64,000 nucleotides of DNA from Sphyrna mokarran (lineage: Eukaryota). Positions within the stretch are counted from its first letter, which is position 1. Each line of letters opens with the position of its first letter. The position numbers were made by a program, and so were the translations under genes. Under the pieces are notes generated by a model. It worked only from the letters and a program-made list of their open reading frames with translations, was not told where the DNA came from and did not search any database. Shown in pieces: positions 1 to 64,000 of the stretch. The stretch is taken from the NCBI GenBank assembly GCA_024679065.1, contig JAGIQG010000004.1:31558001-31622000 (forward strand), written 5' to 3'.

Positions 1-560
1 TTCTTACCAAATGGCAATAAAGAGTCACCGTGATGGGAAATTTTCAAAATGGAAATCAGTTTTAAGCAGTGTGCCCAGGTGCTCACACACTTGTTTCTTT
101 TCTTTATAAATGACATCCATGATGGAGTATCAAGCCAGATCCAATTCTTTGCGGATGACTGTCAAGTCTGCAGAATCATGACGTGAACAGTAGATGAGAT
201 TTGCCTTCAGGAAGATCTAAGTAATCCTTCCAATTAGGCCAATTTATGGGGAATTAAATTCAACATAGAGAAATGCATAGAGAAATCATGTGGCTCAGCA
301 AAACACAATTCCATCAATACCCAACGACATAAAGGATAATTTCCTCCTTGAAGTTAATAAAGAATGCCATTGCCTAAGACTCCACATCCAAAATAATTTA
401 CAATGGAATGTACAAAGTCAACAAACAACTTTTAAGACCTTCAAGCTGATTTCATCTCTTCCAATTTCAGTGGAGAAAATGTTGTATCAAATACAAGTCA
501 GACCACACTTAGAACAGATTGTGTCTGCTTAGGACCCATATAGGGTTAAAAGCATTATCC
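1..560 (+). mobile_element. Decayed non-LTR retrotransposon RT fragment (CR1/L2 group)
   Basis: Broken reading gives FINDIHDGVSSQIQFFADDC...LQEDL...WGIKFNIEKC...LHIQNNLQWN...LYQIQVRPHLE, i.e. the RT FADD motif (148-159) and downstream motifs, with stops and frameshifts. Confidence 0.75.
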
Positions 561-601
561 TCCTTGAGATACATTGGTATCTTGTGAGTAATTGGAGCAA
601 T

Positions 602-721
602 GGGAGGATTTTACGGCCTTGCTTTTCCCTTAAAACCCAGCCTGAGGTCAATGGACCTTCCCATTGTCTTCCTCTCACCTGCTCTCTTGCCCATGGTGGG
701 CGGGATGGTAAAATTCCAGCC
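602..721. mobile_element. ~120-bp MITE, PIF/Harbinger-type
   Basis: Imperfect TIRs GGGAGGATTTTAC / GTAAAATTCCAGCC flanked by 3-bp AAT/AAT; the same family recurs at 26910-27104 and 27642-27898. Confidence 0.7.
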
Positions 722-929
722 AATGTCTCCCAGTTGGTCACATTGTTCAGGTAGCTCACTTTTCAGAACTAAAGAAAGGTCACAGGTTGACATCTGTAAA
801 ATTCTGAATGAACAATTAAGTATTTCTAAGGTCAAAAGTGACCAATCCAAAAATGTTTCACAACCAACCACACCAACTGTACACATTCCAATGTGCTTCT
901 TTTGCTGGCACTTCTTTCCCCAAGAACAA

Positions 930-1315
930 TTTTTTTTATTCCTTCATGGGATGTGGGCAGTACTGGGGAGGCTAGCATTTGTTGCCCATCCCTAATTGTC
1001 CTTCAAATAAGTGGTTAGCTAGGCTATTTCAGCAGGCAGTTAAGAATCTCCTACATTGCCCAAGGTCTGGTGTAACATATGGGCCAAACTAGGGAAGACT
1101 GCAGATTTCCTTCCCTAAAGGACATTAGTGAACCAGATGGATTTTTATGACAATTGACAGTGGTTTCATGATCATCATTAGACTTTTAATTTCAGATTTT
1201 ATTGAATTCAAATTTCACCGTCTGCTATCATGGGATTCAAAACTGGGTTCCTAGATCATTTCCTTGGATCTATGGATTGGTAGTCCAATGACAATATCAC
1301 TGTGCCACCGCTTCC
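930..1315 (-). mobile_element. tRNA-derived SINE with Meta-domain-like core
   Basis: The minus strand has a tRNA-like head, the core CCATCTGGTTCACTAATGTCCTTTAGGGAAGGAAATCTGC and an A-rich tail; other copies at 8325-8480 and 31741-32065. Confidence 0.7.
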
Positions 1316-1349
1316 ACTATGGAGGACTGGAATAACCTTACGCAAATAT

Positions 1350-1680
1350 GAGTGGCATGATGGCACAGCAGTTAGCACTGCTGCCTTACAGCTCCAGAGA
1401 GCTGGGTTTGATTCCTGGCTTGGGTCACTGTCAATGTGGAGTTTGCACATTCTCCTATGTCTGCATGGGTTTCCTCTAGGTGTTTTGGTTTCCTTCCACA
1501 GTCCAAACATGTGTGGGTTAGATGCATTGGCCATGCTAAGTTGCCCTTTAGTGTACTGGGATGCGTAGGTTAGAGAGATTTGCGGTATAAATATGGGCTT
1601 ATGGGAATAGCACCTAGGTAGGATTATTGACAAGGCAGACTTGATGAGCTGTTTCTGCACTGTAGCGTTTCTACAGTTCC
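1350..1680 (+). mobile_element. HE1-like V-SINE, CR1-type tail (type A)
   Basis: Head TGGCACAG..GTTAGCACTG and B-box-like GGTTTGATTCC, V-domain TGGAGTTTGCACATTCTCC..GGGTTTCCTC, CR1-like tail. Confidence 0.85.
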
Positions 1681-1825
1681 CAAAGCTTGATGTCCCTGTC
1701 CTTATAGAACTCATTCAGGAATATCTGTTGACTTTTTAAAATTAATGCAAAAATCAACTGCACTCATTGTGCACCTTTTGTGAAAATTCCCTGGTGGAAG
1801 GAAATCTTACCATGTGCCAAATGAC

Positions 1826-2025
1826 TCGCTGAATGTATTCAATATTGAGATAGAGAGATTTTTGAACTACAGGGGGAGTTCAACTACAGGGTTGTAGAAA
1901 ACAAATAGGAAAATGAAATAGAAGCTAAGATCAGATCAGCTATGACATTAATGGCTGGCAGAATAGGTTCAAAAGGCCATATGTCCCACACTTGCTCCTA
2001 TTTCTTATGTTCTTATATTTCTTAT
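1826..2025 (+). mobile_element. CR1 LINE 3' end fragment
   Basis: AGATCAGCTATGA...CTTGCTCCTATTTCTTATGTTCTTA terminal pattern. Confidence 0.6.
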
Positions 2026-2033
2026 CTTTTAAT

Positions 2034-2320
2034 GTGGCACAGTGGCAGAGTGGTTAGCACTGCTGCCTCACAGCGCCAGGGACTTGGGTTCAATTCCCGA
2101 CTTGGGTAGTTGACTGTACGGAGTTTGCATGGTTGCCCAGCGCCTGCATGGGTTTCCTCTGGGTGTTCTGGTTTACTGCAAAAGACATGTGATTAAGTGC
2201 ATTGACCATGCTAAATTTTCCCTCAGTGTGCTGGAACAGGTGCCAGAGAGTGGCGACTGAGGGATTTTCACAGTAGCTTCATTAACGCAAGCCTATTTGT
2301 GAGACAAATAGTAAACTATT
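2034..2320 (+). mobile_element. V-SINE with alternative (Rex1-like) tail (type B)
   Basis: Same head and V-domain as type A, but the tail is GGATTTTCACAGTA...GCCTATTTGTGA..AAATAGTAAAC. Confidence 0.8.
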
Positions 2321-2765
2321 AATTATTTTGTTCTGTCTCCAAGTTGGATTTGCAATATTTGCTTTGGAAGCAAACATTGACATGTCTTTATTTTTTTACC
2401 TAGTTCTCTAAATTGTGCATCTTCTCAGTTATTTACATGATTAATAAGAAAGATCTTGCTCCTTCATTCCCAGGGTAGATTTATAATTCCTGCTACATCC
2501 AAACTGTAGTTTGCTTAGCATTGCCAAGGGATATTTCCTGCACTATTGAGACTTCAATAACCAGTATCTGATTGAATGATTATTTCTTATGGTCCAGGAC
2601 TGCCTAGTTGCCTGGCTCTAACCGTAATATCTGAAGTTAGCATCAAAGAGTTGCATTAACATTCTCACCTGACCCTGAAGGAAACATCAGTTCATCTCAG
2701 TGACACAAACAAACAGTAGATCAAACATAGGACATAACGTCCTCTCCAAAAAATGAATTGTCATA

Positions 2766-4955
2766 GAGAGTGATTCTCAGTGCACGCTCGCTCCAATCAC
2801 AAGTCACGATGGCCTGGAGAATCGGGCGTTGGTGCACAAGTGCGGTTTTGCGTTGGGTGCCAAACCAGCTGTGACCCTCCAGGCCCTGATTGGGTTTCTG
2901 CCCATAGTGGGCAGGAGCCAAATTCATGTCAAATAAACAACGTTAAATATAATTAGCAGGCTTGACGCCTGATTCAAACACCTCTCGCTATTCACTCCTC
3001 TCTGAGCAGGATCTGCACTGGGTGGAATTTTGTACAGGTCCTCACAAGCGAGGGCCTGATGTGTTGAAGAAGCCACTATCAAGACCTCAGCAATGAGAGG
3101 CATCATCCCCTCACCTCCCCGCCGCAACATACAAGCATGAGATTTATCCAATGTGCACCCCCCTTCATTCAGGCCCCCTCCCTCTCAAATACCCCACACA
3201 AACCACTTCCCCCTCAGGCATCCCCTCCGCTTCCCTTCAGGACACACACCTTGGCCTGTGCCAATCATGCACTGCCTTTTGGCAACAAGGCACAAGTGCC
3301 AATTGTGCACAACCTCCTGGCAACAAGGCACAAGTGCCAATTGTGCACTGCCTCCACTGACTCCTTTGCCGGATGCCTTGGACCCTTGGTAGTGGTGTAG
3401 GTGAGCAGGAAGTGAGGAGGGGAGTCTCAAGGTTGGTCCAATGGCCGTTTGTCCCTCTACTGCTGCTATGTTGCAAAGGACAAGTTGCTCAAGAGTCCTG
3501 GAGATGGGCAGGTTCAGGTTGACCTCACCATTCTCTGCCAGGATGGCAGTTTTGTAACTGGATTTTCCCTTATAAACCCGGCAGATCAGAAGATCTGCCT
3601 GGCATGGTGATTTCAGACACTGTAGTGGTCAATACCTACACTCCTGCTCTTCAGCTGTGCACATTCTGAAGTGGCCATGCCCCCCATCACGTGGCAGAAT
3701 TTTAAATCACTGCAGCTGTCCAATCTGCAGCACAGGTTTTTTTTTCTCTTAGAAACTGCAGGTGAGAGCAGACCCCTTTGAAGTCCTCCACCAGAGAGGA
3801 GATGTCAATGTCACTTGGTGAGATGTGCACTGAGTCTCCATGCATGTACACAGCTTTGATTTGAGGATGCTGAGGCTTCCCAGTAAGTTGAAGCTCTCTC
3901 CATTGCACTTGAAGCATTTGATCTGTAACAAATTCAACATGCAGCTCTTCATAAAAGATTCAGCTGTCAGATCAAAGGATTTGTATCATCCTCCAGCCAC
4001 CTGCATTTATTTTTATATCCCCTCATGGTTGAATATACCTTAAGTCTAATCCTGATTGATGGAAAGTCTGTGTTTTCACTTCTTCCTTTGCACGCTGGTA
4101 CTGCAGGGTCACCCTCCATTGCCACTGTGCTAAACATGCCGGTGAGCCCAGCTGCAGGGCATTTGGGCACTATTTCACAAGGTTGTCCTGTTTTCACAGT
4201 GTTCTGGGGGAGCCCTCCTTCTCCCACCGACATTGGGAGACCCCCTCTTTGTGACATGTTCCTCCACCTCCTCCCTGACATGGGTCACCAGCATTAGGGC
4301 ATTGGTGCCCCCCACCCGATACATCTCCCTGACATGCACCCATCACGAATCTTGACATTTGCCCATCATGACTCCTTTCACACTCCAGCCCTGCTTAATT
4401 TCTCACCCACCCCCAACATAGCACTCAATCATAGTCTCCCTTGCATAGCCCCTCATTAATGGCTGCCCTTCTTAGCCCCCGGATCATACTCCCACTTAGC
4501 CCCATCCCACTGATACTGTTCCTTTCGCACTGCCAGGGTGTCCAGTGAGTACTGCAGGTTGCCTAGTGGATACTGCTCAGCCAAGCTCCCTGACCACTCT
4601 GGGTTTTAATGGCCTCTGAGCCCCCTGGTGTGGCCATTGTGCCTGATCTCTGCTAGGGGAACCCAGTACTGATTTGTGCCCATGTGACATCCTGCTGGGA
4701 ACATGGGAACATTCTGGTGCAGGGAAGGGAACAAATGCATGCCAAACTCTCTACTGAGATTGAAATCAGGTGAATCTCATGCTAGTCTGCCTCGTGTCCT
4801 TTCAGGGTGGGATCCGGATTATACCAGTAGTAAGAGACCCAGGCAATTGCAAACTGCTTGGCGCCAGGCACAGAACTGATTTTTAGGCCTGTATCCTATT
4901 TTCCTCTATTGGCAAGATCTGAGCTAGTCACTGTGAGGACAGAAATTTCACCCCC
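2766..4955. mobile_element. Non-autonomous PIF/Harbinger-type element (~2.2 kb)
   Basis: GC-rich block with decayed termini GAGAGTGATTCTC / GAAATTTCACCCCC, ATA on both flanks, and inverted subterminal similarity (GGTGCCAAACCAG vs CTGCTTGGCGCC). Confidence 0.5.
3280..3348. repeat. Direct repeat, 31 bp identical, period 38
   Basis: TGGCAACAAGGCACAAGTGCCAATTGTGCAC at 3280-3310 and 3318-3348. Confidence 0.9.
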
Positions 4956-5744
4956 ATAGTTTTTATCAGTTCTATTTTCACTCTCCTCTCATTTTAATGC
5001 TGTTATTATAGACATTTCATTGGACAATTGGTAAATCTCAATGTGGTTCCTGCCAATGTTCTGCCTCAATTAGAATGGCTGATTGGGAGGACTCTGGGAG
5101 ACATTTGCAGCATTAAGCTTGAGAGGTAATTTCTTTCTTTAAAGAATGATGGATGGAAATTGCAAAACTTTCATATTCTCAGAATCGATGGCTTGCGAAT
5201 GGATGATATAGTCAAACATCAGAATGTTAATGGATGTAGTCTAAATAAATGTTAGAGAGAATGATTATATCCAAAATGAAGTGCCTCTAATTACAAAAAA
5301 TTCTTTTTCCCTCGATAATACATCCCAAGGCCTTGACATTTATCTACAAAATTACAATACCAACAGTTTATCACTCCTTCAAAATTAATATTCTTCTTTT
5401 TATCTATATGATTGCCTTTTAAGTGTATTTTATACCTGAGAGGTAAATGACACGTCAAAAGTAATTGGCAATCTTAACATCGTTAACTGCGGGATGAGAA
5501 ATTATTTCTGTTGACTGCCTTTTACAGTAATTGTGATCAAATTTACATAACAATACCAATTAATGGAAGATATTTGTTCATAGTCTGCTCATTCCTGAAC
5601 ATCTGTATTAGCAACTAAAGATGTAGAATAAACAGAGTAAAATTATATATATTCCCTTCATATCATAAATTTATGCATAATATCAGGAAGCAATAAAGTG
5701 ATAGTAGACACTTTGTTATTTAAGTTTGCTGAAGTTATAAGATT

Positions 5745-6012
5745 AAGTTTATTTGTTAGTGCCACAAATAGGCTTACGTTCACACTGTAATAACATTACT
5801 GTAAAAATCCCCTAGTCACTATATTCCAGCGCCTGTTCGGGTACACTGAGGGAAAATTTAGCATGGCGAATGTACCTAACCTGCAGGTCTTTTGGACTGT
5901 TGGAGGGAACCGGAGCCCATGCAGATACAGGGAGAATGTGCAGACTCTGACAGTCAGTGACCCAAGCTGGGAATTGAACTAGGTCCGCTGTGAGACATCA
6001 GTGCTAACCATT
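5745..6012 (-). mobile_element. V-SINE type B
   Basis: Reverse complement of the head, V-domain and type B tail. Confidence 0.8.
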
Positions 6013-6157
6013 TGTAAGTGATTTCATTGTCTTCTGGATATCCTCTCTTGATTGAAGAGACTGATATGAGATTGACACTGATGTCCAGAGCACCAAGTTT
6101 CACCACTGCAGGAATTTCTGCAGCTGTACCAACTCTGGCCTTTCTCTGAGCAAACAC

Positions 6158-6260
6158 GTAAGAAGTCTAACAGCACCAGGTTAAAGTCCAACAGGTTTAT
6201 TTGATAGTAAACTCCACATGCTTTCGGAATACGCTGTTCCTTTGTCAGGTGAGTGGAGTC
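6158..6260 (-). mobile_element. Penelope-like element terminus with degenerate minimal hammerhead motif
   Basis: Minus strand CTCACCTGACAAAGGAACAGCGTATTCCGAAAGC...AATAAACCTGTTGGACTTTAACCTGGTG; partial copy at 9180-9233 (+). Confidence 0.6.
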
Positions 6261-6470
6261 CACACGATGACTTCCTTTGAACAAGACAGAGGTCACGAGT
6301 GTATTTTAGATGTTTTTTGAAACATGCTGAATGATTTTGAGTGCTTGCCTTGAAGTGGGCTGGTTGGCAGCAGTGTTTTTCCAAGAGGGCTAGCAATGCA
6401 AAGGGTTTTAAGGCTGTGCTGATTTTTTGGGTCTCCTAATATTTTTTGTACTCCTTGATGATGTGGGAAG

Positions 6471-6700
6471 TAGAATAGAATAGCATAGAATTCCTACAGT
6501 GCAGAAGAGGGCCATTTCGGCCCATAAAGCTGCACCAAAAGTACATCTTTGCATTGTGGGAGGAAACCGGAGCACCTGGAGAAAACCCACACAGGGAGAA
6601 TGTGCAAACTCCACACTGATAATGATCCGCGGCTGGAATTGAACCTAAGTCCTTGGCGCTGTGAGTTAGAAGTTCTAACCACTGTGCCACCATGTCACCC
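6471..6700 (-). mobile_element. V-SINE type A, internally deleted
   Basis: Head and V-domain joined directly to the CR1-like tail CTCTTCTGCACTGTAGGAATTCTATG. Confidence 0.8.
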
Positions 6701-7171
6701 ACAAAATTGCATTCTTTTAAACTATAACTCTGTTTAAACAGGCTGAAGAGTTTTTTTAAAAAATCTTTATCAATTCTTTTCATTGTTGTGTCTTATATAT
6801 TGGCTCTTGAAATATTTGGATTGAGGTTTAAAGCCTTTTAACTCTCATATTGTGTCTTGGGAAGAATATTCAGAAAATTGTACTATCAACAGTTTTAGAA
6901 AAGCAGTGGTGCAACTGGATTCAGAAGAGAAAATGCAAAAATGTCTAAATAGCTGGAAACAGAAAGAAGGGAGATGAGAGGATGTTTATAAAGTTGTTTT
7001 GCTCTCACAGATTTACTCAATTTGAAAACCACTTTGAAGCAAGCTGCATCTGAAATTTAGAGCAGTGATGAACTTTCTCTTACAGTACTTTTCAATCCAA
7101 CCAAGTCAAGAAGAAAAATAGCTTAGTTGGTGAAAAATAAATTGAAGGATTGCACATAACTCAGATACTAT

Positions 7172-8165
7172 GAGCCCTATTTCACCATTTTGATTCTAAA
7201 TTCTGGGCAGATTTGAATCTGGCAGTGTTTCAGATCCGACTTTTAGATCCATTTTCAGGTGCCCCCATATGCACGCTGTCTGAAGAAATAGCAGCCATTC
7301 TGAATCGTGCTGCAGAAACCTGTGGAAGGGGCTTAACATGCTCGAAATCCTGCAGCTCCAAATGAAGCCTTCAACTGTGCATGTGCAGTAAAAAAAGTAG
7401 GAAAATTGTTCCCCTGCCACATTGCTCCCAGGCCAGTTAATGACTTCCCTCAGACATTGCCTCACTTTCCAACATTACTGACCCCTTAATCCCCCATCCT
7501 CAATGCTACCCAGACTGACCGCAGCCCCTTGCACCCTCCCCCCCACTTTCCCCCCCACCAATCATATGCAGAGTTACAGCAGATCCACCTTCCGCCCCAC
7601 TGATCTCAGGCAAAGTGGCAACAGACCACACCCCCCCCACTTCTCTCCATCAATCACACACCGAGTGGTAGCAGACATATCTTTCCCCCCCCCGCCCTGC
7701 TCCCCTTGCCGCCTGTCCCCCCCACCAGAGAGCCATCTGACCTGTCACCTTCCCCGCTACCAGAGTGTCATCTGAACCATCTCCCTCCCAACTGCAACCC
7801 CCCCACCACCCATCTGAGTCAGGAGCCGCAGAAAGCTCTGAACTTACCTCCTCAGAAGCTGGAATGCCCAAATCAGCCCTTTGCGGACCATGTATGTTTT
7901 GTGCTGAATCTGAACACGGTGGTTAAAGGTGGAAGTGTTGATAAGTTTGGGTGTACAGCCCGTTAAGTCAATTTAAATGCATGCAGATATATTTAAATTG
8001 ACGTTGTGCCCTTTTTGGGCATGGTGCCGATGGTGGCCATTTACAGCCCTTGGTAAAGGGGGAATGGGCGCAGAGGTGGGGGCGGATTGTGCTACTTACC
8101 TCACGCCCAACTTTACCAAGTTTCACACCCAAAAATAAGCACAAATTGATGGTAAAATCAGACCC
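7172..8165. mobile_element. Non-autonomous PIF/Harbinger-type element (~1 kb)
   Basis: TIRs GAGCCCTATTTCACCAT / ATGGTAAAATCAGACCC with 3-bp TAT/TAT flanks; C-rich repetitive interior. Confidence 0.7.
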
Positions 8166-8324
8166 TATGAAGAGAGAATCCACAGTTTTTCTTATTTGAC
8201 TATATCATCAACTTGTTCAGCAGTTAACAACATCAAGTTGTAAATAACCATTGGGTACTGATCAATATAGTCACTGAATTTTGTGAATATCTATTTAGTC
8301 ATTTTAGAAGCCATGCATTTGGAG

Positions 8325-8480
8325 ACATATGTAAGTCATCCATCCTTACTTGTTCTGGCCTACATATAACTCCTAATGGGTGGCCTCTAAAATGACTCAC
8401 AGTTGAAGGGCAATTAGAGATGGATAATATGTGCTGAGCCAGCCAGAGCTGCCCACGTGCTGTGAACGAATTTAAAAAAA
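8325..8480 (+). mobile_element. Meta-domain-like SINE 3' half
   Basis: TCCTTACTTGTTCTGGCCTACAT...GGGCAATTAGAGATGG...A tail; similar to 930-1315. Confidence 0.6.
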
Positions 8481-8484
8481 TTAT

Positions 8485-8790
8485 GGTGACACAGTGGCAC
8501 ACTGGTTAGCACAGCTGCTTCATAGCACCAAAAACCCAAGTTCAATTCTGGCCGTGGGTCAGTGTCTATGTGGAGTTTGTACATTCTATCTGTATCTGTG
8601 TAGGTTTCCTCCGGACACTCTGAATTTCTTCCACAGTTCAAAGGTTTGCAGGATTAGCCATGCTAAAAATTACCTTGATGACTGGAGGATTACTGGGGAA
8701 AATATTCCCGGTTAAGGATGGCTTGGGATTGTTGTTGGTATAGGCTCAATGAGCTGAATAGCTTCCTTCTGGACCGTGGGGATTCTAAGA
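8485..8790 (+). mobile_element. V-SINE type A
   Basis: Head, V-domain and CR1-like tail. Confidence 0.8.
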
Positions 8791-10304
8791 TACTGATTAT
8801 TATATTCACTGAATTAAGAATTTTAAGGCTGAGCAGATTATTGCATCATTGTAGACATAGCCATATGAGCTAGACTTGTATTTTTGTGTGGTTGTGGTTA
8901 TCATTATGGTGGAATTGTTGGAGATGTTGTCCAGGACGCAACGACTGGCATCGAATCTCTGCACTTGTAAAAGGGAAGCTGGAAAAATGGGAGTGAGTTT
9001 TCACTTGTTAGAAACATCATAACATCTCCTGTGATCCTTGCAAGGAACTGTTTCCTCCTACATTATAGAAACTCAACTGATAAGGCCCTTACCCGAATCC
9101 AGCAGGTAGCTTTGGCGACTAAATTGGCATGACATAGAGATACCAGGGTTGGACTGGTTGGACAGTGAGATTTTACAAGCCCACTATCAAACAAACTGGT
9201 TGGACTTAAACCTGGTGTGGTGAGACTTCTTACTAAATTGGCAGTCAATGTGAAAACAGCAAGATACAAGTGATAAATGCTGTGTAGGGATTTTAACCAT
9301 TTGCATGCCCCTTTCCTGCTTGATATCAAATCACTCTTCCAATTCTGGAGGCCCAGCTGTGGGGATTACAACAAAGAATGCCTCTAACTGGACCAGTGCA
9401 ATGGGAAGCAACTCAACATGATTTACCAAATTTAGTACACATCAAAGCAAATTCAGAATACATTTTTCAGGTGTCTGTAGAAGTATCAAACTAAACATTT
9501 CTTTCTTTGTATGCATGCTATCACTTTTGTCTTGGGACATATTCTTCCATCCCTTTGCAGATACAGGATGCAGTTTATACCTATTCCTTTCACAGTATGC
9601 AATGCAAGGCATAAGTTATAGTACATGGACAGAAAGGCAGATCATTGTTATTTTTTCAAGGTTAATTAGCAATGGGTGAGAATTTCATGGCTCTGCCAGT
9701 GACAGTCACATCCCACACAACAATTAAAAATATACATCAGGATATCCTAACACATTTATCTTGAAATGTCTGCTCCAACTCAGTACTGAAGCACCAGGCT
9801 TTCCCATTTGTATAACAAGGAATGGAATGCGTTCCTTTACTATTCCTCACTATGTTCAGCCTTCAGGCAAATGCTGCTTGTGCCAACTGAAAAGATCATG
9901 ACAAGCAGAACTCTGATAATTACCAAGGTCTTTCCATAAGGTGTTCAGACATAATACTGTTAAGTCTGTAACTACTGGGGAAGTAGCTTCAAAGCAGTCA
10001 CACCAAAGGCAAGCCACAGGAATAGTAGGCTTATTTGAAGTCCTGTGCAACTTGTACTCCAGCCCTTGAGTGGCTGTTGGGTTTTCCTGGGGAGGTTACG
10101 TAACCCTCCAGGTTACCTGACCTGTCCTCTTAAAGAAGCTACGCCCTGCATACATCACAAAATTCAACAACCACACTATTAAGCAACATCATGTAATCTA
10201 CCTTCACCCGCATTAATAGCTTCACAGGATAGGTCATTTTTGAATTTGAAGAGACATTTGGTAAAACAATATTCAAAACTGATGAAAACTATATGGAGAA
10301 GGCA

Positions 10305-10975
10305 GGAGATGATCAACAGTGCAGTACACAGGTCACTGAAAGTGGCAACACAGGTGGAAAAGATAGTTAAGAAGGCATATGGCATGCTTGCCTTTATCAG
10401 TCAGGGCATTGAGTTTAAAAATTATCTAGTCATGTTACAGCTTTATAACACCTTGCTTAGGCCGCACTTGGAATATGGCGCTCAATTCTGGTTGCCACAT
10501 TACCAGAAGGATGTGGAAGATTTGGAGAGAGTACAGAAAAAATTCACCAGAACGTTGCCTGATATGCAGGACATTAGCTACAAGGAGAAGTTAGAGAAAC
10601 TTGATTTGTTCTCACTGGAACGACGGAGGTAGGAGGGCAACCTGATAGAAGTCTACAAGATTATGAAGGACATAGGCAGAGTGGATAGTCAGAGGCTTTT
10701 TTCCAAGGCGGAAGAGTCCACTTCTAGGGTTCATAGATTAAAGGTACAAGAGGCAAGGTTTAAAGGGGATGTGTTTGACACAGAGGGTGATGGCTGTCAA
10801 GAACTCGCTACCGGGAGAGATAGTGGAAGCGGGTATGGTATTGACTTTTAAGTGGCATCTTGTCAAATACATGAATAGGATGGAACAGAGAGCTATGGTC
10901 TCTGGAAGGGCAGCGGCTTTTAGTTCATAGTTGAAGGGCCTGTTCCTATGCTGTAATTTTCTTTGTTTTTTGAAG
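10305..10975 (+). mobile_element. CR1 LINE 3' fragment (ORF2 C-terminus, short 3' UTR)
   Basis: ORF 10240-10632 KVATQVEKIVKKAYGMLAFI..RPHLEY..LERVQKKFTR..FSLERRR; tail GAAGGGCCTGTTCCTATGCTGTAATTTTCTTTG. Confidence 0.9.
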
Positions 10976-12779
10976 AAGTTTGTTTGTCCATGATTTGTCT
11001 TCACAGCATGGGTAAAAGATTGGTATGCTACAGAACTTGCTTTGAGTTGTGTATCTTCTTTCAAGAGTAGTCAAAGCAAAAAGAAAAAGAAGTATAAGGA
11101 GCAGCAAATTTGCACAAAAGTCCCCTTGGTGCCACTTTCTGTGACATTTTCTATCAGTTCCCATGCAAATCCTACCTCCTGTTGAATGGACTGTTCAGAC
11201 TGAAATAGCGTGGTCGGAATACTCCTACCTGTTCTTCATGGGATTGTCAGCTCTGGTTCTTTTCCAGCACCATTCTTCAAAATCCCGGAGCAATGCTTGC
11301 TGTCCAATCCCTTCACCAGATCAGAACACCAGTGGAATGGTTAGGCTATGAATCCGCCTCATTGCCAGTTATTATGTATGTCTTTGTGGGCTAAGGGCAT
11401 AAGAATTATGAGGTATGCTTGAATAGTTCAATATTGGGAGCTGTTTATTGAAGATGTATGCTCATTCACAGTCAGGTCTAAGACGGCTCAACACTGGGTG
11501 GAGCTGATGGCCCAGGAGCCACTTGACTTGTACTCTTAAAGGGGTAGTCTGCACTCTAAACCCCAATATGCTATATATATAAAATATATGCATTATGTTA
11601 ACATATTTGAGGTTTTGTTATAGAACAAACCTGTTCCTGCCTTTAGTTCCTGCCGGCACTACTTTAGAAAGATTACTGACTATGTCTAAGAACAATTTTC
11701 TATGACTTTGGCTGCATTAAATTCATCTTGGGTTAATTACTGCTAATTTTTAATACCGGGATGAAAAATTGTCACACTCATTGTTTGTGCAATCACTCTC
11801 ATCAAGGATCCAAGTAAATTTCCACACTAAATGTCTCCTGGAAGTATGCCGATGCCAAATTAAAAACTACTGTAAGTGTGCAGGACATCTGTTAGAAATG
11901 AGACTTGAGGTGCCATACATAAGCAGATCAGAATTCTAATTGTGTTTGTAGGTTCTTGGTCGGGCAGCATGTAAGTGGAGCTTGAGGCTGTTTGCCCTGA
12001 CCAGTCTTTCTGGCCCTGGAGGAACTTAGACAGAGGTCCTTAAATGCATTACAGGCAACCATTGAGTGAACGTAAGAAATTTCTTTTTTGAATGGTTTCA
12101 GTTTTGTGAAATCTGTAGAAGCAGAATTGTTCCTCCAAACTGCACAAAAATTCTGTGGATCATTGCCACTTCAGCCCAAAACCCCTTTCCAGGTGCGTGT
12201 TTGGATCACAAGTTGTTTTGCTTCCCCCGGTACTTTTACCTGAAAATTGTACTTTGTGCTATTTTCTCCCCTCTGTGTGTCTTAATTCACATTTTTTTTT
12301 CAGCCTGTCTTAATGTTTTCCATTTTATTTTAATGCCTAATGGAAAACTGAGATGATCACGGCACCAACGATCATCCAGAAAAACATCTTTTCGCACCAC
12401 ATTGAACCTAATCAAAATCTAGCACTAACAAATAAATGTTAGTTTCATTGGCGACCTACCAAAATAGGATTAGAACTCTGGTGAATCAAATATTACATTT
12501 TTTTAAAAATCTGAAAGCAATATAGCAGTGATACAAGATAGGTATTTAGATGAGATACTGGTAGATTTATCTAAGCTGATGTGATTTTCATTTCATACGT
12601 GATCAAAGAGGGAAAATTTTCAGGTTACATCCCAATTGCAATTGCGATATCCCCTGTCTGGGAAAGGACTAGCGACAGCTCACTTACCGAATCAATGCAT
12701 TTCTAGAAAGTGTCCCTATTATTCTTGAACAAACTGTTAAATATATTCCATTTTATAAAAATTAAATTACTAATAGACA

Positions 12780-12920
12780 AATTGGTGGCTTTATTGTGTA
12801 TGCTGAGAATATTTTACAGCAGTGCTTACAGTTTAAAAATACTTCATAAACTGTAAAGCACTTTGGGATGTCTTGAGGTCATGAAAAGTGTTATACAAAT
12901 GCAAGATATTTCATTTCCTT
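12780..12920 (+). mobile_element. Deu-domain (SacSINE1/AmnSINE1-like) SINE 3' end
   Basis: CTGTAAAGCACTTTGGGATGTCTTGAGGTCATGAAAAGTGTTATACAAATGCAAG, an L2-type tail. Confidence 0.6.
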
Positions 12921-13431
12921 TTCATTTTAAGGATGGTTAAGTGCCTTTGATTGCCTAAGTGGATTTTAGAGAATCCAATTTTTGCCAAAAGTGAACAGGT
13001 GCACCCAAGTATAATACAAGCATTATAATTCACATTTTGAATTTGACATTGCTAGTCTTTTTCACAAAGTAGGACATTTTTCTTCCCCACTGGCATTCAC
13101 AACATATTCATATTGACGTTATTTCCTCGCACAAATCTATTTATAGTACAGTCAAAGAATAGTCTGGTAATGTGCGGGAGAATGCTTGTGGTATAAATTT
13201 ATGGCATTATCTGATTGGAGTGTGCAGAGGGGAATAGGAGAGGAATATCAGTTCTAAGGGTGAGCTGTGAAGCAGAATGATTATTTCATTATTATATGTA
13301 ACTGCACCTTGGAACATTAAGTTAAAAGCCATTTTGACCCAGTCTATTTTGGTGGTTTGTTGACAAAGTTATTTTGAATTAGACAAACTTATTTGATCAT
13401 GTAGCCAAATAGACCATCTAAAATGACATTT

Positions 13432-14140
13432 CGTAAAGCATTCTGGGACAATTGGACAAGAAACTAAACTGACAGGGTGCAGTTTAAAGACAGACAAACA
13501 TGATACAACCTTGATGAGTGATTACACAGGATATGGGCCATCTCCAGGATGAAAGAGACTTTCTGGTCACACTGGGTTGTGTGCCAGACACAAAGGCATC
13601 GGGAATCCTTATTTAGGAGGAAGGTATGTGACCTCTGTGCCTCCAACACCTACAGCCATGGCCACTGGGGATACACCCAGGGATCGGGTGTGGTAGCACC
13701 TGATTGGACTCTTATCGATCAAGGTGATCAAGTCCTGATCGATTGATTGGCAATGGCCAAACGGGGTATAAAGGGTGCTGCACAATCAGGAATCTCTCTC
13801 TCTCTCTGATCCTATGAACAAGGTACAACGACAGGTCCACCACACCCAAGAAGAAAAGAAGATCAGAACCACAGTGCCACACCAGACCAGAGGACCAGAC
13901 TACGCAGACAACTATCAAGACCAGCACACAGATAAAGGCCAATATCTGGTGGGCACTTGTCAGTCACACAAAGTTAAGTCAAGGTCTTGAATTGTACTTG
14001 AATTCTAGTATTTCCTATAAGAAAACTTATTGTTAGTCAGGTGAGTGTTACTGATTGTGTAGGTTTAAATAAATATTGTTTGTACTAATAAGATATCTAC
14101 TTGTAATTATTTGTCCACCGTATTGTTGATTTTTGCAACA
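13432..14140 (+). mobile_element. Probable solo LTR
   Basis: Two ATTGG boxes (13703, 13746), TATAAA (13767-13772), AATAAA (14068-14073) and an AACA end; CpGs retained; no TSD resolved. Confidence 0.5.
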
Positions 14141-15565
14141 ATAATTTACTGTCTTTTTTCCAATCAGGTTTGATTTTCTAGTATCCTTTAATTTCAACAG
14201 AATCAATTGCAGAGAATAGGATTAATAAATGTATTAATCATTATGCAGAAAGAACTTAAAGGTGACAATTTTGATCATGGACAATATCATATAACAGCCA
14301 ATATTAGCTAGGCTGCTTGTTGAATACTTTGCCGGGTTTTTATTTCCATGACCTCTGGAGTGGCACTTCATGGATGACCAAATCAATATTTCACGTTTTA
14401 CCTGTTGTTTAAAGACAAAAACACTACCAAACAGATTCCTTTTTTTGGCATCATTCAATGGACACTGCTTATTACCTCGGTCTTTATATATTGACTGAGA
14501 GAAAATTAGAAGTAGACTTACAGTTTATGAAATCGTAAAGCTACTTCGTAGAGTGTCTACAGTACAGGAGAGACCATTTCGCCCATCGCATTTGCACCAA
14601 TCACAATCCCACCCAGGCCCTATCCCCATAATACCTTGTTGATCTCATTTTTAATTTTAGAGTTAATTATATTTTCAATGATCAACTTAGTCCCTGAATT
14701 TGTCAAAAAAGTCTCTCAAAAATGCAAAGCGATGAATCTGTGTTAATGGGTTTAAAATACTCAAAAAACATGTATGTACATTCTACTCAGCTTGTTGGCT
14801 CACATGTTTATTTATATATATGATATACATTGATTTATACTAAAATAACTGTTAAACTATATTATCAATATAGAATCAAACAAATTCATTGAGAAAATTC
14901 AACAGCATATAAATATTCTGAAAAGATGCTCATGAATAAATAAAGGCAATTCTGAATATTTCTTAACAAAAGAAAGTTGATTCCTTTTTGAAAAAGAGTA
15001 CATTGTGCTCTTTTGCTCACATGTTCTGGTCACCTCCACATTCTGATCATCTCCACGAGGCCCCTGGAGATTCATGGATTGATCTCCTGTGGGGCTCATT
15101 GAGTATGAGTTCCCCTGGTAACTGGCTGTAGTCTGCACAGCTGGAACTCATTATCTGAGCCTTTAATAAGGCAGGCCCAGGACTGGGCCTGCTCAACAGT
15201 CATCCCAGGTAGGCAGTAATATGTGTATACCATGGTATGGTTCTACTTTGTGTTCTGTAATAAACTATGTTCATTTCCAGTCAGACATCCTGAGTAATTG
15301 CATATATGTAATTTTTTTACCATGTGCTTTTAGTAATAGCCTGCTGTCAACTTACAACCTCATAATTAAGCAGCTTCAATCCTTTCCCTTCCTGCAGTCA
15401 ATAATGTCCAGATTGAAACACAGGATTTTTCTGCTTGCAGCTTGTTTTGCTGATCAGTTCTAATGGTATTTTATCTGATTAAATAAAACTGTTCGTAAAG
15501 AACAACTGAATATAGTTTGACTAAATTATTTTTGTCTGTCCATCACCCAGTTTGACAAATAGGTC

Positions 15566-16623
15566 TGTGACATTTGCGTCCCTCCTTCAATTGTCCCAAA
15601 AAACATCTTCATCTTAAAATCACAAATCATTATCAGGTACTTGAGAAGTGTAGCTCATTATTTCTGATACAGAATAGAGTACCTGTGACTTTTTAAACCC
15701 ACCTTGTAAGATGCATATTTACAGACTTTTCAGAAATACTGTACATATTTACTAACAAGAAAAAACTGTTCTCCTCAGACTTTGGAATCTTGCTGTCTGT
15801 CGCCCCTCATTTAGGGATTAGTATCCACACCCTCCTGCAGGTTAAGCTTGAATTGGGAGCCTGGCAATCTTAGCCTCTTAACTTTTCTGGGCCAGGTCCT
15901 ACAAATCCTTAGGACAATTTTCCCTTTTTACCCAAAACACTGGTGTCTGTGTTCTCTTTCCATTTTAAAAAAAAAGCTTTATAACAACTCTCTTTTTAAC
16001 TCAAGTGCCAGCTTCTCTTAAACTCAAAATTACAACTCTTTTCTCTGAGAGTTATTTTCTCCATATTTCTAAACTTTTGACTGTGTTGGCCAATCCAGGT
16101 TCATTTTGTATCCATCCTTCAGGGTCTGGTAATATTTTAACATCTCACTCAGTCTATCCACGTAGAGGCAGGCATTCAGGTGAGTATCTTTTTTCTTCAG
16201 ATTTCAATCAAAGCAGAACATTCATAGGTGTCAGGCCACAGGCAGTATTCTCATAATTCATTCCATCCTTGTCACCAGTGCAATGATGCACGCTCACAAG
16301 CTTCCCAGAAACATAAAAACTATTAATTAATTAGGAAAAACTGGATGGAGGCCAGGATTCTCCTGGCTGCCTGGGAGCAGCCTATCGGCTGATCCAATCC
16401 CTACATATCTTCTACGTGTCTTCAGATTGTCTTCTGCCTAAGAGGGAGCACCACCCCCTAGGTTGATTACCTACTCTTGTCCTCATTGATTCCCCAAGTC
16501 TGGTGAGCCTCTTCTACTGTGTTGTCCTTAAAGAGACAATCACCACACACCTCAGGTTGGACAAAGCTTGTGGTGCAGAGCTGTGTTAAATTGCTATTTC
16601 AGACTCCATCAATTACCATGACA
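15566..16623 (-). mobile_element. LTR-like interspersed repeat
   Basis: Minus strand starts TGTCA and ends TGTCACA; collinear similarity to 55580-56540 (GTCTCTTTAAG.ACAA.ACAGTA, GATAC.CACC.GA.TGC, CCAGACCCT). Confidence 0.45.
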
Positions 16624-17169
16624 AACAAAAATACTAAACATTGATCAGTAATGCCATAATTTAGTCCTAGATCTGTACCGAGCTTGCGCAGAAACATGAT
16701 CAACTACATCATTGAAAATTATCAATATATTCCAATGACTGAACCCAGGCTCGCACTGTGTGTTTTCCAATCTGTTCATGGTATGATATGGTTGTTTCAT
16801 TTGGTAGTGTTATTGCAATCACTGCATATTTCTAATTGATGTAGTTCACAGCACTAATAATTCTATCTCCTTGCCTACAGTAAGGCAGATTGAGGATGGG
16901 CTGTGGGTCGAATGTGGCCCTGGCTTAGGGTAGACAAACAAATCAGCAGTAGCATTAATGAAAGCTGGGTAGGACTTTGTATGTGATGTCCTTTGAATGC
17001 TACAGAAGACTATTATATACTCCCATTTTGCAGCACTCCCTATCCCAACCTTCTGTGCAGATTGAAGGAATGTCCCTTTCTTTATGAACAAGATTTTGTC
17101 CAATTCAATGTTGTGTTAGAGGTAGAAGTCTCCAATTATTTTGGAGACTCTTATCTAATCCTCTGATTG

Positions 17170-17390
17170 AAGAAACCAAAAAAGAAAGCACTGGAAAATC
17201 TCAGCAGGTCTGACAGCATCTGTAAGGAGCAAAAAGAGCTGATGTTTTGAGTCCAAATGATTCTTCATCAAAGTGGACTTTGGCACATCCCTTTTCTTCC
17301 TTGCAGATACTGTCAGACCTGCTGAGATTTTCCAGCATTTTCTCTTCTGGTTTCAGATTCCAGCATCCTCAGAAATTAGCTTTTACTCTG
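17170..17390. mobile_element. Penelope-derived inverted-repeat element
   Basis: Arms CTGGAAAATCTCAGCAGGTCTGACAGCATCTG and CAGATACTGTCAGACCTGCTGAGATTTTCCAG; spacer carries a decayed hammerhead-like core on the minus strand. Confidence 0.65.
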
Positions 17391-17734
17391 AAGTAAGACT
17401 ATTGAATTCCCATTATTTGGTCAATTGCAATATTGGTATAGGCCATGTTATAACTGTTGTCTCTTTCTGGATGAAGAAACTTTGCTAGCATCGTAAGTCA
17501 TGACTTCAAAGAATAGCTCTGATTATCAATTAATATTTGACTCCAATTTTGAAGGAGTGGTATGGTAATTTGCTATATAATGCTTGCATGATTACAGCTT
17601 CAAGCGTATTGGACACTCACCTGCTGTATCAGGCAATTGGCATCACACACTAACTATCTACAATTATAAAATTGATGCAATCTCATATGAAGCTTTGAGT
17701 GCTGCATGTGTTCACTCAACTGCACTTTTATCTG

Positions 17735-18045
17735 AGGCAGTCAGTGGTTAGCACTGTGGTTTCACAGAGACCTAGGTTTGATTCTCAGCTCCAGTCACTA
17801 TCTGTATGGAATTTGTGCGTTCTCCTCATGTCTGCGTGGATTTCCTCCGCGTGCTCCAGTTTCCTCCCACAGTCCAAAAATGTGCAAGTTAAGTCGATTG
17901 GCCTGGCTAAATTGCCCCGTTGTGTTCTGAAATGCGTAGGTTAGAGGATTGGGGGAAAATATGTAGGGATGTGGAGGGAGGGCCTGGGTGGGATTGTGGT
18001 CGAGGGCAAAATGGCCTCTTTCTGCAGTATAGAATGTCTATGATC
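17735..18045 (+). mobile_element. V-SINE type A
   Basis: Head, V-domain and CR1-like tail. Confidence 0.85.
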
Positions 18046-18600
18046 TTAGCCGGGGCCTTTTGCAGAATTGGGTAGCTCTCTCTTGAATTGGGAGGATATT
18101 AATTATCTAGATCTTCTGACTAGAGCATCAGTTACTTTCTTGATAAATTATCGACCTGCTGATTGGCTTATGCAGCATTTGCTGCTTAGTAGGATCCAGT
18201 TGAAAAGAAATTTGCAGCATGCAGGTCTTCATTTAGCAGTTGACATACCTTCACAATCACGTCAGGCAGGCTGAGGGATGGTGGGGAAAAAGTCATTAAC
18301 AGCCATTTGAGATTGAAATATTCAAAGATTTCTGACGGTGTGGTATATCGGTGTACTCACGCTGTGATGATGCTTTATATTAAGAGTCTACAATCTTGCC
18401 TCTTCCAATACCTCATTATGTCCTCATCATAACATTGAAATAGAAGGATTCCTACTGGAAACTCAATTTTCATTGTGAAAAACTCCACCTTTTGCTAATG
18501 AAATAGAGCAGTAAAGATTTTGACAGATTCTACAGAAGACCAAATTAATGTGGAGTTAATCTTCAACAAGGAAGATGCCTTCTTCAGAGTTATATTAATC

Positions 18601-18877
18601 AAGGTGGCACAGTGGTTAGTAGGGGCCCGAGTTTGAATCCCGGCTTGGATCACTGTGCAGAATCTGCACCTTCTCCCCATGTCTGCATCAGTTTTCCCCT
18701 GGGTGCTCCGTTGTCCTCCCACAGTCCAAAAAAAGTGCTGGTTAGGTGCATTGCCCTTGCTAAATTCTCCCCTAGTGTACCCAAATAGGTGCTGGAGTGC
18801 AGCAGCTAGGGGATTTTCACAGTAACTTAATTGCAGTGTCAATGAAAGCCTACTTGTGACTAATAAATAAACTTTAA
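18601..18877 (+). mobile_element. V-SINE type B
   Basis: V-domain plus tail TTTTCACAGTA...TACTTGTGACTAATAAATAAAC. Confidence 0.85.
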
Positions 18878-19759
18878 CTGTAAGCTCCATATTGTCACTT
18901 ATACAGTAATTTGGACAGAGTTTAGAATAAAGATTGGGAGAAATGGAAGCGGAAAATGTGAGTCACATCCATTTAACTCTATTTAACTTTAACATATGGC
19001 TTAACAGTGAGTGTTAAAGGGGCTTGTCAGATTTTCCAGGCATCCTTTTGTAATTGGTTTCAGGAAGTGGCCATTACAATTTCATTTTACCTAATTTTGT
19101 GCTTCAAAATGGGCAATAATATAGTATATTAGGAGGTAAAGCAGATGTGTCCATTTAATAATCCTTGTCAGCTTTCCTTTACAGAGGAATCTCTGTCAAG
19201 TCATGCAGCTGTTAATGCTATTTGGGATAATGTGACTGAAATTTCCTTAAACTGACAGAATTAAATTACAGTCTGCTCAATTCTGAACACAACATATTTA
19301 AAGCAGTCATATCAATTTATTGTTATTAAAGGACAAAGACTGATCAAAATTTAACTTGTGACTTTATAAATCTCAATATTTGGGGCAATCTGCATTTTGA
19401 TGAGGAATCAGCTCAAAATTCAATTGACCAAGATTTGTTTCTAAAGTTATGAATTAAAATACAAATGGAACAAGAACAGCTCAACATTGTGTCTGCTTTG
19501 TAAAAGTAACCTCCCGTGACAATGTATTTCTTACTTTTATAAATTATGAAACTCTCCAGAATCAAATAAAATGAAATATGCAAAGTTGCCATCACATCAC
19601 TGGCTTCCACCAACTTCTTTTCACACCACTTCCTACAAAATCTTCATGCAATTCACCAGATTGTAGATCCTCATAAATATTTTATTTTGCTTTAGTGGAC
19701 TGCCAGCAATGTCTTCCCGATTTCCCTCCTTTATTTTATACTTAAAGTTACAAAATTGT

Positions 19760-20290
19760 TACTGAAGGAGGCCATTTGGTCCATGTCTGTACCAGCTCTC
19801 CAAATGAGCATTGTTACTTAGTGGTATTCTCCAGTCTTTTTGCACATTGTTTCTATTCAGACAATCTCCTAAATAGCCTCTTGAATGCCTCAATGGAACC
19901 TGTCCAGTGCATTCCGGACTCAAATCACTCACTAGATGAAAAAGATTTTTCTCACATCATATTTGCTCCTTTTGCAAATCGCTTTAAAATGGTTTTCTCT
20001 CATTCTCAATCCTCTTATGAGCAGAAACACTTTCTCCCTCATGATTTTGACCACCTCTAACAAATCTCTGCTTAGCTATCTCGTCTACAAGGAAAGCAAT
20101 TCCAATCTCTCTAACCTATCCTCATAACTGAAGTTTTTCATCCCTGGAACCATTCTTGTAAACCTCTTCAGCACTCTCTCCAATGCGTTCACACCCTTTG
20201 TATAGTATGGAGCCCAGAACTGTGCACAATACTCCAGACAGGTCTAACTAGTGTCTGGTGTAAGTTCAGCATAACCTCCTTGCTCTTGTG
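19760..20290 (-). mobile_element. CR1 LINE 3' fragment
   Basis: The minus strand encodes decayed RP.LEYCAQFWAP..LERVL..F..M...SYEDRLE.L. Confidence 0.75.
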
Positions 20291-20294
20291 CTCC

Positions 20295-20640
20295 ATGCTG
20301 TGGGTTCAAGCCCCACTCTGAAGAATTGAACACAAAATGTTGGCTGATACCCTGATACAATGCTGAAGATGTTTCAAGATGGCACCACAGTGAGGTGACT
20401 TCTTGCAAGTTGTGCCCAGCATATCTTCTATTTCTATCATTTAATCTTGTTCTATGCTTCAAAAACTTCTAACTCTTTTGCATCCTGCACTCTCTCTTTT
20501 CCTTCTCTATGACTGGTATGCTTTGTATCGTGTGCAAGAAACAATACTTTTCACTGTATACCAATACAAGTGACAATAATAAATCAAATCAAATCAAAGG
20601 GAGTACTTGACTGACAGAACTTCAATTATTCAGATGAGAT
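20295..20640 (+). mobile_element. Deu-type SINE 5' part, split by an insertion
   Basis: GTGGGTTCAAGCCCCACTC (B-box-like)..AATGCTGA [insert] GGGAGTAC..TTCAGATGAGA. Confidence 0.45.
20370..20598 (+). mobile_element. Rex1-like mini-element (putative 5' end fused to 3' end)
   Basis: Starts with YY1-like CAAGATGGC and ends TTTTCACTGTA..TACAAGTGACAATAATAAATCAAATCAAATC, matching the 3' end of the Rex1 copy at 37668-38355. Confidence 0.6.
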
Positions 20641-21329
20641 TGAGGGAGAACAATACCCATACTAATAACTATGGAGGAAAATGGCGGCCATATCAATAAC
20701 TGTCCAGTGAAAAAGTTAATAGAGACAAGTCACAAAGGCTACAAAATGTTTAACTGCAGCTAGTTCTAGACATCTGACCTTCAGTTAAGAAAGGGAGAAA
20801 GTTGTTATGCTAGGAAAAGCCTTTAAACCAGGCAGTTGAAAAAGGGAGTTGATTCCTGTTCTAACATTCAGACACAGCTAGGACGCTTAAAGATAGTTGA
20901 AAGCAATATTCCATTGATGCAATTAAAAACCGCATACCGATCGGAAATTATAATTCAGCAAGTGATTGTGATTGGTTTTAAAAACTGTACTTTATAGATG
21001 ATGTAACCTTAATCAATGTGTGAATAGAGATAACGCCCAAACTTTTGTTGGTATATGCTAATTACTTGTAATCAAATTTGAACTGTAATTTGAACTGTAA
21101 ACAGATTTTTTCACTCTGAATGGTATGAATAACTTAATTCAGGGTTCTAGAACTATAGCCTTTAATAAATTCATCTTAAAACCATTCCGTGACTTGAGGG
21201 GAATGATAGTTTTCAATGCACTAAGAAAACCATCCTGACAGCTCTGTAACAGAGATTTGAAACAAAGCACTGCATGCTGTCTCAAGTGGATGCAATGGTT
21301 CCCAGGACACTCTAACAAAAGTAGACAAA

Positions 21330-21550
21330 TCCTCCAGTGGCCTGTGCAACATTTATCCCCTACCCAATATCATTAAAGCAGATTATCTGGAGCAGATCAA
21401 ATTGCTGTTAGTGCAACCTTGCTCTATACAACTTGGCTGCTATGTTTTCTATCATAGAATAATGATTATGCTTTAAAAACACTCGATTGGCTGCAAAAGC
21501 TTTGAGATATCCTGAAGTTGTGATGAGTGTAACATCAATGCATCTCTTTA
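21330..21550 (+). mobile_element. Deu-domain SINE body and tail
   Basis: ACATTTATCCCC..CAGATTATCTGG..TTGGCTGC..ATTGGCTGCAAAAGCTTTG. Confidence 0.6.
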
Positions 21551-23490
21551 AGTATTGTATATATTAACACATCTCATCAACGATATTCATTAATTTATAA
21601 GTTAGAGCATTCCCACTTAAGGATTCTTAATCAGCAAATGTTCTATGAAAGATTGTACAACTAAAGTATATTCTGTTGTCCATGGGAAGGAATTGGAATT
21701 GCCCAGTTAAAGCTCCAAACTGAATTCCTGCACAAACGGCAGCATATTATTGAGACCACTTGGCAGATGGCTGTTTTGGTAAGTGAACTGCTTCAATTTT
21801 CCATTTTTAAAAATAGTATTGAGGTGCCCTTTAAAAGAGACCTATATTTATCACCTTTCCCATGCAGAATTAAATCAGGCATAATGTTTATAGGATAGAT
21901 ACCATGTTGAGCTCTGTGCAGCCTATCATTGTGATGAATGTGTCAATGCAAAAATGTCACAGACTTGGTGCATATATGCAGCCGTGTACTAACAACAAGA
22001 TGGCATTCCTCTGTGTATTTTGATGTATTGCTGAAAATATTTAAACTTGTCTGAAAGATTAATGGTGGCAAAACATATTTTAATCACAATAACTTTCTGA
22101 GGAGCTCTCCAGGCCGGCAGGATAACAGATTGAGACTCAGTAAATTTGGTACCCAGGTTCAATGATGAAAAATTCTCTTCACTTACTATGCATAATTTGT
22201 CATTTAGCTTTACTTCAGAAGGGAACATTTCCATTTCATCTTTAGAAGAGCTTGTTTTCATACAAGGTGAACAGCTACATCAAAACCAGTTGCAGAGAAA
22301 ATGAATTGCTGTTGCTTTTATAGAATGAATAACCTGTGTAAATATACACACAGAAAATACAAAAAAAAGATGCATTTGCATTGCAATGTGCACTTGTTTC
22401 ATTTCAATAATTACTTGCAAACCAAACAGCAGCTGGGGAAGAAAAGTTACCGCCCCCACACACAACACAAATTATGGCACCATGATTTTTATCTCAGTGT
22501 GTTGATTACTTCAAATAAAACTGAGCAAATTTGCCCTAGCCTAGGTCAATTCAAATTACAGAAACACTTTTGGATATATTATTGTTATTACTATTGCTAC
22601 AAAAATGCAATTCAGACCTCAGTGATCACTTTGAATTATTTATCAAGAGAGATGCTAAGTAATATGTGTGCATTCCCTTTCTGTTTACAAATTTTTTTTT
22701 CTCTTTAATCACTAGTGATTCTTTAGTATTTCATACAGTCAGTCGGCCAGCACACTCTCTCATAACACAGGAGCATTGCAAAATGTACTATCTGAATTGC
22801 CTTTGGTAGATATATAGGCAAAGTCTATTACAATAAAAAGGATCACTGGTGAATGCCTGAAATACTACGAGATTTATCGTCACTTTAAAGGATAGTAGTA
22901 ATCACCATAGAAACCAATAATGGAAATGCAGCAAATCCAATCACTATCAGAGGAGGTTGAGGCTATATGTTTTTGTTAACATAAAGTATTTCAATCACCT
23001 TATAACAACCAAAAATCCTTTAATAGCTTTTTTTTTATAATTAAAATAGCTATCAACATATTAAAGGCATGGCTGATTTTAGAGTACAAACAGTGGCAGT
23101 AACTTACATTTCTATGGTTCTCATTTGCAGAAAGTTATCTCTGAGTGTTTTATATAAGGAGGATAAAGCAGCAAAGGCTAAGCAGGAATAGTAAACTAAA
23201 ATTAGAGGGAATTGCAGTGAGAGGCAAAAGCATAGAATGATAACATTGATAGTACACAAGGAGATTTGTTTAGCTTCTCATATTTTTGCTCGTACTCTGA
23301 AAGTTATCTGCTTAGCCCCATTCTTCTACTTTTTCCATATCCTTTTTTGATTTTTTTCAAAAACCAATAGCAATTATGCTCTTACTACTATTTATGCATT
23401 TCCTGTTCCAACAACTCCCTGCACGATAAGTAAATTCTCCTCCGATTACTTTGGTGACAACTTTAAATTTATTAACTTCCAATCACTAGA

Positions 23491-23775
23491 GTGGCATGAT
23501 GGCACAGTGCCTCATGGTGCCAGAGTCCTGGGTTCCTGCCTTGGGTCACTGAGGGTGCAGAGTCTTCTCGTTCTCCCTGTGTCTGCATGGGTTTTCCCTG
23601 CATGCTCTGGTTTCCTTCCACAGTCTGAAAGATGTGCTGGTTAGGTGTATTGGCCATGCTCAATTTTCTCTCAGTGTATTCGAACAGGTGCTGGAGTGTG
23701 GTGACTAGGAGATTTTCACAATAATTTATTCGTAGTATTAATGTAAACCTACTTGTGACACTAATAAATAAACTT
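23491..23775 (+). mobile_element. V-SINE type B
   Basis: V-domain plus tail TACTTGTGACACTAATAAATAAAC. Confidence 0.85.
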
Positions 23776-25319
23776 AAGCAATTTCCCAAGCTGGCTTCCC
23801 CAGTCAAAACCCAATATAATTTTTAATTCCTGTCAAGTCTTCTCTTTTTTTTTTTGTCCAATTAAAAAATGCCAGTTTCTCTAATTTCTCCTCAATTAAA
23901 ATCTCTCATAACTGATAACATTTTACAAAGTCTCCTCCTCAAACTATTTATGACCTTGATACCTTTTCAGCAGTAAAGCATCCAAAACTGGAAATGATAT
24001 TCTATTTGCAGCTGAACAAATTATTTTCATGGCTTGTCTACATTTTTTGTATCATTGAAGTTTAGAAAGAGGCCATTCAGCCCATCGTAACTACACTGAC
24101 CATAAAAGAGAAAAAAAAACTAGCCATTCATTTTAATCCCATTTTTGAGCACCTGGTCCATAGCCTCACAGGAGTTCCAGCTTCAGATGCAGATTTACAT
24201 ACCTTTTGAATGAGTGTTTCAGCTTCAACCACCACTTTAGGCAGTGAATTCCAGATGCCCACTGTTCTCTGGATTAATAAGTTCTACATGCCCCTTTATC
24301 CTTTCTACAAATCAACCTAAGTTTATGCCCTTGGCAATTGTCTCTCAGCTTTATTTGCCTTCCTGAAATGCATTGACTCTTTCCTTTCTAAGTTGAATTC
24401 CATTTGCCGCTATTCCACCCATTCAACCAGACCATTTACATCATTCTGGAGAGGATAGCTACTCTCTTCATTATCCATTAATGGCCAATTTTTGTGTCAT
24501 CTGTAAATTTCCCAATCATATCTTCCACATGTAAGTCTAAATCATTAATACATACAATGAACAGCCAGGGTTCCAATACTGAGCCCTGTGGAATGCCACT
24601 GGAAATGATTTTCCATTTGTAAAAACTTCCATCAATCACTACCCTTTATTTGCCATCATTGATCTACATTTGGATCCAACCTCCCACCCTCCCTTGTATC
24701 CCAGGGGATCTTACTTTTCTGACCAGTCTGTCACGTGGGACCTTGTCAAATCCCCTACTGAAATATATATAGATAAAATTCACCTTGCTACTTCCATCAA
24801 CTCTCATTATTTCCTCAAAAAACTCCATTAATTTAGTAATACACGATCTTCCTCCAACAAAACCATGCTGACTATCCCTGATCAATCTGTCACATTTAAT
24901 CTTATATGGCAGAATTGTTTTCAACAATTTGCCCATCACTAAAGTCATACTGACTGCCCTATATATTCAGGTCTATCCCTTTTAAATTATAGTACAATGC
25001 TTGCAGACCTACAATCCACCTGATATTTGCTTGCTGGCTTCCTTCGACAACCTGGGATACAATTCATCTGGCCCTAATGATATCCACCTTCAAGGAAGTA
25101 CTGCCTCTTTCTTGCTTATTGTATCTAATATTTCATACTCTTTTTTGACTAAATGTCTGCATCCCTTTCCTTAATCTAGGCAGAGGTAATGTGTTCATCG
25201 AGAATCCTATCCACATCTTCTGAATCAATTATGTTGTCATGAACATCTCCAATAGGCTCTTGGGATTTTCTTCAATTTTACCTGCCAATATTTCTTTGTA
25301 TCCTCATTTGATTCATCTG

Positions 25320-25505
25320 GAGTAATTTAGCATTGCCAATCTACATAACCAGCGCAACTTTGGACTGTGGGAGGAAGCCGGAGCCCCTGGAAGAAGCCCA
25401 GAGAGACACAGAGAGAATGTACAAACTCCACACAGACAATCGCCCAAAAATAGAATCAAACTAGGGCCCCTGGCACCGGGAAGCAGCAGTGCTAAACATG
25501 CTGCA
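25320..25505 (-). mobile_element. V-SINE fragment nested in CR1
   Basis: Reverse-complement head and V-domain. Confidence 0.75.
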
Positions 25506-26124
25506 TGTCATATTTGCTTTTCTCTTCCACTATTTGGAAGTCTATAGTACAATTGCAGCAGTGTTGCTGCCACTTTGTTATTTCTGAGATAAACTTATAT
25601 TGCCTCGTTTGATGCTTTGTTTAGTATATCATCCCTCCTTACAGCTGTAATTGATTATTTAACCAATAATGCTCCACTCTCACCTTTTTTATCCCCCTCC
25701 CTATCCTGCCTGAAAACTCTATATCCAGTAACATTTAGTTGCCATTTGTTCCCTTCCTTAAGCTAAGTTTTCATTATAGTGACGATATCATGCTGACGTG
25801 TGTCTATCTGTGCCCCCAGTTCATTGACTTTATTTAGTATGCTCCTTGCATTTACATATATACTTTTTAAACACTGCCAATTTCCTGTGCTGTGTACTTT
25901 TTAACCTGTGCTGCTTCCGATTCTGAATTGCTCATTAATTCTCCACTTCTCATTCTCTGCTCTGAATTTGCCCTCGGGTTCCTATCCCTCTGCCCATCTA
26001 ATTTAAGCTCCTCCCTACAGCATCAGCAAATCTCTCTGCGAGGATGTTTGCTCCAGTCTTGTCTAGGTATAGGACATTTGCCTTGTGCATGCCCCACTTT
26101 CCCCAGAGCTGGTGGATTCAGTCA

Positions 26125-26370
26125 GTAGATATAAAGTGGAGCTGAGTCAAACAGCTCAGGGGCATCCCAGATTTGATCTCAAGCCTCAACTGATCTCAGC
26201 CAGTGCACCTGTCCAGCTGTCACAATTGGCCTCATACTTTTCCACTAGGAAGGGGGAAAAATCAGCAAGTGTCAATATTGAGCACCCGATTTACCAGATA
26301 AAGCAATTCTGGATATTAGCTGCAGAATGGATTGGATTCAGCTGTAATGAGCCCACATTGAATAACATAG
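26125..26370 (+). mobile_element. Old tRNA-derived SINE fragment (family uncertain)
   Basis: CTGATCTCAGCC..ACAATTGGCCTCA..GGGGAAAAATCAGC resembles ancient vertebrate SINE bodies; recall only. Confidence 0.35.
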
Positions 26371-26499
26371 ATGGTTCAAAGACGGTTTCAAAGACTGTTT
26401 CTTCACATCTCTCAAATTCAACACAGTTCTTATCTCTGACTATTCTGCCTTCATTTCTTTATTTAGCAACAATAATTAATAATTGATGCTCATCTGTTG

Positions 26500-26710
26500 A
26501 TTGACTGCAAGTAGTTTCAGAGATTTGGTAACTACGTAGAGTATGACTTCTGACTGATCAGCTTCCCTGAAAAGAATGTCCTGCGGCTGTTCCATGACAT
26601 CCTTGACTCTGGCACCTGGGAGACAACATACTATCCTGGAGTCATATCTACAGCCACAAAAAATCAGCTCTGTGCCCCTAATGAATGAATCCCCAGTCAC
26701 TATCAGTCCT
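26500..26710 (-). pseudogene. CR1 ORF1 SGNH/GDSL esterase domain remnant
   Basis: GDSFIRGTELIFCG..DSRIVCCLPGARVKDV..QDIL..EVILYV is the typical CR1 ORF1 esterase block. Confidence 0.8.
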
Positions 26711-26824
26711 CTCTTCTTTTACAGCAGAGTTGCCTGTGGTGCCACAAGCCTGGCTCTGACTGCACTCCTTTGAGGAATTAATGCTTTCACCAATATCAAA
26801 ATGGAAAACTGATTTCTGAGCAGG

Positions 26825-27104
26825 ACAAATACATTGAATTCCATGGCAACCTGCTCCCAATCTTTGCAAAATGTACGTTGGAGGAATTTTTGCCCCCTGC
26901 AAACATTTTGAGTGGGATTCTACCTCGCTCTTCCTGAAACCTCAAAATCCCATCCAAGGTTAATGGACCTTCCCATTGTCCACCCCTCACCCACTCCGAT
27001 TATCGTAGTGAGTGGGACAGTAAAACTCTGGTGTGTGGGTAGGACTTTACGGCCTTGCTTGTCTCAAAATAGTAAAATCCCAAGGGAGGTCAACGGTGTT
27101 TTCC
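26825..27104. repeat. Diverged copy of 27555-27840 (unique flank plus 1.6 MITE units) inside CR1 ORF1
   Basis: Collinear match from TACATTGAAT.CCATGGCAA to GAGGTCAAC.GTGTTTTCC. Confidence 0.85.
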
Positions 27105-27641
27105 TGCACTACCTGCCGAGTTTTCTTGGACTGCCTGGCAGTCACCATTCTCTTTCTGCTTCCAGGCTCTAAGGCTGCGGTGTGACCACCTCTCTGAAGG
27201 CATTTCCCTCATAGCTCTCAGCTTCACGGATATGCTAAAATGACTCCAGCTGCAAAACCCAATATTTAGAAAAGAAAGGATTCCACTGGCTTATTTTTGC
27301 AGCTTTATCAACTTGTCTTCCCACTTTGAAAGGTTTGTGTATCTGAATATCTCAGTGTCTCTGTTCCTTGATTTCTTCTGTGATGTTACCATGCCTTTCA
27401 GGGATGTATTTACATCATTGTTCTTGTGAAGGATGTGTTAAACATCAACTCTGTTTACATGGTGCCAATCTGTCTGCTCCAGGCAGCCCACATACTGAGA
27501 ATGGAGAAGAACAATTGAATATTTCCCAGCACGAAAGCCAAGTAATGAGGACCAGAAAATGTACATTGAATACCATGGCAAGCTGCTCCCAATTTCTGCA
27601 AAATGTATGTTGGACGACTTCTTGCCCCCTGCAGACACATT

Positions 27642-27898
27642 GGGTGGGATTCTATGGCCTTGCACTTCCTGAAACTCCAAAATCCCACCCAAGGTCAATG
27701 GACCTTCCTATTGTCCACCCCTTGCCTACTCTGATTCCTGTAGCAGGTGGGGCAGTAAAATTGTGGTATGTGGGTGGGACTTTATGGCCTTGCTCATTTC
27801 AAAACCGTAAAATCCCGTCTGAGGTCAACTGTGTTTTCCATTGTCCGCCCCTTGCCAGCTACAATCCCCCAGGTCGGCAAGGCAGTAAAATTCCTGCC
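27642..27898. mobile_element. Head-to-tail MITE dimer
   Basis: Two units related to 602-721, separated by TGT; the dimer is flanked by ATT/ATT. Confidence 0.7.
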
Positions 27899-28289
27899 AT
27901 TGTCTCCGTCCTTCTTTCCACCTACATCTAAAGATCTTAAGGTTTCCAATGCTGCATCGGAATAACCTGGAACTCTCACTTGATCTATTGCTCCATTGTT
28001 CTTCTGTCCTTCCTATGTGAAACAGATTCAGAAACAGTTCTAATACCTGTTGCAGCATAATGCTCTTCCCCCAGAAGTTGGCTTTATGAAGTGCAGACTA
28101 GCGTTAACTCCTGTTGAAGTTGAACATGAACTCGAGCCACTTGCTGTGCATGCATGGACCCAACATGAAGATGAGCAACAGCATAAAGTTTGTGTGTTGC
28201 CTGCATCAACTTGATCGGGCGCAGGATAATCACACATCCTGATCTCTATGTCCAAAAATAGGCCATATCCAATTTTTGGTCCCAATTTA

Positions 28290-28720
28290 ATTTTATCAGC
28301 AAACTTCTTACACATTTCATCCAGAACCTTGTGAAAGTTTACGTGGCAAAACATCCATCACATTTCTTTGATTGATATATTCAATTATTTTCTTAAAGGA
28401 TTCTATCAAATGTTAGAAATGACTCACTATTGATCAATTTGTGTTGGCTATTTTTTATCAACCATTGTCGCTCGAGGTGAGTGTGTTATTTGATGGTATG
28501 TCCTGAAATACATATCCACTACCAACATTAGGCTGACTGCTCTATAGTTACCTGATGCATTTCTTTCTTTCTTTTGAACAGAGGTAATCTTTCAATCTGC
28601 TGCCATAAATTTCTTCTCCAAGGATGCTTGAAAGATTGTGATCAGACGCTCTGTACTTCCTGTCTGCCATCTATGAGCATTCCGGGATGTACACCATGAG
28701 AGCCCAGTGCATCGTTTTCT
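28290..28720 (-). mobile_element. Very old CR1-like RT fragment
   Basis: Minus strand KFADKIKLG and GNYRAVSL-like remnants. Confidence 0.45.
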
Positions 28721-31700
28721 TCAGTATTGCTTCCTTATCTAGTTATCACATCTAATTACTCTGACACCTCCTTCCCTATTTTTCCAATGTCATACACCTC
28801 TGTGCAAATAAAGGCTAAGTGCTCACGTAAGATCTCTACCATTCATTTATCCACTATATGTTTTCATTTTTATCTTCAACTAGAGTTAGCTCTGATCTTT
28901 ACACTTTTTGTGTAATATTAATAGAACAGTGGTTATGAAAGCTGACTAGTAGGTGGCAGAGCTGTGTAAACCAATGGGAAATTCAAGAAAAACATTTATC
29001 CAACTTTTTCTGTTTTTATTATGTGGATAGTTGAATGGAATGAAAATAATGGTGTCAGGGGAGAGACAAAGAGAAACCTATTTGCAGAAGCTGGAGGATG
29101 GATAAGGGGGCAAGACATTGTAGGAGTTAACCAAAGTAACAAGGGATGAGAATTGAACTGTAACTCTGAGAAATGAGCAAGGGGAACTTTGAGAGTCTAG
29201 AGTTAAAGGAGGGCAGTAATTATACTTTCAAGGTAATTAATTGGCTGTAAAGTGCTTAGTGACATTGAGGAATTGGTAAAGTACTGCTGTGATGAACATG
29301 ATGTATTTCTGTCCCTGTTTCAATTCAAAGGCTATCAGTCTATTGGCTGAAAAGTGTTGCCAACTACCATCTCCATCTGAAGATGTTTCTCCTGGAAAGC
29401 ATTTGGCATCAAGTCAATTTTTAACTTACTGCTTTACATCAATGATTTCAGCTCAGAGCAAGATCTCTGAACCAATGTCTCCAACATTTTCCCATTGAAT
29501 TGTCAAACAATTGTTTGTTTAGATAAAATTTTGATTAGTGATTTGTGCTTGCTATTTCACAATCTCAAATTGCAACATCTTGTCACTTTCCACTGTCGCT
29601 GAACCATCAATTATCCTGCATGGTTCTCTTAAAATATCATCCATTCCAACTTTGCTTGGCTCTCAAGATCTTCCCTTGCCTCGTAGAGTACTCTTTAAGA
29701 TTTCCAGCTAACCATCCCCACAAAGTGACCAAATCCTTGGGTTCTTCTCATCTTTAGTAATAGTTCAGTTGAAAAGTCCATGACACTCACCAGTTCTACT
29801 ACATCCTGAATCTCATTGTTGCCAATTTATAGAAGATGTTCCACATGTCTATCCTCTGTTGCTTTTTACTTGCCTTTTATCTTCTTGATGCTTTCTCTGA
29901 CTTTCCCAGCTTCTACCTTTCAACTTCTGATTTTCTCTTTCTTCTGGCTTTATAAAATTAAAGCCTTCAGGTCCAAGAAGATGAGTGTCATATGCATGTT
30001 CATGGTGCACTGGAAGTATGGCAAATTGATTTGGGCTTTTTCCTGGACTTGCAGCCTTGTTACCAGATTTAAACAAGTGCCTAACATCCACTGTAGAATG
30101 TCTTTTGTGATATTACAGCAGTGTGAGTTGTATGGACGCTGTCAGGGGCATCTCCATTGAGGTGCATACTACTCTGTGTTCATACAGCTGACCACTCACT
30201 CCCTGTTCGGTAGAAACATCAACATGCTCTTCACGAAGCCCTGGTACCAATTGGAGATGGACTTTTCATGCTCTGACTCACTTCAGATAAGCTCGTTGGC
30301 AGCCAGCTGAGTGCACCTAACATCTCCTGGGTAGATTCCCATCAGGCTTCCTCAGTAACCTGACTTCTTGCAGCTTTCAGCAGCAACATTAGCATGTAAC
30401 TTAATTCTCCAGTAAGCTGGAAACATGCAACATTCTATCTTCTCGTCATTGTTCCTGCACACAGCCGCTGGTAATATACGCAGAGGCAGCCTCTAAGCTG
30501 GAACTTACGAGGGAGAGTTTGAGTGAGGCTGCACCTTTAGGAAAGATTGCCTCCTCTTCCTCTAATGGCAATACTGTTTCCACATCTTCCACAACTAGAC
30601 TGAAGGCAAGCCAAGGTGTCTTAGTGTGAAACAGAGCAGATGGAGAAGTGGTTGATGAAAACAGCTGAAGTTTGTCTTGCAGATTATATAGGATAAGTGA
30701 GAAGTAGGAAAGGAAAGAGGTAAAGGTGTGAAGAATGCCTACGCAAACAGCTCCTTCATCAATACGCTTGAGCATGTTTTTGTCTACCGAGAACAGAGTG
30801 TTCAGATGGACTCGATCTCATGCAATTGTGGCTTCTTCTCGCAAGTTATGTGCGACTATGTAGTTCACAAAAGCATGTTAGTGACATCTTTGTGAGATGT
30901 TGAATGTTGCCTGTTGAAATAAAATTAACAGGAAACGGGGGTGTGGGGGGGACCTGAAATAAAACATTTCAGTGTTTTACTTCTGTAAATGGTACTGAAC
31001 CATCCTGAGAATTGGGCACACTGTACTTGTTCAGATTACACAATGTACATCCCAACTAACCAAATCCTGCTCTGGGTAGTGATATCCATCCCATAACAAG
31101 GTTCTGGACCGGTGAAGGACAAAACTTTAATGAAGGCATCCCAAGACACAAAATAGAAATCAATTTTAAAAAATAGAATTGTTATTATGAAACATGATGT
31201 TTTAAAACAATTTTATTTATTTGAATACTTATATTAATAAATGACTGGAGCCAATGGTGGATGAGGTTTTTCTGAATGGATTTGGATGATTGTAGGGTAG
31301 AGATTAGGAACCATTACCTAGTGGTACGACAAGCAATCCTGATTGCTTTGTTTCCAAACTTTATATCTTACATCTTCAAATATTGCAATTACTGCATCAT
31401 TTTATTTTCATTTAACAATGACATTCACATTGAGCTTGACGTTATAATAAGCAGTGGCACAGATTGCAGATAAATATTAACATTTGATCATTTGTGAAAA
31501 ATTAATGTTGCAGTCCATATAATCATTTAACCAACTCAGTCACTTCTATGTGGTACACCACAAAGAATGAATTTACATATGCAAAAATGTTACCTACAAT
31601 ATGTATTTCCTCCATTAGTGGTGCTATTGCACTTGCTTTCTTCATTTTTGGGAACTTACCAAGGACCTTTTCTGCTTTTCAAGCTTAGTCTACAGAGCAC

Positions 31701-31740
31701 CAAATCTACAAGTTTTTTAACTTTTAACTGTAGAAGCAAT

Positions 31741-32065
31741 TTTTTTTATTCATTCATAGGAAATGGGCATCACTGGCTGGCCAGGATTTATTGCCCTTCC
31801 CTAGTTGCCCTTGAGAGCCAACCATATTATTGTGGTCCTGGAGTCATATATAGGTCACATCAGGTTAGTATGGCAGATTTCTTTCCCTGGAGGACTTTAG
31901 TGAACCAGATGGGCTTTTCCGACTCAGGGCAAAGATTTTATGGTCATTCTTAATTTCAGATTTTTTTTATTGAATTCAAATTCTGCTGTGGCAGAATTTG
32001 TTCCCACTACATTAATTGAGTTTCTGGATTAATAGTTAGCGATAATACCACCAGGCCATCACTCC
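31741..32065 (-). mobile_element. Meta-domain-like SINE
   Basis: Full-length match to 930-1315. Confidence 0.7.
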
Positions 32066-32989
32066 TTATTTCTGCAATTTATTTTGACCCTTTTGCCTCT
32101 GGTTCTCTTGCTGTTAAATAAATAATTAAATTGGACTTCTGAAAGGGGAAAAAAAACATAGGTTCCAACCTTCACAACTTACACATCCAAGCACATCTTT
32201 TGTTGTTTTGCTCTCATATAGCGGATGTCGATATTTTGAATTGTGAAGTAACTTTCTGATTCTGTTTCTACTTCCTATTTGTTTTTGTCATTCTCATCCA
32301 AATTTAAATAAATAACCAAATATGCCTCCGTCTCATGGAATAAATAAATAAATGGTTTTTTTAAACAACAGGGAGAGGAGTAGTACATTCAGCCCCTTGC
32401 ATTGTTCTGATATTCATAAATTTGTACAAAACATTGATTTGGGAACAAGATGTTGGGCTACAAAGGCAACCTCAAGTGACTGGGGTGATTTTTCCTGGGG
32501 ATGTTATAGAAGATTTTACTTAGGGTAATGTTAAGAGAATTAGGAAAAACTGCTCATTTTCATTTCTTATCTAAACCTGATGCATTCAACAACTGATAAT
32601 GAAAACATTCAATCGATTGTGATCTGGAGGTGACACTTTTGGGACTTGTACCTCCAACATTCCAGCCACAGGCCATCTTCTGCATGACCTAACCATTCCA
32701 TTTCAGGTCAGAAGTGTTGCTTTGTCCAATTTTTCTACTACAATTATGTAGCTTGGCAGTATGACTTTACATTTTTAAGTTTGTTTCCTGTGAATCCATC
32801 TGGGAAATTCATGCCTGCAACCTCTTGGCTTTTTAAATATCTGTGCAAACCTACATTATTTTAAAACAACTAAATCTTTGTTTAATGCTGTTTCTTATTC
32901 AGTTTGATTCTTAATATTTAACCTGCATTGTGTGGTGAGACATGATGGTGCTGGTCATAATTCAGATTGAACATCCCATATGATTTTCA

Positions 32990-33470
32990 ATACATAAGTT
33001 CATAAGATATAGGAGCAAAATTAGGCCATTCAGCCTATCAAGTCTGCTCTGCCATTCAATCATGGCTGTTATGCTCAGCATCCCCCTTTTCCTATCTTCT
33101 CCCCATAACCCTTAAATACATTACCAATTAAAAATCTGCCTAACTCCTCCTTAAATTTACTCACTGTCCCAGCATCCACCACAGTTTGAGGTAGTAAATT
33201 CCACAAATTCACAACTCTTTGGAAGAACTAGTTTCTCCTCAATTCTTTTAAATTTGCTACTCCTTTTCCTAAGACTATGACTTCTCTCAAGAGGAAGCAC
33301 CCGCCTCACGCCTATCTTCTCCATACCTTTTATCATCTTATATACCTCAATCTGATGTCCCAAGATTCTTCTAAGTTTCAGAGCGTATAGGCCTAAACTG
33401 TTCAATCTCTCTTCATATGTCAAACCTCTCATTTCTGGAATCAATTGATGAATCTTCTCTGACCTTCCTC
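32990..33470 (-). mobile_element. CR1 LINE 3' fragment
   Basis: ORF 33157-33444 MIPEMRGLTYEERLNSLGLY..IEVYKMIKG; (CTTATGAA)-type tail. Confidence 0.85.
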
Positions 33471-33476
33471 CATTTA

Positions 33477-33777
33477 GGTAGCACAGCGGTTAGCACTGCT
33501 TCACAGCTCCAGGGACCTAGGTTTGATTCTTGGCTTGGGTCACTGTCTGTGTGGAGTTTACACATTCTCCTCATATCTGTGTGGGTTTCCTCTGAGTGCT
33601 CCACGTTTCCTCCCACACTCTAAAGATGTGCGGGTTAGGTTGATTGGCCATGTTAAAATTGCCCTTTAGTGTCCTGGGATGTGTAGGTTAGAGGGTAAAT
33701 GTGTAGGAATATGGCCTGTGTGGGATTGTGGTCAGTGCAGACGGGCCTATTTCCGCACTGTAGGGTCCTATGTTCTA
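33477..33777 (+). mobile_element. V-SINE type A
   Basis: Head, V-domain and CR1-like tail. Confidence 0.85.
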
Positions 33778-33784
33778 AAACTGT

Positions 33785-35030
33785 AGTATGGCTGAAATTG
33801 AAAGGAAAAATCTGCAGGGCAGTTGTGAGATCAGCCTTGTTATATAGTTTAGAAACCTGGGGAACAGTAAGAGGAGAGCAATAATGACTGGTATTCATAA
33901 AAAACTAGGTGACCAACAGGGGAGAAAATGAGAATTTCCTGTCCATTCTTTGGGTGTACTTACCTGAACGAATCTCCTGTGCTCTGTGATGCACAGTGCC
34001 TCAGAGAGATTCACGCTGTAAAATGGGCACAGAGCCTTGTCCAACCCGAGAAGCTGGTAGAATAGTGATGAGCAGTCTACTGCTCATGTGCCAATCTGTC
34101 CTTATCTGACCCCCCATGTCCCCTCCCATTGCCAGCCTCCCAATCACTGGCCCCCCGTTTATCCCCGAACACAGCCTGATTGCTGGGTGCCCCATCCCGA
34201 TTACTGGCCTTCCAACATCACCGCCCTGACCAGGGCCCTCCCCCCGCCACCGATCACTGGTTTACCGGACCTCTGTGAGGCAGCTCTGATCTTTCCCGGG
34301 GAGATGGCCAGCCCCAATCCATCTCTGTCCCCTATTCTGCCACTCCCTCCATGGCCAGTCCCGATCCCCTCCTCCCCTTCTCTGACCCACCGATCCTATT
34401 GCAGATTGGCAGCAGATCCCCACCCCACTACCGACCACTCCTCTCAATAAGCCCTATCTCTTTTGGCCCCACCCCATTGACAGTCCTGTGTGTAGTGCCT
34501 GATGGTCAGTGTCAGTGAGCCAGGCTGACAACTCCCTTGCTTCTGAGTTGATTACAGTGAAAAAAAGGGGCCTGGGAGACTTGCAATCAGCCAGATACTG
34601 ATCACAAATTCTGTTATAGTCCCCCCCTATCCTCCCCCTTGCCCCTGGCCAATGGCTAGATACTAATAAGATGTGGACACTGAGCTGGATGTGTGGAGTA
34701 ATGAGGAAGGACAAAATCAGGAATCAGCATGTCAGGGGATCAGTGAAGATGGACGCAGCATTGAAGGAAGTGAGATCAAAATAGCATCTGTTGTGGAGAG
34801 AGAGAGAGAGAGAGAGAAAGAAATGGAGGGAGGAGGGTGATAGAGATTGGATGGCCAGGAAGATGGAGAAGAAGAAGGTCTAAGGCCAGAAGTAGCGATG
34901 CAGCAGTGAGAGGTTTAAACAAAACGGAATTGGTAGATCAATGGATACTGACACAAGTACATAAGGAAGGGTGATCAACCGGCATTGCGTCTACCCTGTG
35001 TAAATCAGGGAAACCAATAAAAAGAAGTGC
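33785..35030 (+). mobile_element. RTE-clade LINE 3' fragment, split by a GC-rich insertion (~33900-34660)
   Basis: KLKGKICRAVVRSALLYSLETW, then LSWMCGVMRKDKIRNQHVRGSVK: RTE C-terminal motifs. Confidence 0.7.
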
Positions 35031-35079
35031 AGTAATGCAAATCAAAAGACAAACTCCAGGTTTGGGATCCTGATATCAC

Positions 35080-35960
35080 GACCCTTCTAGGTCTCAATTC
35101 CACTTGGCATCACTGCTGGATATCTGTCTGTATTTTAACAAGCCACTCATTTCCTTTGGCATGGCACCTTCAATGAAGGCATCATGACAGCTGTCAGGAG
35201 AACTTGCATACACCAGCAAGAATCAATTGTGTTGTTTGCACATCAGCTGGGCATTGAGGGAATGCTACAACTTCCTATTGATTTATGCCACTGGCTGCTC
35301 TGCTGTGTCTTGATAGTCACATAGGTACAGTCACTCATACCTGCACCTAATGAAATCCTCCAACGAAGAAATTCCCGCCTTCCTCTGGATGAGAGTAGAC
35401 TTATCAATCTGGATGTCAAACTGTTCCGATGCCCTGTTATACAATCCCTCAGCTGACTAATGCTATGATGGGCAACCATTAAGAGATGCCACAAATGTCT
35501 GCTGCCAGCTCTTGAAGCAATTCAGAGACAAAGATATTCAAAACCACTAGAACTAGGAGAACAGATTTAGGGTGAGTGAAGGAGGAACTTTTTCACCAAA
35601 GGGTTGTGAATCTATGGAATTCCCTGCCCAGTAAAGCTATGGAAAGTACCACACTGAATGTTTTTAAGGCAAGGATTCATAAATTTTTGAACAGTAAAGA
35701 AATTGAGGATTATGGTGAACAGGCAGATAAGTGGAGCTGAGTCCACAAAAAGAACAACCATGATCTTATTGAATGATAGAGCAGGCTCGAGGGGCCAGAT
35801 GGCCTACTGCTGCTTCTAGTTCTTATGTAAACCACTGCCACATTCATGGTCATTGGCAACGCGTACTCTTGTTACTGATGAATATTTCCTTCCCTGAGAA
35901 CATGCCTCACAATCTCTTGTGTCACTAATGCTGAGTTTTTAATGCTATACCCAATTCCTC
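35080..35960 (-). pseudogene. PIF/Harbinger (HARBI1-like) DDE transposase fossil
   Basis: Minus strand, across stops and frameshifts: LNIFVSELLQELAADICG..DCTYVTIK..INRKL*HSLNAQLMC..PDSCHDAFI, matching the DCTH, NRKG.HS.N.Q and G..HD motifs. Confidence 0.75.
35545..35830 (+). mobile_element. CR1 3' end inserted in the transposase fossil
   Basis: RNFF..RVVNLWNSLP-type remnant plus tail GCAGGCTCGAGGGGCCAGATGGCCTACTGC. Confidence 0.8.
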
Positions 35961-36264
35961 ATTCTCCTTTATTGATACTCACTGTCACCCCTGAGATGCT
36001 GATCCCCATGCCCAGGGATGGCTTTACCACCAATGGGTGCAAATGACTCCCAGGATCTCACTGATGTGGTTCACTAATCCCTGAAGGTACAAGCCCTAAC
36101 AATAGCCTCAGTGCCTCTATCTGAAATACCATGTGAGCTGTGCCACTGTGTGTCAATGCACAAGTTCCCCTCTCTTTACTGTACCACTTACACAGCATCA
36201 GCCTCAGAAATGGATGGCACCTCTCTGAATGGCTACGTAGTTTTCTCATTTCCTTGGACATGAT

Positions 36265-36728
36265 GCCGTTTGAGCTGATTCTTGGGATGGCAGATCTGTC
36301 ATATGAGGACAGACTGAGTCAGTTGGGATTATATTCACTGAAGTTTATATTCATAGAAACTTACAAAATTTTAACAGGATTAAACAGGGTCGATTCAGAT
36401 TGGATGTTCCTGATGGTGGGGGAAGCCCAGAACTAGTTTGAGGATAAGGAGTAAACCTTTTAGAACTGAGGTGAGGAGAAATTTCTTCACCCAGAGAGTA
36501 GTGAATGTGTGGAATTCACTACTACAGAAAGTAGACGAGGCCAAAACTTTGTGTGATTTCAAGGAATTAGATATAGCTCTTGGAGCTACAGAAAACAATG
36601 GATATGGGGGGAATGGCGGGGAAGGGGGGACAGATAATTGAATTTGATGATCAACCATGATCATAGTGATTGGCAGAGCAGGCTCGAAGGGCCAAATGGG
36701 CTGACTGCTGCTTCTAGTTTTTATGTAT
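36265..36728 (+). mobile_element. CR1 LINE 3' fragment
   Basis: MADLSYEDRLSQLGLYSL and RIRSKPFRTEVRRNFFTQRVVNVWNSL. Confidence 0.9.
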
Positions 36729-37667
36729 CACTTCAAAAATGTAAAGCAGCCTGCATAGACCTCAAGTAACTCGTTAACTGGCTGAATTGATTACCTGCCG
36801 CTTGTGGGTAGCCTTCCTTGACCCCTCCCTGAGGTGATGCCACCAAAATTGCTGGAAGGCAGGAATGTATTGAGAAACCAGGATGCCTGTCTACAAACCC
36901 ATCTCTGCCTTGAGAGATACAACCATTTCAAATTCTTCAAAACTATAAATGGTTCAAATTACTCACTAAGATGTATACCATTCATAAAGGATGCATGGTC
37001 TGCATTCGTAACATAAAATTCAGCTTGATTTAATAACTTTTCTCAATTGAAAATCAACTTTATTAACAGCAGGGGGAAATAATATTAATAGAACTTTAAA
37101 GTCTGATCAGACAGTTAAATGTAAATGATCACTCCAAGTAGGCTTTATTTTCTCAGTGAATCTTTTGACATATTGTAGGGGCTGTGACAGATAATTAATT
37201 TATTACTATTGGGTAGGAAATTGAGATTGATTCCCAGAAATGGTTGTCTATCCTATTATAAGTAAGGGAGAGAATCAACAGCGTTTAAACTAATGTAACC
37301 CTCCGTATGGGTTTGTTATTGAGGTACTTAAGGTAGTGATTCTGATAACATCTTTTGTTTCATTTAGGAATTAAAACAAAGCATTGTACTGCTAACTCCC
37401 CAGTAATTGCCGCAAAAAGCATGGCTCGATGGAACAATGCAGCATTAATTCTGCACTTTACTTAATTTCACAGCAAATCAGATCAGCCGATCATTAGTTC
37501 TGGATAAGCTTCGAGAGACAATAACATGAGATAAAATTAATATGCACATAGAAAATATGGGTTAATTAAGGAGAGCCAACATTGATTTCTAGCAGACGTG
37601 CACTGCCTGAAGAATTGAATCGAGTTCTTTCAGGAAATAACAGAGCGTATTGATGAAGATTTCTTGT

Positions 37668-38355
37668 TCATTTATTTGATTTATTATTGTCACATGTATT
37701 GGGATACAGTGAAAAATATTGTACAGCCAAAGCATACTGTTCACAGAGTACATAGGGGAGAAGGAAAGGAGAGGGTGCAGAATGTAATGTACAGTCATAC
37801 CTAGGTTGTAGAGAGAAGTCCATTCAAAAGTCTGATAGCAGTAAGAAAAACCTGTTCCTGATATGTGACCTCAGACTTTCGTATCTTTTTCTCATCAAAA
37901 GAAGTTGGAAGAGAATATATCTGGGGTGTGTAGGGTCCTTGATTATGCTGCCAGTTTTTCTGAGGCAATGGGAAGCATAGACAGATTTAGTGACTAGAAG
38001 GTAGGTTTGCCTGACAGACTGGACTACGTTCACAACCCTTTGTAGTTTCTTGTGGTCTTCGACAGAGCGGGAGTTGTGATACCACCAGAAAAAAGAATGC
38101 TTTCCATGGCACATTTGTAAAAGTTAGTGAAAGGGGTAGCAGTCACACCAAATTTCCTTAGCCCCCTGAGGAATTAGAAATGTTGTGCACTTTCTTAACT
38201 ATAGCATCAGCGTGGAGGTTCCAGAATGGGTTGCTGGTGATCTCACCATCTAGAAACCTGAAGCCCTCATCCATTTCCACTTCATCATTGTTGATGGAGA
38301 CTGGGGCATGTCCTCCACTATACTTCCTGAAGTAGATGACTATCTCCTTTACTGA
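37668..38355 (-). mobile_element. Rex1/Babar LINE 3' fragment
   Basis: KEIVIYFRK..HAPVSINNDEVEM..FRFL; DHKKLQRVVN..CLRKTGSIIKDPTHP..LFQLL..RYESL; tail ACATGTGACAATAATAAATCAAAT. Confidence 0.85.
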
Positions 38356-38983
38356 CACGTTTAAATATCTCTTTATGAGATATAGTCAACTGAGGCAATT
38401 TTCATTCGTGACTCAGCAGTAGTTATATTGAGAAGATGGTTATGACCATTCTCCTTGAATCAATGAAGTTTGTGTGCTGATGGGGCTCCCTCATGGTATT
38501 AATAATGAAGGGGGAGGACGGCAGGCAGATAGGTAGAAAAGGCAAGGATAAAGTCCTATTTGGTTGACTTGACACAGCACAGTCATTGTAATGTCCTCTT
38601 GATGCCACATTGTTTTTCGCATTTGATTTAAAACCGTGACACAATTTATTTATGGTCAATTTAGATGGAGTTTTGAAATGCAGAACTGACTGACCTCAGA
38701 GTGATTGAGGGGTCATGAATTCCAACCATTGTGGATGAGAAATTTCAGGATTTTGACACAATAATGAAGGATTATACGTACAAGTTAGGATAATATGTAA
38801 CTTGAGAGTGGAATGGTCAGGTAACTGTTCCACCAGAAATACAGCTGAATTGCTGCCCTCATCCTTCTGGGATATAGAGGTCACAAGGCTAGTTGCTGTC
38901 AAGCTAACCTTGGTGAATTTCTGCAGTATACTAGTGGTAGCCACATTTTTACATACTCTCTCTGGAGTCTTTGGTGTAATTAT

Positions 38984-39317
38984 ATAGAATCCCAACAGTG
39001 CAGAAGGAGGTCATCTGGGCCTATTGAGTCTGCACTGATTCTCCAACAGAGCATCTTACCCAGGCTCTTCTCCCTTAACTCCAATAATTTATCCCACTAA
39101 TTCTCACAGCCTACAGGACATTCAGGCGCAATTTAGCCTGGCCAGTCAAGCTGACCTGCACATCTTTGGTCTGTGAGAGGAAACCAGAGCATTCGAAAAA
39201 ATCCACGCAGAGGGAGAACATATAAATGGCACACAGACGGTCGCCCAAGGTGGAATTGAACCCAGAACCCTGGTGCTGTGAGCCAGATGTGCTAACCATT
39301 GTGCCACCATGCCTTCC
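38984..39317 (-). mobile_element. V-SINE type A
   Basis: Reverse-complement head, V-domain and tail. Confidence 0.85.
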
Positions 39318-39780
39318 CTATGTATTATGGATGCATGTTTATGTTTATTTATATGTATGTTTATTTATCTCATACATATTTGTTACATTATGTACATTAT
39401 TATAGCTTATATATAATTGAATTATATATTCTTATGCTTGGCTGAGACCCCAGAAATCCATTACACTTGTGTCCCAGGGAAAATATTCCTTGATTGATGG
39501 CCCTAGCTTACTGACTTCTGTTTCAAGCACACAATGTTTACTTACACCAGATTAAGTGGTGTCGAGTGTTTGTGATTTCTGTTATTGGTCATTTAAAACT
39601 TGAAGGTACCAGAGATGTGCATGCATTCTGCTCAGGGCAAAAGTGAAACTGAGACTTGATCACCTGACTCATTCCTTTCTAAAGATGTTATGCTGATAAT
39701 CTTTAAAGACATATTATTACAATCATCCTCTTAGATCATTACTTCTCATCGCTTGAGATCCCAGACTAACCTGACATATA

Positions 39781-39903
39781 ACATGGGATTTTCCCGCCTG
39801 TTGTGAGTATTGTCTGGCCATGTTGAAGGTAAATGGTCTGTTGGACGGGATGCCAAATCTCCCTCAGCCAGTCTTGCCGTGACAGGATCAGAAAATTCCA
39901 GAC
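39781..39903. mobile_element. Short MITE
   Basis: TGGGATTTTCC / GAAAATTCCAGAC termini with ATA/ATA flanks. Confidence 0.5.
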
Positions 39904-40304
39904 ATAACTTTCTTTCCTTCTCACTCCTATTTGCTGTTGTCCTGCACAGATTCTGAAGGAACATAGTAAGAGAAAGTTAAGGATATGCACAGCCCATGCA
40001 GCATTAGAAATCAAGAGATCTGTCTTGCAATGTCTTTGCTGACTGATAAATGCCATTGTTGCTGCAAAAGTCAGCATCATAAGCAAATTTAACCATGGCA
40101 GATAGTTAAATAGCTTTGGCTTTCACTCTACTTGTTGTTGCAGGCCAGCAGGTTAAAAATTAGCATTTAGATGGAAAGTACATCGATCATAGAATGTTTG
40201 TGACCAGTCCTGCCCTGCTGAACCAGCACATGCAATGTCTGGTACTTTCTTAATCCTTTCAACAAGGTGCAATTAATGTGGCAGATTTGTTTTGGGGTGA
40301 ATAC

Positions 40305-40530
40305 GCAAGCAAAATACTACAGATATTGGAAATCTGAAATAGAAATAGAAAATACTCAGCAGGTCTGCCAGCTTCTACGGAGAGAGAAAAACACAGTTAA
40401 TCTTTCAATTCTGTGATCTTTCGTCAGGACTGGGAAAAGTTAGAAATGTCATAGATTTTGACAAGTGAGAGAGGATGAAAGGAAGAGAATGAAAGGACAG
40501 TTCTTTGACAGGCTAGAGGGCTGAGAGGTG
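40305..40530 (-). mobile_element. Penelope-like terminus with hammerhead core
   Basis: Similar to the 17190 arm; minus strand CAGTC-CTGACGA-AAGATCACAGAATT-GAAA-GATTAACTG. Confidence 0.55.
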
Positions 40531-40599
40531 AATTGGGAAATGTTTTCATCTCTGCTTATGATGTGGAGAGACCAAATGTAGACTGGGTGACAACATTGC

Positions 40600-40915
40600 A
40601 GAACCCCTCCACTCTCTGTGGTAAGGAGTTCCGAAGGCTCAAGTCCTTTGAGAGAAGAATTCTCTCACACCTCAGTCTTAAATTGAAGTCTCTTTATTCT
40701 GAGACTACGCCCTCTAGTCCTAGACCCCCCATGAGGGGAAACAACCTTTCAGCATTTACTTTGTCAAGCCCCTTAAGAATCCTATATTTTTCAATGAGAT
40801 TATCTCTCATCCTGTTAAATTCCAGTGAGTTGAGTCCCAATCCGTTTAATCTTTCCTCATAAGACAATTCCTCCTGACCAGCAGTCATCCCAGTGAACGT
40901 TTTCTGAATGGCCTC
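40600..40915 (-). mobile_element. CR1 fragment
   Basis: LSYEERLNGLGLNSLEFNRMRDNLIEKYRILKGLDKV. Confidence 0.85.
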
Positions 40916-40927
40916 AAGTTAAACATT

Positions 40928-42933
40928 GGGCAAATTTTACTGGTTTACCCCACCCATCAATGGGCAGAGCAAACCGGTAAACTCATGCAAAAACTCATGG
41001 AAATCAGGATCATGTCCGATTTCTTGGCTTTCGCAATTGTAAGAGAACCGAATTTCTGGCAAGAGGCAGCAAGGTGGCACAGTGATTAGCACTGCTGCCT
41101 CACAGCTTCATGGGCTGGGGTTCAATTCTGACCTCGGGTCACTGTCTGGAGTGGAGTTTGTATATTCTCCTCATGCCTGCATGGGTTTCCTCCATGTGTT
41201 CAGGTTTTCCCTTACAGTTCAATGATGTGCAGGTTAGCTGGATTGTCCAAGCTGATTTGCCCCTTTAATGTTAGGGGAACTAGTAGAGTAAATATGTGGG
41301 GTTATGGGGATAGGGCCTGGGTGGAATTGTTGTCAATGTAAACTCAATGGTCTGAATGACCTCCTTCTGCACTGCAGGGATTCTATGAGTCAGCCGCCTG
41401 CCCATTTCTGGTGACAGTTTGAATATATTAAATTTATTCCAATATTCATTAACATGTGTTTAGTGAGCTTGGCACTCAATCATCTGGGCTCACTTTATGG
41501 ACTTTATGGTGTTATGGACTCGCTGGGAAAAGTTTCCTTCAGCGAAGAAAAGACCTGCTTCCCATGAATGGGGAACAGTCATTTTGCCCATGCTGGTAGA
41601 ACCAGAGATAATTCAGGCCTCACAGGGAGGCAGAGAGCAAAGGGAGGAGTAGTGAGGGAAATGCCAGCGTGGCCATGCCATTCTGGAACCTTGGCACTGC
41701 CAGACTGGCAGCTTGGCAATGTTCACTGAGCTGTGCCAAAGGACAGGGATGAAGAGGGTGAGCCCTGACTGTGCTGTGGGAATGGGGCCTGGAGAAGCAA
41801 GGCCTTAAGGTGGGGCCTTGCTTCTCCAGGCCCCATTGATCTCTGACAGAATGTACAGTGATCACCCCCCCCCCCCCCCCACCATTCCCTCCCTCCACCA
41901 ATCACAATGCACAGTAGCAGCACCCCCATCGATCATTAGCAAAATGCATAACGATCCTCCCTCACAGATCAGACTGCCCCAACTTGGCCTCACCCCCTCC
42001 AGATTCCCCGTAAGGGCCCTGCCTCCTCCAGGCCTCATTCCCATAGGTAACGCCCCTTCAGATCTCACCCTCTTCATCTCTGTCCCTTGGCACTGCCCAG
42101 TGAACATTACCAAGATGCCTTTCCTTTTATTCTTCCCCCACCTTCCTCTTCCATTCACTTAATCAAAGCATTTACCAAACTGGGTGAAAGGTCAGCAACC
42201 TGAGACATCAGGCTGGTCCTGAGGATTGGAGTTGGTGGGGCAGGGAAAGTATCAAGGAACCATATCAGGTCCGCTTCCTGATGCAATCCCATCCTGGCAA
42301 CTTTTCCCAGGGACAGGCTGAGAATTATTGGCTACCCAACCCAGAGTGGCAGACAACCAATTAGTTCAACTAATGCCCCAGTTAGGGTCCATTTTGTACT
42401 GTTACTAGTATTTACTGACATTGGAGTGGCCCCTTGCTATGTGCACAGGCTGCCAGCTCAATTGAGGTGGCCCTTTGGCACCAGGCCTGGGGTCCATTAC
42501 AGCTGGAAGCTCCATGTCCCAGTGGTGAAGCAATGGGGTTGAAACCAGTGAGAAAAGGCCTACAGATAGCTTCTCTCCCACTTTAAAGCTTTTACTGGTT
42601 TCAGGAGTCTTCTGTGAAGCCTTTCTGCACTGGTCAGCAAGGGCACCAATGTGGAGTATCTCCATCTTGTCACACCCTTGAAGCCCTTGACCTATCTCAG
42701 CAGTGAACAATATCCCTGGCAGAACTGCCAAACCTCCGAAGCTAAAACCCCTCTGGGCCTACAAAACAGGGAATCCACCTACCCTCCTAAATAGAATGGT
42801 GAATGTAGAGGTGGCCGATGAGGGGCTGTTACCTGAAAGATTGTTCCCTTTGTCTCATAGCTGGAAACTTTGAGCTCAGTACCTCATCTAACCCATAGCT
42901 CAGGGTCCTTAAAGCCACTAGAAAATTGAGCTC
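40928..42933. mobile_element. GC-rich Harbinger-type non-autonomous element(s), probably composite
   Basis: Starts GGGCAAATTTTAC and ends GAAAATTGAGCTC; interior has TGGCACTGCC motifs like the other elements; TSDs do not match. Confidence 0.4.
41064..41388 (+). mobile_element. V-SINE type A
   Basis: Head, V-domain and tail CCTCCTTCTGCACTGCAGGGATTCTATG. Confidence 0.85.
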
Positions 42934-43754
42934 AATAACTCTGTTTTCTCTGTCCACAAAGCTAGGCATTTCTAGCTTATTTCTGGTCTTTAAGTTTTTG
43001 AAAAAAGGTTTTCCTTAAAGAAAGTACGCTTAGATAAATGACCCACTTCACTACATCACTTCAGATATGTGTTTTTTAAATCCCATTTAAAAAAAACTTG
43101 CATTTATTGTACCCTCCAAGTATCAGTAGCTAATTGAGAAATATTACCATCTGTGCAGTGACCTTGGTATGAGTGTGTGTCAATATTTCTCAGCAACGTT
43201 AGAGAAGAATTGTTTGACTTGTTAAACGCTCTGACACTATGAATTAATTCACGAAAGAACATTGAATCTTTTTGCTGTGCATTGGAATAAAAATTTCCCA
43301 GCTTTTAGGAAGAGTGTGTGGTGATTTGATAAACTCACCTTTTGATTTGGTCTATTTAAGGTGAGGCATTGGCCCAGTGTCGATTGGGTTTTATTTTTAT
43401 CTCAAAATTGAAACCTGGCAGGAAGAAAGTTAAGCTTGTTCCACACAAAAAAAACCAATGACCTCTGACAACCAATCCAACCATCATAAAAAGGTTGAAC
43501 TTTCATGCCAAGAAGAGTGGCAGCTCAGTTACAATATGTCAATAAACTAAATGTATTTCATTAAATATTTCACACATACAGCACTCTCTTTCTAAACAGG
43601 CAACCTCTGGATTGAAGCCATGCCAGCTGTTGGATTTTACCAAATATGAGTTGTGGGATGGAGAGGTTGGTGGGTAGTAGGTGGCGGGGGTGGGGGGACG
43701 TTGGTTTGGGTAGGGGGGTGAATGGTGGTGGTGATTGGGGGTCCAGGTTTAGAA

Positions 43755-44058
43755 TTACTGGCTCGCAGCGCTAAGGACCCATTCCAGCCTTGGGTGACTA
43801 TATTGTGAAGTTCGCACGTTCTCCCTGTGCTTGTTTAGGTTTCCTGCTGTGCTCCAGTTTCTTCCCGCAGTCCAAAGATATGCAGATTCATTGGATTGGC
43901 CATGCTAAATTACCCCTTGATGCAGGTTAGGAGATTAGCAGGGTAATTACGTGGGGTTGTAGGGTTGAGGCTTGGGTGGGTTGCTTTATTACAGAAGGCA
44001 GACTTGATGGGCCAATTGGTTTCCTTCTGCACTATAGGTATTCTACGAAATTCTATGA
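43755..44058 (+). mobile_element. V-SINE type A
   Basis: Decayed head, V-domain and tail. Confidence 0.75.
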
Positions 44059-44449
44059 AAGGTTGTTCGAAGTGCAGGAATAGACTGATGTCTAAGCAGC
44101 TAAGCAGATAGCTACTCCAATGCAAAGCGGTGCCAAGTTAAATTGTCCTGATAAGTGAATTTTAATTGAGTAAAATATATTAAAAAACTGCATGGCACAA
44201 TCTAAATATGTTCTGTTTTTCAGACAATTCCAGTTTTGAAGTATCCGGTTTTGAGAAGGTGTAACTGCACTTCCCACTTACAAAACCTGACATCATGTTG
44301 TCATATCTTTACCATTATAAATTCTTGTGCCCATATTTAAAATGGAAACAATCCACATTGATTTTTGACTAGGTTAATGCAAGCTTTGCCCCAGCTGAGA
44401 AGAACTAATATCAATTCAGCATTTTTAGAAGTTCATAAGCAGATCTGAT

Positions 44450-45130
44450 TTCAAGAACAAAGAGAGCAAACAACAAAAAACAGTACAGTTCACGAAGAGG
44501 CCCTTCAGCCTTCCAAGCCTGTGCTGATCATGATGCCCTAACAAAATAAATCCTTCTGCTCTTGCTCAGTCTGTGCCCTTCTATTCCCTCCCTATTCATC
44601 CGGATGCCTCTTAAATGTTGTTAATGTGTCTGCTTCCAACACAGCCTTATTCTAAGGATCCACCACTCTCTATGTGAAAAGCTTCCCCGCACAAATCCCT
44701 AAAACATTCCCTCTTTCACCTTGAACCTGTACCCCTTGTAATTGACACTTCCACCCTTGGAAAAAGCCTTTGACTATCCATCCTGTCTCTGCCTCTCATA
44801 ATTTTGTAGACCTCTCCTGAGGTCTGCCCTCAGCCTCCGTCTTCCAAAGAAAACAATCCTCATTTATTCAACCTTTCCTCATAGTTGCCTTTGAGACTAG
44901 ACAACATCCTGATGAATCTTCTTTGCACTGCCTCCAAGGTTTCCATGTCCTTCAGGTAGTGTGATGACCAGAACTGCATGCAATACTCCAAATGTGGCCT
45001 AAGGTTTTATCTCACTGCAACATGATTTCCCAATCCTTGTACTCAGTGTACTCCTTGCTGATGAATGCAAGCATGCCCTACACTCTCTAAATCACCTTGG
45101 CCACCAGTGTTGCCACTTTTAGGGAACTGT
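44450..45130 (-). mobile_element. CR1 LINE 3' fragment
   Basis: Reverse complement of a 10305-10975-like sequence with an AACAAA-rich tail. Confidence 0.85.
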
Positions 45131-45941
45131 GGTGTAATTTGGAATGAGTATGGATTCTTGTTTATCATTTAATGCTTTTATAACTGATTATTCAAAGTGC
45201 TTTTTGTATTGTTTTCATTGATCAATTTTCTTAGTACATGATATTTTTAGTTATAAAGTAAGGATAATGACAAAATAAAAGAAAAACACAAAATTTGATA
45301 AATAAAACACAGTCCAATGGATAAATGTAATTTGATGGTTTTCTTAAAGATTGAAATGCTCCAAAAGACTGGACTTGGAGTGAATACTTTATCTAGGGTT
45401 ATGATGTTGTTAGTTAAATGCAGATCACACAAATGCCAAGGCTTTATAAAGATATAAGTTATTTTCAAGATATATTTTTAGAAGAGAGGCTGTTGGTGTT
45501 ACGAACAGAAAATATACACTCTGCTGTTTACACAAAGTATTCCAGCTTTTGTCTTGTATTCAATTTTAGAACAAACGTTTAACTGGAAGAAAATCTTTCC
45601 TCATCCTAATTTAAGGCTTCTTTCTTCAGCATAAATTGAGGGTTGAAAACAATGGAAAACTTTTAATTATCTCTTGTGTTTCTATTGACTGATAATCTTA
45701 ACATACTAATTGTAGCATCTGTGACACAGCGATACAGAGAGAGAGAGATGGGCAGCTGCCCTGGGGATTGTGCCAATTTGTGAGAGAATCATTATAATGA
45801 GTATAAAAACCAGAAATTCCAACCAGAATTTCCCGACTTCTTCTTTACACTCCAACATATAATCCTATTCTTCAATAATTCCCATCAGTCCCCAGAAAGG
45901 GATCCTGGAGAGAAGCTCATTATATCATGTTCAAAACCAAC

Positions 45942-46777
45942 AGGCAGAGTTTTCCCCTTTTCGCTCAAAGTGCCAGCTGAAGCGTAAAAACTGATGTGAG
46001 GCTCGCATGCTTTTCTCACCACATTGTGCAGCAGTCTGTTAAAACAAAACTGCAGGCGTGGCCCTCATCATCATACTGGCAGAATAGAGCCAAAAAATGC
46101 CGGAAGCACAGGGGAATCCCAGATTCAGGGCACCTTTTTAAATTGGCGCCACAGTCTCCAAAAGAGACAAATGTGCATCCGCCCATGATCGGTCCAAGAA
46201 CTCAATTTTAGATTGGCTGACCAATCAGCAGACAACCAACGTGAAATGCATGTTGAGAAAGCTCAGCGCTGCCAATGGCAGAGTTGGGGGGGAAAGAGGG
46301 CGGATACCAAGAAAAGGGATGGTGTAGGCTATGACTTCTTATGGCCTTGCTCAAAATGGACAACAGCTGACTTAGTGAGCTACAGACCTTTGCACATTCA
46401 ATATAATAAAAAAAATTACTGTAAATTCAAGGACCTGGCATCAGAACTCAGAAAACCTTAGTCCCCAGTTGTTTTTTACATTTCATTTCAGCCCTGACCT
46501 TTTACCCTGCTCTGGCTTGAGGTTGTAGCTAAAATCTGAAGGCAGCTTGGCCAATTGGCCCGCCCGCCAACCACAAAGGTAGACGGGCCACATGAAATCA
46601 CTTTTTAATTGACTCCTTAATGGGTCTAATAGCTCTTTGAATTGTCAGCGGGCACGCTTCTGAAATACCGTGTGAGTATGTGATGATGTCAGGACACGCA
46701 CCCAATGTCTTCTTGAGTGATTTCACCCACTTCTGGGTTGTGCATGTGCCTACCTGAACAATGTAAAATTCTGGCCC
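45942..46777. mobile_element. Harbinger-type non-autonomous element(s)
   Basis: GGCAGAGTTTTCC / GTAAAATTCTGGCCC termini; right ~250 bp homologous to 53560-53826. Confidence 0.5.
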
Positions 46778-47519
46778 TGACTTCTGCATTGGATTGTGTT
46801 TTACACACAGAGCCATCGTTCGAGGGTATTTTTCAATTCATTGAATGACTGCCATTTCTTGTGCACCAATTACTTTAGCAAAAGATCAACTGGACTATTG
46901 CTTGGCAAATGACAGAATAACGTTTTTACTTAACAAGAGAATGCACTCCCCCAACTCAAAACCTGATGGGACTCAAGCTGGCAAAGATGCTAAACTTCCC
47001 ATATGTTATAACTTCTTAATTGGATAACTACATCATTGATTAACCTACATGGAACGATAAACGGATCTGCATCTGCTTAATATGTATCCAGCAGAGTTCC
47101 ACTTTAATTACTGTGGCCTTCCCAGACGCTTGGCTTGCCAAACAGTCAACATTTCTATGAATTTCAGTGATGCATTTACATTGCTGTCTCTGGCTAGGCA
47201 AAAGAAAATGAGATTGGGGGCCAAGCTAAGTTAAAATGCTCAATAGTTTGTACTAATGGTTAATATTTGGATTTTTCATTTGAAGTTTTGTTTGTCTTTA
47301 CAATCCCTGTTAAACGCTCTCAACTAAGCATTGAACTGTTCCAACACAGAAGAGCAGATATTTGACACTGCTGCTTGAAATCTTTCCAAAGTAATTGATA
47401 ATGTTTAATAGAACCTGGAAAGCCAACATTTCGAAATTGTAACTGTGGGAATGGGCCATAATAATAAGCACTCCACATCTTCTCATGCTATTATTGATTG
47501 ACGACTGCAAGGAACTTGG

Positions 47520-48480
47520 AATTAATATTTCAGGAAAAATGGCATTGTCAGAAGGCTGGGTCATTCAGCCCCTTGAACCTGGTCCACTGTTCAGTTTGAC
47601 CATGTCTGATCTGAATCTTAACTCTATCTACTCTCTGTGGTTCTGTTACCCTTAATACTGTTGATAAACACAAATCTATCATTCAGTTTGCAAATTTTCA
47701 ACTTACCTAACTGCCCTGTTTTTTTTTTGTGGGGAAAGAGAGTTTCACATGATGACTACACCTTGTGTGAAGAAATATTTCTTGACATCATCACTGATGA
47801 TGATTTTGAACTTTATTCTCCTTGATCTGGACACTCTGTCCAGAGTAAAGAGTTTTGTTTCTCCAATTTCTTCTACCTACGTCCTATGGGACAGCACGTT
47901 GGCACAATGATTAGCACTGCTGCCTCATAGCACCAAGTACCCAGATTCGATTCTGGCTTTGGGTCTCCCTATGTCTGTGTGGGTTTCCTCCGGGTGCTCC
48001 AGTTTCCTCCCACAATCCAAAGATGTGCAGGTTAGATTGATTGGCTGTGCTAAATTGTCCCTTAATTACTGGGAGTTTACCAGGGTAAATAAGTGGTGTT
48101 ACAGGTATAGGGCCTGGGTGGGGTTGTTGTCAGTATAGGCTTGTTAGATCAAATGGTCTCCTTCTGCACAGTAGGATTCTTTGATTCTATGATTCAAAGC
48201 CTTTAATAATCTTAAATACTACAAGTTAATCATGCCTTGGTCTTCTACATTCAAGGAAATGCAGGCAAAGTCTATGCAGCCTGTCCTCATCAATTAACCC
48301 TTTAGTTCTGATATCATTCTGATGAGCTTGCAGTGCCTTCTTCCAAGGCCAATATATCCTTCCCAGGATATATTGCAGTACTCCAGGTCTTTCCAGATCT
48401 CCATACAAGTATAATATAACTTTATTCTCTTGTTTTCTAATGCTTATGTGATAGAAGTCAGCTACGAACACTCTTATGCT
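47520..48480 (-). mobile_element. Old CR1 3' fragment split by a SINE
   Basis: IRTKGLIDEDRLHRLCLHFLECRR remnant and CR1 tail near 47560-47620. Confidence 0.65.
47888..48195 (+). mobile_element. V-SINE type A
   Basis: Head, partly deleted V-domain and tail. Confidence 0.85.
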
Positions 48481-48496
48481 ATCTATGTTCATACAA

Positions 48497-49170
48497 TTAG
48501 CAATTTACATTTATAGAACACCTTTAACGTGGTAAAATGTCCCAAACTGCTCCGCTGAAGCCTTATCAAACAATATTTGACACTGACCCACCGAGGTCAT
48601 TATTAGGGTAGGCAATCAGAAATGTGTTCAAAGAGGTAAGCTCTAAAGAGTTTAAGACAGTAGAGAGTGCAGAATTTCAATGAAGGGACTGCAAAGCACA
48701 GAGATTTGTGGTGGACCTAGGCAGCTGAAGGCAAAATGCCAGTGCTGGGGTGAAGGAAATCAGGAATGTACAAAAAACAAAAATTGGAGGAATGCGGAGT
48801 TCTCCGTTCTACAGTTGGAATCGGTTTCAAATCTAGAAAGGGAATGAAGGGAGTTGAACATAGGGATGAGAATTTTAAAACTAAGGCATTGCCAGATCAG
48901 GAATCAGTGTGGGTGACTGGAGACCAAAACCTAACATGAGCCAGATATGAGCAGTAGATCTTTGGGTGAGATTTATAGAGCATGGAAGAATCTCCAGGAA
49001 AGAGTTTGGAGATAAAAAGAAGCTGGGGTGAGGCTTTAAGCTCCAGATAGACCAAGGTAGGAGCCGAAATGAAGGCTGTCACAGGGGGTGAAGTTGCTAG
49101 TTTTGGTGACAAAAAGGGTACAGGATCGGAAGAACAGCTCAGATTAGAATAGATCGTGAGTGGTTTGATT
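48497..49170 (-). mobile_element. L2-type LINE 3' fragment
   Basis: Minus-strand end TTAAAGGTGTTCTATAAATGTAAATTG (L2-type tail shared with Deu SINEs); GCCTTCAGCTGCCTAGG. Confidence 0.55.
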
Positions 49171-49259
49171 CAGTTTTAAGAATTTGCCACTTAGCACCAG
49201 GATCTAGGATGGCCTTTGGATCCAACCCTGAGGCCCTTTGAAATTCATCTTCAATGCTT

Positions 49260-49760
49260 CAGGTCAAAGATCTTCCATCAGTACTGGAAGAAAATAGACA
49301 GGTTTGAATCAAATGCAGAGACAGGGAAAGAGGAGAGGGGAGGAACGAACAAAAGGGAAGGTAAAAAGATTAAAATGACAACAAGGATAATGGTTGAGGG
49401 GAAAATGGAATGGTAATGGGACAAATGGAGAAAGAAAAGATGGATCCAGAGGAGGTCTGATAAAATAAGACTGGTCGTGAATTGAAATGATCAAATTTAA
49501 CATTAAGTCTGGAAGGCTGTAAGGTGCGGAACTGAAAGATGATGTGCTGTTCCTCCAGCTTCTGCTCTGTTTTGTTACTACAGTGTGTCAGAGTGGGAGT
49601 GAGCAGAGAATCAAAATGGCAAACGAGCAGAAGTTCAAGGCCAAACTTGCATATTGAATGTAGGTGTTCCACAAAGTGATCACTCAATCTGTCTGTGGTC
49701 TTGCCAGTGCTGAGGAGACTGCATCTTAAAGAGCAAATGCCTTATTCTAAATTGAAAGAA
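49260..49760 (-). mobile_element. Penelope-like element, GIY-YIG endonuclease C-terminus and 3' region
   Basis: SDHFVEHLHSI..LVCHFDS..KLEEQHIIFQFRTLQPSRLNVKF. Confidence 0.8.
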
Positions 49761-49769
49761 ACATACTTA

Positions 49770-50100
49770 AGAAACATAGAATAGAGCTACAGCATCCCTA
49801 CAGTGCAGAAAGAGGCCATTCAGCCCATCAAGTTTGCAGTGAAAACAATCCCAACCTATCCCCATAACCCCACACGTTTACCTTACGAATGCCCCTGAAA
49901 CTGAGGTCAATTTAGCACAGCCAATCAACTTAACTCGCACATTTTTGGACTGTGGAGGAAATGGAAGCATCCAGAGGAAACCCATGCAGACATGGAGAGA
50001 ATGTGTAGACTCCACACAGACAGTGACTCAAACCCGGAATCAAATCCAGATCCCCGGTACTGTGAGGTAGTAGTGCAAACCATTGTGCCATCAGGCCACC
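49770..50100 (-). mobile_element. V-SINE type A
   Basis: Reverse-complement head, V-domain and tail. Confidence 0.85.
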
Positions 50101-50489
50101 TTCAAGTGCTATTTCTAAAATCTTTAAATTTTGCATCAATCTCAAATAATTTTTTTTGCACTTTCTACACTTGTGCAATACCTTAGCTTAGTTTTAAATG
50201 ATCTTGAATTTTAAGGCTTCCATGTTTATCCTTGTTCTGATTCATTGTAACGATTTGTTGCTGATTTAAGCAACTGCTCTCATCCTGGTGCTCATAACAT
50301 GTTGCAACCTTGCTTTAGCGTAGTTGCCACTAGATTCTGCATACAGTCAAAACAAGCTCACCACCCCACCTGCCCCCAGCTCTTGAGATCACGTTGGGAT
50401 CTTGCCATGATGGCTAAATCCAGCCTAATGATTCCAGATGGTGACTTTTCATCATAGAAGTAACAGACACTATTCATGACCTGTCAGTC

Positions 50490-50750
50490 ACAATGGAGCA
50501 TGATTCTTGTCTGAGGGGAGAGAAAGACAAAGTGAAAGCAATGTGTCAAAAGTGGCATTGCTAATACAAGTGTGATGAAAGTGGAGAGACTGATAAAGTG
50601 GAGTCCTCACAGGAAGTTGGATAGAAGGAAATCTAATCAAGGAACCAATGGTGTCAGTAGACTTGCTGTGAAAATTTGTTGATAGTCTATCCATAAGAAT
50701 AAAAAGAGGGATGTTGATAACAGAAAAAAAAAGTTGATGATGAATTGTGA
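50490..50750 (-). mobile_element. Penelope-like RT C-terminal remnant
   Basis: DRLSTNFHSKSTD..S..PVR..QSLHFHHTCISNATF resembles the PLE motif 'DRLST.I.YKPTD..SHP..K.SIP.SQ.LR.RRICS...F'. Confidence 0.6.
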
Positions 50751-51299
50751 AAAGACAAGTGTTGGTAGAAAAACACATCTGCACTTTTTGTGCATGTGTA
50801 CATGCATTTGATCAATTTTGTGGTGTTGTATTAATTTATGTTAAATGTATGAGAATAAGTAATCGTGTTTATTACAAACTCACAAAATCTTACTGCTGAA
50901 TTATTTAATTGGAACACACATTCCAAGGATAATAAGATACACCTCTTTCAAAATAAAACATTACTGTTAACAAGCTGTATGAAAGTAAACACAAATTGTG
51001 TCTCAACTACCATGGGAATCATTGGGAGCAAGAATTTGCAGGAGATTTAAATGCCCATTGACCTCGGATGGGTGTTTCTGGTCTCAGGGCCGGCACGACC
51101 AAAAAATTCTTTCCATAGGCCAGAACTTTCTGGCTGTTCGCACTGGTGGGTGCCAGTTTCATGGCAGTAAGAGTTGAATTCAACAGAAACCCTGTTAACA
51201 ACACTGGGACCAGAATATTCCACTGCCAGCCTATGGGAAATCCCACCCATATTGTTCCTGACTCATCCTCTACAAGCAAAAAGAATTTGTTTAAATCTT

Positions 51300-51505
51300 G
51301 CACTCTTTTGAGTTAGCTAGGACTTGGAAGCCTATAGTTCTCAATGATAAGACCACAATGAATGAGAGCTGGCTTGCTAACCAATCAGCACCCTTTTCCC
51401 CTGCAGTATAAATTGTTATGATTTTTGAAATTTGGCATTCTTGTGTTTGTCCTGATGAGTGCAAGTCAGAACACTTTGACAACATTTCTCTCTTTTGAGC
51501 AATGT
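51300..51505 (+). mobile_element. Probable Penelope-type terminal repeat
   Basis: CCAAT (51381), TATAAA (51407), then TTGTC-CTGATGA-GTGCAAG...GACAA. Confidence 0.4.
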
Positions 51506-52810
51506 TTTTATAGGTGCTGCTGTCTGAGATTGATTTGACCTCTCCAATTGGTATTGTATACTAGCATTGCATTCATTGATAAATTTCAGCAAGTCCAAGA
51601 AAGCGGTGGACCCAATGTTAAAGTCAAAAGTCTGTGCATGGATTATTCTAATTGAGTGATTAAAGCATGTTAATTCTCCCAAGGAGGTATCTTCCCTGTC
51701 AATTTCCAAAATTCTGACCCACAGCTAGACTTCAACATCCATTCTCCATCACATTAACATTAGCTTCTATGTTTCCATTTACTCTCTAGGATTTATATCC
51801 ACTAGAGCCGTGAGATTCCCTAATATGGTTTTGATTCTTAGGTTAATGTATAAATAATAAACTAAAATTCTTCCAATGACAGACATGATTTATGTTGCAA
51901 TGGCATAATCACAGCAGTATTCTCTCTTCCTCAAAAGAATTAATCTGAGTTGGGTATCGAGGTGCAGCAAGCCTTCACACACACATCCATATCTTGTGCA
52001 TGACAGCCCTTCAGGTCCATTGAACTGTTGGAGGCATATTTATAAATTGTAGTTTAATTACGACATTGTAAAACTTTGGCTGCAGAAGGTAGAAGGACAA
52101 ACGCAGAAAATTACGGTCTTTGCCTGAACGCATTCTATTGTGTGCGTTCTTGAAGAAAGTGTTCTGAAGGAATATTCCTTCTGTGTAATGTCTGCTGCTC
52201 AGTGAGTTGTATAGGGTAAGGCCTTTTAATACATGGCTGCTCAGAGTTATTTTTTCTGGGCGACAGAAATGCTGACAATTGATTCTGATGCTGACAGTTT
52301 CCTATGTGCCTTTTGGCCATGGTCTGAGTGTAACTATATCCAAGTGCGGTTGAAAATCAATATTTATACTTCAGTATCATTATGCATCTTAAAACAAAAT
52401 CTCAGCACACTACGCCTGCTTGGCTGATTTAGTCATCTGTTACAATTTACAGCACTTTGGTGACATCAATATAATATTTCCTAAAATACCAGAGTTTATA
52501 TGTTTGCATTCTTTATTGTAATAATATGGAGAATCATAGATTCCTGTAGTACAGAAGGAAGCTATTGCAGGCTCTTTAATTGTTAATTCTTTATTTAGTT
52601 CCATTCCTGGATTTTTTCCTCATGCACTGCAAATGTTGCCCCTTTAGATATTTATCTGAATTCCCTTTTTGAAAGTTATTATTGAATCTCATTCTACCAG
52701 GTTTTCAGGAAGGGTCTTTCAAATCACAACTCACTGTGTAAAAACAGATGTCTCCTCATGTAACATTAAATAGAGGATGTTGAAGTGCAGTAAACAGTGC
52801 AGGATTCCAA

Positions 52811-53826
52811 GGCCTAAACTTTTCACTTGTCAGCCATGTGCATTCAATGGATTCAGCAGTGGACAGGAGATATATTCCTAGCCACGGGCAGTCCTGAAGC
52901 GCAATTTCACACCGGCTGCCCAGTTAACAGCCATCCAGCCTGAAACACACTCTGTGAGAGGCTGAACACTACTGGGGAGAGCAGGAAGAAGACAAGAAGT
53001 GGGCAGAGAGGATGGGAAGAGGGCCTGAAGAAAGCAGGGAGACTGGGAAGAAGAACGTGGTATGAGGGTGGAAAGAATGTAAGAAGAGAGTGGGAAGAGA
53101 GTAGGGAGGGCGGGAAACGGATGGGAAGATGACAAGGTGGGTGGGAAGAAGAACGTGGGACAAGCACAGAAAGAGGAAGAAAGTGGGAAGAAAGCAGGAA
53201 GAGCGGGAAGAGAGTGGGAAGAGAATGTGAAAAGGGTGTCAAGAAGGCGAGAGAGGATTGGAAGAGAGCCGGAGGAGGGTGGGAAGAGGGCAGAAAGAGA
53301 GTTGGAAGAGATGGGAAGACAGCTGGAAAAGTGTGGCATCCAGCAAAGGAAAGGTGTGGGCTGGTGTATCTAATGTGCTCCCTCAAGGGCCAGCCACCAT
53401 GGAGCCATGTCAGAGAGTGCTAAGGCTTGAAGTATAAATATTGATGTTAAAACTATACTGCCAATGCCTAGACAGCAGAATCAAACATAGATCTCAGGCT
53501 CCAGGCACATTTTAAAATCTTATTTCAGCCCAGACAATTCTGGCTTTGGCAACTGTATAGTTGAGTTAAAACCCAAAGACTGCCTGGTCAATCAGCCCTC
53601 CCGCCAACCTTTAAAGCAGATAAAATTGCTTTCAGTTGGCCCTTTAATGGATGAAACTGCCTATTTGACTGTCGGAGGACACACTTCTGGTGCTCGAATG
53701 CGCCCGTCAACCAAAATATGCATGAGTGTACAATGACATCAGGATGTGCGTCCGACACCATCTCATGCGATTTCATGTGCTGCAGGGTTGGGAAAGTGCC
53801 GCACGAGCAATGCAAAATTCTAGCCC
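52811..53826. mobile_element. Harbinger-type non-autonomous element
   Basis: GGCCTAAACTTTTC / GCAAAATTCTAGCCC termini; right end homologous to 46520-46777. Confidence 0.5.
52975..53330. repeat. Purine-rich degenerate minisatellite (GGGAAGAG-type)
   Basis: More than 20 degenerate GGGAAGA units at roughly 11-13 bp spacing. Confidence 0.85.
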
Positions 53827-54017
53827 GAGGTACCATCTGAAATAATCAGGAACCATCATGCAATATACTAATGTGATTGAAGTCATGCCCATTATTATAT
53901 TCTTTTTATTTCCTAGCCTTTATGACAAAGGTAGACTAATGCTTCATTTCTTCTACATGTGACATATTGGCTCTTTAGGATTGCTAGACTGCATCTGGCT
54001 AGATTGTGTATATTATC

Positions 54018-54420
54018 GAGTCATAGAGATATACAGCTTGAAAGCAGGCTCTTTAGTCTAATGCATCAAAGCCGACCATGTTTCCTAAACTGAACTGGTC
54101 CCATTTACTTGTGTTTGACCCATATCCCTCTAAACCTTTCCCACCCATGTACCTGTCTAAATGTCTATGCGAAAAAGTTGCCCCTCAGGTCCCTTTTAAA
54201 TTTTTCCTCTCTCACGTTAAACCTATACCTTCTAGTTTTTGACTCACCTACTCTAAGAAAAGACCTTGGCTATTCGCCTTACCTATGTCCCCTCAGGATT
54301 TTATAAATTTCTCTATGGTCATCTCTCATCCTCTTGTGCTCCAAGGGAAAAAGTCCCAGTCTATCCAGTTCTCCTTATAATTCAAACCTTCCGGTCCTGA
54401 TAACATCCTTGTAAGTCCTT
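54018..54420 (-). mobile_element. CR1 3' fragment
   Basis: Reverse complement of the CR1 ORF2 end and tail. Confidence 0.7.
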
Positions 54421-55008
54421 GTTGCACGAGTTTGGGCTCACAAAATTGTTGCTGCCAATAAGTCAGATGAACAAACGTTGGACATGTCAGATTGCACCAA
54501 ATTTGGGACCGCTGTCACTCTTCCTATTGCATAAGCAGAACTGGGCAGACTTAACTAGAACCGTTCATGGATCAATCTTCTCTTGCACATGCAACAGAGG
54601 AGGTGAACATTTCAAATGTCATTATGAATAAATGATCATGTATCATCTAGGGGTAATTGATGGAAGGCTTCAGAAGGGAGAATGGATTTTAAGAACGCAA
54701 GGAAAGGAACAACCTCAGCTGAAGTTTACCTTCTTACATAATGGATCTTTAATGCAAGCTTCAAAATACTGCAAAATTATGTGGGTTGGAGATAATTGTG
54801 TATCATATCTGCTTGATGTATCGAGGTTTTCAAAATTTCAAGGTGATGAGAGGTTTTGAAAAGGTGGGAAGCAAAAGAACTCTCCCCTGATGAGTATGTC
54901 AAATATAGATTCAACATCATTTGCAAGAGACCTAAAAGTGAGATGAGGATATGATTTTTCACCCACTGAACTACTGAACTTTGTAATGCAATTCATGAAA
55001 AAGGTTTT

Positions 55009-55285
55009 AAGTTTACTTATAGGCTTACATTAACAGTACAATGAAATAACTGTGAAGATCCCCTAATTGCCACACTGCGGCGCCTGTTCGGTTATGCTGA
55101 GGGAGAATTTAGCATGGCTAATGCATCTTACCAGCATGTCTTTCACACTGTGGGAGGAAACCAGAGCACCCAGATGAAATCTGCTCAGACACAGGAGAAT
55201 GTGCAGAAGCCACACAGGCAGTGACCAAAATCAGGAATTGAACCCAGGTCCTTGGCACTGTACTAACCATTGCACCACCATGCCA
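55009..55285 (-). mobile_element. V-SINE type B
   Basis: Reverse-complement head, V-domain and type B tail. Confidence 0.85.
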
Positions 55286-55579
55286 TCTGTGTGTGGTTGT
55301 GTGTGGAAGCTGATTTCATAAATAATGCTAAAAGGAAATTGACAGCCATCTCAGGATGAAGAATCTACAATGTTGCAAGATGAATGGAGGGGACTATGTG
55401 TGGTTGCTCTTTTGCAGAGTCAGTACAGGCACAGTGAGCAAAATTGCCCACATTTCTATGAATGTATCACATTGGTAGAATAAACGAGAACATTCAACTT
55501 CTTTTGGCACTACAATCACAGTGACAATGACAATGATAATTATGGATATTTCCTGCATAATAAACTATGAATTAATTGA

Positions 55580-56540
55580 ATGGCCCAAATTGATTTAAGG
55601 AGCTGATTGGGCTATTTCTGCTCTGTGCTCCAACAGCTTGTGTGATTACGTAGCAACAATGACAGAAAAATTACTTCCTATTGTGTGTGTGGGTGTTTGT
55701 CTCTTTAAGACAATACAGTACAAGAGAGTCCCATGACTTGAGAAATAAATGGGAACTCAGAGTGAGTGATCACCTTATAGTGCGATGTCCTTTCTCGGTT
55801 AGAATCATCTAGCAACCTTAGTTTACATCCGAAGGAGTGGAGCATGACTCCAGGACAACCTAGGTCTCCTGTACCTAGTTTCTCTCATCAATACATTTCT
55901 TGTGTGGCTAATGAAACCTGAAATCTCTTGAAGAGTGTCACAACATAACACATTAACGATGAGGTGGCTCAATTGGATGACACAGCCTTCCTATGCGTAT
56001 CTGATTTAATTGAAGTTTGGAAAAGAGAGATACCCACCAGAGTGCTTGTTTTGGGTGACTAGATCAGAACACTTAGGGAGACTTGTCCAGTTAGTCCCAG
56101 ACCCTAAGGGGCAGATGAAGTAGCGAACCCAATGTGACCAGCGAGTCAAGAAGTTTGGGAAGATATAAGAAAAGCTTTAGACATTAGCCTTCAGGAGGAA
56201 GGAAAGTAAAACTTGAATAAAAGAACAAAAAGGGACAGGAGTTTTGGAAGTAAAGGGTGATATATCCAGCCAGAAGAAGACCGTATTTCAGATTTAAAAA
56301 AGGAGAAATCTGAAAAGAAGGCTGCAGTTAAACAAGCTTGTCCCAATAACAACAGAAAGCGAAAAGCTGAGAGTGCAGATTTTCCAATCTGAACAGAGTT
56401 TGCAAGGAATCATCCCTGTACTAAGGGCCTACAGGCAGTGAACATTGGCAGTTTTGGGAACAAAGGAAATCCTCTACTTGCTAAAAAAAACTGTTAAAAG
56501 AGATTACAGTCCTGAATGGACAGCTTAGACTGAGTGAAAT
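55580..56540 (+). mobile_element. LTR-like interspersed repeat (related to 15566-16623)
   Basis: Collinear diverged similarity to the minus-strand copy; host of the nested CR1 insertions. Confidence 0.45.
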
Positions 56541-56567
56541 TAACAAAAAGAACAAAGAACAAAAAAC

Positions 56568-57652
56568 ATTTCAGTAAGGCGTTTGACAAGGTTCCTCATG
56601 GTAGACTGATAGAGAAGGTGAAGGCGCATGGGATACAGGGTCGGGTATGTAGATGGGTCGAGAACTGGTTCGGGAGGAGGAGACAGAGGGTAGTAGTGGA
56701 AGGCTCTTTTTCCGACTGGAAGCCTGTCACTAGTGGAGTGCCACAAGGCTCAGTACTAGGTCCTCTTCTAATTGTGGTCTACATAAACGACTTGGAAGTT
56801 GGGGGTAGGTGGTGAGATCAGCAAATTTGCTGATGACACCAAGATGCTTGGATTGGCGGGTACAGAGGAGCAGTGTCAAGCAATACAACAGGACATAGAT
56901 AGGTTGGTAGACTGGGCAGATAGATGGCAAATGGAATTTAATCCGGATAAATGCGAGGTGATGCATTTTGGCCTGAAAAATGTAGAAGAGAGTTATAGGG
57001 TAAAAGGTAAAACTATACGGAGCATAGAGACGCAGAGAGACTTGGGGGTGCAGGTTCACAAGTCTCTGAAGGTGTCCTCACAGGTGGAGAAGGTGATAAA
57101 GAAGGCGTATAGTATGTTAGCTTTCGTAGAAAAGGGTATAGAATACAAGAGTAGGAGTTTGATGTTGCAATTGTATAGAACGTTGGTTAGGCCTCACTTG
57201 GAATACTGCGTCCAGTTCTGGTCGCCGTACTATCGGAAGGATGTGGAGTCCTTGGAGAGAGTGCAGAGGAGGTTTACAAGGATGCTGCCTGGTATGGAAG
57301 GACTGTCTTATGAGGAACGATTAAATAGACTGGGGTTGTTTTCCCTTGAAAGACGTCGGCTTAGAGGGGATCTCATAGAGGTGTATAAGATTATAAGGGG
57401 TATAGATAGCGTAAATGGAGGTAAACTTTTTCCACCTTTAGAAATGGATAGGACGAGGGGTCATGGCCATAGGGTGAGGGGGTCTATGTATAGGACGAAT
57501 ATTAGAGGGCAGTTTTTCACACAAAGGGTAGTGGGGGTGTGGAATGCACTGCCGAGTAAGGTGTGGGAGCAGGCACGCTGGGGCTGTTTAAGGGTCTCTT
57601 GGACAGCCACATGAGCAGTATGCAGATAGAGGGATATAGTAGGACTGTTTAA
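56568..57652 (+). pseudogene. CR1 ORF2 reverse transcriptase C-terminal half
   Basis: [47 protein letters not shown]; only two 1-nt indels (56801-56805, ~57563); restored stop TAA at 57650-57652. Confidence 0.9.
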
Positions 57653-57669
57653 CTACTGCTTTTTTTCCA

Positions 57670-57802
57670 CAGGTAATTCGGTCCATACTTGACCAACATT
57701 GAGCATGCATTCGGCAGGTGGTGCGAGTACGGCTCTTGGATGTTGATTCATGGGTTGCCTGGTACTTCATGTCGTAAATGAGTGCTTTATGTGGACCATC
57801 TG
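57670..57802 (+). ncRNA. Predicted long RNA hairpin in the CR1 3' UTR
   Basis: Nested complementary blocks, with compensatory changes relative to 63430-63563 (-); structure inferred by eye, expression unknown. Confidence 0.65.
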
Positions 57803-57805
57803 AAG

Positions 57806-57985
57806 GGCACCATGACAGCTCAGTGACTATCGCTGTAGCTGTGCAGACACTTGGAATTGGGTCGGTGTCTGTGGGAGTTGGCGCGTTCTCCCCGTGGTTG
57901 CATGGGTTTTCTCCGGGTGCTCCGGTTTCCTCCCACATCCCAAAAAATTCGCTCTTAGGCTGATTGGGAAACAAATTGTCCCTAT
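57806..57985 (+). other. Decayed SINE head plus V-domain embedded in the LINE 3' UTR
   Basis: GTCTGTGGGAGTTGGCGCGTTCTCCCCGTG..GGGTTTTCTCCGGGTGCTCCGGTTTCCTCCCACA matches the V-domain of the SINEs in this window. Confidence 0.85.
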
Positions 57986-58136
57986 GGTGAGAATTTTCCA
58001 TATTAGGAATAATATATATTATTATATAGGAATATTAAAATAGGATAATGGATTTGCTACTATATAGTATGACGGCGGCGCGGGCTCGTTGGGCCGAAGG
58101 GCCTGTTTCCCGTGCTGTGTTGTTAAAAAAAAAAAA

Positions 58137-58590
58137 TTACAGCAAGGAACAGGCCCTTCAGCCCTCCAAACCTGCACTGACTATGCTGTCCAACTGAACT
58201 AAAACTCCCTACCCTTTGGGGATCATATCCCTCCATTCCTATCTTATTAACATATTTGTCAAGAAGCACCTTAAAAGTCATGATCATATCTGCTTCCACT
58301 ACTCTCCTGGCAGCAAGTTCCAGGCATCCACCATCCTCTGTGTAAAAAACATCCCTCTATATCTCCTTTAAACTTGCCCATCGTACTTTAAACCTATGTC
58401 CCCTAGTAATTGACTCTTCCATTCTGGTAAAAAGTTTCTGACTATCCATTCTGTCCACGCCCTTTATAATCTTATAAACTTCTGTCTTGTTTCCCCACAA
58501 CCCCCATCATTCCAATGAGAGCAATCTAAGTTTCTCCAATCTCTAGCCAAGTTTCTCCAACCTCAAACCAAGGTTCTCCAACCGCTCTAA
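58137..58590 (-). mobile_element. Older CR1 3' fragment; its tail (56542-56567) is split off by the young CR1
   Basis: TTACAGCAAGGAACAGGCCCTTC continues AACAAAGAACAAAAAA, as in the reverse complement of 10935-10970. Confidence 0.8.
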
Positions 58591-59824
58591 GATTTTATCT
58601 AATTAAGAAGTGGCCAGTTACATCAAAGCCTCAGAGAAAAACAAGGACAATCAAAAGGTGGTAGTAAGTGCAAAATCTCTTAAGAATAGTAAGCAACAGT
58701 ACAACAGTCACCACAAGTAGTGAAGGAATGAAAGTTGGAGCATCAAGCTGTGAATAAAAGATAAAAAGGTTGCGAGAAAAAGCACAAGTGGAACTCAGCA
58801 ACAGAGATCACAACATGAAACTCGAGAAGAACCAAAGAAATGCTACAGAATGGCAACGTCAATTTTGTGTTAGGTAAGAGAATGGTGAATCTCAGAGCAA
58901 AATACATCAAGGATTTGATTCATGCCATTTGTGTAGGACATTATGTAACATCCATTGCAAGGGCTGTTGAAGCAGAAATTGGAACAGAGCTATCATTTAC
59001 CAGAGCCACTATTGGGAACCCTTCAAGGATGCAGCTGAATGATCAAACTACCAGTTGTGTAAACTATATAAATGAGCTTGAGAATTTGGCATTCTTTGGA
59101 GAGGCAGAAATTGTTTACTGTTCAAGGATACTAAGAAGGTCATGAAGGAACACAATTGTTGGAATCTGTAAGCAATTCATGAGAATTGTCTAATAAATAT
59201 AATAAGAAGAACAGCTTAATCAGCTGAATAAGAGATAGAGAAAGCAACATTTGGGAACTAAAGCTGACTTGGAACAAATTCAGAAACATATCGAAGACTA
59301 CAATCACTGCAGGGAACTCTTTTAAAAAAAGAGGAACTACTTCAAACTGTCAGTACATCTCAGTGTATTTCAGAGATATCAAGAATAAAAGGGAAATAAA
59401 TATCAAAAACACTAACTGAGGGAGATGGAGCTGCAATGGGCTCAGACCAAACTACAACTGGTGGAGACAGTGTGCGAAATATTCTGGAGCTGAGGAGGAA
59501 GTGGATGCCTGGAATAAAGAGCAACTTAGGTCTAAGCAGAAGATTGATTGAGGCAATAGACAATAGGATGAGATCGGTAACTTAAGCCACTCAATTGAAA
59601 AAGATGTGCTGGACAGGACTAGACAAAGCAGCAATTCAGGCAGAGAAGGAAACTGCAGTTAACTGCTAGGATAAGATTGAAATGGTTACATGAATAGAAA
59701 TGCACATGAACCAAAATGACAACATGAATGATGGAATCAGGCCGATTATAAATACCAGGAAGATAAGAAACTTTTATCACACAACCTAATTACCAGAAAT
59801 GAAGTATTATTTCTTTCACAAGTG

Positions 59825-60620
59825 ACCAACCAAGATTGTGCACGAACCCTCCCCCAGAGGGTTGGACACCAAGAGGTGTCCCTTGGGAATTACCATTGTG
59901 GCAGTGCCAGCCTGGTCCCTTGGCACTGCCCAAGGGGCAAAGTAAGAATGTCTAGGGGGCATAGAGAAGTGCCAAGGTGCCGGGGCCGAATGGAGGCAGA
60001 GCCTGATGGGGTTGAGATGCCTGAGGGCGATCTGGGGGGGGTGGGAGGTTCCTGATGCTCCTGTGCACTTTGGGCTGAGTGACAGAGGGAGGCCAGTGAA
60101 TGGGACTGGCCATCAGAGTTGGAGGGGTTCAGGCTGCTGGGGAGGGGGTTCAGGCTGCTGGGGAGGGGGTTCAGGACTGCGTGGGAGTAGTTGGGCTGGC
60201 AGTGGGGAGAGGATCCGTAGGGATTAGGAGATTGGGGCAGTGGAGATGGGGGGCGGTGGGGGTGAGGCTGGCCCTGACATATTCGGAGGGGCCGATGATG
60301 GGGCTGTGGGGATGTGGGGGGCAGTGTGAGTCGCATGGCCAACAATGCAGGGTCACGTGACTGGCCAGCGATTGAGCCACCGTGCAGGCACTGATCTTGG
60401 CTTGGCAGATTGGCATATGTGCAGTTGCCCACTCAGCGCTACGCTGCCAGCTTCTCCGGTGGGAGTAGGCCCTGCCCCCTGATTTTGGGACTGGTTCATG
60501 CTGATGCACTCTGCAGTGCACAGAATGTGGGAGATTGATTTTGAAACTCCTGCTGAAATAAATCATGTGACTTATTCCAATTTTTATACGGATTCAACAC
60601 TTTTTTTTGAGAGTATTGCC
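59825..60620. mobile_element. Harbinger-type non-autonomous element, right part
   Basis: G-rich interior with TGGCACTGCC motifs, ends GAGAGTATTGCCC; contains a 21-bp triplication at 60121-60180. Confidence 0.45.
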
Positions 60621-63249
60621 CTCCCTCCATTGGAACCGTGCATGGTTGAAGTTTTCGAGAAGAAATATTATGTTAAATGCGAGCTCCAAGATCCTTCCAC
60701 TAAACGATTGCTTGTGTTGATTTACAAACTAGTGCATAAAATGTTCATTTGGAATGTGTGTTGAATAAATTGATGTTGAAGATTGTATAAGAAAGCTAAA
60801 GGTCGGGGGTGGGGGGGTTGGTGGAATGACATGTATGCGGTGCCTGTTTCTTTTACTCTGCAGTAGAAGTGGGTCACCTGACTTGAGGAGCTAATAGGAA
60901 CTGATAATGGGTGGTCATTCCACAAGGTGAAATCCTTTCTCAGTTTGAGTCATCTAGCATCCGCGTGGTGGGTATCATAAAGACTGCAGCATGACTCCAG
61001 GTTAGCCTAGAGTTGCAATGCCTGTACCTCGTTTTCCTGACCAATAATATCTTGCGTTCCCACTGAAGCCTAAAATCTCTTGACAATGGGAGAGTGCCCA
61101 CGACATAACACCTTCCATCTCTCTGTACCCTGTGACAACCATTACTAATGTGATTACTTGTAGACATTGATGAAGATTTTGATTCCTTGTTTTGAAACTG
61201 GAAACAGCAATAGCCCTTTACTGAGAGTGCATTGCAATTGCCCACCCACTAATTGGCCAGCTCCCACTCAGAGCTATTACTAATGCCTGGTGCTCATCCA
61301 CTTAATGTAGATCAGGTTGCATATTGGAATAAAGGTGGATTCCGTGCACTAATTGTTGGAGAGGCACCAACCAAATTTGTCTGACATGCCTATTAGAATG
61401 GCCCTAGAAAAATATTGAGCTGTTGAGTCAAACCACACATTGGGCTGAATGTTTACTGAGTCTGGATGACTCAGTAGCCTTTTAAAAATGGTGGGTGGTT
61501 CCTGATTGTAGACTGATTTCTGAGTTACTGTTGAAGGGAGTGGGCTTGTTCCTGTCAAAAACTCACATCTAGCAGTCAAGACCAAGCCAGCTCTGTTATG
61601 GAGATAGAAATATCCTACTCCTCTGCAAATTCAGTGGAGGTGGGCCAGGTATTTAAAGAATTGTATTTCATGCCACCTCAGAAGGCCAAAGAGTGTGAAA
61701 AGGGGGCTTTTACAAAGATGTGTTTTAAATGCCCTTCTCATGACCTCTGTGCCAAAGTAAGTCTCTCTACCTACCTCCCATAACCTTTCATGCCTTCTCT
61801 GCTGGTATATGCACCTCAGTCATCCCCCATAGCATCTCACGTCCCATATTGCAAACTATGGTATTTCCATGCCTCTATATCACTATATAGAAGAAACTAT
61901 TATATTCTATAATGTGAAGAAAAAGCTCTAAAGAAAAATTCATACATTCATTACTTTTACTATGTTAAAAAAGTAATTTCACTACAAGGCAATAATAGTG
62001 TCAATAATCCAAACTCCTTAAAGTATTAATAACCAAAACCACAAGCTCCCGAAACAATTTAACCTTGTGTAAATAAACATTGTGAAATTGACAGCATACA
62101 TTAGAGAGCAGAAGCTGATGATCAAGCATCATTTAACCTGGGATGCAGATGTTTCAACAAAAATAATGGATGCCATGAGATTTTGCTAAGAGTCCAGACA
62201 TCTATTTGTTGAGACACCTATATAACAAATGGACATGAAAGTATGATATCATGGCATAGGGGCATGAATTCCACAGGGAATAGGTGGACTGTCATAGCTT
62301 AGTATGGGACATGAGAGATTATGGGAGTCAGTGGGAGGCATACTCCGGAATTGAGGCATGGATGGGGCCTGGGGAGCATGTTAGAGGAGACGGGCTACAG
62401 GGGTGTGAGTAGAAGGGTCTTTGTGCGTTAATTGAAATTGGAACAAAGTTGCACAGCACTGGGGTAGATCTTTGAAACAGCCTGCCTTGACTGCTGGCAG
62501 CCCCTGTGGTTACCTCTGCACATCTTCATGGGTTGGCTGTCCCAGCTCCATCCTTTATCCCCTGAAATGAAGAGCCCATTCTTACAAGTGCTTTCTACCG
62601 AGGTGGGCAGGCTGAGTAAAAATGTTCCTGCGTCCCCTACCCACCTTTAAAATATCAATAATGGAAACAGCAAGTCCTTGAAACACTTAACCTTGTATGA
62701 ACAAACATTGTGAAATTGACAGCAAAGATTAGAGGGTCTGAGCTGTCAATAATATAACATTTTCTTTGGGGTACAACTGGTTTGACCATAGTAATGGATA
62801 ACTGAACTCTCAGCCAGGTATACATAATGAAGCTTGGCTGAGACTCTAGATTGCCTTTGGATATAAAACACAATCCATTAACAAGTATTAACAGTTTTGA
62901 GATTGAAATACTTTGATTGTATTTTGTTTTTCTAATAATTCTGCCATAATTTGGTGAAAAGTTAATTTGTTCAATTTATATGGTGAACCATTGCAATAAG
63001 CAGTGGTGTGATCAGGTCATAGAAACCTTTCAACATGATTTCTAGAGACACACCTTTAGATTTCTTCTGAGCTTACTACCACACACTAAATATAGGGAGT
63101 TCACAACAAAGAACAAAGAACAAAACAGCATGGGAAACAGGCCCTTCGGCCCAACAAGCCCGCACCGCCACCTCAATGTTCCCACTTCTACATGCGATCC
63201 CTGTCCATGTTTATAGATCTATGGATTAAAAACCAAATTTGAGACAATT

Positions 63250-63425
63250 TAGGGAGAATTTGTTTTGCCAATTAGCCTAAGAGCACATCTTTGGGATGTG
63301 GGAGGAACCGGAGCTCCCGGAGAAAACCCACGCAAGCACGGGGAGAATGCGCAAACTCCCACAGACACAGGCCCAAATCCATGTATCTGCACAGCACAGC
63401 GATAGTCACTGAGCTGTCGTGTTGC
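63250..63425 (-). other. Decayed SINE head plus V-domain embedded in the LINE 3' UTR
   Basis: Minus strand GTCTGTGGGAGTTTGCGCATTCTCCCCGTGCTTGCGTGGGTTTTCTCCGGGAGCTCCGG. Confidence 0.85.
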
Positions 63426-63429
63426 ACAT

Positions 63430-63563
63430 CAGATGGTCCAGGTCAAGCATACACTAACGATGTGAAGCAGTAGGATACTCTCGAAGAAGATCCAAGAGCA
63501 GTCCTCTCACGACCCATCGCGTGTATGCCCCTCATTAGACAACAAGGTGGACCAAAGCACCTG
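63430..63563 (-). ncRNA. Predicted long RNA hairpin in the CR1 3' UTR
   Basis: TGGTCCA/TGGACCA, GGGCATACAC/GTGTATGCTT, GCGATG/CATCGT, AGGA/TCCT and GCTCTTGGA/TTCGAGAGT nested pairings. Confidence 0.7.
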
Positions 63564-64000
63564 TAGGATAAAAACAAGTACATCATCTATTTACACACTT
63601 CCCAGGGACTCCCAAGGCTCATGATCCCTATTTTAAATCAGTTTTCTATAACCCTCCATTCCCATTCTGTTCATGTGCCCATCTAAGTATTTCTTAAATA
63701 ACTCCAGAGTACCTGCCTCCACCACTTTACTTGGCAGCGCATTCCATACCCCACCACCCTCTGTGTGAAAAAACTCCCTCTAGCATCCAAATTATACCTT
63801 ACCCCCCCTCACCCTAAGCCCGTGACCCCTCGTGCTATTTGAGTCCATCCCAGGAAAAAGCTTAGCCCTGTTTACTCTATCTATCCCCTTCAAAATCTTG
63901 TACACCTCTATCAGATCTCCTCTAAGTCTACGTCTTTCTAAGGAAAACAGTCCCAATTTGCCTAATCTCTCCTCGTAACTCAGATCTTCCATACCAGGCA

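Follow-up and report, generated by a model that had tools for sequence, protein, structure and literature searches.

The closest precedent for the arrangement described here is the MER6/MER6A MITE, in which a headless V-SINE fragment has spread within another transposable element (Luchetti et al. 2019, PMC6887750). MER6 is there described as a DNA transposon, non-autonomous and mobile without an RNA step, with copies that decay at about the neutral rate (PMC6887750). Sharks and rays have a V-SINE, HE1, that is partnered with the CR1 element HER1 (PMC3747384, accessible part), and stringent LINEs recognise the stem-loop of their own tail (excerpt of PMC4176376). V-domains are known in the SINEs of cnidarians, molluscs and arthropods (parts of PMC4824008 and PMC4758252). 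A paper of 2016 stated that no LINE had been found to carry a SINE central domain. The reason for the conservation of these domains across animal phyla was presented there as unsettled, with three hypotheses and proof for none of them; one was discounted because such a domain was not known from LINEs (PMC5804259).

We have analysed a 64-kb stretch of DNA, hereafter the window, that contains two copies of a CR1 LINE (copies a and b) with a V-domain between ORF2 and the tail. HE1 has the same order of tRNA-type head, V-domain and CR1-type tail, but in copies a and b the head and V-domain lie inside a LINE, downstream of ORF2 and a hairpin domain, and lack a B box. Whereas the carrier of the MER6 fragment is non-autonomous, that of copies a and b is an autonomous retroelement, and its domain changes more slowly than the carrier coding sequence. 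BovB elements reportedly incorporate SINEs at their ends (work of Walsh and colleagues, 2013). BovB is likewise a LINE lineage bearing SINE-derived sequence, but the SINE pieces are reportedly lineage-specific, and no constraint or deeply conserved domain is known to have been reported for them.

The architecture is undescribed in the titles and abstracts of the literature found, and may have been annotated before. It is not mentioned in the accessible parts of PMC5786205, PMC3747384, PMC1513397, PMC11481361, PMC5499810 and PMC6036668, nor in that of a 2026 bioRxiv survey of CR1 elements (10.64898/2026.01.13.699120), the supplements of which may hold a consensus of the family.

RESULTS

Two CR1 copies with a long, ordered 3' UTR

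Copy a (56568-58136, +) is 5'-truncated at 56568, and copy b (63103-64000, -) is cut by the window edge. Collinearity runs from ORF2 through the tail, with 905 nt alignable at 70% identity, and the flanks of the two copies are unrelated. The stop codon of ORF2 occupies 57650-57652 (copy a) and 63635-63633 (copy b). It is followed in each by a 3' UTR of ~470-530 nt with an identical order of parts, as the initial annotation had reported and the collinear alignment bears out. A pyrimidine tract with CAG/G is followed by a hairpin domain, a head-like segment of 60 nt, the V-domain with the post-V segment of the SINE body, a spacer and the CR1 terminal stem-loop. Copy b has 52 additional nt separating the stop from the acceptor-like site. 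The features are as follows.

56568..57652 (+), copy a: ORF2 (C-half of RT and C-terminal domain; RVT_1), with two 1-nt frameshifts at ~56795 and ~57564
57653..57674 (+), copy a: pyrimidine tract and CAG/G, acceptor-like by pattern, AG ending at 57672
57670..57803 (+), copy a: hairpin domain, a stem GGUCCA/UGGACC and a long imperfect hairpin at ~57701-57787, from folding, with pairs kept in copy b
57812..57872 (+), copy a: head-like segment with A-box-like CAGCTCAGTGA at 57816-57826, no B box, and two hairpins
57873..57986 (+), copy a: V-domain core (57873-57955) and next segment of the SINE body, from similarity to window SINEs
57987..58073 (+), copy a: AT-rich spacer that does not align with copy b
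58074..58136 (+), copy a: CR1 terminal stem-loop (inner hairpin GGGCC-GAAG-GGCCT) and A run common with the target site
63633..64000 (-), copy b: C-terminus of ORF2, exiting the window, with two 1-nt frameshifts and stop at 63635-63633
63430..63580 (-), copy b: acceptor-like site (AG ending at 63561) and hairpin domain
63250..63426 (-), copy b: head-like segment (A-box-like at 63416-63406), V-domain and post-V segment
63103..63249 (-), copy b: spacer, CR1 terminal stem-loop and TTCTTTG repeat (63105-63124)
10305-10975, 44450-45130, 58137-58590, ~19750, ~33000, ~35830, ~36730 and ~54020: short-UTR CR1 3' ends

The module is joined to ORF2 in both instances (2/2), and neither a third copy nor a stand-alone module occurs in the 64-kb window. 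Searches of protein databases and of bacterial and archaeal genomes yielded no further copy. Of the other CR1 3' ends in the window, eight have a tail; their UTRs are short, and the module is absent from all of them (0/8), in agreement with the initial annotation. A ninth other CR1 fragment has no tail. Since these short-UTR ends have spread without it, the module is dispensable for CR1s in general. Ordinary short-UTR chondrichthyan CR1s share with copies a and b an ORF2 with RT and C-terminal domain, 5' truncation, a stem-loop and a short repeat tail. They lack the four conserved structured blocks of the 3' UTR, which is roughly 60-130 nt in the other CR1s of the window.

Copy a interrupts the tail of a short-UTR CR1 that is older and runs in the opposite direction (56547-56567; 58137-58590, -), with the stem-loop of the older element to its right and a TTCTTTG-type repeat to its left. 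The A run that flanks copy a on both sides is likely a target duplication. One-nucleotide indels in the two copies (~56795, ~57564, ~63800, ~63750, ~63394, ~63305 and ~63290) fall mostly within G-, T- or A-rich runs, and contrast with near-zero substitution at constrained residues. Part of these indels may be errors of assembly; if so, a and b may be more intact than they read.

The carrier is a CR1 lineage

The ORF2 of copy a contains the RT domain RVT_1, and the top matches are to chondrichthyan, turtle and bird CR1-type ORF2. Its closest named relatives are CR1 proteins of Stegostoma and Chiloscyllium (62-65% identity). Database protein fragments are 74-89% identical to it, and there are additional open-frame ORF2 relatives that are ~84% identical, so the lineage has several members. 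By the features examined the carrier is a CR1 LINE and not a V-SINE. In a protein tree of 40 rows, copies a and b and four open-frame relatives among these database fragments form one clade (97/95) that is nested among chondrichthyan CR1s and separate from the short-UTR copies of the window. A DNA tree of 10 ORF2-end fragments from the window left a and b unresolved.

Between the ORF2 of copies a and b we find dS = 0.87, dN = 0.17 and dN/dS of about 0.2 (65 codons), consistent with the many synonymous differences noted initially. Identical sites number 72/106 at third codon positions, 17/27 at four-fold sites and 166/212 at codon positions 1+2. Near-invariant residues of ORF2 are changed at 1/69 and 0/30 positions in the two copies, and CpG observed/expected is 0.54-0.62 in a and b against 0.24 in the window. 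A dN/dS of about 0.2 in near-intact young copies means that the differences arose between active subfamilies; a and b are separate subfamilies that diverged while active. The same ratio, together with the unrelated flanks, rules out segmental duplication or misassembly. The window has two insertions, in unrelated flanks, and the database relatives are known by their ORF2. The shared 3' UTR module is very probably a feature of one CR1 lineage at the family level, as had been claimed.

The end of ORF2 (57620-57652 and 63633-63660, as well as P0007, P0098, P0156 and P0158) has four residues past a terminal GY. It is shorter in the a/b clade than in several sister CR1s, and serves as a lineage marker.

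A V-domain of SINE origin

We take the conserved block to be the V-domain, the name used for it in the initial annotation. A profile built from a and b matches 16 SINE copies in the window (E = 2e-16 to 4e-7), which agrees with the SINE origin first proposed. The V-domains of a and b have 82-84% identity to the majority of these 16 copies (67/82 identical sites for copy a), and on either side the homology continues into the flanking SINE sequence. On these sequence comparisons the homology of the V-domain to SINEs is firm. With 126 aa from the antisense frame as query, phmmer found 35 matches, of which 34 are the antisense frame of ordinary V-SINEs and one is a repeat protein; none (0/35) reaches into the hairpin domain. 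The window SINEs are presumably of HE1 type.

In the V tree a and b are joined at 93/85 (unstarred). Compared with the majority sequence of the 16 window SINEs, both carry the same 20 differences in the head, nine in the V-domain and six in the post-V segment. The likeness of a and b was therefore inherited within the LINE, and these shared derived changes rule out conversion from the window SINEs.

Five of the window SINEs (2020, 5720, 18580, 23470 and 55000) form a group in the V tree (95/93) and are without a CR1-type stem-loop tail. There are thus at least two V-SINE subfamilies with differing tails in the window, these five and the other 11.

The initial annotation had also seen a tRNA head upstream of the V-domain. 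The loss of the B box stands: no B box is found within two mismatches in a or b, compared with 13/16 window SINE copies, and ~18 nt are missing at its position. The homology of the head is less clear. The A-box-like block has two mismatches, and ARAGORN found no tRNA. The local profile score against the SINE head is equalled by 65/400 shuffles for copy a and 12/400 for copy b, and the 3'-anchored score by 16-41 of 300. In an ungapped comparison the A-box block of copy a matches in register at 20/34 positions (2/1000 shuffles; 53/1000 for copy b). By sequence, the homology of this segment to the SINE tRNA head appears marginal, except for the A-box block of copy a.

Head and V-domain change slowly and keep most predicted pairs

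Identical sites between a and b number 51/56 in the head, 73/81 in the V core and 26/31 in the post-V segment. Head and V together are identical at 124/137 sites (13 differences, JC 0.10), within a contiguous conserved run at 57791-57986. Their conservation exceeds that of four-fold sites (P = 0.0008) and also that of ORF2 codon positions 1+2 (P = 0.003); the spacer is identical at 33/78 sites. Head and V have diverged far less than synonymous sites (JC 0.10 against a dS of 0.87). From these two copies, selection on head and V is likely.

The head segment is predicted to fold into two hairpins, and together with the 5' part of V into a multi-stem domain. Predicted pairs of head and V are kept at 46/48 in one direction (P = 0.001) and 43/46 in the other (P = 0.078); for the head alone P = 0.02-0.03. 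The head folds with z = -3.2, compared with -1.7 to +0.3 in eight SINE copies, which are decayed. In the 3' half of V, sequence is conserved but folding is ordinary (z = +0.3 and -0.8).

The hairpin domain conserves structure, not sequence

The hairpin domain is identical at 94/140 sites (JC 0.43) and shows no excess of sequence conservation over third codon positions (P = 1.0). The long hairpin is identical at 60/89 sites and the GGACCATCTGA block at 12/13. Despite 44 substitutions, 39/46 pairs in the predicted fold of either copy can still form in its counterpart. Placing the same 44 substitutions at random gave expectations of 29.5 and 30.9 (P = 0.00015 and 0.0009), and there are five compensatory pairs in each direction (P = 0.04 and 0.02). 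Folding is specific to the sense strand, with z = -2.4 to -2.5 against +0.1 antisense in copy a and -3.5 against -1.4 in copy b. A control stretch at the ORF2 end of copy a has z = -2.75, matching the hairpin, and z by itself is weak evidence.

The acceptor-like site is a sequence pattern only. The region is identical at 14/21 sites between a and b. That of copy a is one of three sites in the window with at least 11/12 pyrimidines (both strands, 128 kb), and that of copy b, with 10/12, is one of 27 with at least 10/12 (both strands). CAGGU is paired in both predicted folds, in copy a with AUCUG at 57798-57802. Both copies have a lineage-typical PSKV motif with AGT-AAR-GT codons (57553-57562, +, in a; ~63733 in b). 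These give a weak donor-like GTAARG 115-170 nt 5' of the acceptor-like site, and an intron between the two is possible but unconvincing.

A profile of the acceptor and hairpin matches only a and b in the window. Rfam gave no match at gathering score over the whole window (local best E = 1.3 and 7.2), and the highest-scoring miRNA model reached 13.6 bits, where the cut-off is 54. Assignments as hammerhead, HDV-like, SECIS or C/D-box RNA were dropped because core elements are missing, as judged by eye against the motifs. A coding role of the module was rejected since reading frames differ between a and b, and a protein word search found no homologues of its 148-aa antisense and 61-aa sense frames. 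An exact 22-nt motif of the module is absent from bacterial and archaeal genomes, as expected. The extra 52 nt of copy b were considered as a remnant of an old short UTR. The similarity to eight other UTRs was not significant (best 230/2000 shuffles), and the 52 nt were therefore not used for polarity.

A saturated spacer and a LINE-type tail

The local alignment score of the two spacers is no better than that of shuffles (1274/2000). The spacer of copy a is AT-rich (22% GC) as initially described, but that of copy b is not (39% GC). The conserved blocks of the 3' UTR are thus kept apart by a saturated spacer, beyond which the tail is identical at 47/51 sites. Both copies have the terminal stem-loop. 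A 7-nt repeat is present 2.9 times in copy b, and copy a ends in the A run common with the target site. The tail is of LINE type, with the GAAGGGCC loop, and in copy b the TTCTTTG repeat. It resembles the other LINE tails in the window and not those of nine aligned SINE copies, being of another CR1 type than the SINE tails. It is therefore most likely that a SINE head-plus-body was inserted 5' of the tail that the LINE already had, and less likely that a complete SINE was appended.

DISCUSSION

Proposed capture of a V-SINE part and its retention as a cis-acting RNA

V-domains occur in SINEs across phyla and are far older than the a/b clade, which makes the LINE the recipient; transfer from SINE to LINE is very probable. 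Capture of a SINE by the LINE, as put forward initially, is supported by the SINE origin of V, the missing B box and the slow divergence of head and V relative to synonymous sites, while the remnant of a tRNA head is weaker than was thought. We suggest that an ancestral autonomous chondrichthyan CR1 acquired a V-SINE head-plus-body downstream of its ORF2 stop and upstream of the 3' tail it already had, perhaps by a template switch or by insertion into a master copy, and that the captured part landed beside the hairpin domain. Loss of the B box would have removed the internal Pol III promoter. Such a loss might be expected, because head, V and LINE tail with that promoter would make a ready-made competing SINE. 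The head remnant would have refolded into the multi-stem structure, and purifying selection could then have maintained the module as a structured RNA element that acts in cis on the LINE transcript. It would most likely act post-transcriptionally through a bound host factor, which may stabilise the RNA or hold it within the ribonucleoprotein on the way to target-primed reverse transcription. Recognition by ORF2p would fall to the terminal stem-loop, as it does in stringent LINEs. Retention of a captured V-SINE part as a structured cis RNA element is on balance the best explanation overall, and we somewhat favor a benefit to the LINE at the RNA level.

It is rather unlikely that head and V are a functionless SINE passenger, recently exchanged between the subfamilies, with the low divergence marking a young shared tract. 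The conserved run is indeed contiguous, conserved domains have been proposed as hotspots of module exchange (PMC5804259, available part), and two sequences cannot separate exchange from selection. Yet the tail is equally conserved beyond the saturated spacer and would need a second tract. Moreover, substitutions avoid paired positions (P = 0.001, 0.078 in reverse, and 0.02-0.03 for the head alone), and the head has been remodelled into stems not present in the SINE copies (the z of -3.2 noted above, set against eight decayed copies). Splicing offers a distinctly unlikely reading, in which the module is a 3' exon with its donor in the 5' part of the LINE or in a host exon, giving a short or chimeric regulatory or non-autonomous RNA. 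Both copies do have the rare acceptor pattern just past the stop (three and 27 sites per 128 kb of strand), kept even though the adjoining 52 nt differ. But the pairing of CAGGU in both folds explains this conservation and would hide the site. The window sequence has no strong conserved donor, the 5' part of the element lying outside it, and no stand-alone module, and in copy a the frames past the acceptor close within a few codons.

The ~40-bp imperfect hairpin, conserved in structure and free in sequence, might suggest a Drosha/Dicer small-RNA precursor by which the element tunes its own silencing, with V as target or partner, and V-SINE-linked miRNAs are cited in the accessible text of PMC5499810. 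This is quite improbable given the 60/89 identity, with no conserved arm of seed length except a 10-nt block, and a top Rfam miRNA score far below cut-off; cleavage would also part ORF2 from the tail. A DNA-level enhancer or chromatin element of the LINE would fit the conservation of head and V in sequence besides structure, and other SINE domains have enhancer activity (PMC4824008, in part). However, compensatory changes and strand-specific folding indicate RNA, and head and V are kilobases away from the 5' promoter, making such a role very improbable. The reverse transfer, with the LINE lineage as donor of the V-domain to SINEs, was raised in the initial annotation, and SINE bodies can come from LINEs (excerpt of PMC5786205). 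It founders on the presence of V in cnidarian, mollusc and arthropod SINEs, the nesting of the a/b clade among chondrichthyan CR1s, the absence of V from the eight other CR1 3' ends of the window and the A-box-like block standing 5' of V. LINE-derived SINE bodies have reportedly been shown for RTE/Vingi-type 5' parts, and we consider a LINE donor extremely improbable here.

A V-domain under constraint in an autonomous LINE would remove the premise that such domains are absent from LINEs. It would argue for a benefit to the mobile RNA itself, and not to the host or to Pol III transcription, and would make the function of the domain testable in cis. We put forward tentatively, and with some doubt, that the V-domain could be a portable enhancer of retrotransposition at the RNA level that works without Pol III, taken from a parasite and kept across subfamilies with new structured RNA. 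If true, it would be the first case in which selection within a LINE is shown for a deeply conserved SINE domain, and the persistence of such domains in SINEs across animal phyla would be explained.

Other sequences in the window

A 5'-truncated CR1 (33180-33456, -) and a V-SINE (33476-33790, +) lie back to back 20 nt apart. They are in opposite orientation, an architecture unlike that of a and b. A direct repeat of about 278 nt (26830-27104 and 27562-27839) has 83% identity between its units, 730 nt apart. Repeat pairs assigned to neither CR1 nor V-SINE are found at 41707-41804 and 42015-42119, 55716-55954 and 60861-61114, and 62018-62106 and 62647-62734, comprising one inverted and two dispersed pairs. 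At 56261-56392 (+) there is a lysine-rich frame of 43 aa without a Pfam match, with its stop 175 nt 5' of copy a, which looks like a last coding exon.

Follow-up and report, generated by a model that had tools for sequence, protein, structure and literature searches.

Rare genomic copies of spliced LINE RNA are known from human L1, where these SpIREs use a donor in the 5′ UTR; L1 splice sites are retained even though splicing harms the element, and sequestering of the sites by RNA structure has been suggested (PMC5860796). How LINE RNAs avoid splicing and exit the nucleus is nevertheless poorly understood. Intron-retaining retroviral RNA is described as requiring a structured export element (PMC7551171). 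The constitutive example, the CTE, is a long stem-loop of 150–175 nt with two internal loops, and the motif AAGACA has been named for the gamma-CTE of MLV. Within LINE RNA itself, the ILS of the insect I-factor is a bulged stem-loop that is read by its shape; it lies in coding sequence, and the accessible part of PMC13186709 links it to no splice site. For CR1-type LINEs, structured cis-elements other than the short stem-loop of the 3′ tail are little described. CR1-group elements make up 22–34% of the genome in this animal group (PMC13343379), the HER1 LINE and HE1 V-SINE form a known pair in sharks and rays (PMC3747384, whose table supplies the HE1 name used below), and the V domain is also carried by a DNA transposon (PMC6887750).

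The locus considered here, in a window of 64,000 nucleotides of genomic DNA, holds two copies of a CR1-type LINE whose 3′ UTR contains a predicted hairpin. The hairpin begins at a splice acceptor that was used by two genomic copies from which both ORFs have been removed, and it is this arrangement that is new. The spliced L1 retrocopies and the HER1/HE1 pair were known already, and a full-text literature search (outside subscription papers, supplements, Repbase and Dfam) found no report of the hairpin, of a CR1 element with its ORFs spliced out to a 3′ UTR acceptor, or of structured CR1 cis-elements beyond the short 3′ tail stem-loop.

The likeness to the L1 SpIREs lies in the rarity of the spliced retrocopies, the 5′ UTR donor and the retention of the splice sites. 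Unlike the SpIREs, which in the available text of PMC5860796 are spliced within the 5′ UTR or into ORF1, the present case concerns a CR1-type element with an acceptor in the 3′ UTR, the loss of both ORFs, and an acceptor that adjoins a covarying structure. With the CTE of MPMV and SRV1, as presented in the accessible part of PMC7551171, the hairpin shares a long stem-loop of similar size with internal loops, in an RNA that leaves the nucleus unspliced. It differs in lacking AAGACA and a pair of like internal loops, in not conserving its sequence and in having a LINE as its host; NXF1 would by analogy be only a candidate for binding it. The predicted structure spans 135 nt and includes a side hairpin, a bulge, a 4x4 internal loop and a 2x1 loop. 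The hairpin resembles the ILS and the Egl-BicD stem-loops as a bulged stem-loop in LINE RNA, the difference being that it adjoins an acceptor. The ILS is also the shorter of the two. Like HER1 and HE1, a CR1-type LINE here shares its tail with a tRNA-derived V-SINE, but in this case the SINE lies inside the LINE 3′ UTR (compared with PMC3747384). In comparison with the 3′-end stem-loops of stringent LINEs, the 135-nt hairpin is an extra structure, and the ordinary tail follows it only after about 280 nt. Searching Rfam, as the preliminary description of this DNA had proposed, gave no covariance-model match to the hairpin at E values up to 10 (both window copies and six other loci). On the features tested, we conclude that the hairpin belongs neither with the CTEs nor with the miRNAs, nor to any other family in Rfam.

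The composite LINE 3′ end

The genome (2.77 Gb) carries repeats that appear to be of the shark and ray type. The 3′ end of the LINE runs from the ORF2 stop codon through the non-coding hairpin and a tRNA-headed V-SINE to the LINE tail (Table 1), and this composite end is present in at least 43,267 copies, a lower bound given by exact genome-wide matches to a specific 23-letter pattern (control pattern, 0). Full-length copies measure about 4.7 kb; their ORF1 is esterase-like, and their ORF2 opens with an endonuclease. In one of them, L306, the GDSL-like ORF1 has an E value of 7e-6, below the Pfam cut-off, and the Exo_endo_phos match one of 2e-11. We base the clade name on ORF1, on the shared SINE tail and on a C-terminal motif. 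The combination of an esterase-like ORF1 and an endonuclease ORF2, as read from the sequence, fits canonical CR1, for which the available text of PMC13343379 gives an esterase ORF1. Copy 2 is a near full-length element that extends about 3.9 kb past the end of the window.

Table 1. Positions of the LINE parts within the window
Copy	Feature	Positions	Strand	Remarks
1	3′ part of ORF2 of a 5′-truncated CR1-type LINE	56568..57652	+	Subfamily stop TAA at 57650-57652; frameshift shortly upstream of it
1	3′ splice acceptor	57648..57672	+	TTTAAC, resembling a branch point and overlapping the stop codon, then a pyrimidine tract and CAG; exon from 57673
1	Hairpin (subfamily A), predicted	57670..57802	+	Helices at the base, a side hairpin that is eroded, and a long stem of irregular pairing
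1	Captured tRNA-headed V-SINE	57805..57990	+	Presumably HE1 type; B box unrecognisable
1	LINE 3′ tail common to free SINEs	58074..58136	+	A-rich end
2	3′ end of ORF2 (subfamily B1)	63633..64000	-	Stop TAA at 63635-63633
2	3′ UTR spacer, pyrimidine tract, CAG acceptor	63561..63632	-	CAG at 63563-63561
2	Hairpin with side hairpin, predicted	63430..63563	-	
2	Captured V-SINE, spacer, LINE tail	63102..63427	-	TTCTTTG repeats

Further features of the full-length copies were observed. ORF1 and ORF2 lie in one frame in L306, with two stop codons between them, and in L319, where the frame is continuous for 1092 codons. In the 5′ UTR (L317:2290-2730, L320-L349) a GC-rich unit that includes a TATA-like box is repeated, and many full-length copies start about 30 nt behind the upstream one of these units.

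Folding of the hairpin across subfamilies

The preliminary description had proposed a hairpin of which all the arms listed are indeed present in both copies, and for each copy the LINE sense strand folds better than shuffled sequences do. Copy 1 reaches −46.7 kcal/mol with a z of −2.75, equalled by none of 200 shuffles, compared with a z of −0.43 on the opposite strand (68/200); for copy 2 the corresponding values are −53.4 kcal/mol (z −4.42, 1/200) and a z of −1.66 (12/200). The element was rightly called non-coding, all three sense frames closing within 40 codons in both copies, and the estimate of two-thirds identity was accurate, the two subfamily consensuses differing at 42 of 132 sites (68% identity).

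Several structural details need amendment. The 3′-side bulge is constant, as described, but what was taken for a large 5′ bulge proves to be a side hairpin of small size (columns 17–34), found in the kin of six of the seven older consensuses and eroded or deleted in the A lineage. The paired change of CGGCA/TGTCG to CGATG/CATCG holds with a correction, in that CATCG contains a private G>A of copy 2 and its subfamily reads CGTCG. The GAGTAC/GTACTT helix is one of two registers, the one common to the subfamilies pairing columns 54–57 with 95–98, and the bottom helix, CAGGT/ATCTG, is predicted in only six of ten consensuses. Instead of two LINE subfamilies there are at least ten subfamily variants. 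Among 229 distinct copies, 151 fall into nine clusters and 78 are unclustered; a tenth consensus, in which the side hairpin is deleted, was built from four copies. Copies are 92–99% identical to the consensus of their own subfamily. Every one of the ten consensuses outdoes its shuffles when folded as the sense strand, with z from −2.5 to −5.6 and no more than 1 of 150 shuffles equalling it; on the antisense strand 6–108 of 150 did so, and none of the consensuses is significant.

To examine the changes between subfamilies, those observed on each of eight branches of a parsimony tree, which is our own guess at the relationships, were placed at random in 150 trials per branch, with the branch E1>E2 (three changes) omitted. 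The trials that folded as well as the real descendant numbered 3, 13, 2, 5, 1, 1, 21 and 3 of 150, giving a combined p of 4e-6; with only the two branches outside the descent of the window copies, p was 0.003. Of the controls, the antisense strand gave p 0.03 and ORF2 windows p 0.07, with 2 of 20 tests under 0.05 after 5 of 25 cells with under three changes had been skipped. Over 31–35 changes, random placement costs 12–20 kcal/mol, compared with a loss of 0–5 kcal/mol in the real descendants (0–1 of 150 trials as good). Fixed changes tend to avoid paired sites, where 43 of 86 of them lie, compared with 368 of the 509 private changes (p 7e-5; p 0.02 without CpG transitions).

Taking one natural copy per subfamily, we found 8 of 51 pairs changed on both sides, compared with 3.5 ± 1.1 in shuffles (0 of 500 as many), in a structure that was derived from the same sequences. 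Five of the eight are fixed subfamily changes (39-115, 43-111, 49-103, 64-89 and 69-84), for most of which a G-U or mismatch intermediate is present in another subfamily; the other three are alignment artefacts or private changes. A pair-by-pair test was negative, in that 21 of 43 fixed changes at paired sites stayed canonical as against 226 of 368 private ones (75/179 without CpG transitions), a result that register shifts may explain. The hairpin diverges as fast as fourfold sites (42/132 versus 20/64 for the subfamilies of the two window copies).

Given that folding is confined to the sense strand, and that fixed changes spare the fold more than random placement does, we consider it very probable that the predicted fold has been kept by selection in the source elements. 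The earlier description of a selected RNA element is thus supported by the fold tests, with the one pair-by-pair test going the other way. The dated series of subfamilies records the stepwise evolution of one RNA structure, with G-U intermediates as its fossils, and its variants are ready-made material for assays.

The splice acceptor and spliced genomic copies

The first letters of the hairpin are the CAG of a pyrimidine tract followed by a CAG|G acceptor, a feature that the preliminary description had passed over, and both tract and CAG|G are kept in all nine of the subfamily consensuses examined. The distance from the stop codon to the CAG, 163 nt at first, has shrunk in two lineages, leaving 81 nt in one of them and about 20 nt in the second, in each case sparing the tract and the AG, and the pyrimidine share of the tract is 0.71–0.88, compared with 0.38 in ORF2. 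Subfamilies A and C have a branch-point-like sequence 20 nt before the AG to which the stop codon itself contributes.

GT donors are present in the 5′ UTR of full-length copies. Having predicted the donor–acceptor junctions beforehand, we searched the genome for them by pattern. The first pattern had a single match, L350, and its control none. L350 is an insert of 504 nt, in which 47 nt of first exon, ending at the CTG|GTGAGT donor, are joined to CAG|G and followed in order by the first base behind the acceptor, the hairpin, the SINE and the tail. A looser pattern gave 15 matches, namely L350, a second copy, L354, three copies of the B type with an altered acceptor, and ten unrelated sites. 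L354 belongs to the B lineage and has the same donor–acceptor junction with 13–14 nt of exon, a call that depends on one B-type 5′ UTR, to which the match is short. Both copies end in the LINE tail with TTCTTTG-type repeats, and their junction shares G|G on both sides. The stretch between donor and acceptor in full-length copies measures 4136 and 4176 nt and includes both ORFs.

Since two copies from two lineages join a 5′ UTR GT donor exactly to the AG, the acceptor appears to work, if rarely; and since a chance deletion is unlikely to hit both GT and AG twice, an origin by splicing is favoured. The two copies are direct genomic evidence that the site has been used, and there is a strong case that the L350 and L354 junctions were produced by the spliceosome. 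From the junction it follows that the spliced product would be a non-coding RNA of 500 nt that opens with the hairpin. These two copies are the only spliced ones found, as against more than 43,000 3′ ends.

We then considered how the hairpin might relate to use of the AG. The idea that the hairpin specifically masks the AG is unsupported, because a helix pairing the AG is predicted in only six of ten consensuses and because the AG is predicted to be paired in most consensuses without the hairpin too. The subfamilies nearest to L350 and L354 are C and B0, both without the AG-covering helix, which fits masking, although these are two cases only and B0 is the commonest subfamily.

Other observations concern the same sites. 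A second donor, GTAAGT/GTGAGT, lies about 63 nt upstream of the ORF1 ATG and has been retained in the different variants; no copy spliced from it was found, either by joining of the second 5′ UTR segment to the hairpin (0 of 30 copies of that segment) or genome-wide by pattern. In three B copies (L351, L352 and L360) the last five letters of the acceptor are replaced by those that end the first exon, which could have arisen by double mutations in separate copies or by switching from one of the two RNAs, spliced and unspliced, to the other. We also considered, and rejected, a discrete short element with its start at the base of the hairpin: 14 of 85 5′ ends at risk fall 150–210 nt upstream of the anchor, around the tract and hairpin base, compared with 6.1 expected (sample C1, 92 of 93 copies entered), an excess that is insignificant after scan correction (p 0.17). 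Copies with a 5′ end at the AG do not share a spliced donor either, about 18 of 49 loci having unrelated flanks with none in common; these 49 comprise the first 30 matches and 19 picked by eye among 100 of 1380.

Possible roles of the hairpin

Our main reading, to which we give a probability of about 0.42, is that a predicted and likely selected 3′ UTR structure, starting at a used acceptor, helps unspliced LINE RNA to escape splicing or to exit the nucleus. Full-length LINE RNA would formally be an intron-retaining transcript, and, as the structure is kept at the start of the last exon, its simplest role would be to favour the unspliced, retrotransposition-competent RNA. It might obstruct the acceptor, or recruit export factors in the manner of retroviral CTEs. 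The preliminary description had suggested a CTE-like export role, which is possible by analogy with intron-retaining retroviral RNA, but AAGACA is absent from all ten consensuses. The nearness of acceptor and hairpin may itself have been inherited from one captured host exon. We regard as more doubtful the fuller proposal that the whole coding region behaves as a retained intron, with a shape-conserved element at the acceptor that balances unspliced RNA against the 500-nt spliced RNA or licenses export of the former. If it were true, this LINE lineage would be organised like a simple retrovirus inside out, and its working acceptor, in more than 43,000 copies, would expose host genes to potential exon trapping. 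Host splicing may be affected by a working acceptor that is present tens of thousands of times.

The main rival to a nuclear role is a signal read by its shape in the cytoplasm. The selected structure would then act after export and independently of the splice site, as a site for a reader of dsRNA shape (Staufen-like or Egalitarian-like transport into germ cells), in assembly of the ORF1p/ORF2p RNP, or as a stabiliser of the RNA, with the acceptor a tolerated passenger of the captured piece. Though we hold this to be somewhat doubtful, all of the evidence for selection on the fold applies to it equally, spliced copies are very rare, masking of the AG is not specific, and what is kept is shape rather than sequence, with a constant 3′-side bulge and internal loop, much as in the I-factor ILS (PMC13186709). 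What it leaves unexplained is that the tract and AG have survived two UTR deletions and are intact in all subfamilies, though splicing at this site removes both ORFs. Alternatively, the spliced RNA itself would be the selected product, a decoy or regulator that has its tail in common with the LINE and restrains or tunes retrotransposition, with the hairpin as its functional domain. Such a role would account for the position of the hairpin at the opening of the second exon, for the acceptor and 5′ UTR donors kept across subfamilies and for the retrotransposition of spliced RNA at least twice. It is improbable, given that a short, abundant, tailed RNA should leave many complete copies rather than two, and that the minimum-energy structure of the 5′ part of L350 is not the hairpin.

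The remaining explanations are less likely than a nuclear or cytoplasmic role. A neutral relic, in which the element once captured a foldable host exon along with the SINE and the fold of that exon persists through inheritance, chance and ascertainment, agrees with the negative pair-level test, the divergence at the synonymous rate, the choice of two end points because they fold and the controls that are not fully flat; we doubt it strongly, because random placement costs far more energy than the real descendants have lost, the unascertained branches are significant on their own, and the five fixed double changes count against neutral inheritance. The suggestion of a pri-miRNA is poorly supported. 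A Drosha substrate that gives a small RNA or cuts the LINE RNA should have a stem of about 35 bp without large loops, and around 33 pairs are predicted in the long stem above the junction, with an apical UGU in seven of ten consensuses. With cut positions and motifs set by the usual Drosha rules, however, the predicted seeds take three (5p) and four (3p) forms in the ten consensuses, the apical UGU varies between subfamilies, a 4x4 internal loop lies within the would-be duplex, no Rfam miRNA matches, and cleavage would part the ORFs from the tail, all of which makes this reading very unlikely. The preliminary description also allowed for arms that are a decayed MITE inverted repeat. The ends do read CAG...CTG, but none of 49 copies found by the 5′ end of the hairpin alone is a stand-alone element (in 47 the SINE head comes next, one breaks off within the hairpin and one has a diverged head), and folding is strand-specific with invariant G-U pairs; this possibility is already largely refuted and barely worth entertaining.

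Two further candidates were set aside. For an ADAR substrate, as had been suggested, there is no trace in the copies compared (A>G at 11 of 2662 versus T>C at 24 of 4106), many of which were chosen for their likeness within the hairpin, so that heavily edited ones would be missed. An origin from 5S rRNA was rejected, 326–990 of 1000 shuffles scoring as high against the 5S rRNA of the genome.

Lastly, some observations concern rearranged copies. In four of 30 subfamily-A loci (L007, L011, L012 and L014) there is a common 5′ breakpoint in ORF2 about 526 nt upstream of the SINE anchor, with different flanks among the three loci read, and this is either a truncation hotspot or a short derived element. 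L068 and L349 have internal deletions in which ORF2 or the 5′ UTR is joined to downstream parts at non-splice positions. At 58085-58176 of the window, the tail of copy 1 adjoins the inverted tail of another LINE and so forms a hairpin with weak Rfam miRNA matches, which are an artefact of the tail-to-tail insertion.
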